Shown: positions 1 through 64,000 of the stretch, piece by piece
Numbering within the stretch: position 1 is the stretch's first letter
How the letters are laid out: the number at the start of each line of letters is the position of its first letter
Assembly: GCA_017654855.1 (NCBI GenBank)
Contig: CM030336.1
Coordinates: forward strand, 1,860,001 to 1,924,000
Length of the DNA stretch: 64,000 nt
Direction: 5' to 3'
Origin: Podospora anserina
Lineage: Eukaryota
Notes under the pieces: model-generated
Database searches by the model: none
Seen by the model: the letters and a program-made list of their open reading frames with translations, nothing else
What the model was told of the DNA's origin: nothing
Position numbers and translations under genes: made by a program

Positions 1-65
1 ATGGCTGAAGGATCGGGGTAGAGAGAGCAGTAACTTTAGTTGAGTTCCCCATCAACCATACTCAC

Positions 66-1566
66 TCACTTGGCAACAGGAGCGGCAATCTTCGCAGGCG
101 CGGTACCGAGACCGTTGCGGTTGCGGAAGAAGAGAACACCCTTGGCGGGACCCTCGGCACCCTCGGTGGGCTCAACCCACTGGCACCAACGAGCAGCCTT
201 CCACATGGACTTGATGAAGCCAACGGGGCCGTCCTTGACATCGGCGCGGTAGTGCTTGCCCATGACGGGCTTGATGGCTTCGGTGGCCTCGTCGGCGTTG
301 TAGAAGGGGATGGTGCTGACGTAATGGTGGAGGACGTGGGTCTCGATGATGCCGTGGAGGAGGTGGCGGCCGATGAAGCCAAACTCACGGTCGATAGTGG
401 CGGCGGCGCCCTTGACAAAGTCCCACTCCTCCTCGGTGTAGTGGGGAAGCGAGGGGTCGGTGTGCTGGAGGAAGGTGATGGCAACTGTTGCTTCGTTAGC
501 ACAAAATTCCCTTTCTGGTCCACGATTCGAGATCAAACTTACCGAGCCAGTGGTTGACCCACATGTAGGGGAGGAAGTACCAGACAAACATGTTGGCGGT
601 GCCGAACTGCTTGCAGAGGTACACCAGAATGGAGATGGTGCAGGCAATACCAATGTCGCTCATGATGATAGCCCAGGCATCACGGTTCTCATACAGAGGG
701 CTGCGGGGATCAAAATGGTTGACCCCGCCGCCGAAACCGTTCTTCTTGCCCTTGCCACGGCCCTCTCTGTGCCTCTCGTGGTTGTTGTGTCCGGTAACGT
801 TGGTGAGGAGGTAGTTCCACCAGCCGATGGTCTGCTGGCCAACCAAGTGGATCAAAGTAACGATGGGAGTCTCCTCGGCGAGCTCATGAAGCTCATGGAC
901 CATCTTGCCGAGGCGGGTGGCCTGCTGCTCGCGGGTGCGGGGAAGGAAAACCATGTCGCGCTCCATGTTGCCGGTGGCCTTGTGGTGCTTGCTGTGGCTC
1001 AGCTGCCAGCTGTAGTAGGGGACCAAGAGAGCAGAGTGAAGGAACCAGCCGGTCACGTTGCAGACAGTCTTGGAAGCGGAGAAGGCACCGTGGCCGCACT
1101 CGTGGGCAAGGACCCAGATGCCGGTACCGAAGAGACCCTGGAGGAAAGTGTAGACACCCCAGAGGACCACGCGGGCAGCCTTGTTGGGGACGTACTCGGG
1201 GGTCACAAAGTTGTGCCAGAGGTAGAAGGTGGTGGCCAAAAGAGCAATGTCACGGGCGACATAGCTGAAGCTGCGGACGTTGGACCGCTCGAAGCAGTGC
1301 TTGGGAATGGCATCGCGGATCTCCTTGATGGTGAAGTCGGGGACCTCGAACTCGTTTCCGTAAGTGTCGATGAGCTTGCCGTAATTCTTCTTGGGAGCCG
1401 GGGCGTCAGTCGAGGCAAGAGACGAAAGCGAAGTGGACGAGGCCGAGTGACGGGGAGAATCGGCGGGGGAGGGAGCGTAGCTCGAGACGGCCGAGTCGCC
1501 GTTGATAGCCTTTCTTTGAGAGGCGTTCTTCTCGGCAGCAACGCCGGAAGACTTTCCAACAGCCAT
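66..1566 (-). CDS. Delta-12 (oleate) fatty acid desaturase, 2 exons (intron ~485-542)
   Basis: His boxes HECGH, HSKHH and HVLHH; FTIKEIRDAIPKHCFERS N-terminal motif. A GT..AG intron with ctaac branch joins the ORFs 496-1710 and 66-653. Start MAVGKSS at 1566. Confidence 0.95.
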
Positions 1567-4216
1567 GGTGAGGGATGTCGCACGAGTAATTGGACGAATT
1601 GGAGAAGATGGACGCTGAGGAAAAACAGCTCCGGGTAGTACACCGTGTGCAAGAACAGCAGCAACGGGCGGAAGGGAGAGAGGGAAAAAAAAAGGAAGGG
1701 TCTGGGGCACGGGTGTTGTTAGTACGGCCGGATGGTTGATTTAGGATAGCGTCAGGTAGAGAAGGTGCCACGAACCGTTCCAAAAAAAAAAAAAAACAGA
1801 ACCCGATCGGCCACACAGAGAGGGAAAAGAGAGGATTAGGAAGGCCAGGAGAGGAAGAGAAAAAAGAAGTCCCTTCTCGGTCCGGAAATTTTCGTGTGTG
1901 TGCGGCGGTTCGGTCTCCTTATCCGTGGGTCGATATGTCTGATTTTGTTGGGACACCGCTGCAACAGAAGGACCACCCGGCACAAGTCGATACAGAATAT
2001 TGCCTGCCACTGCAACCACTTTGTAGCACAGTTTGCTGTCAATGCAGGAATGCGCCTTCTCCTTATTAAGTACAAGGCTGGGAGAGCATACATAGAGTTT
2101 GCTGCTCTGCGTGAAGGTCACGTATTGGCCACCTCACCATGGGATGAGGTGGGCAATCTCTTCTCTAGCTCATCCAGATGGCAATGTCTGGATCGATCTG
2201 GAGAGCAGAGAGCACCAGAGGTATTCACCGCCTCGCCTCTGGAGTGGGTGTGGGTGGCGGGAGACTCACATGCTAGGAACTCTTGACATTCTTTTTGCAA
2301 GCTGAGCCTGAGACAACGACGCAGTTGACCACATCTAGCATCATGCCGAGGCCCAACCGATTGGCTGCAATTGGAAAAGGGGCGGTGCTGGAGCGAACAG
2401 GAAGGCTCGAAGGCTAGTGTAGCTGATGATCGCCGTAGACTTGCATTTTCCCTTCACGCAGTCCTCTGAATTCGAATTCCAAAGAGTGAGATGGACATTC
2501 TGCTGTGCCAGCTGCCAACGATAAGTTGATCTAGTCCAAGAAACCCTCGGCCTCGAAGTCTCAGGCGCAGTGGCAAGGCCGTCATCCCAGCCCATCCAAA
2601 CGAAGAAGCACCCCGAATTGACTCGTTCTTGCTGTTTTGTTTCGTCGACAGTTCTGCAACAACAACAACAATAACAGCAAGTCCCGTCTTGTCCCTCATC
2701 GATAAGATCCGTAATGTGGGGTCCCTATTAAGGTGGTGTTGCGGGAGCGGATAGGACCCACCAACCACAAATCCCAGCCAGCTGTCAGTGCATCTCCTTC
2801 TTCGTCTAATTCAGATTTTCGACTGCGGGGGCGGGGTCTTGCCTTCTCTTTGTCAACCACCCTCTCATCATCCAGCTGCTAGCCCTCTCCCTTTCCTTCA
2901 TGTCATCAACCACCGTGTGTACCTACCCACCATCCGTCTCATTCTTCCGTCCATCCCATAACCCTCCCATCCCACTTCCCGGTCATAACCACCGGTGTTG
3001 CCCATCCACCCAAACACAACGTTTTTTTTATTCTCTGCCCCTGCTTGCTGCTGGCCAGACACACAACACAAAAAATGCATGTGCAAATCTTGGCTCTGTG
3101 GACCCCCCGATTTTGTTGGGGGAGCCTAAACCCTTTTTGTTGAGTGCTTCAAAACAACCCCTGTCACCTTGCACACCCCCCCTTTGCACCCATGATTGGC
3201 CGGACAGACGGAGGCCAAAAACCGAAAAAAATCGGAGGGTTCGGAACGGAGGGGGTTTGGTGTTGAAGATCGGGAGTCCGGGGAGTTGGTTTCTAGCCCC
3301 GGATGCGACGTTCTTTCTTTTTTGAAGGTCCAGAGCCGACGCCGAGTCAAGGCTCGGCATTTTCGCCGGTGGTTTGGTTTTCCCAGGCAACGGTTGGACG
3401 TTGTCCTCTACGTAGTTGTGGAAGCTTATTACCAGAGCCTCAAACTGTCTGTTCGCCCGCCTAGAGAATACATCGGATGGTTCTGGTCAGTTGTCAGGGA
3501 AGATAACTGAAACATCTTGCAAAAGCCTTTTTGGAGCTCGAGGCTCAGACATGATGGCACCAGACCACAATACCGACGTCACTTATCTCTTGTTTTGTGG
3601 ATTGAAGCAGGACCGCATTCCGATCCAGGCAGCGCTGAGTGTCTGGCGTCCGAGTCGTGTATTTTTACGGCCCCACCCACCTTTTCCGATATCTAGCCAT
3701 AATTCTAGCTATAGGTAAGTTTAGTAGCGTTTAATATTTTAATAAAACTAACTATAAGGTACTATACTAAGTATTATATTTTATATTTAAGAGAAGACGA
3801 AATTATAGATATAGCTTCAAATATTAAGAAATAATATTTTTTTAATTTATTATTATTAAATTATATAATTATATAAAACTTAACTGATTGAAACTAGAAC
3901 TTTTGTAATAATTATTAATTAGCCTATTAACTTTAATATTACACATTTTAATTTAAAAGTAATATTTTTTACATTAGTTATTTAGTTATAGATACTGTAG
4001 GTACCAATATTCATGGATTATTAAAAGTTTCTTAATATTGTAATAATAAAAGTAAACACTAAGGTCAAATTAGATTTATAATTTGGATAAAATTAATATA
4101 TTCTTCAGATTATTAAATGTTTATTAGTAATATTGTTATTTGAAATAAAAATAATATTGTTGTTGGTTATAATAATGTTAATTATAATAGTATTATTCAA
4201 TTTTAAACTATTACTT

Positions 4217-4621
4217 TGTGACGAACTTCTATCCAGAACCTCTAAAAAAGATACCGGTTAAAGGCTCTTCTGAACAATCCTAGTTCGGTACAGCTAAACA
4301 GTATATAATAATAGCTTGTCTCGATTACAACAGTCTAAATACCAACGATTATAACTTAAATTGCATACTGCGGAACTGTCTACCTGCACCAGCCAGTTCC
4401 TCGGTATATATAGACCTTGGGACCGTGGACCGTTGACTTACAGACGGTCCTCGGTCCACTCCTGATTAGCCGATACTGGACCGTGGACCGTGAGCTCCGC
4501 CGCGGTCCCCGGTCCCTATCTTATTAGCCCGTTTGCCCACCTAGACCGTGAGCCCCGCTCGACCGCGCGGTCCAGTCATGATTAGTCCCTCGTGGCCCCA
4601 CTGTCTTCCAGAACCGTGACA
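4217..4621 (-). mobile_element. LTR (family A), minus orientation
   Basis: Bounded by TGT...ACA (minus strand TGTCACGG...TTCGTCACA). Its reverse complement matches the 3' half of the LTR at 5788-6177 (...agctgYaccgaacta...cctttaaccSgtatc...ggttctg...gttcgtcaca). TATATATA near 4406. No matching target-site duplication (tactt / cgtta). Confidence 0.8.
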
Positions 4622-5500
4622 CGTTAATAACGAGGCTAAGGATAATAAGTAAGGTATATTCGGCCTACTACCTTTAAATAAACAGTTAAACAGAACGGCT
4701 TAACTGGGTTATAAAATAGTATCTACGGAGTTATATTAATTTCAAGTAAGACAATTAAGTTAAACTATTACTTACGGTATAATTAATATATAATATATTA
4801 CTAATAGAGACGATTAAAGTTACACTATTCTTTATAAACTTTAAATATAAGGTATATTTACGGTAGGGATTAAGCGTTAAAGTACTTAGGGCTAAGGTTA
4901 AGGTAAATAAACTATATATATTTTACGGTAAGTTTAAGGAAAAAACTAAAGTTTATAAGGAAAAAGATACGGAAATATTATAATACTAAAAGGCTCGAAG
5001 GACCTTGCCTTAAAGGGAGAAATATAGTATTCTCTTTTATACGGAATTTATATATAAAATAATTAAGTAAGAAGCTAGACTATAGGAGGGTAAAACCTTT
5101 TATAATCGAAGAAAAGGTATTAAAAATAGTATTTAGGTTTAAACTATTAGGTATTATACAGCTATAATTAAATATTTTTTATATTTTACTTTTAGAACCG
5201 GTATTACAGGTAGCTAATTTAAATATATAAATAAAAGTTAAAGACGAAAAAGAAGAATATAATATAAAAGAAGTACTAAATTTACGTATTAATAATAAAT
5301 AATTAAAATATTTAGTTAATTAGTTAGGCTACCTAGCTACGGATAATTTTTAGGAGCTAACTACGAACCTTAATTATTTTAAAAAGCTAAAGGAGTTCCA
5401 TTGGAGGAACTCTAAACGACTAAAGGTAAGGAATACCGCGAAAGACTAACTGTTAAAGCTAAAGAAAAATCGGAAAAAGCGTAGGGGATTAGGCTACCTA
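4622..5500 (+). pseudogene. RIP-degraded 3' end of a chromoviral Ty3/Gypsy pol (integrase C-terminus and chromodomain)
   Basis: Read-through translation gives remnants of integrase (TERLN..I..YLR), KKLDYRRVKPF (GPF/GPY motif) and EEYNIKEVLN...YLVN*LGYLATDNF*EL (chromodomain; W codons turned to stops). Confidence 0.75.
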
Positions 5501-5539
5501 TAGTACTAATACCCGTATTAGCGGAGTAGCCTTCAACTA

Positions 5540-5577
5540 AGTATCCCTTTTAGAGGTTCTGTATAGGCGTTCGTCAC
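5540..5577 (+). mobile_element. Truncated 3' end of a family-A LTR
   Basis: gtatcccttttagaggttctgtataggcgttcgtcaca is nearly identical to 6140-6177. Confidence 0.7.
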
Positions 5578-5742
5578 ACTCGCCGTAATAAGCATCTTGT
5601 ATGCTGCAGACTGCTTATGCTTCTTAGCACCAGATCACTTCTATCCAGCCCTAACTGGCTATTCTTTATTTAATCTAACGATTGGCTAAGGGCGCCCCGC
5701 GCCTCTCATACTGTTTAACCTACTGTTGGCTTAAATGTAACA
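5578..5742 (-). mobile_element. 5' portion of a family-A-like LTR, minus orientation
   Basis: The reverse complement starts TGTTACA and carries ggcgcggggcgccc..gccaatc, as does the 5' part of the LTR at 5788. Confidence 0.65.
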
Positions 5743-5787
5743 TTTATTACTGTTTCTAAAGTTATATATTTATAAATTAAATAAATA

Positions 5788-6177
5788 TGTTACAATCGTT
5801 AGTGGGGGACCAACGCACAGGGCGCGGGGCGCCCCTGGCCAATCATTACGGACTAGTCGGAAGAGGAGCGAAAGGCTTATGGTGATCCCGGTGAGCGGAG
5901 CGATAGGATTACGGTAATTATAGTGAGCCTTAGGTGGAGGATATAATCCGGATTACCGCTAAGGAACGCGATCTAGGTAATCTATAGGTTTATATATACG
6001 GAGGAACTAAATAGCTTGTAGATAGTTCCGTAGTATGTAATTTACAATTGTATTTACGGTATTTTGTATTTATATTGAGATATCTTATTGTGTACTATTT
6101 AGCTGCACCGAACTAATTATTAGAAGTTACCTTTAACCCGTATCCCTTTTAAAGGTTCTGTATAGGGGTTCGTCACA
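5788..6177 (+). mobile_element. Solo LTR (family A) with 5-bp target-site duplication
   Basis: TGTTACA...GTCACA termini; AAATA at both 5783-5787 and 6178-6182; CCAAT and TATATATA motifs inside. Confidence 0.88.
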
Positions 6178-6487
6178 AAATATAGTTTTCAAATAAAGAA
6201 ACTATATTCTAAAGTAATATTATTTATAATATAATAAAAGTTTTTTAAAAATTTATATTTAATTATGTAAATTAAGTTAAAAAAATAATTAGGAAAATTT
6301 AAAAACTTTATAAATATATTTTTAATAAGTATAAAGTTAATATTAATGTATAGGTACTACTAAGTGCCCTACTTACTGCCCTACAAATTAATATTATAGT
6401 GGGCAGCACTATTATAAGTAGTAATGGAACTTCCCGGCTTAGATCCCTTTAGAATATTTTTTATAAGGGACCTTTAAAGGCTTACAG

Positions 6488-6853
6488 TGAAATGGTAAGA
6501 AAACACACAAAACAACCACAACACCACAAATATACCCTCAACAGGTCTCAGAATGAACACACCTGCGTGACAGTAACTCGCTCGCAGGCCGCACTTTACG
6601 TAGGACAAAGAAAAGACACTATGGGCTCGCAGGCCATATAATAAGCACCGGATTGGCCTGATCAGAGGGCCAGAATTGCCTGCACGCGTGCAAGGCACAA
6701 AATACGAAGAAAAGAATAAAAGTCGATGTCCTATCTAAAATAGAATGTCTGAAGCAGACCGCTTATATATATGACCCCTGAACCCCTAAGTCCTTTAAGA
6801 GCCCCGCTTCCTTACTTATATTCTCAGGCCTATAGCCGTACTCTAAACCAAAC
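6488..6853 (-). repeat. 3' LTR of the family-B element
   Basis: Colinear with 17996-18361 at offset 11508; flanked on the internal side by cttcccttcgc (polypurine tract on the minus strand). Confidence 0.9.
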
Positions 6854-9800
6854 TTCCCTTCGCATTTAACCACTATAAACTAGTAGGTAAATACGTATAT
6901 AAAAAAAAATCCCTTATAAATTAAAAAAATAAAAAAAAAAATAAAAATATTATTTAATAGAAAGAAAGGAAAACGATATAATCCTGCTATTCCTTTATTT
7001 ATTTTTCTTTAATTAGAGAGAAAAGTACTTTTATTTTTCGGATTTTAAAATATACCTCCGTCCTTATCGAACTATTATAATTAGTAACCTAACGACCTCC
7101 TTCCTTCGTCTCTAAGGAACTCTAAAAGCCTACTCCTATTTTATAAAACTAAATATATAATTAAGCGAAAAGTATATTATTAACGATCCTAAATAATTAT
7201 AAGTAAAGGGACGGATAATTATAGGTTTAGAGAGGAGCGATAAGTTTATTATTATAAAAGTACGGAATTTAAAGGGGGTTATTATTTTATTTAATCGTTA
7301 AAAGTTATTCGATATATTATTTAGTTTAAACCCTTTATAATTAAAGGGAAGACCTATAATATATTTATTTTTTTTAATAGTAATAATTAAAATTAATAGA
7401 GAATTAAGGAGGGAAGTAAATTAAGGAATTAATAGAAATTTAAAAGAAAATAAAAAAGTATTTAATAAATTAAATTCTTTTACGTTTATTAAGTTTTTTA
7501 GGCCCCTCCTCCTTTATTTTTTATTACGTACCCTTTAATTAAGTTTATAACCTAAAGACCTTTTTATATAAATTATTTATAACTTTATTATTTTTTTCCT
7601 TATAATATTTATAATTTTATAATTTTTATAATAATAATTTCCTTTTTAAGCCTTTATTACCGTTAAATCCTCCTTTTTATTATATAAAATACTTTTTTTA
7701 AAAATAAATACAATAATACTTTAAAACCTAAAAACTATATTTCTATACCCCGCTCTATTTACCGTAAGCTAACCTCCTTATTTTTATATTAAAATTATAA
7801 TAAAAAACGTAACGGATATAAAATATTAAGTAAAAAATAATATTAACTTAAAACCCCTTTTAATCCTTTAACGAATCTATATAAATTAAAATACTAATAA
7901 TAATATTATAAATACTTACTATTTAATAATTTCCGTTATTAATATAAATAAAAAGAATTTAATATCGTTAATTAAAAGTATTATAATTATCGTTAGGTAA
8001 GAAAAAGTATATTAATAATTTTATTATAATAAAGTTTAAAAGTTTTTTAGGGATTTATATATAACGTTCGAGGATTTTTTAAAGAAAATACCGAAAAGTA
8101 TAAATAAAAACCGAGCTAATAAATTACTATTTAATTTTTAATTAATTTTAAAAGTTATATATTATATAAGTAAAGAAAGTTATATATATACTATAAATAT
8201 AAATCCGATTAGGGGGGGTTGTTAATTTTAAATTAAAAAAAAAATATTTAATAATATTAATCGAAAATTATTTTATAAAAATAATATTAATTTAATTAAA
8301 TTATTTTCTTATAATATAATCTTTTAAGTCGGTAATAAAATTAAGGCTAAAGTAAATAAACTAAAAAGTATCGTTATTTTAAAGAAAGAAAATACCGCGC
8401 GGGGAATTAAAGCTGTAAACCTTATTAATATTTTAAAAGTATACTTTCCGTATAATCTCTCTAATAAAATTATTAGGAGGGCCGAATTTCTTATTAATAA
8501 TAAATTTTTTTTATAATATATTATAAATAAATTTTAAAAATAATATTAATAATATTATTCTATAAAAATTAAAAAGGAATAACGTATAGTATAATCTATA
8601 ATTAGAGGGTTATCGAGAGAGAAGTAAGGAATTTAGAAAGGGGAGTCGAAAAGGGAAGAAGGTCTTTAATAAGTCTTTATTCTTTATTATTTATTTAGTT
8701 TATAAAGTAAAATTATTAAATAATTATATAAGCCGTTTAAGAAAGAAAGAGCGCCCTAATAAATCTCCTTCCTATTAAAGCTTATAGGACCGGTTATATA
8801 GTCCTATCCTTTAATTATAAATACCTATATTAATTTTCCTTACTCTTATTTACTCTTTATTTTTTTTAATATTTATTAATCGCTTCTTTATAATAATTTT
8901 TTTTTTAAAAAAACTTATTACTTTATTTAATTAAACGGTTAACGATTTTACTATTTAAGTATTTATAACTTTTTTCGTTAAAAAACTTTTTAATTAAATC
9001 GAGGGAATTTTTAATTTTATTATATATAATTAATTTAAAGTTACTATAAACCTTATTTAAAAACCTTTACTTATTACCTTTATTTATTATTTTACCGATT
9101 TTATTTATATTTCTAATAATTAAGGTATTACTTATAAAAAATATATTTAGGTTTAACGCTTTATTTATATTTATAACTTTACTATATTTAAAAGTATTAA
9201 TATTTATTATAATATTTCTTTCCTTTATTAAAAACCTTTTTAATACCTTAAAATTTCCCCTCTAAATTTTAAATATATAATTATTTTTCTTTACTTTAAA
9301 TAATTTTTCTTTAATCCGACGAAGAAGGGGAGTAAAAAAAAATAATAAATATTTTTTAAGGATATTAATATAAATAAAATTATTATTAATTATATTTTTA
9401 AAGCGTTATTAACCGGCTTTATTAAATGGATTTTTATCGAATGGTTTAATAAATAGTTCTTCGGGCGTTAACTCTTCGAAATCGTTAAATAGGTTTATCG
9501 CTTTAAAAGCTTATTTATTTAAACTATTAAATTATTATAAATACCGCCCTCTTAATTAAACTAAATTTAATATTAATATATAAGATTTAATTATATTAAT
9601 TTATATAATAAATATAATTAAAATTATCGTCGGTCTTTCGTAATATTTCCCGATAAAATTAAAATTAAAGTAATATAATTATATTTTAATTATATAGGAA
9701 GAAAGGATTTCGATTAAAAATATAAAAATTATTAATATAAAAGTATTTATTATTTATAGTTTAATATTAATAAAAATAGCTTTTACTTTAAGGATTTTAA

Positions 9801-12800
9801 TAGTAGTAGGTTATTAAAATTAAATTATAATACCGTAAGTTTAATTCTTAATAGTAAGGAAATCGATTAGGATTAAAAGTAAGAAAAATAACGGGCTAAA
9901 TATAAAGAGCTTAAAAAATAGTAAATAAATAAGAAGAAGGAAAAGAAAAAAGAAAAAAAATAGTTTTTTACTTCCTTAGATTAGAGGAAGGGGTATAAAA
10001 AAAGGAGTAAATCGGAAAAAAAAAAAATAAAAAAAGAAAAAAAAAAATTAAAAATTTAATATAATAATCTTTATTTTAATTAATTACTTTTTTTAATATC
10101 TTTTCTCCCTTTAAAAATAAATAATTCTTATAACTTTATTTTTATAATATAAACTTTAATACTTTCTTAAAGAAAAATAATAATTATAATACTTTTATTA
10201 TTATCTCCCTTTAATTACTTAAAAAGTCCTTTAGTCTACCCTTTTTCAAAATTACCTTTATACTTTTACTCTTCTTAAATCTTTTTTATACCTTAATATT
10301 CTTCCGTTTTATTTAAATCTTCTCCCTAATTATTATTTTCCTTAATATTTTTTTTACTATTTTTTTTTTTTTATTTTTATTTTTTATTATATTTATACTT
10401 TCCTTTACTTTATTCTTAAATACTTACTTAATTTTCTTTAATTTTAATTATATATCCGTATCTTTTTTATTTATATATATATTTTTTAATTTAAAAAACT
10501 TTTTTATTTTATTTAGTATATAAAAAATTTATAATAGTACCCTATTTAATATTTTTAAAAAATAATAAATATTATTTAATTTAACTTTCCTTACTTTAAA
10601 AAGACTATCCTAGCGGTACTATAGTTTCCTTACTATATTTATATTTAACTTTTTATTTATTTTATATATTAATATTAAGTCCCTCCTTTTAATTATATTA
10701 TTTTTAGGCTTAATATTATAAATCCCTTTTCTATTCTTTTTTACCGCGGCTTTTTATTTTACTATATTAACCCTCTTAGCTACTAGAGTTAAATTTATTT
10801 TTTAGGATTTTAATAGTTTTACCCTTACCTTTATTAAATCTATAATCGCTCTCTCCTTTTAGTATTTCCTTAATCTATCGAAATTAATCTTTTTTTATTA
10901 AACGACTCTCTATAACGGTACGTCCTTTTTAATTAGCGTAATAGGGTTAAACCTATATATTAAATAAAAAGTATTATACCTATAAATATTTTATATTATA
11001 ATTTTATTAATAAATAATATATAAGGGAATTATTATTTTTATTTTTTTTCTATTTTATTCGTTATTTTTATTAATATTAATATAATTAGGATATAATTAA
11101 ATTCCGTTACTCTATTTACTTTTACGTTATAAGGTAAAACTATTATCCGAAAAACTTTTAACTTTTTTAAAATTCTAATAATTTTTTTCTTAAATTTTAA
11201 TTTGCTATTTACTATTATAATTAAAAGATAACTTTATTTAAAAATAATATTATATAGAATAAAATTTTTAACCTTAAAAACTTTACTTAAGTTTAAAACC
11301 TTTATTTTTAAATATTTAATTAAATTATCCTTTACCTTTAAAAAGTAAATTTTTTTTTTCGAAGCCGTTAATAAAAATTAAATATTTAAATATTATTTTA
11401 TAAATAAAGTAATTAAAGGTTTAATATATAAATATTAATTTTCTTAACGCTTCGGGCTTTATTATTAATATTATTTATATATTTTAATTTAAGTTTTAAT
11501 ATTAATATATATATTTTTTTAATAATAGTTTTTTATTATTCGGATATAAATAATTTTTTATCCTTTATAGCCCATTTTATTATAATATATATTAAAGACT
11601 TTTTCCCGTTCGATTAAAGGATTAATAATTTTTTTAAGGGGAAAGTATTTTTTATTTAGTTTAAAAAATAAAATTCTATTTTCAAAAATTATTTTTAAAA
11701 CGTTATTTTTAATAGTCTAAACGTTAAACCTCGTTTTAGCCTTTAGCTCCGTACTAATCGCGAGGAACTTAGCGATAGTATAGGAGTAAGGAAACTATAA
11801 TTTATTTAAATAAGGGCTTTACTTAATAACTTTTTTTTTTTTTTTTAATATTAATTTATTAAATACTTATTTCCGGAATATCGTTCTTCTAAATTTTTAT
11901 ATTAATTTTATTATTAATATTTAATTTTAGCTTTTTCTCCCTTAAATTAGAGGGATTAAATAACTTTTTCGATAGTACGTCCGTTATAATATTTTTACTT
12001 TTAAAAATATAAATAATTATAAAGTTAAAAAGTTTAATTTATTTTAATTATTTTATTATTAAAGCGTTAGGAACGTTATTAACCGCCTTTTAAATTTAAT
12101 AAACTATTATTTAAATATCCGTTTTTACCGTAAAATATACCCCGAAAAAATATTTTTTAAATTTTTTTAAAGTATATAATAGTCCTTTTAACTTCCTTTT
12201 AATAATATTATATTTCTATTTAGCCGGGCTTTAAATACTACTTTTAAACTAATAAAAGTATTATTTTTTATCCGGTTTTATTTATTTAATTATTATTCCT
12301 TACCCTATTAAATTTATATTAAAAATAATAAAAATTTTACCGAAACGATTATTATTAAACGTTAAAAAAGTTAAATACAGTACTTTTATAATTAAAAAGG
12401 TAAATTACTTTATTATACTTTATTAAACTTCTATTTATTCCTATTTCGTATTTTTCTTTATTAAAAAATATAATGGAACTACGATTAAATTAAAGAAAGG
12501 TATTTATAATCGATAATAATTAGTAATTTTTAGGAAAGTATAAATATTTTTAAGACTATAGTAAGTTCGTTATTTTTTTATTTTTACTATTTTTATTTAA
12601 TTAAAGAGGCGTCCGTCCGGTATATAAAAATAGTTAAAGATAATAGTTTCCTATTTATATTAAAGGGATTTTACGGCTATAATTATAGTTCCTAAAAGTT
12701 TATAATTAAATAAAACTATATTAATATTCTTTAAATATTTTAGGATTTACTTTTTAATTCCTAACCTTTCTTTTTTATTATTATAATTTTACTTTAATTT

Positions 12801-15800
12801 TTTTATTACAATATTATTTAAGTATAGCCGATATACCTATAAAATAAAATTTTAAAAAACTTTAATTACGGTTCTTTAAAATTAAATTATTAAATTAGTA
12901 GCTCTTTAAAGTAAAGTATATATCCTAAATAGGCCGATAAATATCGCGAAAGTAATAAAGTCTCGGCTCGTTAAGGCTAATTTAATTTAATTATATCCGG
13001 AAAAGAAATTAAGTAAGGAAGTAATAAAGTATTTTATAAAATCCTCGCTAAACTCTTTAGTATTTAGTAAAATAAAGGTATTTCGTTATATAATTTTATT
13101 ATATTTTTAAATATTATTAATTAAATGGAGGCTATTATCCTTTTTTTTTATTAAAAACTAATTATTATAGTAGGGACTATACGTTTTTTTAATAATATTT
13201 TTTTTAATTCGTTTTTTAAAAAGATCGATAACTTTCTTTACGAGTAGTTTTAGGATCGGAATAAACTTATTTTACTATACTTTATAAAGGATAGTTTTAA
13301 TATATTAAGTAAGGAAGATTTTTTTAAGGATCTATTTATATTCGGTAAAGTTCTATATTAATATAACTTCCTTTATAAATAAAATTATTATAAATATTTT
13401 AACCTTCTAATTTATTAAAATATTAATAATTTATTTAATTAAATCGGTTAAGTATTTTAAAATAAAGTATAATTCTTTAATTATTTTAAAAAACTTAAAG
13501 ATTATAATATTATTAAATTTTAAATTATATTATAAAAATTCTTTAATTACTACCTATTTCTTTACTTTTTAATTTGGATTTCCTTTAAAAGTATTATTAT
13601 TTAACCTAGTATTATTAACCGGCTTTACCTTTTTATTTACCTTTTTATATATTATAATAATAATAATAATATTTATAGGCGTTAATTAAGTTTATTTAAA
13701 AGTAATAATTAAATTAATTTTTATATTAATTTTTTTTTTAAAAGGGGGCGGAAGTAAATAACGTTTATATAGTTATATAGTAAAGAGGCTACGTTAACCT
13801 AATTAAGTAAGGGACTAATTAAATATCTTTAAATATAAAAATATTATATTAGACTTAAATAGGATTATTCTATTAGTCCTTTAATTAAATAATAATAATA
13901 TTTTTAATAATAATAATAACGATATTAAATATAAACCTATTATAAAGGTTAATAGTAACGATCGTTTTTTTTTTAAAATTTCGTTCGAAATTAAAGTTTT
14001 TATTATAATTTCTACTCTTTTAAATTAAAATAAAATCTTTTTTTTTAATAATCCTTTATACTTCCCTTTTTTCCTTCCCTTTAATTATTAATATTTTTTC
14101 TTCTTTTATTTTTAATATCCTCCTTTTTTTTATTTTTATAAAAAATAATATTAAATATTAAATAATAATTTAATAATAATAAATTTAATTTCCTTAAAAT
14201 AAAATTAAATAAAGAATATTTAATTTCTTTATTTAGTCCTTTAATTACTTTATTCCTTTCCTTTAGTTCCTCCGTTACTTACTTAAGGATAGGTATTTCT
14301 TTATTAATTAATCCCTTAAATACTTATAAAAATTAATTAATAGGAAAGGTATTACTTCGATCTTTATTATTATATTTCGCTTTTATTTTATTAATTATTT
14401 TCTTTTTTATTATATAAACCTTAATTAACTTTTTTTTATATAATATATTTATATTAATTATATAACTTTTTATAAAATTAAAAGTAAGGTTTATATCCGT
14501 AAAGAACGAAATACTTAATAGTAAGTTATAGAAACCTAAAGCCTTAATATTATTAATAACGAAAAAATAATATAAAATTAAAATCCTAATTAATATTATT
14601 AAAGTTTAAATTTTATTTATAAACGTAATTAAATTTCTATAAAGGCTTTTAAACTATAAATTTATTAATATTATTAATAAATAAAACTTTTTAATTATAG
14701 CTTTATTAATTAAATTATATTCCGAGCTTATATTTAATATTATTAATACTTTTTTTAAAATTAATAAAATAAAATTATAATATAATAATAAAATATTATA
14801 GATTCGAATAATAGCTTTTAAGAAAATTCGTTTATTATTAAAAAGCTGGTTAATAAATATAAATAGTAAAATCCGTAATTACTTTTTTAAATTATTATTT
14901 AATTAAACTTTACTTTTAATAATTTTTTTTTAAATACTTTTCTCGATTATACTATACTTACTATCCGCCGTAATTCTATATAAAATAGGGATAGTTTTTT
15001 TCTAATTAAACGGAGGAATTTTATTATATTTAACTATTTAAAAATTCGTCCGAATTATTAACGGTAAAGCCTTTCCCTTCTATAAAACTTCTCTTTTTTT
15101 ATCCGGAGTACTTTTAAAAGATTTACGTTATTCGATTACTTTAATATCCTCGGCTATACTCTTTACGTAATTTATTAACCGGTAAATAAATATAAGTAAA
15201 ACCCTATAATACTTTTTTAATATAAATTTAATTTAATTATAAATATATTTTTTAATTTTTTTAATAATATAATCCTTAAAATCCTTTACTTTACTATTAA
15301 ATAACTTTAAATTACTCCGGACTTTATTTTTTTAATCGAACGAAATTCTTTTTTTAATTACTTTTAGCTTTTTTTACGCGGGGGTAAATATTATTTTCGG
15401 ATTTTCGGTTAAAATTAAGTTATTTATATTTTCTTTCGGTAAATCCTTAATTTTTATTTTTTTTACTCTTTACGCGCTTACCCTTACTTTTACTTTTTAA
15501 TTATAAACGATTATTAAAGTATTATCGGAATACTTTAAAATACTTTTAAATAACTATTTTTTTATTAAGTAACGTTATAAAATATTTTTAATAATATAAT
15601 TATTAATTAAATTTTTATTAAACGGTATATAAAGTTTAAAGTATTTATAAAATTTATTTAATTTAATATTTATAATTTTAATTATTTAAATAATTATTTA
15701 TTCCCTCCCTTTAATTAAAAAGATTTTAGGCTTATATTCCTTACCTTTATAAGTTTTTTAATACTTAACCTATTTCGTATAAGCTTTATAGGCCTTATTT

Positions 15801-17995
15801 AATTTTAATTTTAATAAAATTATAGTATAAACTAAATTACTAACCTTCCCTTTATATTATATTTTCCTTATATCTTTTTAATTAAACTATATTTTTTTAT
15901 TTTCCAGCTACTTTTTTTTATTAATATATATTTTACTTCCTTTAATATAGTATAGTCTTTACGCTTTATTATATTTCTTCTTCGGATATTCCGTTAATTT
16001 AATATAATAATTAGTTTTACCGTACTAAAAGTATTTTTTTAATAGGGAAGGACTATCGCGGTATTACCCCCCTGATTTTCCGAATTAAGTTTTAATATTA
16101 ATAATAAAGAAAGTATTAAAAAACGAATTTATTTCTTTATTAAAATTAATATTAAAATTTAAGGAATAAAGTACCTAGTTTTTTAAATATTAAATATAGA
16201 TCTTTATTATTCTAAATTTATTATTTCCCGATATAAAAAAACTATTATAAATATTTACCCTTAAATATTATAGTATTATTTTTTTATTTACTATAGCGTT
16301 AACCGCTATATATTAATTAAGTACCTCGGCCGTTTAATTAAAAATAATAGAGAAAGGTATAATAATTAATTTATTTTCTTTATAAATTTTTTTTCCTATA
16401 TTATATTTATTTTCGATTATATTATTAATTTAATTATTTTAAATAATAAAATTTATAAATCTTAAACGACGTTCGGATCCTTCTCGGTTAATAAAAATTA
16501 TTTTTATTAATTTAAAAAATTTTATTTAAAAGTAATTAATAACCTTAGCTCTTACTACTTTTTTTTCCCCGATCGATACTCGAAAAAATAGTTTAAAATA
16601 ATTAAAAATAATTTTCTTTAATTCGTTTATACCTTTAAAAATAATTTTAATATAAAAGTTATTTAATTTTTTATAAATATTTTTATTTTATCGGGGGTTA
16701 TAGATTTTAAAAAAATATTTAAAGCGGATAACTAAAATAAATTAAATATCGGTAGATATAAGTAAGTTTATATATTTATTAATTTATTTTTCTATATCGA
16801 AATTATATTAAAATTTAAATTTATAAATATAAAAAGTAAATTCTATAATATAATATTCTTTATAAGTATTTTCGAAACGCTTTAAATATTTTATAAAATA
16901 CTTTCCTTTAAAATTACTTTTAAAACCGACTTTTTTTAAATTAAGGAATTTACGTTAAAGAAAATATATAGGTACTATAAAATAAAAAGTTAAATAATCT
17001 AACGTAGGGGACCCTTAAAAATAACGATAGTCGGGGTAAGCTCCTATAGGATATAGGTATCCGGGTTATTAAAATTAATATACGAATTTAAGAAAAAGAG
17101 CGGGATATCCGGTATATTAAATAAAAAATATAATATAATTCTAAATAATAGGATTTAAGTAAATATAAAGTTTATTTAATACGTTAAAAACATTAAGCTT
17201 TATAGTCGGGCTACCTTAATTAAAAAGGGAGCGAAGGGTTTTAATATTTTTAAAATAAATACGGTTCGTAACCGGGGAAAGGATAAATAGTAATAATTCC
17301 GGGGACCTAGCCGCCGGAATAATTATTTTTATTACGGAACGAACTATAAAAGTTTAAAACCCTTAGTTATCGCCGGGAAGGTTAATTAAAGTAATAAATA
17401 AAATATTATTAAATATATCGATACTTAATAATTACTATTATATTTATATTAATAATATAATTTTTTCTTTATATATATTATTAAAAATATAAAAACGGTT
17501 ATCCTTTATAACTTTAATATATAAGTATAAATTATATATATTTAAATTAAAAAAAAATATTTTCGTTTTTTTATTTTTAAATTCCTGATATCCTAAATTA
17601 AACTAACCCGGAAATCTTTATAATTATTTATTATTATTAAATAATATATTAAAAGAATTCCTTTTAACTAAAAATAAGAAAGGACTTTAATAATTAATGT
17701 AAAAATAAAGTTTATTAATAAACTAGTTTTAATTAATACTTTTAATTTACTTCTCGGTTCTATCCGGACTATATATTTAACTCTCTACTTACAAATAAAA
17801 AGTTTAAAATTTAATCGATAATAAAAAAACTTTATCCGATTAAACGGAAAAAAATCGTTTCCGTTAAACTTCGCGGGGTTTAATAAAGTTATCGGTACTT
17901 ATTATCGTTCGTAGCTTCGCACTTCCTTTAGTACCTAGGGCTTATAAATCTAGTTTAGACCCTAAACTTTACTTAACCCGGGCACGACCTTTATT

Positions 17996-18361
17996 TAAAA
18001 TAGTAAGAAAACATATAAAACAACCACAACACTACAAATATACCCTTAATAGGTCTCAGAATGAACACACCTGCGTAACAGTAACTCGCTCGCAGGCCGC
18101 ACTTCACGTAGGGCAAAGAAAAGACACTATGGGCTCGCAGGCCACATAATAAGTACCGGATTGGCCTGATCAGAGGGCCAGAATTGCCTGCACGCGTGCA
18201 AGGCACAAAATACGAAGAAAAGAATAAAAGTCGATATCCTGTCTAAAATAGAATGTCCGAAGTAGACCGCTTATATACATGACCCCTGAACCCCTGAGTC
18301 CTCTGAGAGCCCCGCTTCCTTACTTATACTCTTAGGCCTGTGGCCGCACCCCAAACCAACA
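17996..18361 (-). repeat. 5' LTR of the family-B element
   Basis: 366 bp, begins TGTTGGTTTGG on the minus strand; differs from the other LTR mainly by C/T and G/A transitions. Confidence 0.9.
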
Positions 18362-19559
18362 GGGCTACTGTGGCCTAAGGCTTAGTCAATAGAAACTAGA
18401 ACCTTCCAAAGTGGCTACAAGCTTACGCAGTAAGTTGCCACAATAGTGTGATTTACAGGGCATCTTTGCTACCAAAGGTTCTATGGATTTCCGTGAGTCT
18501 ACACTAGACCCACCTAAGCCCACCAAATACCCCAAAGTAGTATAGGGGCTTCCAGGGCCTACAGGACCCACAGTAGGCCTACGAAGGCCTATATATAGAC
18601 CTCTCTTCTCTCCTGTAAAATAGTTCCTTTCTTTTTTTCCTCAAGGGCACAAGTTTAAAGCTAAGGCCAAAGGCCAAGGCCAAAGGCAATAAAGGCAATT
18701 CTTATTCCTTATACCTCACTGTATTACAGTGCTTTACCTTCCTTCGGCACTGCCGTCGTATCCTTCCGCTTCCGCTTGCGCACTGCTGTATTTTACAGCA
18801 ACCTTGTATAGGTTCTATATTATAGGCCTATCAGGGCTTACCAGCTAACAGTTAATAATAGTACTAATTATAGTAACTTAAATTTTAATCTTCAGTAAGC
18901 ATAATTACTTTAAAGTATTAGCGGCAGTTATAATAGTGAAAGGTTTAGCTTTAATATTATTAATATAAATAGGCTAAAAAAAGATATTTCAAAGATAAAA
19001 AGTATAGGTTTTAATAGTAGTAAGTATTGATTTATAATCATTTTAATTAAACTTTAGTTTACTAAAAAAGACATAGTATTTTTGTTAATATCTAGCGCCT
19101 ATAAATTTTGCTGTAGCTGAGTATACCGGCGGATACTGTAATAAGTGGGGAGGCCGTGAAAATACATGCAGGACACGGTGAAAATACAGGACTCGCTGGC
19201 GTCGATGAACAAAATACCCATTTCCGTGTTGATAGGTCCGCTGCATATAACATATAACTTACAGCTATCCTTCCTAGTGGAAATGTCAGGAATCTCTAGA
19301 GTAGCACGCACCCATGATCATCATACCGATTCACACGCATGTCCCGTATCCTCATGAACATGACATTACACCAGCCTCCCATTTTCAGAGCCCTCACTCC
19401 CCGCTACCCATGATACAAAATAAAAGGATTCTAGGACAACATCATCGGATGCAAAAGCCTCCCGCTTCATCTTCTTTTGCCTGCCTTGAAAAACACACAT
19501 CACAAAACATGTAAACTATCGCTGAAGAAAAACAAAAAAGGACTACTTTATGCCATCTA

Positions 19560-21928
19560 CTAGTTGACAATCTCCTCCGTCTCCTCCAGCACCTCCTCCA
19601 TGATCTCCTCAATGACCTGCTCCTCACCGTTGGGCGCAACCTCGGCCGTCTTGGCCTTGAGGAGCTCCTCCACAGGGTCGGCGGGGAGGCCGAGCTCGGC
19701 ACGCTCCTCGGCAACCTCCTCCTCCACCACCTCGCGCCAGTTGTACCAGTCCTCGAGCAGACGGCGTCTCTCCTGGACGACAGCCACGTCGGCGCTGCTG
19801 ATACGCTCGGCATCCTCTTGCTCAAAGATTCTCGAGTACTCGCGGAGGTTCTTGCGGATCTGCTTCTGCTCCTCCTTGCTGAGGAGAGTGGCCGGGCGGG
19901 GACGCCACGCCCATTGCTTGAACTTCTCAATGGGCTCTTCACGGAGCTGCTCACCCCTGAAGTCGTAGATGTGGTATCCGTTCTCCATCTATGGTCAAAC
20001 ATCGTCAGCAAAGTGCACATTTTGGGAATTAGTGGAAAACAACATACGGCGTGCTTCCAGGCAGAGGCCCAGGTGGCAACGTAACGTCCAGAGGGGTCCC
20101 ACTCCACGTCGGTGACGCCATAGTGGTCAGCAGTGTTCATGAGCTGCAAGTTGGCAGTCAGGTCCTTGTCCGACTCTGGTTTCTCGCCCTCAAAGTCGAG
20201 ATCGTAGAAGTCGAGATCCGAGCTCTGCGTGTTGTGGACGGTGGCCACAACGACGAATCTGCCCTTTGGCGACCAGTAGATGGCGTTGCTGTTCTTCTTC
20301 TCGAGCGTCCGGAGGTGCTTGAAGTTACCAACAGCGTTCCCTTTGGCCTTTTCGGGGCAGAAGAAGGCAACAGACGTCTTGGGGGGAACAGCGGTGGCGC
20401 CAACGGGCTCAGTCGTCGTGATGGTGACGAATCTGTCACCCTTGGGCTCCCACGCAAAGTTGATGACTGTGTCCTTGATGGTGTCGACAACCTCGACGGG
20501 GACACCCTTCTCCTTGATGCGGAAAATCTCCAGAGTGGTGGCCTGGGACTTCTTGGACTTGGAATGCCTGTCAACCTTAACGCAGAGGTAGGCACCCTCT
20601 GACTGCCAGTGAAGTTTGGCATCGGAAACACTGAAGAGGTTGAGCGATCTGACGACCTGCTTGGAGGGAATGCTCATGAGACCGACTCTGGCGGGGTTGC
20701 TGCCAATCTCGGGGGTCCAGAAGCAGAAAAGCTGCTCATACTCCTTCACACCTTCTCTCTTCACGGTCGCGGGCGCCCAGTCAAAGTCCACCACGCCGTC
20801 AAGCTTCACGGTGGTCTTGTCGAGGAGGTTCATCCTGGGAAGCTCGTACACAGAGATGGATGTTCCCTGGTTCAGTCTGGCGACGTACTTGTCATCGGCA
20901 GACCACTTGAACGCCGGCCAGGGGAACTTGGCGGGCTTCTTGGCCTCACCATCGGGTCCGGCGGGTGTGTCCTGTTGGGCAAAAGAACGGATGGGCTTGC
21001 CGGTCTCGATGTCCCAGATCACATAGTTCTTTCCATCATCGTCGATAGACAGCTGGGGGTGGCCCTCATCAGGAATGGAAATAGGCCTGTTGGACCACGT
21101 AACCAGGTAGTTTTCGTTGGGCGAGAAGGCAACGAGGTTAACGAAGGGATGGGCAAAACGCCTGATTCTCGTCCAGGAGGCACCACCCCAGAGCTGAACA
21201 CCCTGCTGGTGAACTGAGGTGAGATATGTGCCCAGGGGCGACCATTGCACAAAGGTCTCGGTCCAGTGTGGGCGGTCGACAATGTTCTCGGGCTGGTCCT
21301 TTTCGTTGTTCCAAAACACACCGACCGTGTCTCCCCTGTACATGACGAACTGATCTCTGCCGCGGCCCGAGGGGTCGGCCATGAAGGAGCGGAGGTGCTC
21401 CTTTTCTTGGAAAGGCTCGATGGTGGGGGGAGTGTACTCCTCATCGATGCGACCCTCACGGCCATAGCGGTCGATGTCGGTCAGCTTGTTGACGCGCAGA
21501 GTGTGCTTCTTGTCGAGAGGGGAGTAGTCGAGCTGGCGCACGGCTGCGGCGGCCTCGGCGGGCGATGAGTACTCGACAAAGGCAAAGCTGCAGTTTTATT
21601 AGAGGGGGACACATCATCCAAAAAAACAAAACAAAAAATGTGGACCGCCCACGTACCGCAACGACTTGCCATGGTCACCAAAGGGCATGAAGATGGCATC
21701 CTCGCTGGTCTTGCCGACCGTGTTGAGCTTCTTCAACAAGAACTTGACGAGCTTGGGCTTCTGCTCCTCGGTGACCTCGGGAAGGCCGTCGATGACGACA
21801 AAGGTGTCGTAGCCCTGCTCGAGCTGGACCTCATATTTCTCCTTGAGATCCGACACATCAACCTCGTCGTAGTCGAAATCCTCCTCGTCGAGGTTCTCGT
21901 CGCGCAGAGTCTCATAGGACGGCGCCAT
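19560..21928 (-). CDS. PRT1: Translation initiation factor eIF3 subunit b, 3 exons (introns ~21588-21656 and 19989-20047)
   Basis: RRM ([10 protein letters not shown]...KLVKFL), beta-propeller ([25 protein letters not shown]) and C-terminal [10 protein letters not shown]; canonical introns. Confidence 0.96.
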
Positions 21929-22690
21929 GCTGGGCAGACTCTTTCTCGGTTGGCTGGGTCTACTGCGAAAACGGGCTGGGGTGTCTCTTTGGCTGCTGGA
22001 TTGCGCTGTCGCTGGACGTGGTCTGCTTCGATGTCGGTCGGGATAATTGAGATTTTGTGCGCTGCGCAGACTGTGGTGGGGTTCGAGAACGGTTTTTTTT
22101 GGTAGAGTTGCCAAAAGAGCCCCACAAATTTGGTTCTGCTGGGAGCTGCCTGGGACTTGGATTACTTCTACTACAGGACAGACAGAAGAGAGTCGACGGC
22201 TTCAATAAGGCATCAATGTCAATGCCAATGTCAATATTAGCCCAGTTGTAATTGTGCAGATAAGGTATCTCAGCGGCTTTATCCTTTGTCTGTCTCCCTC
22301 CTCGCCTTGTTCTGTGAGCTTGGGCAAAGATTCGCAGCGTGTAAAAAAAACTTCCCTTCCCGGCAGCGACCCAAAGCTGCTTGGCGAGGGGCTGCCGCAA
22401 GGTGACAGGCAAGTGGCGGACAGCTGTGTCAGCGGGCGGTGAGGGGAGCTCTCAACTTTTTCTGCCGGTCGCGACCGCAAAAAGATGGCCCGGCCAGGCA
22501 GCTTTGGCCTTGTGTGGTGCAGTGTTGACTGCCAGAGCCCGGTCCCCATAGCTGCCCCTCCTCCCCATGGCGACCCATAATACCTAGTACCAACTACGGA
22601 TATCTCCTGAATCTTGGGCCACCGCAACTTCAAGTCGAGGCCAAACTAGGTACCTTATAGACCAGATATACCCAATCTTGAATCAGTGCC

Positions 22691-24469
22691 ATGGTCTGTC
22701 TACTCTACCTATTCTTGTGTTCTCTCTTTTTCTAAACTAATCATACCCCGCTACAGGCTTCCTTCAGTCCCACCCAAATCTTCGAGGAGGGCACCACACA
22801 GGAGAAGGGTGAGAATGCCCGTCTCAGCGCCTTCGTTGGCGCCATCGCCGTCGGTGATCTGGTGAAGAGCACACTTGGCCCCAAGGGCATGGACAAGATT
22901 CTGCAGTCTGCGTATGTTGCTGGTCCTTGCTGTAGACGTTGTCATCATTTACTAATCTAGGTCATGTTCATCACAGCTCGACCGCCGAGATCATGGTGAC
23001 AAACGACGGTGCCACCATCCTCAAGTCCATCTCCCTCGACAACGCCGCCGCCAAGGTCCTCGTAAACATCTCCAAGGTTCAAGATGACGAAGTCGGTGAC
23101 GGTACCACCTCGGTCACCGTCCTCGCCGCCGAGCTGCTTCGCGAAGCCGAGAAGCTCGTCGACAAGAAGATCCACCCCCAGACCATCATCGAAGGGTACC
23201 GGATAGCCAGCCAGGCCGCCCTCAAGGCCCTCGAGGCCTCTGCGGTCGACCACAGCAACAACCCCCAAGCGTTCAGAGAAGACCTCCTCGCTATCGCGCG
23301 GACGACGCTGAGCTCCAAGGTGCTCGCCCAAGACAGGGATCACTTCTCCAAGCTCGCGGTCGATGCCATCATGAGACTCAAGGGTTCTTCCGACCTCAGC
23401 CACATTCAAATCATCAAGAAGGCCGGCGGCAAGCTCTGCGAGTCATACCTGGACGAGGGTTTCATCCTGGACAAGAAGATTGGCGTCAACCAGCCCAAGC
23501 GCCTCGAAAACGCAAAGATCCTCGTCGCCAACACGTCGATGGACACGGACAAGGTCAAGATCTTCGGCGCGCGCCTCAAGGTCAGCTCGACCGCCAAGCT
23601 GGCCGATTTGGAAAAGGCCGAGAAGGAAAAGATGAAGGCCAAGGTGGAGAAGATCAAGGCGCACGGGATCAACTGCTTCATCAACAGGCAGCTCATCTAC
23701 AACTGGCCCGAGCAGCTTTTTACGGATGCCGGCATCATGTCGATCGAGCACGCCGACTTTGACGGCATTGAGCGGTTAGCTCTCGTGACGGGCGGCGAGA
23801 TCACCTCGACGTTTGACCACCCGGAATCCGTCAAGCTCGGCCACTGCGACTTGATTGAGGAGGTGATTATTGGTGAGGATACCCTGATCAAGTTCTCGGG
23901 CGTGGCTGCTGGACAGGCGTGCACGATTGTGCTCCGCGGTGCGACAGATCAGCTGCTCGACGAGGCCGAGCGCAGTTTGCACGACGCGCTCGCTGTTCTT
24001 TCCCAGACTGTCAAGGAGCCCCGGACGACGCTTGGTGGCGGTTGTGCCGAGATGGTGATGGCCAAGGCTGTGGAGGGGGCTGCTACCCGGGTCGAGGGCA
24101 AGAAGCAGATGGCTGTTTCTTCCTTTGCTGTCGCTCTCAGACAGCTGCCTACTATTCTGGCGGACAATGCCGGTCTTGATTCCGGGGAGCTGGTTGCTCG
24201 CTTGCGCAAGGCTATATATGATGGCTTGACCACGTATGGTCTTGACCTGATGACGCCTGGTGGCGGCATCACGGACATGCGGGAGCTTGGTGTTATTGAG
24301 AGCTACAAGCTGAAAAAGGCGGTGGTTTCTTCGGCTAGTGAGGCGGCCGAGGTGAGTTTTTTTTCTTTTCCGTCCCTTTCGTGGCCAGTGACTGACGTAG
24401 TGTTTGCAGCTCCTGCTCCGTGTGGATGACATAATAAGGGCGGCCCCCAGAAGGCGTGAGAGACATTGA
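22691..24469 (+). CDS. CCT2: Chaperonin CCT/TCP-1 beta subunit, 4 exons (introns 22694-22756, 22912-22976, 24352-24409)
   Basis: [52 protein letters not shown] and C-terminal [15 protein letters not shown]. Confidence 0.96.
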
Positions 24470-24634
24470 AGCGTGATGTGCTGGACGGTAGCATTAGCAT
24501 GAGCGGGCCAGGCCTGTATAATATCACCCTTTTAGACGGCCTGAATGAAAAAAGAATATCGACATCATCTGTCATGTCACCACCGATACCCAAGAAGATA
24601 GCGTCAAACGATGGTGTGTTATTACTATGCAATC

Positions 24635-26854
24635 TTACACATCCCAAACAACCTCCAAAACCTCATCCACAGGCTTCTTATCCTTCCCCCTTGGTGCGCG
24701 GTAGATGTACAACTGTCTAAACTGCTTCTTTCTCTTCCCTTCCCCAGTCCAGTAGGCATCCACAAGCAACCACTGCTTTTTTTGTCCCTCTCCGAGCCTT
24801 GGTCGCAAGGGGCCGTAGGCTTCGTCGTAGTCGCCCGAGGAGGCGTACTGCCATGTTGCTTCGACTTTTTGGAGGTCGGGGAAGGAACCGGGAGGGAACT
24901 CGGTGTAGGAGTAGCCGTTTACCCAGAGACCCACGGTGGAGGAGGAGGAGGAGGAGGAGGAGGAGGTGGTGGTGGTGTTGCAGCCGGTTTTGAATCGTTG
25001 GAGGAAGCAATCGCCGCAGAGGGAGGTGATGGCAGACATTTGGGGGATTGGGGCGTGGAACCAGGTTTTATAGTGGTGGAGGCTTAGGAGGGGGGGGGAG
25101 GGGGGGTTGTCTCTAGGGCGGAGGAGGTCGGGTGTGGGGAGGTGTTTGGGATGGGGGTTGGAGGGGTTGGCTGCTCGGTCGAGGAAGCCGGTGAGGGGGA
25201 TCCATATGCGGGAGGAGAGGGAGGGGTGGTCCCATTTTCCAGTGCCTCTCCCACCAGCGGCACCACCGCCTCTTTCTTCCCGAGGGAGGTGTTGAACGTC
25301 GCTGGGAGGGATGGGAGGGTGGTCCCATTTTCCAGTCCCCCTCCCCCCGGCAGCACCACCGCCTCTGTCCTCCCTCTTCTCTCCCCCCCTCCACCTTTCG
25401 GTACCTCTGCCACCAGCAGCACCACCGCCTCTCTCCTCCCGGCGGTGTTGTTCGGGATCTCTTGGTGGAATCCCAGGGTTCTTCCATGGGTCAAGATACC
25501 TCCTCGTCCCCCGTCCCCCAGCAGCACCACCCCCCCTCTCTTCTCTCTTCACGCGTTTGTGATCTCTCGGTGGAATCCCAGGGTTATGCCACTGATCAAG
25601 ATACTTCCCCTCCCCTCCTCCCCGCCTCTCCCCCCCCCTCCTCCCCACCCGTCCCCCCTCAAAGAAACCAGAAACATCCCCCCTCAAATCCCCCTGCCAC
25701 AACCCCCTCACCTCCGTCAGCCTCACTTCCGTAAACCCATAAACACAATCCCTCAACAGCCCATCCCCCCCTCTGTCCCCCCCCCCATACTCAACCGCAC
25801 ACCTCTCAAAGTAGGGAACCAGCTGCCTAGCCAGCGGCACAGAAACAAACAACCCCGCCCCCCCAAACGCCATCTCCCCGTACTGTCTATTCGCCGATTT
25901 GCTTTCTGACCTGGCACCGAGATACAACGGCACTGACGGGTCATATCTTCCCAACGCAACCGACAGGCGGTGCAGAGACGGAAAAAAAGTGTCGTCGTCG
26001 ATGAGGGAGAGAAACGTGGTTTGGGGGGTGGAAAAGGATAACAACGTCGACAAGAGGAGGAAGTGCAGTTGGGGGGTGCTGTAATTCTTGGTGTGGGCGG
26101 GGGGTGGAGGGGGGAGGGCGGAGACTAAGATGGAGCGGGAGTGGTACAGTTTTAATAGGGAAGATGAAGAGGCAGAGGGCGAAGGGAGGGAGTGGTAATC
26201 TGTTATTGTGAGGATGAGTCTTGATTTGGAGTGGGACAACCAGTGGGCGAATGCTGAGAGGGTGGACTCGGAGGAGAGACGCTCGTAGGTGGAGGCTACG
26301 CCGAAGATGAGCTCCGGGTGGGGGGTTTTGGGGTAGGGGTTTGAAACGGGGAGGGAGATGGGGGTGCACGGTGGGAGGGAGAGGTTTTCGTCGCTGAGGG
26401 TGAGGCCGATGGTTGATTTGTCTGAGGTGAAAGGCGTGGTGATGTTAGAGACAAGATTTCGATCGACGGTCTTGTCGTAAACGGGTTTGATGCATTGCTG
26501 GGTGTAGAGGATTGTGTCTGTGAGGCCAAACTTTTCCTGTCGAAGGTATTCCAGCTCCGGAGGTCGAGCGAGGTTCCGACTTGACTTGCCTTCTACCGGG
26601 AGCTCTGGCGGTTTTGGTTCTTCTGCGGCATTGTCCGCTTGCGGGGTGAAGGGTGAGACTTTGTCTGGGTGCTGTCGGTCGAGATGGAACCATTCCCCCG
26701 CTAGGTTCTCAACCATGGACTGAGCGGCTGTGATGGAGACGGTTGGCGGGATTCCATTGTGAACTCGGAGGGCGGTAAACAGCAGGAGACTCAGGATAAC
26801 CGACAGCAATACCAGGGTAGCTCGTGAGAAACACCGTGGGGTCACCATCATCAT
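24635..26854 (-). CDS. GT31/Fringe-like (DUF604-type) glycosyltransferase, type II membrane protein, with a large repeat insertion
   Basis: N-terminal TM segment (TLVLLSVILSLLLF); LIFGVASTYERL, IDDDTFF (DxD), MAFGGAGLFVSVPLA, GGDGLLRDC, GDVSGFFE and LSLHHYKTW. Start chosen at MMMVTP (26854). Confidence 0.85.
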   Translation of the reverse strand: MMMVTPRCFSRATLVLLSVILSLLLFTALRVHNGIPPTVSITAAQSMVENLAGEWFHLDRQHPDKVSPFTPQADNAAEEPKPPELPVEGKSSRNLARPPELEYLRQEKFGLTDTILYTQQCIKPVYDKTVDRNLVSNITTPFTSDKSTIGLTLSDENLSLPPCTPISLPVSNPYPKTPHPELIFGVASTYERLSSESTLSAFAHWLSHSKSRLILTITDYHSLPSPSASSSSLLKLYHSRSILVSALPPPPPAHTKNYSTPQLHFLLLSTLLSFSTPQTTFLSLIDDDTFFPSLHRLSVALGRYDPSVPLYLGARSESKSANRQYGEMAFGGAGLFVSVPLARQLVPYFERCAVEYGGGDRGGDGLLRDCVYGFTEVRLTEVRGLWQGDLRGDVSGFFEGGRVGRRGGERRGGGEGKYLDQWHNPGIPPRDHKRVKREERGGGAAGGRGTRRYLDPWKNPGIPPRDPEQHRREERGGGAAGGRGTERWRGGEKREDRGGGAAGGRGTGKWDHPPIPPSDVQHLPREERGGGAAGGRGTGKWDHPSLSSRIWIPLTGFLDRAANPSNPHPKHLPTPDLLRPRDNPPSPPLLSLHHYKTWFHAPIPQMSAITSLCGDCFLQRFKTGCNTTTTSSSSSSSSSTVGLWVNGYSYTEFPPGSFPDLQKVEATWQYASSGDYDEAYGPLRPRLGEGQKKQWLLVDAYWTGEGKRKKQFRQLYIYRAPRGKDKKPVDEVLEVVWDV

Positions 26855-27982
26855 GTGAGGGGCATGTCGAGCGGCGAGCGGTGCTTGATCTGAGACTTGC
26901 CGTGTCTTGACCAGAAATAAAACTCTGGAAAGAAACTGACGGTAAATGACACTCACAGGCCTGTGTCTGAGAGAGAGTTGAGGGCTGCCCTTGACAGGAT
27001 CTGCGGGCAAGGGTTGCCGGCAACGGGACAAGGCAAAATGGTGATCTCCCTCATGCAAGATTCCTCCCGTCAGTGACGCCGGAACCACTTGGCACCTCAT
27101 CAAGAATCTACAAAGCAACACTGTGACAAAACTGAACCCGATTGCTCAGTCTTGATCACAACTCTCGGCATGTTCAGAACCAAGCATATCCAGCCAACAG
27201 AGCAGGGTTTCCTCGAAACCGATCATTGTGACCGGATTCGTGACGAGCCAGACACACCAGATGTAGTACTGTAACCCGATATCAGCCCGAGAGTCATGGT
27301 TCAGACTGCCCTGCGCTGGGAAAACGTCAACTTCGGATGCCTTGATCCCACAGATGCTGTCAAAACTTTTGAGAAACCTGCCACGGCCGGCAACTCGAAA
27401 CGATCTGTGTGTGCCGTGTCGTCGGAGCTCACATACCGGCCAAGGCGGCATATATATTACCTCGTCCTTGGGAGTTGCCAGTGGAAAGGCCACCGCCAAG
27501 TGTCCCAAGGCCTTGTCAATCCGGAATGTCCAGGCTCTTCTACTCATAGCCAGCGAGAACCCCAATGCACGCTGGTCCGTGATTGACAGGTGAACATACA
27601 GGAGTCTTGGAACAGCAGGCGTGCCACAGCTGCATTCCCAAGCCAGACGTCGCCACAAGTACTTGGTGTCACCAGCATCATCGGATGAAGTTGGTGATAC
27701 CTCCTGTAAAGACACATCCGACCTGAAAGGATTAGCCGCCAATGCTTGGCCGCTGTAATACCAGCCGCAGAGGCGCGCAGGCGTCCAATCCAAAGACGTT
27801 GCGTCAATGCGACAATATACCGGCAGATTAACCGATCGTATGTCTCCGACACCCGGATCTTGGAAAATGGGGGGGAGCGGCTGGTTCTCGGTGAGCCGCC
27901 GTGGAGCCTGGGAGGTTTATCCTTGCCCGTTTCTGTTCGGAGCCGGAGAGGGTCATTAAGCGTAGTCTTAGTAGGCAAAATC

Positions 27983-30154
27983 TCAAAAGTAGCTGGCCAA
28001 GTCGATATGCCCATCCCCATCAAGAAGCGGGAACAGGTTCAGGGCCCCAAAGGTTTGGTCGGCATTTTCTTCAAAGCCGCTAAAGACAGAAAACTCAGGT
28101 GTTCCTGTCATCCCAAAAAACGTAGACTCAAAGTCGAAGCCAAAGCGTTGCATCACCGCATCGTCTTGGGATGGATGGGGCTTGTCTGGCTTGCTGCTGC
28201 TTTCTCCCGGTCCTGCAGCTGGGTTTGTTTTGGATTGTGGCCCGTCAAGACCGCCATCGCTTCCCCGAGGAGTTCGCGGTATGAGTCCAAACAGCTGTGA
28301 CGAGCTCTCTGTCCTGCGTGCCCGCTCCTGTATCTCCTTCTTTTCCAGGTATTCTAGTGCTGTGCTGAGTAATGACTTGGCAATGAGCGAGTATTGAACC
28401 GCGTGGGTGTCGGTTTGCGCAAAGTATTCGAGAGCGGTAATGGCAGCGCGGCAGTACTTCTCGATGATGCGACCAAACCCGCCAATGAGACCGACACCGA
28501 GGACGAGCGAGGAGGCAAACAGCCATGACCTAAGACAAAAGTCAGCTTTGGCAAAAAAGAGAAGAAAAGAACCGACTTACACGATAACAGGTGCCCGTCT
28601 TGTCATCAGACCTCTATCGATCAGGTCCTGAATGGGTTCAACCATCAGTATTGCTGCGTCGATGCAGGCATCCGCAAGCTTCGACTTTCCCGAAGTCGTG
28701 GTCGGTGACGAACATCCATCGGAAAGCCTTCGATGTAGCTCCACCATCAAGAATGGCCTCGAGACCAACATCACTGCGTAATAATACGAGGCCAGCACCT
28801 GGCAGGCACCATTCACCACTCCAGCATCGACGTCCCCTTCCTCATTATCCTCCACCACCTCCTTCAACCTCTCCAACCATTGCCCTGACCACCCTCTCAG
28901 CTCTCTCGATATCCCCTCGGTCAACCTCGGCGAGATTTTCCTCCTCGAATATACCTCCACCACGACACTCTCGATCACCAGGAATATCTGTACCGACGCG
29001 TTCAACAGATCAAACTTCTCCCTCCCGGTTTCGTCCGGCTGTCTGTACGGCACCGTACAGTCCACATCCGATGTCGCTGGCGGTCTCCCCATCGACGTCG
29101 ACAAGAACAAGTCCACCACCCTCAGGCTCTTCCACAACCTGTCCCTCTGCCTGTGAATGTCGGGCCCGAACCTCGCATTGACCGCGGTCCTATGCACCCC
29201 TATCGACAGCGCTGCCCGTGCCGCCAGCCCAAAAAACAAAAACGCGGCATTAATCTGACACGCCCCCAGCGAGTACAGCGTGATAAGTATAAAAACCTGC
29301 ACGCTCGCCACTCCCAAATTCCCCCCTAAACTCGCAAGCGCCACGTTCCTCGCGTAGTCAAAATACTGCTGCCCCGTACCTTCACCCCCCTTCTCAATCT
29401 TCTGACACCCAATCGCCAACACCAAATAATTCACCGCCCCAGCCAGAGCATCATCCCCATGATCCTCCGCAGCCCACTCGATAATATCCCTCTCCAGCCT
29501 CGCATCATCCTCAAACAAATCAATCAACCCCCTCGTAACCTCCAAATACGCCCCCACCGCAGCAGGCCCGATCTCAATCCTCACCCGCGGCGGCAACGCC
29601 CCGTAACCAGACGACACCGACGGTCTGGAAGATGCATTCTCCAGCGCCGAGTACCCCCCCGTCTCGGGCGCAAAAGCATGCGCATCCACCCGTGTGGTCA
29701 CCAGCCTCCTCACCGTCTGGAAAAACGACAGCGGCGCGCAGTCCCCGATAAAGACCAGCTTCCCCTGCGCGTCACACAGCAGCCTCGCCTCCCTCGGCAC
29801 CTCGGTGTCCTCGTGCTCTTCCAACGGATGTTGCTCCTCAATCCGGTGGTGGTGCTGCTGCTGCGCCGGCGCACCGATCCGCACAACCGGATGATTTGAA
29901 GCCGCCCCCGGCGACCCAGAAGCATGCGAAACAGAACTCCTCACATCATCCTCACGGTGGCCGGCGGTGGTGGTGGTGGTTGACGGCCTCGGACGCCTCA
30001 CACGCGGGGCGGTGTACCGGCAACTGTCGGGGTCCCGGCGGCGGACGCAGTACCCGCACGGCAACACGCCGCTGCACCGGATCTTGCGCTGCTTGCACGT
30101 GTCGCACGCGTTGGCGACGCGGGACCGGACGAGGCCGCCGGCTCTGGTTTCCAT
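27983..30154 (-). CDS. Zn(II)2Cys6 transcription factor with fungal-specific TF domain, 2 exons (intron 28530-28580)
   Basis: ACDTCKQRKIRCSGVLPCGYC cluster; RLWKSLRVVDLFLSTSMGRP. The second exon reads SWLFASSLVLG...GHIDLASYF*, with the stop at 27983. Confidence 0.92.
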
Positions 30155-30671
30155 CGGTTTTTTTTTTTTTTTTCTTTTTTTTTTTTTTCTCTTGATTCAA
30201 AACGGTCGTTGTTATCGTGGGAAAATGAAGGAACGCTGCGGGGGGTGCAAAAAGATTAGATAGCGCGCGTGGGACAGGGCAGCCTATCAAAGCTGCATGT
30301 GGTGCACTAATCGGGAAGGAGGAGCTTGGCTTTCAATTCAAAGACGTCATAACGGTAAGATGGCGCACACTTAGGTCAGGGTTAGGGTATGATATATCAT
30401 CACCAGTCTCAGAATGCCCAGCAGAAGTTGGAGCAATGTTCAAGATTGACTACCTCTTCCCTAAAAGAGATCTCTTACATACAAATACATGTACAACCAG
30501 AATCGACTGAACGCAGCGCACACCTCCCAATTCCAATCTCATACAACAAACCAACACATTATCCACCCCACCACCTCCATAAAAGCCACCAGACATCCTA
30601 TAATCCAGTCCATATCAACTCCCAGCCAAAACTCCAATCCCTCCTCCTCAAATAACCCATAAATCAACCCC

Positions 30672-32045
30672 TCACAACCCCCCCAAAAATCTCCCCGCAT
30701 ACTCCACGGCCAACAGCCCCTTCTCCACCACCTCCTCCCTCTCCGTCGCCCTCCCCATCCCCTCTAGATACGTCCTCAAACAACTCTCCAGCGCCTTCTT
30801 CCCTTCCTTATTCTTATCCTTCCTCCCAACCGCCAACGGACTCTCCGCCTCCAGCCCCAAATGCCTCATCACCGCCTCCTGCTCCCTCCTCACAGCCCCC
30901 AGCTCCCCCACAATGCTCTTCATCCCGTTGAACAAAATCTCATGCCTGACCGCCGCCCGCATCTCGTCCCTTTCCAGCTGTTCATAAAGCCTCACCATCC
31001 CGTCATAGGCCCCGCGGAGGTCCTCTTGGACGTCACCAATCTTGTTTTGCATGTCCTGACCGGCACTCTCAGAAGCAAGAGCAGAGATTTTGGTGTCGAG
31101 AGAGTGCAAAAGCGACTTGATAGCCGCGACGTCGTCGTTTTCGGCAGTGTTGCTGGGTGTGGTAGACGACAAGGTACCAGGCGACTCCTTCCGATCCAAA
31201 TAATCCTCAGCAGCAGCCATCACCCCACTCCCGTCAGTCCCAATCTCCTCTCCAACACGGTACTCAAACTCCGGCCGGGCAAACACCTCCTCAATAAACT
31301 CCTTGACCTCCTCATCTCCCTTCTCATCAGCCACATCATCCTCGTGAATGCCAAAGTCCACGCCGGGGGTGCCATCCAGCTCCATCTGGCTACAATCTTG
31401 CGCTTCGTCCATCTCAGAGGGCAAAGAATCACGGCGGCAAGGGTCCTCCTCACCCACAGCCGCCGACGGCTTGGGCAGATCAGGAAACATCTCCCCCATC
31501 CTGTCCATCCCGGCATCCCCATCCCCCACCACAACCAGCGACTTTCTCTTCTTCTTCTTCTTCTTGCTCTTCTTCCCACTCCCACCAGGACTCCTCTTCT
31601 TCTTCCCGCTCTTTTCCCCCTCGAGCCCCTCCTCCTCCTCCTCCTCCTCCTTGACATCCACCCCATCAGCCCCCGCATCACCACCCCCGCCCACCTCCCC
31701 ATTCTCACCCCGTCTCCCCCCCCCAACCCTCCCAATCCTAACCTCAAACGGCGTCCCCTCCAACCGCCCCAACTCCCCAATCTTTCTCTTCACCCCCCCA
31801 ACCCCAGGAGTAAACATCTCATCCTCATCACTAAACCTAACCCTCTTTACTCCCCTCCCCTGAGCAGTGGTCGGAGTCCCCATCATGGTCATGACACTCC
31901 CCTGACTCAGTCTCCCCAATCTTTTAGCCCTCTTCGCAGCCGGCGACTGGGAGAGATCCAGTTCCGAGTCGTCGTTTGCCTTTAGTGGAGTTGAGGGAAG
32001 GGAGGAGTCTGTTCCTGGGGAGGTGAAGGAGCGTTTACGGTCCAT
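30672..32045 (-). CDS. Hypothetical protein (low-complexity N-half, Lys-rich NLS-like tract, C-terminal coiled coil)
   Basis: Long ORF with gene-like codon usage; first plausible ATG is MDRKRSF at 32045. No family recognised. Confidence 0.7.
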   Translation of the reverse strand: MDRKRSFTSPGTDSSLPSTPLKANDDSELDLSQSPAAKRAKRLGRLSQGSVMTMMGTPTTAQGRGVKRVRFSDEDEMFTPGVGGVKRKIGELGRLEGTPFEVRIGRVGGGRRGENGEVGGGGDAGADGVDVKEEEEEEEGLEGEKSGKKKRSPGGSGKKSKKKKKKRKSLVVVGDGDAGMDRMGEMFPDLPKPSAAVGEEDPCRRDSLPSEMDEAQDCSQMELDGTPGVDFGIHEDDVADEKGDEEVKEFIEEVFARPEFEYRVGEEIGTDGSGVMAAAEDYLDRKESPGTLSSTTPSNTAENDDVAAIKSLLHSLDTKISALASESAGQDMQNKIGDVQEDLRGAYDGMVRLYEQLERDEMRAAVRHEILFNGMKSIVGELGAVRREQEAVMRHLGLEAESPLAVGRKDKNKEGKKALESCLRTYLEGMGRATEREEVVEKGLLAVEYAGRFLGGL

Positions 32046-33163
32046 GGTCTTTGTTATCTGGTGAGGGGGGGGTAAAATTGTTCGGGTGGGGGGGGGAGGG
32101 AGGGGGTGACAACCAGTATGAGGAGTGACAGGGTCGAGAGGTGGTTGGTGGTATGCGCGCGAGTGAGTGGATGAAGAGGTGTGGTCGCGGTGAGCAGTGA
32201 TGGAAAGATGTGAGTTGACTGGCGGAAGGGTTGCAAGTCGCAAGTAAAAGTGTAAAGTAAAGATGAAAGTCGCAAGTCGCAAGTTGAAGAGGGAAGAGTT
32301 GTGAGTCAGAGGTGAAGACGTGAACATCAGTAAACAACCTCACTGCTGGACGACAGGCTACTTTCGTGAGTGAGAGAGAACCCTGCCGGGTAGGCACCTG
32401 TAACAAAGCAGCTCACGGCTGTGGTCGGGCTGGTGACTGTTTGTTTTGGAAGGTAATAGTCACGGTAGGCGGTTCAGGATGGAAGAAAGGGTCTGCGAGA
32501 ATGCCGTCTGACCCGTGAGATGAAGAAAGTTGGAGAATTATTTAAACCAAGAGAAGGCTAGAAAACCTGGCGACGGGCTCTTTCCTCTTTGCAAGCGGGT
32601 AAACAGGTCCACGGAAAGTAAAATCTCGGCGGAAGGTGAAAGGCACGGCGGCAGCTGTGATCAAGTTTGTCAACAACAATGAGATAAACAGTGGGCGTTG
32701 TTAGACCCTGACGGCGAGATGTTTGCCTGGCAACAAGACTCACGATGTATGCTGCATACTTTGGATGCGGTGAACCGTATTCCAGACAAACGCTAGTAGT
32801 TCAACTCCGAGAGGCAACAAGTTCCATATCAAGGGGCAACAGCGCACTTGTATCAACTCTCACACAAGGGGCTCTCCCATCATTTAGCATCAATGTTAAC
32901 GAATGGTATGTATACAAACATTTTGACTTACCGCCTAACCATCCCAGGGGCCCATGATGCTACCTATATGATCAAATGTACGCGCTATATGCCAGACGAC
33001 CAAGTACTTTGCAACCAATCACAAAAAAAAACCAAAAAAAGAAACAAAAAAAAAACCAAAAAAAAAAACTGAAAAACAACCGAAAAAAAAACACCAAATG
33101 CCCTACCCAAAAAAAAATCCCCACGATCAAACATAAACCCCCAAAGAAAAAGACCCAAAAAGA

Positions 33164-34706
33164 TCAAGAAACCTCAAACAACCCCCCACTCATCCACACC
33201 AAACTCCCCACAAACGATCCCACCACCACAATCGTCACTATCGCCGCCCCCGCCTTATCCCCCGCCGTGATCTGCCTCATGGGATCCAGCTCAAAAGCGC
33301 TAGACCCAGCATTCGGGTCACCCACCGACGTACCACCCGTCGAGTTCGTCAACGGACCATCACTATTATCCAACAGCAGCGTAGACAGCGCCGCCAAAGC
33401 GCTCATCTGCTGACCCGCCGGTCCATTGGACACATCGCCATCGTACTCCCCCCTATCCCAGCGAAAGCCGCAGGTTCCGTCCGCCAGACATGATTCCACC
33501 GCGCCCTTTGTTGATGACCTGAGGACCTCGAGGATCGAATCCCGGGTGAAAGGGGCCACGATGGCGGTCGAGGCCAGAGCGCGGTGCATGTACCCCTTGA
33601 AAGAGTGCTGATCGACATTGCACTGGACTCGGTCCTTGAGCTCGCAGGGGCGTTCGACCATGATGCCTTCGGGGAAGAAGTGGTCGACGGTTCGGTTGAG
33701 GAGACCGGCGACGCGGGTCTTCCACTGGGCCTGCCTGTCGCCGGTAGTCTGGGGGTCGACGGTCAGTTTTCTGTGGGAGCAAGAGGGGAATATTCAAGAC
33801 ATACATAGTTGTACATGATGGCGGCGCCGTGGAGCAAGACAGCAGCATTGGGCGACCATTGCACCTTGTTGAGGTTGGTGCAGTTTTGCGGAGTGTTGGC
33901 ACCATCGTACACATCGTAATCCTCCGTGATGTACCCAACGCCCTCGGTCCAATCCCATGTCCGCTCGGCCCACTCGGCATATGTTTCATTGTTTGTGTAC
34001 CGCGCGAGACGAGCGGCGATGTTGAGGAAGACAACGTTGGCAATAGTATTCTTGTAATCGTAGCCGTTGTTGGTATGGGGAACCTGCCAGCGGAGACCAC
34101 CGGCGCAGTCCTGGTTCTCCCACCTGGCGGCTTGGGTGTTGAAGGTGGCTTGGGCGAGCGCGAGATACTGCGGGTCAGTGGGCGCCGGGTTGGGGAAGTT
34201 GACCTCGGCGGCCAGCATAGCCGTCATGCCCCAGAAACCTTGATCATCGTTGCCGAGAGAGGCGGTCCAGTTGGGGTGCATAAAGGCAAAGGTAGGAGCG
34301 CCAGCTTGGTGGACGATGGATCGGACGGTCTCGTTGTTGTATGTGCTATCGCCTGTGTAGTGCCAGTAGTCGATCAAGGTGCCGAACATTGCGCCGGCCT
34401 GCCACCAGTAATAGTCGCCGGCCGGTGGCGGGCCTGGCAGAATGCCCGGTGTCTGGCCTGGCTCGTCACCGCGGTAGTACTCCCAGAGGTTGGCAGCAAC
34501 GACTTTGGCGGCTCTCTTGATGGAATCTGACCCGTCTCTTTCGTTAGCACACGGTCCGTACCGTCTGTTTCTGCTGCTGTGCTAGCTCCCGGGAACCCAC
34601 CTTGAGAATCAAGATTGACCTGCAGCTTGTTTCCGGACTGCGCACTGGCACCCGTCACTGCGCACAGCAGCAGCGCTGCCGCAGCAGAAGCGTTCGTCCA
34701 TCTCAT
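33164..34706 (-). CDS. GH76 alpha-1,6-mannanase/transglycosylase (Dfg5/Dcw1-like), signal peptide and GPI-type C-terminus; introns ~34527-34600 and 33749-33804
   Basis: YYWWQAGAMFGTLIDYWHYTGD, LGNDDQGFWG, CAGGLRWQ, YKNTIAN, DQHSFKGY and ITAGDKAGAAIVT followed by a hydrophobic tail. Confidence 0.93.
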
Positions 34707-35702
34707 GTTTGCGGTTTGTCGGCGCGCATCGGGTGTCTGCTGTAGCTGTGGCCTGTCGGTGCTGCTTGGGAAAGTCGACGTCGCTGGGAAAAGGAGCTAG
34801 GGAAATAAGGCTGGGATCCTCAAGCCGAATTCGGTTTCGAGTAGTAGGGAGAAGACGGAGATTTCGGGGATGAGGGCGAGGGGAAGGCTGCTGCACGTGG
34901 GCAGAAGGGCAGGGCAGGGCAGCGGCCGTCAGCAGTTCGACATCACCACCTCAAAAGAGTTGGCTGTATATTCCCGTCGGAAACAACCGGTCAATCGTCG
35001 TCGTCGTCGTCGTCAGCATGCAACTCCCGTTCGGGGTGAGAATGGAACAGTGGTTGACCTGACGTAAGGGCCCGAGGCCAGGGCGCCGAAATGCCCAATT
35101 TGGAGACATTTCCTTTGTTCTGGGAGTCTTTCCGGGTCTCATTGTTCCTGAGCAGGGATTGTTCAAATGGCTGCTGGGGCGGTGCATTGCAGTGCCCGTG
35201 TGCTGTGGGGGGCGTTCGAGACGGCGACGGCTGCTGTTGGCTGCTGTTGACTGCTGTTGGCCCGTCGCATCGACTCGTCAGCCCAGAAGTCCCAAACGGG
35301 ATCTAGCGCGTTCTAGTTCGTATAGGTTCGTTCTGCCAAGGAGGACCCTCTTTTGCGGGGTACGTCCCGTCATCCGTTTCATGCTTGGCACTTTGAGACA
35401 TGTCTTGGGCTCCCTGAATGGATCGTGTCAAATCAGGTATGGGGTGCCAAAAGGTGTCAATTCTGTTGTTGTACGAGGGTGAGTTGCCCGGGTGGTTGGA
35501 AAAGGCCGAACCCAGTGGCCCAGGTCCCACTGCCAAGATGTTAATTCCTTAACAGTGGGCCCGGTTGACTATTTTGACAGATCGTTCTTACATTATCTTC
35601 GAGACAGTAACTGTACTACATACAATAGCGACAAATAGCAGCATGATATCTCAACGAAGGATTAGCCTTCAAACTCCACGATGCCATCCCTTTCCTCAGC
35701 AA

Positions 35703-37481
35703 CTAACAACGCCTGATGCCCTGGCCGTTGTTCATCTGGCCATTGGGCCTCGATCCACGGTTCAACCCTACCATGCTCGTGTTGTAACTGTCCCTCCTCT
35801 GATGGCTGTCCCTGTTGTCGTAGTTGTCCCTGCTGTAGTAGTTGTCCCTGCGCTGTCCAGCTTCGTTGCCCTTCTCGAGGTCAGCGACCCTCTTAGTTAG
35901 ACTAATGTTGACCTGCTTCAGGTCTGTGATCTGCTTCTCTAACATGGCGAAGCGGGAGTCGTTAGACCGAGCGTGATTCTGGCGATCCTCCTCCTCCTCG
36001 GACTCTTCCGCAGCACCGGCGGGTCCTGATCTGTCGACATTTCGCTCCAACTTCAACAGCCGGGAGGTCACATCTCGCGCGAGGCTCTTATGATCATCGC
36101 GATACCGCTTCACCTTCTTCTGGAGCTTCTCATACCCGGAGGTACTGCCCATCAGCTCCAGTTTCTTGCTGACCCTGTCGAGCTTTGTTTCCATGTCGCT
36201 GCGCTTGGACTCGGCCACGGCGACCTTCCCGACATAGTCCAGAATCTTGGAGTCAAGGGTGGCAAGCTTCTCTTCCAAGGGCCCTTTGGCAGCATTCACT
36301 TTAGCGGCTGCCACATGTGTGATGTACGACTGCTTCTTTTTCTCCAAGACCCCGGCAACCGCCTCCGCCACAGTGGACACAAGTCCAGCGGCTTTGCCTC
36401 CTTTGTGAAGGCCAATATCTGCCCTCAGGCTCTCGATCGCGTTAGTGTGGGATGCGAGGATGTCTGAATGTTCTCCAATTGTGATGTCGATGACCCTCAT
36501 ACGCTGGTGGACCTTTTTGAGCGACTCGCGCTGGGTATCCCCATTATTGGCCAGCGCTGAGCCAAGGATTGGGGAACTGACGGTCTCGGCCGTGGATATT
36601 TCTGAGCTCAGCCCCACAGAGGAGTCGAATCGCAGTGTTGGCGGTGATGATGATGGGGAGACGACCCTCACTGAGCGGATCGAAGGGCGGGTCGACGATG
36701 TTGGAGGGCCTGTTCTTGAAGGGCCGGTCGAAGTTTTTGAAGGGTCTGCCGACGGTTTGGAAGGCCCAGACACCGATGAACGTCGTGTCGACTTTCGAGG
36801 CGTCACTGGCCCCGATGTAGTCTTCTTGCGCTTTTTAGACTTGTGCTGCTCGAGGCTCTCCCCAGGCAATGTGAGTGGCTCCTCGTCTGTGCTGTCGTCT
36901 TCGACATCATTCGGCCTGTGCTGAGCTAAATTGAAGAGCGCGCCCTTCTTTTTGAGCTCGGCCCAACTATCGCGAAGCTCAACCTTGGAGAGATCTGATG
37001 TGGAAACGTCCCCTCCAGCCGAGTCGAGGAAGCTGATGTACTTATCAGCATACATGGCGACATTGGATCGTCTCCGGCGCCCTTTCGAATCGGCGTAAGC
37101 CCTGCGCGCGTGGACAAAGATCCCTTCCAGCAGCTTGATAGTCGTCTCTCCACATCCTGAGAAGGTGTCTGGGGACAGGTCTTTCCAGTATGAGGGCGAG
37201 GGATGGTGATCAGAGAAGAACAAAAGAGCCCGAAAGAGCAAGGCGATGTTGTTTTGCACTCTGGTTTTGGTGATTTCCTCGGGGTTGGCGCGATTCCGAG
37301 ACCCCTTCGGCACACTGGTGTAGTCAGGGCATATCAAGGCCTTCCAGATCCTTTTCTTATGTTCTTGGATCTCTTCAACAGTCTCGGCATCAAACAGGAA
37401 GCCTGGCATCTCCCAAAAAGGGGTGTCAGGAACCATCTTGAAGTCCGCCATGACTTCGATATCCGAGTCGGTCGGGCTCAT
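35703..37481 (-). CDS. Hypothetical 592-aa protein (N-terminal folded region, basic NLS-like tract, S/T/P-rich linker, coiled coil)
   Basis: Uninterrupted 1.8 kb ORF with plausible composition. No family recognised. Confidence 0.7.
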   Translation of the reverse strand: MSPTDSDIEVMADFKMVPDTPFWEMPGFLFDAETVEEIQEHKKRIWKALICPDYTSVPKGSRNRANPEEITKTRVQNNIALLFRALLFFSDHHPSPSYWKDLSPDTFSGCGETTIKLLEGIFVHARRAYADSKGRRRRSNVAMYADKYISFLDSAGGDVSTSDLSKVELRDSWAELKKKGALFNLAQHRPNDVEDDSTDEEPLTLPGESLEQHKSKKRKKTTSGPVTPRKSTRRSSVSGPSKPSADPSKTSTGPSRTGPPTSSTRPSIRSVRVVSPSSSPPTLRFDSSVGLSSEISTAETVSSPILGSALANNGDTQRESLKKVHQRMRVIDITIGEHSDILASHTNAIESLRADIGLHKGGKAAGLVSTVAEAVAGVLEKKKQSYITHVAAAKVNAAKGPLEEKLATLDSKILDYVGKVAVAESKRSDMETKLDRVSKKLELMGSTSGYEKLQKKVKRYRDDHKSLARDVTSRLLKLERNVDRSGPAGAAEESEEEEDRQNHARSNDSRFAMLEKQITDLKQVNISLTKRVADLEKGNEAGQRRDNYYSRDNYDNRDSHQRRDSYNTSMVGLNRGSRPNGQMNNGQGIRRC

Positions 37482-39864
37482 GTTGTGCCCTGGCTTGAAG
37501 CTTGGCAGGCTTTTCCAGTATCTGGCTGGACTGGGTCAGATTTGGACCGACATGAAAAGGGGGTCTAATTCAATACCTGAAGAACTTGAATATCAAGTTC
37601 ACACTGAAAAGCGCTTGTGTAGCCTGTTCCTTTCAATCAGGAAGGAACAGCCTCAAAGTCGAGTTGTCGGAAAGAAAGAGCGTTTAAAGAACCGACGCAA
37701 TGGCGATGGACTCTGAGTTGCCAGAAGGAAAGCGACTGGCAAACGAAGAAGACGAGTTTGGAGTTCGAGTTTCCAGACAGAAAAGCTACTCGGTACTCAA
37801 ACCACTGTCCTGACAATGAGCTGCCGGACATTAGAGGGACGTGAAGGTCGAGAAAATGGCCCTGAAGTTGAATTGTTCCGAAGAGCGATTGGAAGAACAA
37901 AAATTGGCCCTGGAGCCGGAGTGGTCTGGAAGAAAAGAGGGCTTTGAAATTCGAAACGAACAAGCTCAGGCCTGCGCTGCCAAAGAAATCGCGACTTGAG
38001 AATCGAACCAAGCCTGTGCGGCCAAAAGAAAAGCTGCTCGAGGATTTCAAAACTGGAGAATCAGACGGGGCTCTGCCCTCGGTGGGTAGGTGGTGTAGAG
38101 AGGATGACCCCTTCAAGAAGAGAAGCAAAAGCCAAAGAAGCTTGTCGCTGACAAGGCTCAACACAACTTATGGAACAGGGACGGGAGGGTGTGTTGGAAA
38201 AGGGAAGTCGACCCCAGGACAGAGTAGTTGAACTGGGTGGAATATCTGGCACTCCGCCATTGGAGTATCAAAATGGAAGGCACGACTTTCCAGGCCCCCT
38301 TCCCCATGGTAACGGTCAGGTTCGATAAGCTGAGTCGCACCCCTTTTTCGCTGCAGTTGGACCTTTGTTCCGACCAGTCTCAAGGCGATGCCAATTAGAT
38401 TGGAAATTGTGCACGATTCTCTGTTCCATGTTAAAAACATTACTTTGAAGCTGGAACGACTTTTCGCATCCCAAGTTGCTTGTCCATCCACCTGTTTATC
38501 CCGACAAGGCCTGGATTGCGTCGATGGTGGTCATGTAGTTCAGGGGCTCAGGGGTAACCGTCGGAAATGTGGGCCTCTCAAGGAATGGACCGTGCTCAAA
38601 GCTTAGCATCGGCATCGGGGAACCCGACCCGCGACTCGTGCTCTTCACCAAAACGCTGTCGCAAGCCGAAGACAGTGGATAATGCGACAGGCGCATCCAC
38701 CGACGACGCTCTTATGATTTGAACGTCCCAGCAATATCGCAATGGCGTCCACCGGAGGTAGCACCAGGGAGCCCTGGACCGGCGAGACAAAGTCCAAGTT
38801 TAACGGGTAAGTTCCGGCCCCTCCTGGAGAACATGACAACTGCTAATGAACCTCTGTCACCAGCAAAGACAGAAGCGAGTTCCTCGATCCATGCCAGGAG
38901 GCTGCCACGAAAAGCATCCGGTGTCTGCACCGCAACCAGGGTGACCGAACCATGTGCTCCGATTACTTCCAGTCAGTTGCGACAATCTGATACTGTTGGG
39001 GGGGATAACGGTCGAGCAGACTGCGCTAACAATCGGTGTTTTGGGAGGTGTACAGGGCATACAGAGATTGCAAGAAGATTTGGGTATGAAGATTGGGTCT
39101 TGGTGAATGACGGATTGCATGCTGACCGTCGCTGGTGTGGGACAGATCGAGAAGCGCAGGATAGAGAGCAAACGAGGAGGCAATGCTTAATGCTTGACGG
39201 CCGACACCGAACGAACTAGATACCCCGCGCTGTTCCCACGACGGACCAGAGACCTGCTGTGATTCTAGGGTTGATATACCAAGGAATTGGCCTCCAGGAA
39301 TAGAGATACGGCGTGGGACAACTACTTCTCAGGGCAGAATAGACAGGACTACTCCTGTCTCTGTAACAATTTTGTAGTTTTATTTCTCCTCTCTTGTCAT
39401 ACTACGTAACGACTGGCAGACATGCTATTATGCAAACCCATTTTTTCTATAAGATTTAGCAAGAGAGGAGACGGCGATTATAGCTGTTGAACTGGCTTCT
39501 TCGTGGCAGAGGCTCACCGCGGTGAAGGTGGGGTTGCAAAGGTCAAGCTCGTGCCCCACAACCCCACCAAAATGTTGTGGTGAGCTTCTTGTTCCCTCGC
39601 ATGTACGAGTATCCCATCAGCATCTTGGCCCAGAGCGCAACAGGCTTTGGAAACAGTTCTTTTTGAAACTGTTTGCTCGTGTTTCTCAAGTACTGCGGAG
39701 GTTTTCATTGTTGTTTGTAAGCCGCACAAGGTGTACGAGCAGCCCAATTCCTCGCCTGCCATTGGCCCCTCACCTTCAACTCCATCCTGCCCCCCACGTC
39801 GGGTTGGCTGGCCTTCCTCTCTCGCCTCGTCTTCGCCTGCGCCTGCACCAAAAGAGAACCAACC

Positions 39865-42800
39865 ATGGCGTACAACAGATACAGATATGGGCCACCGGCC
39901 CTCAAAAGCAGCGTCGACGTGCAACTGCAGTCTGCGTTTAGTGATGGGAACTGGTCCGCCGTCATTCGGCTTGCTGCAAAACGCTTTGCGACTCTCAAGG
40001 ACCCTTATTATGAGGTACATGCCCTGACTGGCTACCAAGAAGCACATGATACTGAATATTCCATGCAGGCTATCAGAGTCTCTACTGAGGCCCAACTACA
40101 GGGCACTGCCGAGAAATGTGCCGTACTCGTCCATGTCGACGAGTTGGTCAGGAGCAAGAAGACCCCTGATATCGACACCCTCGACCTGTATGAGTGGGCC
40201 TGTCAGGACTTCATAGGTTATGAGATCGACTTTGCCGAGACATTTGGCCCTTTGAGAGCACGATGGGTCAAGGCAAACGCCAGCAGTCCAATGGCCTCAT
40301 CTTGTCTTCAGGGTTGTTTGGAACAGTGGGATCTTGTCAGCGCTCAGCAGATTGCAGCGACCTTGGACAAGACCTATGCCAACACGACTGACCGCCGGTA
40401 CATGTTTTGGAACATCACTTTGACATTCCTCCTTTCAGTATGTATACTCGCCTATTAACAATGGTGTCGAGACGAGGAATTGACGTGTCCAGATTAGCCC
40501 ACAGTGCACTGAAGCCAGTCGCAAAGTGTACAGCCTTTTGACAGTCAGACAGCTCCAAAAGGCAGCTGATATCACGGAAAATTCCGAGAAACTCGAAAAG
40601 ACAGACAGAGGTCTTCTCACAGAAGAGGAGGTCTGCCTCTACTACCGCGTGTTATTGAGTCATGGCACCAAGGAGGAGTTTCTGGCCCGCCTCAGAAGCC
40701 CCAAACTGGGTGCCATCAGTCAACTCAAACAGGGACACAAGCTTCTTTTCTGCGAGTGTCTCGATGCTTTGGAAACTTGGGGTGAATGGGACACCATCTA
40801 CGAGCTCTGCCGTGATGCTCTGAAGTTGGGTCTCGACGGTTCCACCACACCATTCTTCGTCTGCGATTTGAGGATATGGAAGATGTTTGTTGCTGCCGCC
40901 ACCGAGGCAACGAATGCGGATGCGTCAGTGTTTCTTACCTGGCGGGGGTGTCAACATACTAACAGGTTTCTAGGGCTCTCGATGAAGTACAAGAGGTCCT
41001 CAAACAGTTCATCGAGCTCAAGGACAAAGCTACCCCCATGTACAAAAAGAACATCAGCCTGGCGCTGCTCGAAACGACCTTCAAGTTGCCTTCAACCACG
41101 ATCAACCCCGACCACGAAGACACAGCTCTGTCGCCAAAGGTCGTTCAAATAGGGCTTTTCCTCGATCAGTATTACGAGAGATTTGCCGCTTTTGATGACG
41201 TCAAAGGCTATGTGGCTGAGCTGGGATATGAAGAGGCAAAGACATTCTTGGAGGATGTGTTGCCCAAAATTCCAGGCGAGGTATGCTTCTTCTGTTGGTC
41301 TGCATTCTGCAGATGCTAACGGGAGTCTCTCAAGAATCCCACCAAGGCTCAGCAGATCATCATCAAGGCCCTCGAATGCAGGCTGCGCTACACTCTCACC
41401 ACCTGCCCACAAACACTTTCTCCCCATCCAACCGTGGTGGAGGGAACAGACCAAGGAAAGCCCTTCCAATGCCGCGTTTGCTCCAACTTGGCCAAGAGCC
41501 CATGCGAAGGATGCTTGAGGAAGCTGATCATCGATGCCGCTGACGCACACAGACAAATAACTTCTGATAAGGAGCTCTTGGCTGCTATTCCCAAACTGGA
41601 CCGAGACCCCCGACTTGATTTGGCCCTTGTGATGGGAAATTCTCTGCTCAAACTGTCGGGACTGCGGCCTGGGCTGCCGAATTTCGGTCAGTCGTTATGG
41701 CAGGATGTCCAGCCTGATATTTTGCTGCAGGCTGTTTTGCTTCTCGACACGCAGCTGAAAGTGACACCAAATGACAATGGATTGCGGCTGTTGCTGGTGC
41801 AGCTTTACCTCCTTTTCGGCTGCGCCTCCTACGCACACCAGCTCTGGGCTCCCCTTGACGTCAAGCGGACGATTCAGGACGCCCTGAGCCCGTTGTTCTT
41901 TGATAGGATATCCAGCATCTCGCCAGGGTTGTTTCAGGGAACTCGGCCCCTGATGGAACCGCTGCGTGCTTATTACACGCAAAGTCTGCGGGATCCTAGC
42001 CCGGTGAGAATTTGGGATGCCTTTTCGTCTGGTAGCTACACGAGTATTCTTGACATGGCCGAGTATGACAAGAAGCTGCGCACCAGCTGCACTCTTGTGA
42101 TGACACTGGTAGAGGAAAGGCGCGCCACCAGGCTTTTTGGTGGCAAGCTTGATGTTGACATTGATGATCACATTCTCGCGAGTGAGTTTTCCCCGATCGA
42201 TATGATGTACCATGTTTACTGACAGGTCCCCAGCCGATATCGTGGAGGACACCACCCTTGTTCACAAGACCGACTACGGCTCCTTCCCCAGCCTTGAAAG
42301 TGCCAACGGGCCCCCGATTCAAGAGTTCATCCGCCTCGGCCCAGGTCCTTCTGTACGTCCCCATTCCCTTTTCTTCCACAACTTGTATGCTGACCATATC
42401 AGAACGAGCGCTCCCACCTCGCCTTCCTCGCGGAGCAATACCTCGACCTCCTCACCTACACCCCACCAAAAGATTACAAACCCTCTAAAGCCGCCGAAGC
42501 CGCCGCCCGGGACAAGGCCTATGCCCTCGAAACGCTCACCCGCATCAACACCTCCCTCACTGACCTCCTTCACAAGCCCAGCACCCCCAAACTCTTGACT
42601 CCTGCCGAAACAAACTACTACACCGCTTTATCTCTTCTCTCCGCCCTCGTTCTCACAGCCATCTCCCTCCCCAAATCAGAAACCTCTGTTCCAAAGATCG
42701 TCTCTCAAACAACGCAACCCCTCAAAACAACCCTCACGACCCTCCGCACGGGGTTGTTATCGCCCAAGTCGACCGTTCCCGCCACAACCCAGCAGGCGAT

Positions 42801-43221
42801 CTCCTCGCTCTGTGACATGCCCTCTTTTGCCTCGGTACGTGATGTCGCTTTTGCTGTCAAGCTCTCCGCGGCGTTTGTCCTCTCCCACCACGAGAAGGAG
42901 ACAGCAAGGGACAAGTCTGGCAAGTCGGGGCTGCACAAGGAAGTTGTCGCTGAGATGAAGGCTTTGGAGTCGGCGGCGGCAAAGACGCTGGGGGAGGCCA
43001 AGGGTCATGTTGGGGTGCTGAAGGGGGTGATGAATGAGAGTGGGTGGTTGGATAAGTTGTTGGATGTTGTTTTGGGGGAGGAGGACAGGGAGATGGGGGA
43101 GTTGACAGAGAAAGTGAGCGAGATTGTGGAGGGGAGGGGAGGGGCCGAGGAGTGGGCTGGGAAGGTGGTTGATGGCTGGAGGGAGGGGGTGAAGGGGTGG
43201 GGGATGGTGAAGTTTGAGTAA
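39865..43221 (+). CDS. MDM20: NatB N-acetyltransferase auxiliary subunit (Mdm20/NAA25), multi-exon
   Basis: Successive ORF segments joined by GT..AG introns (e.g. 40014-40068); WDLVSAQQIAA..RYMFWNI, LLLVQLYLLFG..A..W..LDVKRTIQDAL and AFSSGSYTSILDM motifs. Confidence 0.85.
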
Positions 43222-43437
43222 GGTAGTGAGTGTCATTTGCAAAGAGTTCCATATGCTTGAGAATGTTTCCTTGTGATCCAATCCGGCTATGCAATAAAAA
43301 TAAACAGAGAAACCGAACTAAGGTGAAATAAATAGGTATCATATGCCAAGCAATCCCCCCCAAGAAGCAAAACCCCCTCTTCCCCCTCTTATCATCTTTC
43401 CTCCGTCTCCCACAACTCCCCCCCAATCCTGCAGACT

Positions 43438-44043
43438 TTAAAAACTCCCACTCCCCCTCCTCTTAGCCCTCTCCCTAGCAGCCCTAGCCAAAATCCCCTG
43501 CTGCTCCTCGCCCAATGTAACCCAAGTCCAAAACCAAGCCATCGTCTCGACAAAAACAAACGTGAAAAACACCCTGTTTTTCAAGGCATCACCCCCCCAG
43601 CCAGAGGGGACATACCCCGGGTTATTGTTCAGCGCTTGATGCATATTGGGGTGGTTGACAAAGCGACTTTTGGCGGACTCGTCGTGGTGGTAGAAGATGG
43701 GGGAGGAAGGCGAGAAGAAGAAGGAGTAGATTGAGAGGGAGAAGCAGATTGAGACTCGGAGGGGGGCTTGGGTGCCCCAGTGGGTGATGAGGGAGATTTC
43801 GTCTGGGTAGGAGAGGGTGGCTAAGTCGGAAATGGCGAGGAAGGCGAGGAGGAAGGATAAAAAGGCGAGGGCGGGGGAGGGGACGTCGAAGGATCGGGAG
43901 GGGGGGAGGGCGAGGGAGTCGCCCAGGAGGGAGACCATGCTTTGGTCGGAGATGGCGGTTGGGTTGGTCAGGAAGAGGAAGGACAGGGTCAGGTGGAAGA
44001 GGGAGAGGGAGGTGAGGATCGTGCGGGAGGATATTAGGGCCAT
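43438..44043 (-). CDS. ILM1: Ilm1-family membrane protein
   Basis: MALISSRTILTSLSLFHLTL..., W..QAPLR and LKNRVFFTFVFVE motifs; four hydrophobic segments. Confidence 0.8.
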   Translation of the reverse strand: MALISSRTILTSLSLFHLTLSFLFLTNPTAISDQSMVSLLGDSLALPPSRSFDVPSPALAFLSFLLAFLAISDLATLSYPDEISLITHWGTQAPLRVSICFSLSIYSFFFSPSSPIFYHHDESAKSRFVNHPNMHQALNNNPGYVPSGWGGDALKNRVFFTFVFVETMAWFWTWVTLGEEQQGILARAARERAKRRGSGSF

Positions 44044-44701
44044 GGTTGAGGCCGGCTTTGAAAGGCTAGCTTTGGCGTTGGGCCAGATGATTTGGACGAC
44101 GGGCGATGGGGGGGAGGTTTGGTAGTTTTGATGCTGGGTGTGCATTCAGTTGTGGCCAGATGCTCAGTCGTCAGAGAGTGCTGGGTTCGCGGGATTCAGC
44201 TCTCCCTCGGGTCGGTTGGTCTGTGTCGTGTGAGACACCAGGATGTCGTGTGGTTTGCTGGTGGGCGAGCTTCAGCTTCGTGTCGGTTCCGTCACAGTCC
44301 AAAAGGGGCACAATTACAAGCCTTATCGGCAAGCTATCCTTCCGATAAGCGAGGGTCATTGACCGGACTTGTTCTCGAATAAATATGGGCCACGGGATCT
44401 GTCAAGCCACATTTATGCTTAAACGTTCTAAGTGTGGCTTGGGGCACCCGGGGCTTGGCACTGCGACCCCTTTGGGCAAGAGGAGCAGGGATCCCACGAT
44501 CGCGGGGTCCATATTGCTGTCTCTCACTGCCTTTTATGAACTGAATCCCGTCAGATGGGACATTCGTGAGTTATCTATTTCAAGATTTAACTGATTTAAG
44601 AAAGCCAACGGGGTAGTGTTGAAGAACAATTGTTACTATCCGAACAAAATCCCAAAAAAACACCACCTTCACCCACCATCTCATCAACCACCGCCACAAC
44701 C

Positions 44702-44878
44702 ATGACAGCAGACGACCTCCCTAACCCCGAGCCGACGCTCGACATTGACAGACACCTAAAATACTGGAAGATGTGCCTCCAGTCCCCCCTCCCCCACCAC
44801 TACCTCTCCAACGAAGGAAACCGCATGGCCCTGGCCTACTTCATCATCAACTCTATCGCCATACTCACACCTCATGCT

Positions 44879-44915
<37 letters not shown>

Positions 44916-46190
44916 CTGATAACAACCTCATCACTCCGCAGGACCGGAGAAAGCTCCGAAAATGGGTCCTCTCCCATCAGCACCCAGGAGGTGGCTTCTC
45001 CCCTGCCTCGTCACTTGTCTACCCCCTTCACGGTTATGAGCAGTCGGAACCAGAAACAGGATCTCAACCGGCAGAAGCAGCCGGAATGGCCAATGCGCCA
45101 GGGACTTTATTTGCACTGCAGCTACTGGCGCTGTTGGCAGATGAGGATGATCCAGAGAGGGCATTCGACGGGGTCGACAGAGCACAAACACTCCGCTGGT
45201 TACGGAGGCTGCAGAGAAAGGACGGGAGTTTCGGGGAGGTGTTGAGGTTGCTGCCTGGTCAGGGGTGGTTCATCGGGGGAGGGTACGACATGCGGTATTG
45301 CTACATCGCCGCGTCGATACGGTGGATGTTGAGGGGGGATGTCGAGGAGGGTGAGCCAGGGTGGGTGGAGGATATTGACAAGGAGAGGTTGACGAGTTAT
45401 ATCCTCAGCAGTCAGGTGAGGTGTTCTTTGTTTCTTACCTCACTTCCATCGCTGACTGACAATCTGGCAGACATACGACGGCGGCTTCGCAGGCAGCTCA
45501 CAGGAAGAACCCCATGCGGGATATGCCTACTGCGCCATCTCTGCGCTTTCCCTCCTCGACCGCCCGTTGCAAACAACCAGCCAACCACCCCCTCCCTCCC
45601 CATCACTCTCCCGCATCCGTGACCTCCCCGCCTTAATCCACTGGCTCACCTCCCGCCAATTCATCTACCTCGAACACCCACCCCCTGTTGCAGAACAAGA
45701 AGAAGAAGAAGAAGACCCAGTCAACTTCCTCCTCCCCCCTCTCACATCCCTTTCTCTCTCTCCACCCCTCATAGCCTCCAACGGCCGCACAAACAAAGTA
45801 GCCGACACGTGTTACACCTGGTGGGTCGTAGCAGCGCTATCCAACCTCTGCCAGTTGCAGCTACTCGGCGACTGGGCACCAGCGAGACGGTTCCTGCTGG
45901 AGAAGATGGCGCATCGGATAGGCGGGTTTAGTAAATACCCTGGTGGACCACCGGACGTGTACCACAGCTGTTTTGGGCTGACGGTCATGTCGTTGATGGG
46001 GGAGCCGGGATTGCAGAAGTTGGATGGGGGGTTGGCGGTGCCGGTTGTGACGGTGGGGGTTATTGAACAGGCGAGGGGGGAGTTGTTGAGAAGGGCGAGG
46101 GGGGAGGGGAAGGGGAAGGGGGTGGTGGAATTGGGGTTGAGGATGAGGGGGGGGACGACGAGGCCGGGGTGGTTGAGGGGGGTTAATTAG
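44702..46190 (+). CDS. CDC43: Geranylgeranyltransferase type I beta subunit, 2 exons (intron 45416-45470)
   Basis: RHLKYWKMCL..LP, DMRYCYIAASIR, QTYDGGF..EPHAGYAYCA, GRTNKVADTCYTWW and GGFSKYPGGPPDVYHS prenyltransferase repeats. Confidence 0.9.
44879..44914 (+). repeat. (AAC)12 microsatellite encoding poly-Asn in the GGTase-I beta gene
   Basis: Read directly from the sequence. Confidence 0.9.
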
Positions 46191-46446
46191 GGGTGTTATC
46201 CTACAAAGGGTGATGAGGACTTCTGGATGGGTTGGTTAGTGTACCATATATACTTAATATTGGGAGTGTTCGGATCAGAGGTGTGTAATTGTGAGATCAT
46301 TGGGACGCATCTTGGTATTTTTGCTGTCGAAACCGCAACTTGGGCGCCTTTCTCATATCCGCAAAATAAAATAGAATTAAGATCTTGAGTGTGCATTCAG
46401 GGGACATTCGGGAGAAACTTGGCTAAAAGCAAAAAATGATATTGTG

Positions 46447-46535
46447 TCCCCTCGACCGGAATCGAGCCGGTGACCTTTCGGTATCGATAAATTGCATTTA
46501 CAGCCGAACGTGATAGCCAACTACACCACAAGGGG
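46447..46535 (-). tRNA. tRNA-Tyr(GTA) with a 15-nt intron (46483-46497)
   Basis: Minus strand: CCCCTTG acceptor pairs with CGAGGGG-A; D arm GTGTAGTTGGCTATCAC; anticodon stem TTCGG/CCGAA with CT-GTA-A; T stem ACCGG/CCGGT; T6 Pol III terminator at 46431-46436. Confidence 0.93.
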
Positions 46536-46719
46536 ATTTGATTTGATGGTTACAAGTAGCAGAATGCGCACTTATGGTGATGTGGGGAACATGCGGGATT
46601 TTTGTGTTGATCCACGCCTGGGCAAACACTTCCAGTCAAACATGTCAAATGATACCTTGATACAAATCCAACGGCTCTTTATATTTTATCTCACCAAATC
46701 ATATATATCACTATCCAAT

Positions 46720-48003
46720 TCACAAATCCCCCTCCTCCTCCTCCTCCTCCTCCTCCTCCCCCTCACCCAACACATGCAAAATCAACTTCCTATACCCCTC
46801 CACCGCCTCCTCCAGGTCCCTCACCCTCAACCCTTCATCATCCCCATGCGCAACAAGGATACTCCCCGGCCCATAGAGATAACTCGTATGCCCCCCCTCC
46901 AAATTCGGAACATCAGTCCCATAACTCGCAACCATAGTCTCAAACCCGTCAACTTCACACCTGCACTTGACCGGCCCATACCCGCCAAACCACTCTGAAC
47001 TGAGCGCATCCCCGTCTGTCTCCTTGAGAATGTGCTCAATCTTGGCGATAACATCCTTATGTCCCTCCTTTTGACTTCCCGATGCCACCCGAACAGCAAG
47101 TCTAGCGCTCGCCGACTTGGGTATCACATTCGCTGCCACCCCCCCCTCCAGAACCCCGATATTAACTGTCGTGTTGCCGTACCTCTTGCTCGAACCAAGG
47201 TCAGTGTTGAGGATAGTGTGCAAACTGCGAATCAGCACCTCATTGGCAGATTTGCCTAGCTGTGGGTAGCCTGAATGACCAGCCTTTCCTCGAGAGCGAA
47301 CAATCCCATTGGTAATCCCCTTGTGGCCGCACGCAAGTTTGTTCTCTGTAGGTTCGCCAAAGATGGCAGAGGCAAAGCGGTACTGCTTTTCGTCGCTGCT
47401 GCTGCCAAAGAGAGAAACCTTGCTGCTGCTGCGGGAGCGGCGGGAGAACTCCTTCATGCCGAGGCCGGAAGTTTCTTCGCCAACTACGAAGAGGAGCATC
47501 ACGTCGGATGGGGAGATGGATTCCGAGGAGAGGAGGGTGGATAAAGCGATGAGCTGCGCTGCAAGAGAGGCTTTCGCATCGACGGAACCGCGGCCGGAGA
47601 TGAGGGTGTCTGGGGTGATTGGCCCTGACGGTGTGGTTTTGTAGGGAATGTATGGTGGGACGACATCGATGTGGGATGTGATGAGGAGCTTGAAGTCGGC
47701 GGTGCTGGGCTTCTTAGCTGTGGGCCAAGCCAGGACATTGCATCTCGTATTCGAGCCTGTGTTTAACCCAGCTGGAATAGGTTGAAGCTCGATAGAGTAG
47801 TTTTGCTTGCCGAGATATTCCTGAAGGAACAGAGCGGCGTCCTCCTCGGTGCCACTGAGCGAGGGTATCTCAACGAGGTTCTTGTGAAGGGCGAGGAGGT
47901 CATGGCGGTAGAACGGGCCGTCGGCGTGCGGCGTAGGGGTCGCATGTGCTGCTGGTGGGTACAATGCGCTGCATAACAGCAGTGCCTGTGAGATCCGCTT
48001 CAT
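46720..48003 (-). CDS. Secreted M20-family metallopeptidase (ArgE/DapE-like)
   Basis: Signal peptide; SHIDVVPP, GRGSVDAKAS, VVGEE, GEPT, GKAGHSGYP and YGPGSILVAH. Confidence 0.92.
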   Translation of the reverse strand: MKRISQALLLCSALYPPAAHATPTPHADGPFYRHDLLALHKNLVEIPSLSGTEEDAALFLQEYLGKQNYSIELQPIPAGLNTGSNTRCNVLAWPTAKKPSTADFKLLITSHIDVVPPYIPYKTTPSGPITPDTLISGRGSVDAKASLAAQLIALSTLLSSESISPSDVMLLFVVGEETSGLGMKEFSRRSRSSSKVSLFGSSSDEKQYRFASAIFGEPTENKLACGHKGITNGIVRSRGKAGHSGYPQLGKSANEVLIRSLHTILNTDLGSSKRYGNTTVNIGVLEGGVAANVIPKSASARLAVRVASGSQKEGHKDVIAKIEHILKETDGDALSSEWFGGYGPVKCRCEVDGFETMVASYGTDVPNLEGGHTSYLYGPGSILVAHGDDEGLRVRDLEEAVEGYRKLILHVLGEGEEEEEEEEEGDL

Positions 48004-48250
48004 TTTGAGTTTTGCACCAACTCTATGCCACCCCAAAGACCGTTGATGAAAGGTGAAAGATGCAACGTCTCGGTCGAGTTCATAGCGCTGATGAGGTCAT
48101 CCTTTCAGTGGGTCCAAAAACATGCACAAATCGCCAATGCAGGGGCTGTGGGGCGCTGCATGACTTGTGCGCTTTACACAGCATCATCTCATCTTCAAGC
48201 TTCGAGGAAACAAATATGTTCAACATCTCATTTCGTATTCAGCTCGATCC

Positions 48251-49489
48251 TCATAGCTGACGAGCAGCAACAGAGGCCAACCGCTCGGGCAACACTTGGC
48301 TAAAGTCAAACTTGCCGTCCGCACCCTTCACCACGGTTCCCCGCTCAGTGACAATGGCATCGATCAGTTCATGGGGAGTCACATCGAAAGCTGGGTTCCA
48401 GACCCCAATTCTCTGATCAGCAATCGCAACTCTCGCAGTCTTGCTGGTATCGACGGTTCCGTCCTCGTTGACAATGGCACCGCTGATTTGTGTCAGCTCT
48501 TCACGCTTACGCTCCTCGATCTCGATAGCGCTTCCGTTCCCCGTCTCGAGGTCGATGCTGGTTGTTGGCGCAGCGACAACAAACTTGACACCGTGGTGAC
48601 GAGCCAGGACAGCCAGCTGATAGGTACCAATCTTGTTGGCAGTATCTCCGTTGCGGACAACGCGGTCAGCGCCGACAATGACGGCGCCAATGTTCATGCG
48701 CTCACGGTGGAGGTTGAAGAGAGCACCAGCCATGCTGTCGGTGATCAGGGTGGAGGGGATGCCCTCGAAGACGAGCTCGAAGGAAGTAAGACGACTGCCT
48801 TGGTTGTAAGGACGAGTCTCGGTGCAGTAGGCGTGCTTGAGGAGACCCTCGGAGTGAAGAGTGCGGATGATGCCAAGGGCAGTGCCGTGGCCCGAGGTTG
48901 CGAGGGAACCGGTGTTGCAGTGCGTGAGGACGGAAATGGGCTTTTCAGAAGAGGCACTGTACTGCTGTTGCAACCAGGCGGTACCATAAGAGCCGATAGA
49001 GGTGTTGTTGTGGAGGTCCTTGGCGAGAATCTCCTCGGCCGTCTGGATGTAGGTGTTCAAGATGGCCTCCTTGGCCTCAGGGTGCGCCAAACCCTCGAGG
49101 TTGGCGGCTCTAGTGGCCAGCTTGAGAAGTGTGATGGCGTTGGAGAGATCAACAGCCGTTGGCCTGCTCTCCTTGAGGTAGTCAAGTCTCTTTTCGATAT
49201 GCGCAATGACCTCTTCGGGCTCAGTGGCAGCTGGTGGCGCATGTTAGCGATGTCTTGATTCGGGGGCAGTGTCAAACTTACTGCAGTCGCCATTGTGCAA
49301 CTCAACCGCATGGGCCAAAGCAGCGACGATGGCAATAGCGGGGGCACCTCTCACTCTCATGGAGCGGATGCAGTCAAAAGCCTCTTCGGCAGTTGACACC
49401 TCATCGTAGTGGTTCTCATGGGGCAGTCTGAGCTGGTCAAGGACTAACAGCTTGCCCCGCGAATACTTGATAGCTTGAAGGGTGGCCAT
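48251..49489 (-). CDS. MRI1: Methylthioribose-1-phosphate isomerase, 2 exons (intron 49231-49281)
   Basis: [67 protein letters not shown] and NPAFDVTP. Confidence 0.96.
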
Positions 49490-49895
49490 TTTGTAGATGT
49501 GTTTCGAGGTCTTTGAAGACACAAAATTTGTTGTCAAAAGTGACCAGCCGTTTTTGAAGATTGTCAAAAGCTCCCCTGGATTTTTACACAGGGAATCTGC
49601 CTGCTCTTGAGCCTGAAATAAAAAATACTCTCGGGGGTGCAAGCGGCCGGGACTGTCATCAGATGCCCCGCCACTGCGCAAAAGTTTTGGTGGGGCAATT
49701 TCTGGAAATTCAAGGTGACGGAGGTGAGCTGCATCGCCAAGAAGCGGTGAGAGCTCCATGGCCATGCATTGACGTGCCACACCCTGCATCTCAGGGGATT
49801 CTGCCCCCGCATGGCCTGGCCAGGAGCTGTCCTTCTCTCTAGAATTCCAACGCGCTTCGACTAGGGCATGTCATAGAGGCCCAGAGCTGTCCAGC

Positions 49896-52800
49896 ATGGA
49901 ACAGCCCTTTTCTTCGTCAAAGGTGACGGGTTAGTGACGGTTTTGGTTGATTGGGGAGCTCCCAGCTGACTAGTAGTGTTCCTGTATGCAGTCGAGTACT
50001 TCGATCCCCACGATGTCTACAAGCTCCTTGCGCCGGGGTTGATTCCCCGGCTCCCGCTCCGAGACCTCAACTGGCAGTCCCACGCCGGGCCATTGCGATC
50101 TATCAACACCCTACACATTGAGCTCCTACCATCCGGAGCCGACTGCTCGAATATCTTTACCCCCCTATCCTCTCCAAACCCAAAGGGCGCAAGCTCCACC
50201 GATGTCGCGAACCAACCGGCCCGGGACGATGGCTTCCAGACCGCCACCATCGCCGGTAGGGGTGGCTCAAGCGACCAGGTGGACTCGACACTTCGTCCAC
50301 CAGCAGGGCCAGGCAAGGAAAGGAGACATCAAATACCAGGCTTGCGCCGCACACCTTACCTCAAGGTGCTACTAATACGATGCGACGACAACGATACATA
50401 CAAGTCCACGACGAAGGCTGAAATAAAGGAGTGGATCAAAGTCAACACACCACCAGCCCAGGGCAAGAGTGGCGCCGAGAACCACGATGCCTTCGAATGG
50501 CTGATCATCCATGTGGTCCTCCCAAACACCGTCGCCGCGACCCAGCCGCGGACCACCGGGAAGGTACCCGACTCCAGCGACGTCTCCAAGACGGCGACAC
50601 TAAAGTGGCGCGGCAGCTCAACATCGTTGCTGGAGAAATTGCGGACCGACTTCAACGGCTCAGGCAAGGGCGCTGTGGACAGGATCAGGCAGATTCGCAT
50701 TGGCGTCAACGACGTGCCATATAGTATGCTCCCGAGGGTGGTGCCCGCGGTACCTACGGGGTATCGTGAGACCGAGCAAGACAGTGAGGCCGCGTGGGCG
50801 GACTTGATCGGGAAGTTCAAGGAGCTCATCCTATCCAGCTTCGACACACGCGTCACACAGTACGAAGAGGACATCAAGGAACGAGACGCCCAGAGGAGTT
50901 TACCAGGGTGGAATTTCTGCACTTTTTTCATTCTGAAAGAAGGCCTGGCCAGGGGTTTCGAAAGTGTTGGTCTTGTTGAGGATGCCCTGGTTGGGTATGA
51001 TGAGCTTAGTGTTGGGCTCGACACTATCATCCAAGAACAAGCGGGTGCGGGGTCTGCGGAAGCACATGGAGGCGCTCTGCTTCCGTATACCCCGGATCTC
51101 AAAGAGACAGCACAAAAGGCTCTCAGTGAGATCGCTGGCGGTACTCTTGAGTTTGAGGAAGAGGAGGCTGTGGATCTCCAGTCTGGCGAGAAGCAAAAGC
51201 TGGATTATTCCGAAAGCATCCCCATCACTTCATCCAAAAAGACATACCGAGAGTTGATCTTGGCCAACAATGTGTCTTTATTCGATTTCAGGTGCTACAT
51301 CTTTGCACGCCAAATCTCTCTGCTCCTTCGTCTTGGAAATGCATGGTCAACACGAGAGGAACTGGTGGCCAAGCTGAAGGAGCAGCAAGACATGGTCCCG
51401 CGAGGAGTGGCTGCAAAAACACCCGTACCCAAGCTGAATGAGGAGCAGGAGAACTTGCTGCAGCTCGCTGAAATCTGCAAACGCACGCTCGAGTTCGTGC
51501 CTGCGATTTCGACAGTCATGAGAGAAGACATCATTGCGGCCATCATGTCTGCCAAGAAACACGAAGAAGAAGATGGCGTTAAGCCAGTCCTCGATTCCAT
51601 GCTCTCCGAGGTTGTGGACAACATGGTGTCGTCCTTTGCCTTTTCTGTTGCCCAACAGATTCTCGCCCAGACGTCTACCAAGGCGCTGCCTATCCCACCT
51701 TCTACCCTTAATGATGCCCATGATCAGAAGACGTCTATCCCAGACCCGAAAACGACGACGCATCCAGCCCGGACGACGTCCCTTCACGGCCAGGGCACTC
51801 AACGGCCACCTCTCAGCCCTGGGTTCCCGTCTGGGCGCCTGCCTGGTTCTATTGATAGTCCAGCTACGTCGTCATTTCAGAAGGCTGGGCTCGAAGAACT
51901 TGCTGCTAGGAGAGCCGAGCTGTATGCATTGTCCCGAAATATTTTGGAAGAGTGTGGCAAGAAGCGTGGCTGGTCTGACGGGTGGTCGTCGGTCCCTACG
52001 GTAGGGGAAGCTGGGATTGTCGACATGGAGGAGATTGGCCTTGACGATGATGATGATGATGATGATGATGCCGAAAAGACCAAGCCGGCTGCAAGAGAAA
52101 CCGCTGAGGTTTTGCACACGTCGGTTGCCGGCGTGGGAACCACCCTCCTCCGCACAGCGCTCGACAATAAGGATGACTTTTATCGGCTCTACGAGACGCT
52201 CACCGATAAAGCTCTCCGGCACTACACAGTCGCCCACCACCTGCACTCGGTCCAGGCCTGCATGGCTGATTTAGCGGTGCTCAAGTTTCACCTTGAGGAG
52301 TACAAGGACGCAGCTTACTACTTTTACCGCGTCATTCCCTTCTTTGGAGAGAGCAGCTGGGCCCTCCTTGAGCTTTCCATGCTGGTCATGTATGCGAGGT
52401 GTCTAAAGAAGTTGAACAAGTTGGACGATTACGTCAACCAAGCACTTCGGCAGCTCCTTTGCAAGGCAGCCGCCGCTGAGAGGGACAGATTGCAGCAAAA
52501 GTCACGGTTCAGGAACACCCTTACGTCTGCGACTCAGTACCCAGAAGCCTCGGCCATCACGGGATTCCTGGCGGACCTGATTTCGGTGTCGGCATCGCTA
52601 GAAAAGGATGTGAGGATTCCCCTGACGAGCCTCTGCTGTGACCTTGCTCTGGACGGGCCACCATTCTACGACGAGGGCCAGGACAGCTTCTCCTTGTTTC
52701 TTGACTTTCACAGTCTTTTGGTTGATGAGTTTGAAGCTGATTCGGTCAGCATCCGCATCACGAGCAAGACTGCAGGGGGCAGCAGGGAAATTTGGCTACA

Positions 52801-54715
52801 GACCGAGAAGCCGGTTACCATCCGGCCAGGGCCGAACAAGGTACGAGTGCAGAGCACCACGATGATGGCTGGCACTTTTGAGGTGGATCAGGTTCGTCTG
52901 TCCAGCGAGAAGGTATTGCTGCACTACGAACGAGATCCCAACCAGCCTGTAGACAAGGGGATTGCAAGCCTGAAAAATCCTCAAGTGGCTGTTTACCAAC
53001 GAGCTAGCGGCCTTGACGTCCGACTGTCAGGGACAAAGGACCTGCAGCTCGACAAGAAGAAATCGCTGGATCTTGAGCTATCAACTGGTTGGAACGCCGT
53101 CAAGACGTGCGAGATTAAGATTAGGTCTGCCACTGGTGGGCTGCGGCTGGTCATGAGTGAAGCAGAGGTGATTGGCTCGACACAGGCCACCAAAGCAGAG
53201 GGAGGCACCTTCAAATTCGGCGCCATTCCCGCAAATAGCTCTGTCAAGGTCCGGTTTCCCTTCACCGTTGAGCACGACCTGCTCGATGTCGCTGTCAGGG
53301 CGGAGGTTACCTACTCCACCGAGCGTGGGAGCTTCACCTTCTTCAAGACATCATCTGTACCGATCTCTCTCGCAGTCGAGGTCAACGTTCAGGATATCTT
53401 CAAGCACAACGCACTCTTTTCGCGATTTGCGGTCTCCTCCGCCAGCTCCAGCCCGTTGAGGTTATTCAAGAGCGAGCTGTTGGGCTCCGAGGTCTTTGAC
53501 ACACATTTTGGCCACTCGCCCAGCCAGCCGGTGTTGATCTTTCCCAAACAGCCCACCAGCCTGCTGTACAAAATCACGAGAAAGCACGGGGTTGCCATCG
53601 GGCCGAAGACAAACAAGACGCTGTATCTCAAGCTGTACTACAGCGTCTTGCAGGAAGAGATTGAGGCTCTGTTTGAGAAGACCATCGTTGCCGATCTGGA
53701 AGACTCGCCCATGAGGGAGTACGCCAAGCTGATCGTCTCCAAGGTTCTGGCGGTAGTCCAAGCCCACCTGTCGGAACACGAGCTTGAGAAAGCGGCGTTG
53801 CTGGGGGAGCTGCAGACCAGCTTTTTGGGTCATGTCAACTGGGAATCGCACTTTGCTGGTCTGGGGTCGGCGTCAAACACTCAACAGCAAAAAAGCGGGA
53901 CCAGCTCCCCTGCTTCTTCTTCTTCTTCTTCTTCTTCTTCTTCTGGGGAAGACATCTCGTCGGCCACTCTGGCAGGTTTTATGACTGCCTTTTTCACCAA
54001 TCACCCTTTCCTCCCGTTACCGCACCCCGAGTCAATCCCGGAACCAAACACGATTGTCATCCCGGTTGATGTACCCCCAGTAGCAATAGTTCACACGGCT
54101 GACTTGAGGGTTTCATCGTCTCAACCTCCAGTGGTGAACGGGACGGACGCTAGCGATGGCAGTCCTACGTTCGTGATTAACCAGCTCCTCCCTACCACCC
54201 TCCACCTAAAATGGACGCGGATGTGGGACACTGACCTGTCCACTTCGTCTCTGTCTCAAGACCTGGAGTTCGGGTATGAGATCACTGCCCCGGGGGATAG
54301 CTGGCTGCTTGGGGGGAGGAGGAAGGGGCATTTTGTTATACCGGCTGTTGACGATGATGATGCAGAGGAAAAGTTGAGTTCGACGGCGGAGACGGAGGCG
54401 GAGATACCTGTTGTTTTGGTGCCTTTGAGGGAGGGGTATTTACCTTGGCCCGGGGTGGAGATTAGGGAGGTTAGGGCGGGAGGAGAGAATGGGAATGGGA
54501 CGGGGGAGAATAGTCCTGTGGTGCATGTTGCTGGGGGGGTGCATTGCGAGACGGATTATAGGAACTTGGGGGAGACGGTGGAGGTTGTGGGGGATCGGGG
54601 GAGGGTTACGGTTAGTTTGGATGTTAGTGATGGTGGGGGGGATAGGGGGGGTCCGATGGTGCTGGAGTGTGAGGGGGGGGGGGGTTGGGAGGGTTGTTGC
54701 TTAGACTACGTATGA
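49896..54715 (+). CDS. TRS130: TRAPP II complex subunit Trs130/TRAPPC10 (intron 49930-49991)
   Basis: MEQPFSSSKVTV|EYFDP; LPLRDLNWQSH, ERRHQIPGL..TPYLK, QRSLPGWNFCTFFILKEGLA..FE and DSWLLGGRRKGHF. Confidence 0.92.
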
Positions 54716-55692
54716 GGGGGGATGTTGTGACTAGCAGAGGAAGGTTTAGGTATGGTTACTATTCTTAATCGAGAAGGTCTTCTTGACTGCTTTACCAACT
54801 GTGTGGCGTGGGGTATTGTTCACGAGCTTGGCAGGGGCGGCCGGATGAGCAGAGTGAGTACTGCAGGTATGCGCATAAGGTCTCTTGTCAGATGCGCCTA
54901 CACAGTTCTGCGGGTAGGCCCGTCTGCCCAGACACTCCGAATTAGGTACCACCAATCATCCACGGCGTCACCGCTCTAGGTTGATATCATGATCTCCGGT
55001 CATCGGCAGACAAATCTAGATTCTAACATCCGACCGGCGACCGGCCGCATGAAAGAAATACCACCCGACTTTGGCCCCAGCGGGAGACAGATCATCTGGC
55101 TGACTACTCTCATGACTAAGGGGGTTTCCAAACCCGAGGTTGCACGAGTTCAGGGATGGAGATGCCCGCCTTTTGCGCCACATTTCGATATTATATGTGT
55201 ATGTATATGTGTCATTTATTCGCTGCGGGTGTCACACTATTTACCCTGGTACAGCGGAATTCGGGGTTGGGGGTACGAGGCTCGGAAAGTCGGAAGAGTT
55301 GAGTGTCACGAATGGAGATTAGGTACCTGATGACAGATATGTGGGAGACACAGAAGGTCGGGCTATGAGTAAGCGAATGCAGTTTTTGAGACTTGGGACT
55401 GGTTGGGCTGGGTGGTATGACCTCAGTTTTGGAGTGGGAAGGCTGTGAGAGGGGGTTAGTAATGGGGTGTGGGTGTGTCTCGGCCTCGGTTGTCAAATGT
55501 AGAGTGATCAATGGTTGATGGGGGCGGAATTGCTGAAGGCTTTCTCGTCTCTGGTGTAAAATTGCTGGGTTGAGGGAGCTGAAGGTGAGTGTTGAGATGG
55601 GTTACCTATATAACGGATGAGATGTGGATATTTCGCCCCCTTGGATTTTGTTGCAAGTTTCACAGCTTTTTTATTTCTTTGTCTCATAAGAA

Positions 55693-57887
55693 ATGGCTGA
55701 GGCATCGTCATCGTCACATCCAGCGAGGAAGAGAAGGCCCCATAAAAGGAGTCGACATGGCTGTCTGACATGCAAGCAGCGGCATATTCGATGTGACGAG
55801 CTCAAACCGGTCTGGTGGGCACAAGCTTTGATCTACCTATGTCTTGTGCGTATGGCTAACGGGAGTAGCACCAACTGTCTGACACGTGGGGGGGAATGCG
55901 GTTATGCTGCTGAAGGAGCCAGGGGTGCATCTGATTCCCCTTCGTCGGCAGCTGCAACAATGCAACCACCTCTGGTAGCGTACCTGAGCTCACCGGCAGA
56001 TCCATTTGATACATTGCCTATCAAAATGCCATATCGGTCGTTGGAGCTGTTCAATCACTGTATGGATCCAGCATGCATGTTGACTTGATAAAGGGGGTGA
56101 GGCTGATATTCAGGGGGAAAGTTGCCAACTATCGGATCTTCAGCCGGACGGCTGTACCGAAGAGTGCGAGTTCCCAGTGGTTAGTTACAGCCTCCTTACT
56201 TGACAAGAATGGGCAATATAGCTGACAGAACACTGTCGGAATCGCCCTCTCCAATCCAGACACATTTCGAGCCTGTCTCATCATGAGTGCGCTGCACTAT
56301 TCCCGAATCAGTGGCGGCCTAAGGGAGTTCGAGATGGAAGAGACGTACTTGTACCACAAGCTCGAGGCGATGAGGACTCTAAACAGCAAAGTTACAGACT
56401 TGGAAACGTGCACTAGTGATGGGTGTCTGAGCTTGATTGCTGGGTTAGCTTTGGCTGAAGTAATACCTTTGTTCTTCTTAGGCCTGTATCGCACTGCTAA
56501 CAATCTTAAGGGTGGCATGGGTGACCCAACTGCCGCCGAGGCACATATCAATGGTCTCTGTACTTTGATCGACATGAAGCGCCCCGAGGAATGGCAGCAT
56601 CGGTTCTATGGGATGCTTCAAAGAATCATTCTGATGTAAGTTGAATACACCGTTACCAATCCCAGGCAGATTTCAGTCTTTCGAACCTCTGCTTCACTTT
56701 TCCGATGTCTGTACTAAATGTTTATCAAAAGGGCTGGCAGTTACATTGCTGCATCCAGGGACCCGTTTCTAGAATCACACATCATCGAAACCGACTTGAC
56801 CCTCTGCTATCCCCATCCATATTTCACCAAACCCACATCAACCCTGTTATCAACTGCTCAAGTCCAAGCCACTAGCCTCTCGCCCTTCTATCTGACCTCC
56901 ACACCCTGTCTCGAGGCCTGCAAAGCCGATGTTGAGGGAGAAGTACTATTCAACGTCCTTGAGCGCCTCACCTCAATCTGCTTCACGCCATACGACAACA
57001 ATAACAGCGAGACGACTTCACTCCTCCTCTCAGACACAGAGTCTTACATCGCCAGCCTGCTCTTTCAACCAGACCCTTCCTCGTCTTCACCATCCAAAGC
57101 TTCATTTCACAAGGACCGGCATCACAAAAAGAGCAAGAGAAAAGGCCACCCATACAGTCAAGCACCACCAATCTACTACCCAAGCTCAAGCCGTGCCTGG
57201 GCCGCAGCCGGTTACTTCTACACCCATCTCATATTATCCCCTCTCTGGACCCAAACCCACCAAGACGAGACCATAGACCCCGACCTCCTCTGGCATCTCC
57301 TCAACACCCTCCGAGAAGACATTACCAAAACCGAAGCAGCCATGAAAATTGGCGCCTACAGCCCAGAGCTGTGGATATGGGAGGTTGTCATAGCCGCCTA
57401 CACCGTCCGTGTGTCTCTCCAGAGACAACAGCAACAGCAACAGCAACAACAAGACCCAATGACGACGGGCTTGGCAAGTGTAGCTGAGGACATCTTCAGC
57501 ACTACATCATCAGAAGTTTTATCAACCTCTCAAACAGACATCTGGCCCGGCCTCACCTACGCCGAAAGTTCAGTTTCTTCATCTTCCTCGCAGGATCGTA
57601 GCGGTGCTTCTTCACCGTCTCACGACAATCCCGACCACCCGCACACTTATATTCCGCCTGTGTCACCTCCACCAAAGGATAACCTCCATTCCCTCAAGCT
57701 ATTCTTCCGTCAGAAGATCGCCGTATGGAGCCAGAAAACCAGGGTTGCGGATTGGGAAGGGGCCAGGCAAATGCTGACTAGAATCGTGTGGCCCAATCAA
57801 AGCGCCGGCCAACTCACAAGTTATTCTGAAAGGCTAGATACGATCATGAAGACAATTTGGTACGAGGCCTGTCTTCGGTTGCAATGA
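55693..57887 (+). CDS. Zn(II)2Cys6 transcription factor, multi-exon (middle exon structure unresolved)
   Basis: SRHGCLTCKQRHIRCDELKPVC|TNC...C split by intron 55815-55869; DPFDTLP motif; downstream exons YHKLEAMR.. and AEAHINGL; last exon ~56731-57887. Confidence 0.75.
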
Positions 57888-58247
57888 GGTGTTCCCGTTG
57901 TAAACCACGAGCTTGACGTCAAGCACGCAATGTTTGGTACCCCTGAATCACAATACAGGGTTTCAATGGTCACGTTTGGAACCGCGTGCTTCTGAGGACA
58001 ACCAAACCATCTAGGAGAACGGGCACGGTCGAGGAAATCTTTTGATATGAAGATGAGAATTCTGGTGGGGAGATAATGCCGATCATGTATATAATTGCAC
58101 CAAAGCCTGCTTAATTTTTGCTTACTTTGGCACCCGTAAACCCCCCCCCCAAGGTAGCACGATGACTGTACCCCTTCTTTCTGCTTTCGACGACCCCCCC
58201 GCTGCGCTGGCTTGACTTCCCACTGGCTCCTCTTCGGTCCCGGGATA

Positions 58248-59455
58248 TCACGGCATCTGAAGAACTGCGGCGAGTGAAGGAGCTCCCTGATCGGTCTCTT
58301 GACGGTGGCCTTCGAGTTCGGGATGGCGATCTAGGTGAAGGTGATCGTCTCCTCTTTGTAGACCTCGTAGATCGACGATGGGTTTGATGTCTTGACTGCC
58401 CATGCATGATGAATCCAGCACGGCCGAAACCCAATCCAGTGGGTCATCATCAGTTCGCGGGTACGGCAAAACCCAGGATGGATCAGGTCGACCCTTAAGA
58501 ACCTGGGATATGTGGGGCAGTTGGGTAAATTCAGGACTCAGTCCCAGATTCCAGTTGCCCACGTCACTAGGCGCGTTCAGGCAAGTCTTAGGGACTCTCC
58601 TCGCTGTCGGGTGGTTCTCCGCGGTGGCCGGCAATAGCGCACGCCAGCCTAATCCAGAAGACTTGGCCCAATCCTTCGCAGTTCGACGCTCAGAATCTTG
58701 TGCCTCGAGGTCAGAATCGTACCGAAACACTTGGTTGACCTTCTCTGGATCCCCCGTCGCGGCAGCGTACATCAGCAAGGTCCTTCCCGGAACCCAAGTC
58801 AGCTTTTTGCCGTCACGGGTTATTGGAAGGCTTTGCATGATGTGTGACATTACACCATTGCGCTCGGTTCCCTCACCATAGATGGGGCTATCATCACGTC
58901 AAAAAACCCCAACCAAGCAATAGGGCCATGTCCTCGGGCCTGGTTGTAACTCGCCTTGACGCCCAGGACATTCTCTGCGCCACACTACAGGTGTGCAAGC
59001 TTGCAATGCCCGTGAGAATGTGGTGAGGTACTCCTGTGGCTTCCTCCATAATTGCCGATATGGAAGAACTTGTGCCCAGCTGAGTCCATCCCGAATCGAA
59101 CAAGCTCATCTTCCGTGGTGCTAGGAGTTCCTGAAGCGTCCAACCACGTGCGGCTGTGGCAGACCTGATCCAACTGTCCTTGATGTACGTCGGAGAGGTA
59201 AGCGTAGCAAATTGCTGACTTTTCGTACCAACGAAACATGGAGTTGATGGCTTCGCTCAGCTTAACCGCGCGCTTGTCTTGCCGATACAACATGTGTCGA
59301 TCCAACTGTAGGCAATGCCATCTTTGCAAGCTTGCCCACGGCAAAGTTCTAACTTTGCCTGGCGATTGATGTCGCATTGATCCAATGATTGCATGTCTTG
59401 GAATGATAACTCCTCATCTTTCGAGGCACTTGGTGCGAGCGTTGATGAGCCGCAT
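58248..59455 (-). pseudogene. Decayed HET-domain (PF06985-type) gene with an ankyrin-repeat remnant
   Basis: MRLINARTKCLE start; WIDTCCI, LSEAINSMFRWYEKSAICYAYLSDV, WTLQELLAP and SVAQRMSWASRRVTTRPED lie in different frames; ankyrin-like GRTLLMYAA..D...RTAKDWA. Confidence 0.82.
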
Positions 59456-60135
59456 TTCCCTCGCCGTAGATCTTGAGGTCTTGACTGTGGTGAGGTATAC
59501 GAGGTACTAACGTACGACCAAAGAGCAAACAAAAGATCGAGTAGCGACTGTGCCCTGTCTAAGGTCTGGGAGGCGGTTACTGAGTTTGGGCTATGGTGGG
59601 AGGTTAAGTATCCTTGGGTTGGGAAACTGTGCCTTGCGCGGCTGCCCCGCCTCTGACTCCCCATACATGCATACATATGAGCCCGTGAATGGCGTTTTGG
59701 TGTCACAGTGACTTCAGGCACATAGCAACTATAAAAATTCTCCAACAGTTGTTGTCCCGTCGGATGTGGGCGATTACTGAGTACCTAGGTAGGTAAGCGA
59801 AATTTACAGGACGTGTGAGTGTGATGGAGCATAGCATAGGTTCCTACCATAGGAAAGATTTCGTGAAGCTCAGGCATCATAGTATATCAATCTTCCCACG
59901 CTGGCAGTGCCACCGCTCTAATGTAGGTACTTTAGCTGTTGCCTGAGATTGGCTTCAACTCAGGTTTCACCTTTGGGTGAGTTCGCCAACCGCCCATGGG
60001 GTTGGTGTCTGTGATCTGGCAGGTCTTCAAGTGTACGTTGGTTGAATTAGTACCTTGATCAACTACGCAAAGGATTCCGTCTTGTATGGTAACTCTCAAC
60101 GATAACCAAAAACAAATTCATTTTATCACTTATAT

Positions 60136-61887
60136 CTATGCAGCCGGCTCGTCCTCCTTCAAAGTCTGCTCATCATTCAACTTTGGATTCCGCAACGTCG
60201 ACGCAAAAGCAATCAGCGGCACACACAAACAAATCCCCGTAATCGTCAACAGCCTCTGGGCGTACTTGTAAGAGTCGATCAACGCCTGCCGCTCGGGCGT
60301 GCCCACAGGGTACTGCTTCGCAAAGGCAAATGGATTCCCGTAAGCAGATGTTGCCAAGGTCTCATTGTTGAATCCCTCCATCCGCCAGGCAAGCTGGTTT
60401 GGCAAGACCTGAGTCCATATCCCGCCCGAGACAGCACCGCCAAATGCAGATCCGAGGTTGTAAGTGGCGAGGTAGAGGCCCGTCATGACAGCGAGATTCT
60501 CGTGCTTCAGCGCCACTTGAAGAGAGGCCTGCGCCGGGTAGGGAAACATGCCGCCGGCGATACCCAAAACAACCTGGGCGCCAACAACACCAGCTCGGCT
60601 GGACATGTCGGTATCACCTCGATACTTGATGAGGAGACCGAAAGCAACCATGAAGAGGCATGTTCCAACGACGATAAAGACTTTCAGCCGGCGGACCTTG
60701 TATACGACAAATCCGAGAACGGTGCCGGTAAGAACACTGAAAAATGTGTAGAAGGAAGACACCCGAGTGGCCGTCATGACGTCGAAATCGAAAGCAACGA
60801 CCAGAACCGAATACAAGTAGTCGCCTTGCATATACCACGCCCAATTCAGCATCAAGGCGATTCCGAGGGCGGCCCACACAGCTCGATTCTTCATGAGTCT
60901 GAATGGCACAAGCGGTTGGGGGGTGTAGAGCTGCCACCCAATGAAGAGCGGTATCGCGGTGAAGCCAGCTATCAACGGGCCAAGGACATGAGCGCTGGTC
61001 CAGGATGTCTTGAAGCCACCTGCCAGCGTGACGGGTACCAAGAGCAAAGCGAAGACAGCAATCATGAGAATGATTCCGATGACATCGAGGCGCCAGAACA
61101 AGTACGCAAAAAATTTGCCCCAGGGGAGAGCTCTGATCGGGTCGACGTATCCATCCATCACATGTGACCTGCGGGCTCGACGGCCAGTTACCAGGAGACT
61201 GATGATCAGAGGCATGGCGCACACCGGATAGATGATACACCACATGCCGATGGCCCATCGCCAAGTTGTGACAGCAAGCACGGCCGAAGAAATGTTTCCG
61301 CTGACCCAAGTCAATACGAGGAACGAGGCGTTGGGGATGTAACTGAACAGCAGGCGAGCTCGGGTGGTGGTGATGTCGGCAATGATAACCTCGAGCAGTA
61401 AGATGATCATGGTGTATCCAATCTGGTAGATGAGCGCCCCGGTGGCAAATGTTTCGACATTTTGTGAAGTTGCCTCCAAGACGGTGCCGAGAGTGTAGAA
61501 AAAGACTGACAAACACACAAGCTCGACACGGCCAAAGATGTCGGCGATCCTGGCTGAGGTGGGTTGTGCTGCGGCGGCGATGACGGAGCGTAAAACGTTG
61601 ACAGTTGCCAACAGCGAGTGCTTGGAGAAAGAAGCCGTGGCATTAGGCTGGTAAGCGTAGCGGAGCATGCCGTCGAGACCATAGGCGAAGGCAATTATGA
61701 AGACGCCAAAGAAGATGAAGACGTAGTCGGCCTTGGTGAGAACCGAAGCCAGCGCCTCGGCACGGCGGACACCAGGAGACTTTTCATCAGACAGAGCTGC
61801 TGCCGGCAACGGTGGAGCTTCTTTTGTTGTCGGCGAAGATTCCGCCCTGTCCGTCGTGGGATCATCATCACTGCCTTTGGTAGCCAT
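60136..61887 (-). CDS. Siderophore-iron MFS transporter (Sit1/Arn/MirB family)
   Basis: About 14 TM segments; [43 protein letters not shown] and YPVGTPER. Confidence 0.92.
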
Positions 61888-62141
61888 GGCGAACGGAAGC
61901 TGTGCCCGGGGGCCGAGGGAGAAAATGACCGGGCAGCGGGTTGCCCTGGACGTGTCTAAAAAGGTAGGTTAACGTAGGCCAGGTTTTCCCAACGACAAAA
62001 CAATTTTTAGGACCATGGAACAAAAATCTGCAGCATTCGTGTATGGTGCCGCCATTGTCGAAACTCTAATAACATGACATCATGACCCACCTTCCGAACT
62101 TCGATATCAAGCCACCAGAGCAGGTACGAGTTCCTCTTCCG

Positions 62142-63314
62142 TCAACTCCTCAGATACCCACAAACCCTCTCCCCCCACCTAACCCCCCCCTTATAAACCC
62201 ACATCCCCTTCGCATTCCCCCCCCTCAACCCCTCCACCGCCACCGCCAGCTCCTCCCCCCTCCCCTCCCCCCTAATCTCATCCAACCCATACAAAAAGGT
62301 TTTGAAACTAAACACGATCCCCCTCGTCCCCGGCAGTCTCGTCAAGGTCTGCAACTCAACCCTCAACCTCGTCTGACTAACATCAATACCCTCCCTATCC
62401 TCCTCCGTCAAACTATCCACTTCATGCTCATGGATGTGGTTACCGCTCGGCGTGTACAGCTCCTTATGCGTCTGAAGCCCCCAGTTCACCCTCTTAACTG
62501 GCTTTCCCACTTCCAGTTTGGAGAAGAATTTCTCCATGCTAGCACCGATTTTGCCGTAGGAAGGAACAGGACCGTGGATGCCGGCTAGGGTTTGGTCTAG
62601 CTTTGTTGAAGGGTCGAAGCCGGAGGGGTGGCAGCAGAGGAAGGCCACGCAGCGGTGGAGGCCGGTAGCCGGGTCGGGGAGCAGGAGGAAGATGTCGTCT
62701 TCGATGGTTGTGGCCAGGGTGGAAAGGAGCTCGTCGGGGGGGAGGTCAAGGGGGGAGACTGGAGAGAGGCAAGAGGTGATTTTGTTGTGAAGGGTTGTTC
62801 GATCGGGAGAGAGGGAGAACATGGTTGGGTAGCGGGTGGGTAGGTAGGTGGCCATGAGGTAGGCGTAGAGCTCCCTGATGGGGGCGATGCCAGAGGGGAT
62901 GTACCCTTTGACAACTTTTGGGTGGGAGGCCAGGATTGCTTTCCGAGCGGTGACTCGATCGAGATAGTTCTTATCCATGATGATCAGCTCTGACGGGGAG
63001 GAGGTCTGAATGGCCATGGTGATGTGGTATTTTGGCTTGAAGGGCCGGAGCTGGAGGGGTGGTGTGTCCTGCCATGAGAAGTCGTGAAGAGGTTCGATTT
63101 TGACCTCATTGTGAATGTCTTCATCGGTTGTCTGCTTCGCGATGCCGGGCTTCTCTCTGTTGTCGTTGAAGCTCGGATGAGGATAAGGTGATGCGGGCTG
63201 ATGAGGAGGTGGGGATCGGCCCGAGAGTCGCCAAGCGACAACTGTTGCCGCGACGAGCAACAGTACCAGAAGCACCCCGATCATCAAAGACATGTTCAAC
63301 AAAGTTATACACAT
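62142..63314 (-). CDS. DUF3445 (heme-dependent oxidative N-demethylase alpha-like) protein with N-terminal TM segment
   Basis: LRPFKPKYHITMAI, YLPTRYPTMF, EDDIFLL, C.PSGF, IHGPVPSY, RVNW and RVELQTLTRLP. Start codon uncertain. Confidence 0.85.
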   Translation of the reverse strand: MCITLLNMSLMIGVLLVLLLVAATVVAWRLSGRSPPPHQPASPYPHPSFNDNREKPGIAKQTTDEDIHNEVKIEPLHDFSWQDTPPLQLRPFKPKYHITMAIQTSSPSELIIMDKNYLDRVTARKAILASHPKVVKGYIPSGIAPIRELYAYLMATYLPTRYPTMFSLSPDRTTLHNKITSCLSPVSPLDLPPDELLSTLATTIEDDIFLLLPDPATGLHRCVAFLCCHPSGFDPSTKLDQTLAGIHGPVPSYGKIGASMEKFFSKLEVGKPVKRVNWGLQTHKELYTPSGNHIHEHEVDSLTEEDREGIDVSQTRLRVELQTLTRLPGTRGIVFSFKTFLYGLDEIRGEGRGEELAVAVEGLRGGNAKGMWVYKGGVRWGERVCGYLRS

Positions 63315-63693
63315 GTCTCTGTTGGGGAAGTTGATATCTGTGTATTATAAGAAAAGAAGCCAATGTTTGGGCAAGAGCTCTGATATCATCTGACATCTCC
63401 CGTCCTCGGCCACCCCGAAAGATAGTGCCTACCCCACCTTGATCAAGATGACTCCAAGATCTGGGCTTTGATACGCCCACGTTGTCCACAGAACCTTTAG
63501 TAACGGCCACCGATCGGAGTGCATTCACAGGGATCCGCCATGCAGTTAGGCTGATCCAGACCCGGCTGGGGAGGACACTGCTCTCATCGAAATCATGCCT
63601 TCAAAGGGACTTGGTCGAAAGACTAACAAGGTTCATTGATAGAATATGGTCGGAACGTTTTCCAGAGATATACAACGGGGTATTCTTCTTAAA

Positions 63694-64000
63694 CTAGTAT
63701 AAGTCTTGTCCATTCAGGACTTTGCGGCCCTCCTTTATTCTTCCCCAACCAGGGGACATCAATGTAAAGCAACATGCTTTGAGCCGGCCATCTTTGACCG
63801 CACCAAACGGGTTCACCGCTGTCTGAGGTGTACACGAGGCATCTTGCACCTCGAACGTAATGTCTTTCTCCATCCGCATCTGGTCTTGGGCCGTCCAGCG
63901 GACACCGATCCCCTGCACAGAAGCCCAGGACCAAGTCGATTCAATGTAGCGTTCTGGTCGGGTGCCTATGTCGGCCTTATTTGTACATCACAAAAGGTCC
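63694..64000 (-). pseudogene. C-terminal fragment of a HET-associated gene running off the window, with an in-frame stop
   Basis: Minus-strand frame DLL*CTNKADIGTRPERYIESTWSWASVQG...C...NPFGAVKDGRLK matches the LLW..Y.APSWSWASV..NPFG.V..G.L pattern found C-terminal to fungal HET domains. Confidence 0.6.

Follow-up and report, generated by a model that had tools for sequence, protein, structure and literature searches.

The question raised by this locus is why a predicted Golgi glycosyltransferase of Podospora anserina should carry, inside its catalytic region, a long in-frame stretch of Gly/Arg-rich repeats, and whether those repeats are selected, tolerated, cut out as peptides or absent from the protein altogether. 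The gene lies on the minus strand of the window, that is, the whole 64-kb stretch of DNA analysed. The original prediction described a GT31 enzyme with a selected array of dibasic-bounded repeats, and proposed that a Kex2-type protease may process it into a two-chain enzyme and free peptides.

The host enzyme and the position of the insert

The 739-aa protein matches the Pfam families DUF604 (6.4e-11) and Fringe (8.2e-07), both above the cut-off. A hmmsearch of the PDB with the family profile (47-row alignment) found 8yrl_A with an E value of 3.9e-86 over profile positions 107-514, and Foldseek matched the same chain (E 1.6e-29, target TM 0.78; identity ~18%). This chain is AfGfsA (PDB 8YRL), the GT31 beta-(1->5)-galactofuranosyltransferase of Aspergillus fumigatus, which the Podospora protein resembles over its full length, in the DXD motif, the catalytic-base Asp, the acceptor Asp and the HH motif (HHW in AfGfsA, HHY in Podospora), and also in a presumed N-terminal membrane anchor with a lumenal domain behind it. 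According to the AlphaFold2 model and our reading of the sequence, the N-terminus is a 20-residue hydrophobic helix behind a basic tail, like the type II anchor of AfGfsA, whose transmembrane segment is described at the N-terminus (PMC11538602). This leans towards an anchor and away from a cleavable signal peptide. Pfam, profile, Foldseek and alignment all agree with the predicted GT31 glycosyltransferase bearing an insert in its catalytic region, and the gene encodes a GfsA-like GT31 enzyme, presumably of type II. The galactofuranose side chains of fungal cell-wall glycans are made by GfsA-type enzymes, whose first structure dates only from 2024; judging from family likeness at ~18% identity, galactofuranose transfer from UDP-Galf is a candidate activity of this paralog. 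Its ortholog group comprises seven Sordariales species and is long-branched in the protein tree (branch length 0.81, support 100/100). No description of the insert or the gene was found by searches of the literature on Podospora galactofuranose or on P. anserina glycosyltransferase / DUF604. The features of the locus are as follows.

24635..26854, minus strand: whole coding sequence of the GfsA-like GT31 / DUF604 / Fringe-like glycosyltransferase; 739 aa plus stop, single exon, start MMMVTPRCF
26762..26824, minus strand: N-terminal hydrophobic helix, presumed type II signal anchor, aa 11-31, ATLVLLSVILSLLLFTAL, after an Arg-containing tail (AlphaFold2 helix)
25991..25999, minus strand: DXD motif D286-D288, aligned with AfGfsA D260-D262 (invariant columns, HMMER alignment)
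25763..25765, minus strand: D364, equivalent by alignment of the AfGfsA catalytic base D335 (invariant G363-D364)
25688..25690, minus strand: D389, equivalent by alignment of the AfGfsA acceptor-binding D360 (nearly invariant column)
25094..25648, minus strand: 185-aa insert, aa 403-587 (alignment spacing, low pLDDT, colinear contig cover)
25562..25591, minus strand: WHNPGIPPRD unit, aa 422-431 (sequence)
25505..25543, minus strand: core copy 1, EERGGGAAGGRGT, aa 438-450, after VKR and followed by RR (sequence)
25457..25486, minus strand: WKNPGIPPRD unit, aa 457-466 (sequence)
25400..25438, minus strand: core copy 2, EERGGGAAGGRGT, aa 473-485, after HRR (sequence)
25334..25372, minus strand: core copy 3, EDRGGGAAGGRGT, aa 495-507, after EKR (sequence)
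25298..25327, minus strand: WDHPPIPPSD unit, aa 510-519 (sequence)
25241..25279, minus strand: core copy 4, EERGGGAAGGRGT, aa 526-538, after LPR, without a dibasic pair (sequence)
25087..25106, no strand: G/C homopolymer tract at the 3′ end of the insert (TRF; alignment of species-complex models)
25073..25078, minus strand: H593-H594, aligned with AfGfsA H379 (Mn2+ ligand) and H380 (UDP contact) (invariant columns)

In the published description of AfGfsA, D260, D262 and H379 bind Mn2+, H380 contacts UDP, D335 is the catalytic base and D360 binds the acceptor; the chain is divided into a GT-A domain (160-360) and a beta-sandwich domain made of two segments (76-159 plus 361-535) (PMC11538602). 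The Podospora counterparts D286-D288, D364, H593 and H594 are invariant in the 47 alignment rows and D389 is nearly so; the catalytic residues flanking the insert are all intact. The insert occupies the linker between D389/E399 and H593, the Mn-binding equivalent, which comes five residues past the insert end. This linker, otherwise short, leads by alignment from the GT-A domain into the C-terminal half of the beta-sandwich domain. The spacing from E399 to H593 is 193 residues in the three Podospora rows as compared to 7-14 in each of the 44 rows that do not belong to the P. anserina complex (8-9 from the Glu to the first His in 41 of them), and the AfGfsA counterpart is an 8-residue stretch, SGRKIESL. 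The near-adjacency of the two flanking motifs in homologs is thus borne out, and none of those 44 rows has a loop of similar size. The insert therefore marks this linker of the GfsA fold as tolerant of large insertions.

Architecture of the insert

Between the flanks GDVSGFFEGGR (aa 392-402) and PLLSLHHYKTW (from aa 588) there are 185 in-frame residues, close to the roughly 190 first claimed, arranged as five repeat units of 22-35 aa each (U1, 403-437, degenerate; U2, 438-472; U3, 473-494; U4, 495-525; U5, from 526) and a Pro-rich tail. The four E(E/D)RGGGAAGGRGT cores and the W..P.IPP.D units that had been announced were found, exactly placed as listed above. The insert is predicted to be disordered, with pLDDT <50 for residues 405-576 in AlphaFold2, and nearly all of the 359 residues (out of 739) at pLDDT 90 or more fall outside it. 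No Pfam family was found for the insert. A degenerate DNA pattern for the core has four matches in the 64-kb window, all of them in this gene, against none in 100 shuffles. Stop codons in the 555 nt of the insert number 0, 1 and 4 over the three sense frames and 0, 3 and 2 over the antisense ones; the sense strand is T-poor (12.4% versus 22.1%), which makes stops rare. Two other candidates were rejected. Inteins are recognised by Cys/Ser/Thr at the junctions and a terminal His-Asn, neither of which is present here, as the insert starts with VGRR and ends with PPSP before PLLS. An antisense gene was discarded as well, the cores being less conservatively translated in the other frames.

The insert in transcripts

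That the insert might be an intron or an annotation artefact, outside the protein, is hinted at by three orthologs whose protein models are without it, C. samala, T. setosa and T. verruculosa; in T. setosa the conserved VSGFFE is missing from the model too, which looks like the result of an intron call, and one antisense frame is likewise stop-free across the insert. However, in all four runs mapped to the locus a 58-nt GT..AG intron is removed from the chaperonin gene next to it, while none of the four shows a joint inside the glycosyltransferase gene in their contigs of spliced transcripts. One contig spans 24988-25656, and hence the complete insert, without any difference to the genome, and the three other runs cover 25111-25519, 25113-25341, and 25141-25304 plus 25394-25550. 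The kinds of these runs are guesses, with the spliced chaperonin intron serving as internal control, and the contigs speak for presence, transcript levels and the ranking of gene parts not being readable from depth in such data. Moreover, excision between a GT at 25648-25647 and an AG at 25084-25083 would take out 566 nt, a length not divisible by 3, and the third-position pattern of the cores fits sense frame 1 only. The insert is present in transcripts, colinear and not spliced out, and an intron or artefact is hardly credible as its origin.

Selection among the core copies

The four 39-nt copies of the core have 12 variable columns, 11 at third codon positions and one at a first position (a synonymous CGG/AGA change), and the only amino-acid difference among them is E/D. 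The codon differences quoted in the original prediction are correct (Thr ACG/ACC/ACT/ACT; Arg CGG/AGA/AGG/AGA). With a uniform spread, the chance of at least 11 of 12 variable columns falling at third positions would be 4.7e-5, for motif boundaries that were chosen by amino-acid identity. Among the copies within the gene, NG86 estimates give a dN/dS of 0.02-0.10, with dS from 0.8 to saturated. The W..P.IPP.D tail units are more relaxed, with pairwise dN of 0.25-0.31 and, in the sole estimable pair, a dS of 0.81 (dN/dS 0.38), the other two pairs being saturated. When the repeats are defined by DNA instead, two of three pairs show excess third-position change, with differences at codon positions 1, 2 and 3 of [5,0,9] (p=0.013) and [5,6,17] (p=0.009), the third pair ([8,6,9]) being not significant. 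It is thus the peptide rather than the DNA that is conserved among the copies, as had been argued, and the third-position bias together with the low dN/dS indicates that the core is selected: a 13-residue Gly/Arg core is kept at the amino-acid level among old copies. Gene conversion was rejected as the cause of this identity because it would have homogenised the DNA of the copies, which still differs. With dS among units from 0.8 to saturated, the units were duplicated long before the P. anserina species complex.

Occurrence in other species

Among 1.84 billion representative proteins, phmmer matched the insert only to the Apiosordaria backusii ortholog (E 6e-4), and in the same set the core motif was found in no protein beyond Podospora and A. 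backusii. For protein lengths of ~400-1270 aa, a word-based search with the insert returned three P. anserina-complex clusters only, and one with the A. backusii repeat region nothing beyond that A. backusii protein; the ESM Atlas gave no usable match. The A. backusii ortholog has five RGGGAAGERGT cores with a tail of the form D(V/L)QHLP...SRIWI...F(L/F)DR. In the protein tree it lies ~0.5 changes per site from Podospora in the enzyme body, and no nearer to it than an ortholog whose model is without the insert.

In metagenome contigs, a search for loci related to the enzyme matched 55 stretches to a pattern, none of them encoding a relative, and the degenerate core pattern gave 95 single-match stretches. 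Against these 95, tblastn of the enzyme found no match with the low-complexity filter on; with the filter off, the matches listed had 27-45% identity (64% in one 14-residue piece) over the Gly/Arg-rich insert and the likewise Gly/Arg-rich residues just before it, and none among them reached the conserved regions towards the two ends of the enzyme. These unfiltered matches are taken as chance in GC-rich DNA.

Within the P. anserina complex, no measurable gain in conservation sets the four cores apart from the protein body, with substitutions between species at 2/52, 2/52 and 3/52 positions versus 11/551, 12/551 and 10/401 (Fisher p 0.18-0.34). The non-core insert, on the other hand, changes ~3-4 times faster than the body (11/133, 10/133 and 9/112; p 0.001-0.011). 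Two of the five other species-complex gene models examined are frame-shifted or truncated: in P. comata ~150 insert residues are read in another frame, which is regained at the G/C tract 25087..25106, and the P. pseudopauciseta model has a 20-aa deletion and itself terminates at the same tract. As both breaks are at homopolymer tracts, they could be assembly errors; if they are real, the insert peptide would be dispensable in those species.

Possible roles of the loop

The reading that we favour, to which we give a probability of about 0.5, is that of a lineage-specific, disordered tandem-repeat loop under selection, placed at the rim of the active site in a Golgi paralog of the GfsA-type GT31 enzymes. 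The loop would extend from the edge of the catalytic groove into the lumen as an appendage, flexible and strongly basic, and would display several copies of a short linear motif. Such a motif would most likely work in cis or via a lumenal partner, perhaps as a ligand for an acidic glycan or protein, or as a gate to the donor/acceptor site.

A selected loop has to be weighed against a low-complexity expansion that is tolerated and has no function in itself, in which a purine-rich, minisatellite-like repeat would have grown in a permissive surface linker and be merely in frame. Low-complexity or tandem-repeat insertions confined to one lineage are a general phenomenon in the surface loops of enzymes, and the insert is like them in being disordered, compositionally biased, repeat-built, fast-evolving, located in a domain-boundary linker and absent from most homologs (from all 44 more distant homolog models in the alignment). 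Besides the predicted disorder, the rapid change of its non-core part and the broken gene models described above, a mere passenger would agree with a first unit that has already lost the core and with the few stops of the T-poor sense strand. Neutral repeats, however, would vary equally over the codon positions, in contrast with a core that has 11 of its 12 variable columns at third positions and a low dN/dS at saturated dS; copies that were never homogenised in their DNA leave gene conversion no part in this, and the same 11-residue core survives in A. backusii over the ~0.5 changes per site of the enzyme body. The Podospora loop thus differs from ordinary low-complexity insertions in the amino-acid-level purifying selection on its core, among old copies and across genera, as well as in entering five residues before a catalytic metal ligand, and a functionless expansion seems rather unlikely. 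Another use of the loop would be as a tethered acceptor, with the single conserved Thr of each core (RGT) O-mannosylated and the loop acting as a built-in primer or decoy acceptor, by analogy with self-glycosylating GT-A enzymes. GfsA acts on O-mannose glycans and galactomannan, and some GT-A enzymes do self-glycosylate; one Thr is kept in all four Podospora cores and all five A. backusii cores, and the loop would emerge beside the acceptor-binding Asp and the Mn-binding His. Nevertheless, this scheme is drawn purely from position and conservation, Gly/Arg-rich surroundings are not known to signal O-mannosylation, and it is best regarded as highly improbable.

The proteolytic readings are those from which the analysis of this insert started. 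A kexin (Kex2/KexB) would cut exposed KR/RR sites of the loop in the late Golgi to give a two-chain enzyme, optionally freeing peptides such as EERGGGAAGGRGT and YLDPWKNPGIPPRDPEQH. Cleavage is plausible because KR/RR pairs are followed by acidic residues in a loop that is predicted to be disordered: seven of the eight KR/RR pairs of the whole protein sit in the insert, three cores begin with EE or ED right after such a pair (VKR, HRR and EKR), and, in cleaved Kex2 sites, acidic or small residues are over-represented at P1′/P2′ and accessibility is needed (PMC2515848). The two chains would hold together since both the N- and the C-terminal segment contribute to a single beta-sandwich domain, which in AfGfsA is described as formed from both termini (PMC11538602), and a nicked enzyme could stay assembled. 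All KR/RR pairs are kept in P. pseudocomata and P. pseudopauciseta and only one (aa 410) is lost in P. bellae-mahoneyi, but these close species are too little diverged for the conservation of sites to carry weight. Against cleavage, the seven pairs of the insert are what its composition gives (shuffle mean 5.3, P=0.26), and the fourth Podospora core follows PR, with no dibasic pair. Three of the four cores follow a dibasic pair, as had been noted, and sites on both sides are found in only one of the four. Conservation of the sites holds in the close species, aa 410 aside, and fails in A. backusii, where the core itself is conserved and yet a dibasic pair lies near only one of five cores (ERD, QRD, KRD, EKD). 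Cleavage in silico gives unequal fragments, EERGGGAAGGRGTRR (15 aa), YLDPW...HRR (20), EERGG...EKR (22) and a last piece of >90 aa with two cores in it. A kexin may cut within the loop, though the evidence does not require it and lends the Kex2 idea little support, and we hold a two-chain enzyme of this origin to be doubtful. Far less probable is that the enzyme doubles as a peptide precursor, with a kexin cutting at KR/RR-E(E/D), a two-chain form clamped by the beta-sandwich, and Gly/Arg and Trp/Pro peptides of 13-20 residues secreted for a signalling or antimicrobial role. Kex2-processed repeat proteins (KEPs; alpha-factor-type precursors) are described as secreted precursors with a signal peptide, no membrane segment, and repeats separated by KR, RR or KK (PMC6339444). 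The Podospora protein is like them in belonging to the secretory pathway and in having several near-identical short units, the four E(E/D)RGGGAAGGRGT copies as compared to the at least three near-identical repeats of the KEP definition, three of which follow KR/RR with an acidic start. It differs in that its repeats lie within an enzyme of 739 aa, presumably membrane-anchored, instead of a small precursor for secretion, its site count is at the expectation from composition, the peptides are not of like size and site conservation does not extend to A. backusii. As a source of free peptides, the loop is less likely than in a cis or lumenal-partner role.

The enzyme is a natural GfsA-type variant with intact catalytic residues and a long-kept, 185-residue repeat loop, predicted to be disordered, just before its metal-binding His, and the short motif of the loop is under selection for its amino acids. 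In a model fungus with good genetics, this offers a tractable case for the role of a selected linear motif in the Golgi lumen, be it regulation, partner binding, proteolytic maturation or self-glycosylation. Even a loop that is merely tolerated would still illustrate cleanly how selected repeat peptides can be told from the products of slippage by their codon-position patterns.

Host enzyme and position of the insert

The insert interrupts a minus-strand glycosyltransferase gene, with the following features:

27145..24635, minus strand, open frame from stop to stop (ORF scan)
26854 (ATG) to 24635 (stop), minus strand, glycosyltransferase CDS of 739 aa (translation)
aa 392-402, upstream flank GDVSGFFEGGR (translation)
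25648..25094, minus strand, insert of 185 in-frame residues between the flanks (translation)
from aa 588, downstream flank PLLSLHHYKTW (translation)

The protein matches DUF604 (6.4e-11) and Fringe-like (8.2e-07) in Pfam, and a profile of 47 homologs has one strong match among solved structures, Aspergillus fumigatus GfsA (AfGfsA, 8yrl; E 3.9e-86), to whose chain the AlphaFold2 model also aligns (Foldseek E 1.6e-29, TM 0.78 on target), other GT31 and GT-A enzymes being far weaker. According to the profile alignment with 8yrl and the roles described in PMC11538602, D286-D288 correspond to AfGfsA D260-D262 (DXD motif), D364 to D335 (catalytic base), D389 to D360 (acceptor contact), H593 to H379 (Mn2+ ligand), and H594 and W598 to H380 and W384 (UDP contacts); all are invariant in the 47-row alignment except D389 and W598, which are nearly so. 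These matches and mapped residues mark the protein as a GfsA-like GT31 enzyme whose active site is intact, a likeness that assigns no sugar specificity. A hydrophobic N-terminal helix (aa 11-31, AlphaFold2) fits the expectation of a type II anchor. In the P. anserina complex the HHW motif, whose Trp is nearly invariant in the 47 homologs, reads HHY (aa 595, 25070-25072).

The original prediction held that about 190 extra residues separate two motifs nearly adjacent in homologs, and the alignment bears this out, with 185 residues. The linker from E399 to the first His of the HH motif was measured in alignment A3 (three Podospora rows and 44 from beyond the P. anserina complex), which leaves out the frame-shifted, mis-spliced or truncated models of P. 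anserina S (P0003), P. comata (P0004), A. backusii (P0007) and P. pseudopauciseta (P0051). It spans 7-14 residues in 44/44 rows outside the complex (8 in 34 rows, 9 in seven, and 7, 13 and 14 in one each) and 193 in the window, P. pseudocomata and P. bellae-mahoneyi. AfGfsA aligns here as SGRKIESL, and since its GT-A domain extends to residue 360 and its beta-sandwich domain resumes at 361 (PMC11538602), the alignment places the insert just past the domain boundary, five residues ahead of the metal ligand. With AlphaFold2 pLDDT below 50 at residues 405-576 and above 90 across most of the enzyme body, the insert is predicted as a disordered loop around which the fold stays intact.

Repeat structure and selection on the core

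The four E(E/D)RGGGAAGGRGT cores and the three W..P.IPP.D units lie exactly where they had been predicted, and three of the four cores directly follow KR or RR (preceding residues VKR, HRR, EKR and LPR). Across the 64-kb window a degenerate core pattern is matched four times, always within this gene, and never in 100 shuffles. The insert is read as five units of one ancestral repeat, in which the core leads into (K/R)(Y/W)-LD-W-NPGIPPRD and the unit closes on basic residues. DNA-level repeat pairs spaced 93, 105 and 159 nt apart, every spacing a multiple of 3, confirm this, and all copies share a single codon phase. The units are:

U1, aa 403-437, degenerate core
U2, aa 438-472
U3, aa 473-494, truncated
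U4, aa 495-525
U5, from aa 526, continuing into a Pro-rich tail

The proposal that selection acts on the peptide, rather than slippage on the DNA, is sustained by the codon positions of the differences. The four 39-nt cores have 12 variable columns, 11 at third positions and one at a first position (CGG/AGA, synonymous), with one amino-acid change; at least 11/12 third positions would arise under a uniform spread with a chance of 4.7e-5, a value inflated by core limits chosen on amino-acid identity. Less biased are repeat pairs defined from DNA alone, two of which differ at codon positions 1, 2 and 3 by [5,0,9] (p=0.013) and [5,6,17] (p=0.009), while a third, [8,6,9], which includes the decayed first unit, has no significant third-position excess. 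Nei-Gojobori dN/dS among core-containing segments is 0.02-0.10, with dS 0.8 or too saturated for estimate, and dN reaches 0.25-0.31 in the Trp/Pro tails; the other two sense frames of the same core DNA give far less consistent translations. Taken together, the third-position excess, the low dN/dS and the inconsistent other frames mean that the core copies are old, have escaped homogenisation by conversion and have been retained as peptide.

Transcription of the insert

Contigs from four of 21 candidate sequencing runs (X1, X6, X10 and X11), each from a separate study and of guessed kind, none recorded as RNA, were compared with the window. The convergent neighbour at 22936-24429 (plus strand) is a TCP-1/cpn60 chaperonin gene (Cpn60_TCP1, Pfam 2.3e-134), whose 58-nt GT..AG intron (24350-24407) is removed in 4/4 runs, so that these contigs come from spliced transcripts; an unspliced copy of this intron was assembled in none of the four. 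No joint occurs inside the glycosyltransferase gene in any of the four runs, and one X1 contig (24988-25656) crosses the entire insert and both junctions without difference or gap. Coverage over the insert is 25111-25519 in X6, 25113-25341 in X10, and 25141-25304 and 25394-25550 in X11; such contigs drop rare forms, their holes are uninformative and they may include some DNA carry-over. The insert is thus retained in RNA, and the idea that it goes untranslated seems extremely improbable: excision from a hypothetical GT (25648-25647) to an AG (25084-25083) would remove 566 nt, no multiple of three. In two runs a single contig joins the chaperonin gene to the glycosyltransferase 3′ end (24408-24928), so the 3′ ends of both genes are close or overlapping.

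Distribution and origin

Within the P. anserina complex, five protein models carry the insert: those of P. pseudocomata, P. bellae-mahoneyi, P. comata, P. pseudopauciseta and P. anserina S. The P. anserina S insert is 100% identical to that of the window, and protein identity assigns the window to P. anserina or a very close relative.

Substitutions counted against the window (changed/compared residues)
Species; enzyme body; insert outside cores; cores
P. pseudocomata; 11/551; 11/133; 2/52
P. bellae-mahoneyi; 12/551; 10/133; 2/52
P. pseudopauciseta; 10/401; 9/112; 3/52

In these three comparisons the insert outside the cores changes at a significantly higher rate than the enzyme body (p 0.001-0.011), and the core rate is not distinguishable from that of the body or of the non-core insert. 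Two models are broken: P0004 shifts frame past the first GGGAAG and regains it only at the last Pro run, about 150 insert residues being read in sense frame 2, and P0051 has a 20-residue deletion and a stop at the insert end that removes both the C-terminal domain and the HH motif that binds Mn. Both breaks fall at G/C homopolymer tracts, and P0003 shows a comparable double frame shift within the enzyme body, absent from the window and the RNA contigs and therefore probably a sequencing or annotation error; assembly error is thus a live explanation for P0004 and P0051, the alternative being real gene decay in these species. The P0003 shift begins at a poly-Pro homopolymer tract and puts about 80 residues (aa ~248-332 of the window protein) in another frame, with loss of the DDD motif.

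Outside the complex, repeats occur only in the A. backusii ortholog P0007, with five RGGGAAGERGT cores at a 22-aa period; the ...TPRDLQHLPSRIWIVIVRFFDRGNHP...PPLLSLHHW after them corresponds to IPPSDVQHLP...SRIWIPLTGFLDR...HP in the Podospora tail. Its upstream splice is probably wrong, since the model skips the conserved catalytic-base segment, and the repeats are still in frame with the downstream exon. A phmmer search of the insert against 1.84 billion representatives recovered only P0007 (E 6e-4). Word-based searches over proteins of about 400-1270 aa recovered only the Podospora complex with the insert as query and only P0007 itself with the P0007 repeat region; the insert had no match in Pfam or the ESM Atlas.

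A protein tree was built from 14 of 51 proteins, the seven orthologs and seven remoter homologs. Support for the ortholog group is 100/100, and its stem measures 0.81 changes per site, a long branch that suggests a diverged or relaxed GfsA-family paralog. C. samala groups nearer Podospora (92/98) than A. backusii does, and the insert is most likely older than the whole ortholog group, in which case the insert-free models of C. samala, T. setosa and T. verruculosa reflect either loss or an intron call. For T. setosa (P0006), whose model also lacks VSGFFE, this absence points to an intron call. In the C. samala model (P0005), GMGIGMG replaces the conserved SGxxPLS linker. Around the insert position, the public models P0007, P0006 and P0005 look unreliable.

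Possible roles of the loop

The insert is a transcribed, in-frame, lineage-specific repeat loop, predicted to be disordered, on the edge of an active site that is itself intact, and its core motif is constrained at the amino-acid level. With 36 Arg/Lys against 23 Asp/Glu, it would extend into the Golgi lumen as a flexible, basic arm displaying several copies of a short linear motif, which would most likely modulate the enzyme or bind a lumenal partner. A selected loop acting in cis or through a partner is given a probability of about 0.5. That the loop is a tolerated passenger is rather unlikely given the constrained cores, although its remaining residues change fast and, were the P0004 and P0051 breaks real, the peptide would look dispensable in P. 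comata and P. pseudopauciseta. A tethered O-glycosylation acceptor next to the active site would be a very improbable role.

Cleavage of the loop by a kexin has some attractions. The insert holds 7/8 of the protein's KR/RR pairs, and the three cores that follow them start with EE or ED; acidic and small residues are over-represented at P1′/P2′ of fungal Kex2 sites cleaved in vitro, where accessibility is required (PMC2515848), and the loop is predicted to be disordered. A nicked enzyme could hold together, since both chain ends form the beta-sandwich domain (PMC11538602). However, shuffles of the 185 residues, which include 28 Arg and 8 Lys, average 5.3 such pairs and 26% reach 7, only the first core has dibasic sites on both sides, and the predicted fragments are unequal (15, 20, 22 and >90 residues). 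The sites had been expected to be conserved across species, but A. backusii keeps the core and not the sites, its cores being preceded by GG, ERD, QRD, KRD and EKD. Nor does the proposed peptide-precursor cassette fit the Kex2-processed repeat proteins well. PMC6339444 defines these as secreted precursors that carry a signal peptide but no membrane segment and whose repeats, three or more, have KR/RR/KK between them, an architecture that the 739-aa protein does not appear to share. On this balance, kexin cleavage within the loop is possible but unsupported, and on the whole doubtful; a role as peptide hormone is a remote prospect.

Enzyme loops with disordered repeat insertions are a known phenomenon, and the GfsA-type GT31 family is known as well. 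What is unusual is an insert that adjoins a metal ligand and is restricted to one small fungal lineage, with a clear selection signature on a 13-residue motif in four or five old copies; a limited literature search found no published description of it.

Additional variation in the gene

A perfect (GGA)9.7 microsatellite at 24938-24966 (minus-strand aa ~630-638) encodes a poly-Ser run, TTTTSSSSSSSSS; P. comata, P. pseudocomata and P. bellae-mahoneyi have three residues fewer there, and the transcript contigs are interrupted around it (24929-24987). An extra GGG behind 26108 in X1 and X10 contigs adds one Pro codon to a PPPPP tract, a residue also found in other species' proteins, and this and an A>G at 25982 in contigs of X1, X6 and X10 look like within-species strain polymorphisms.
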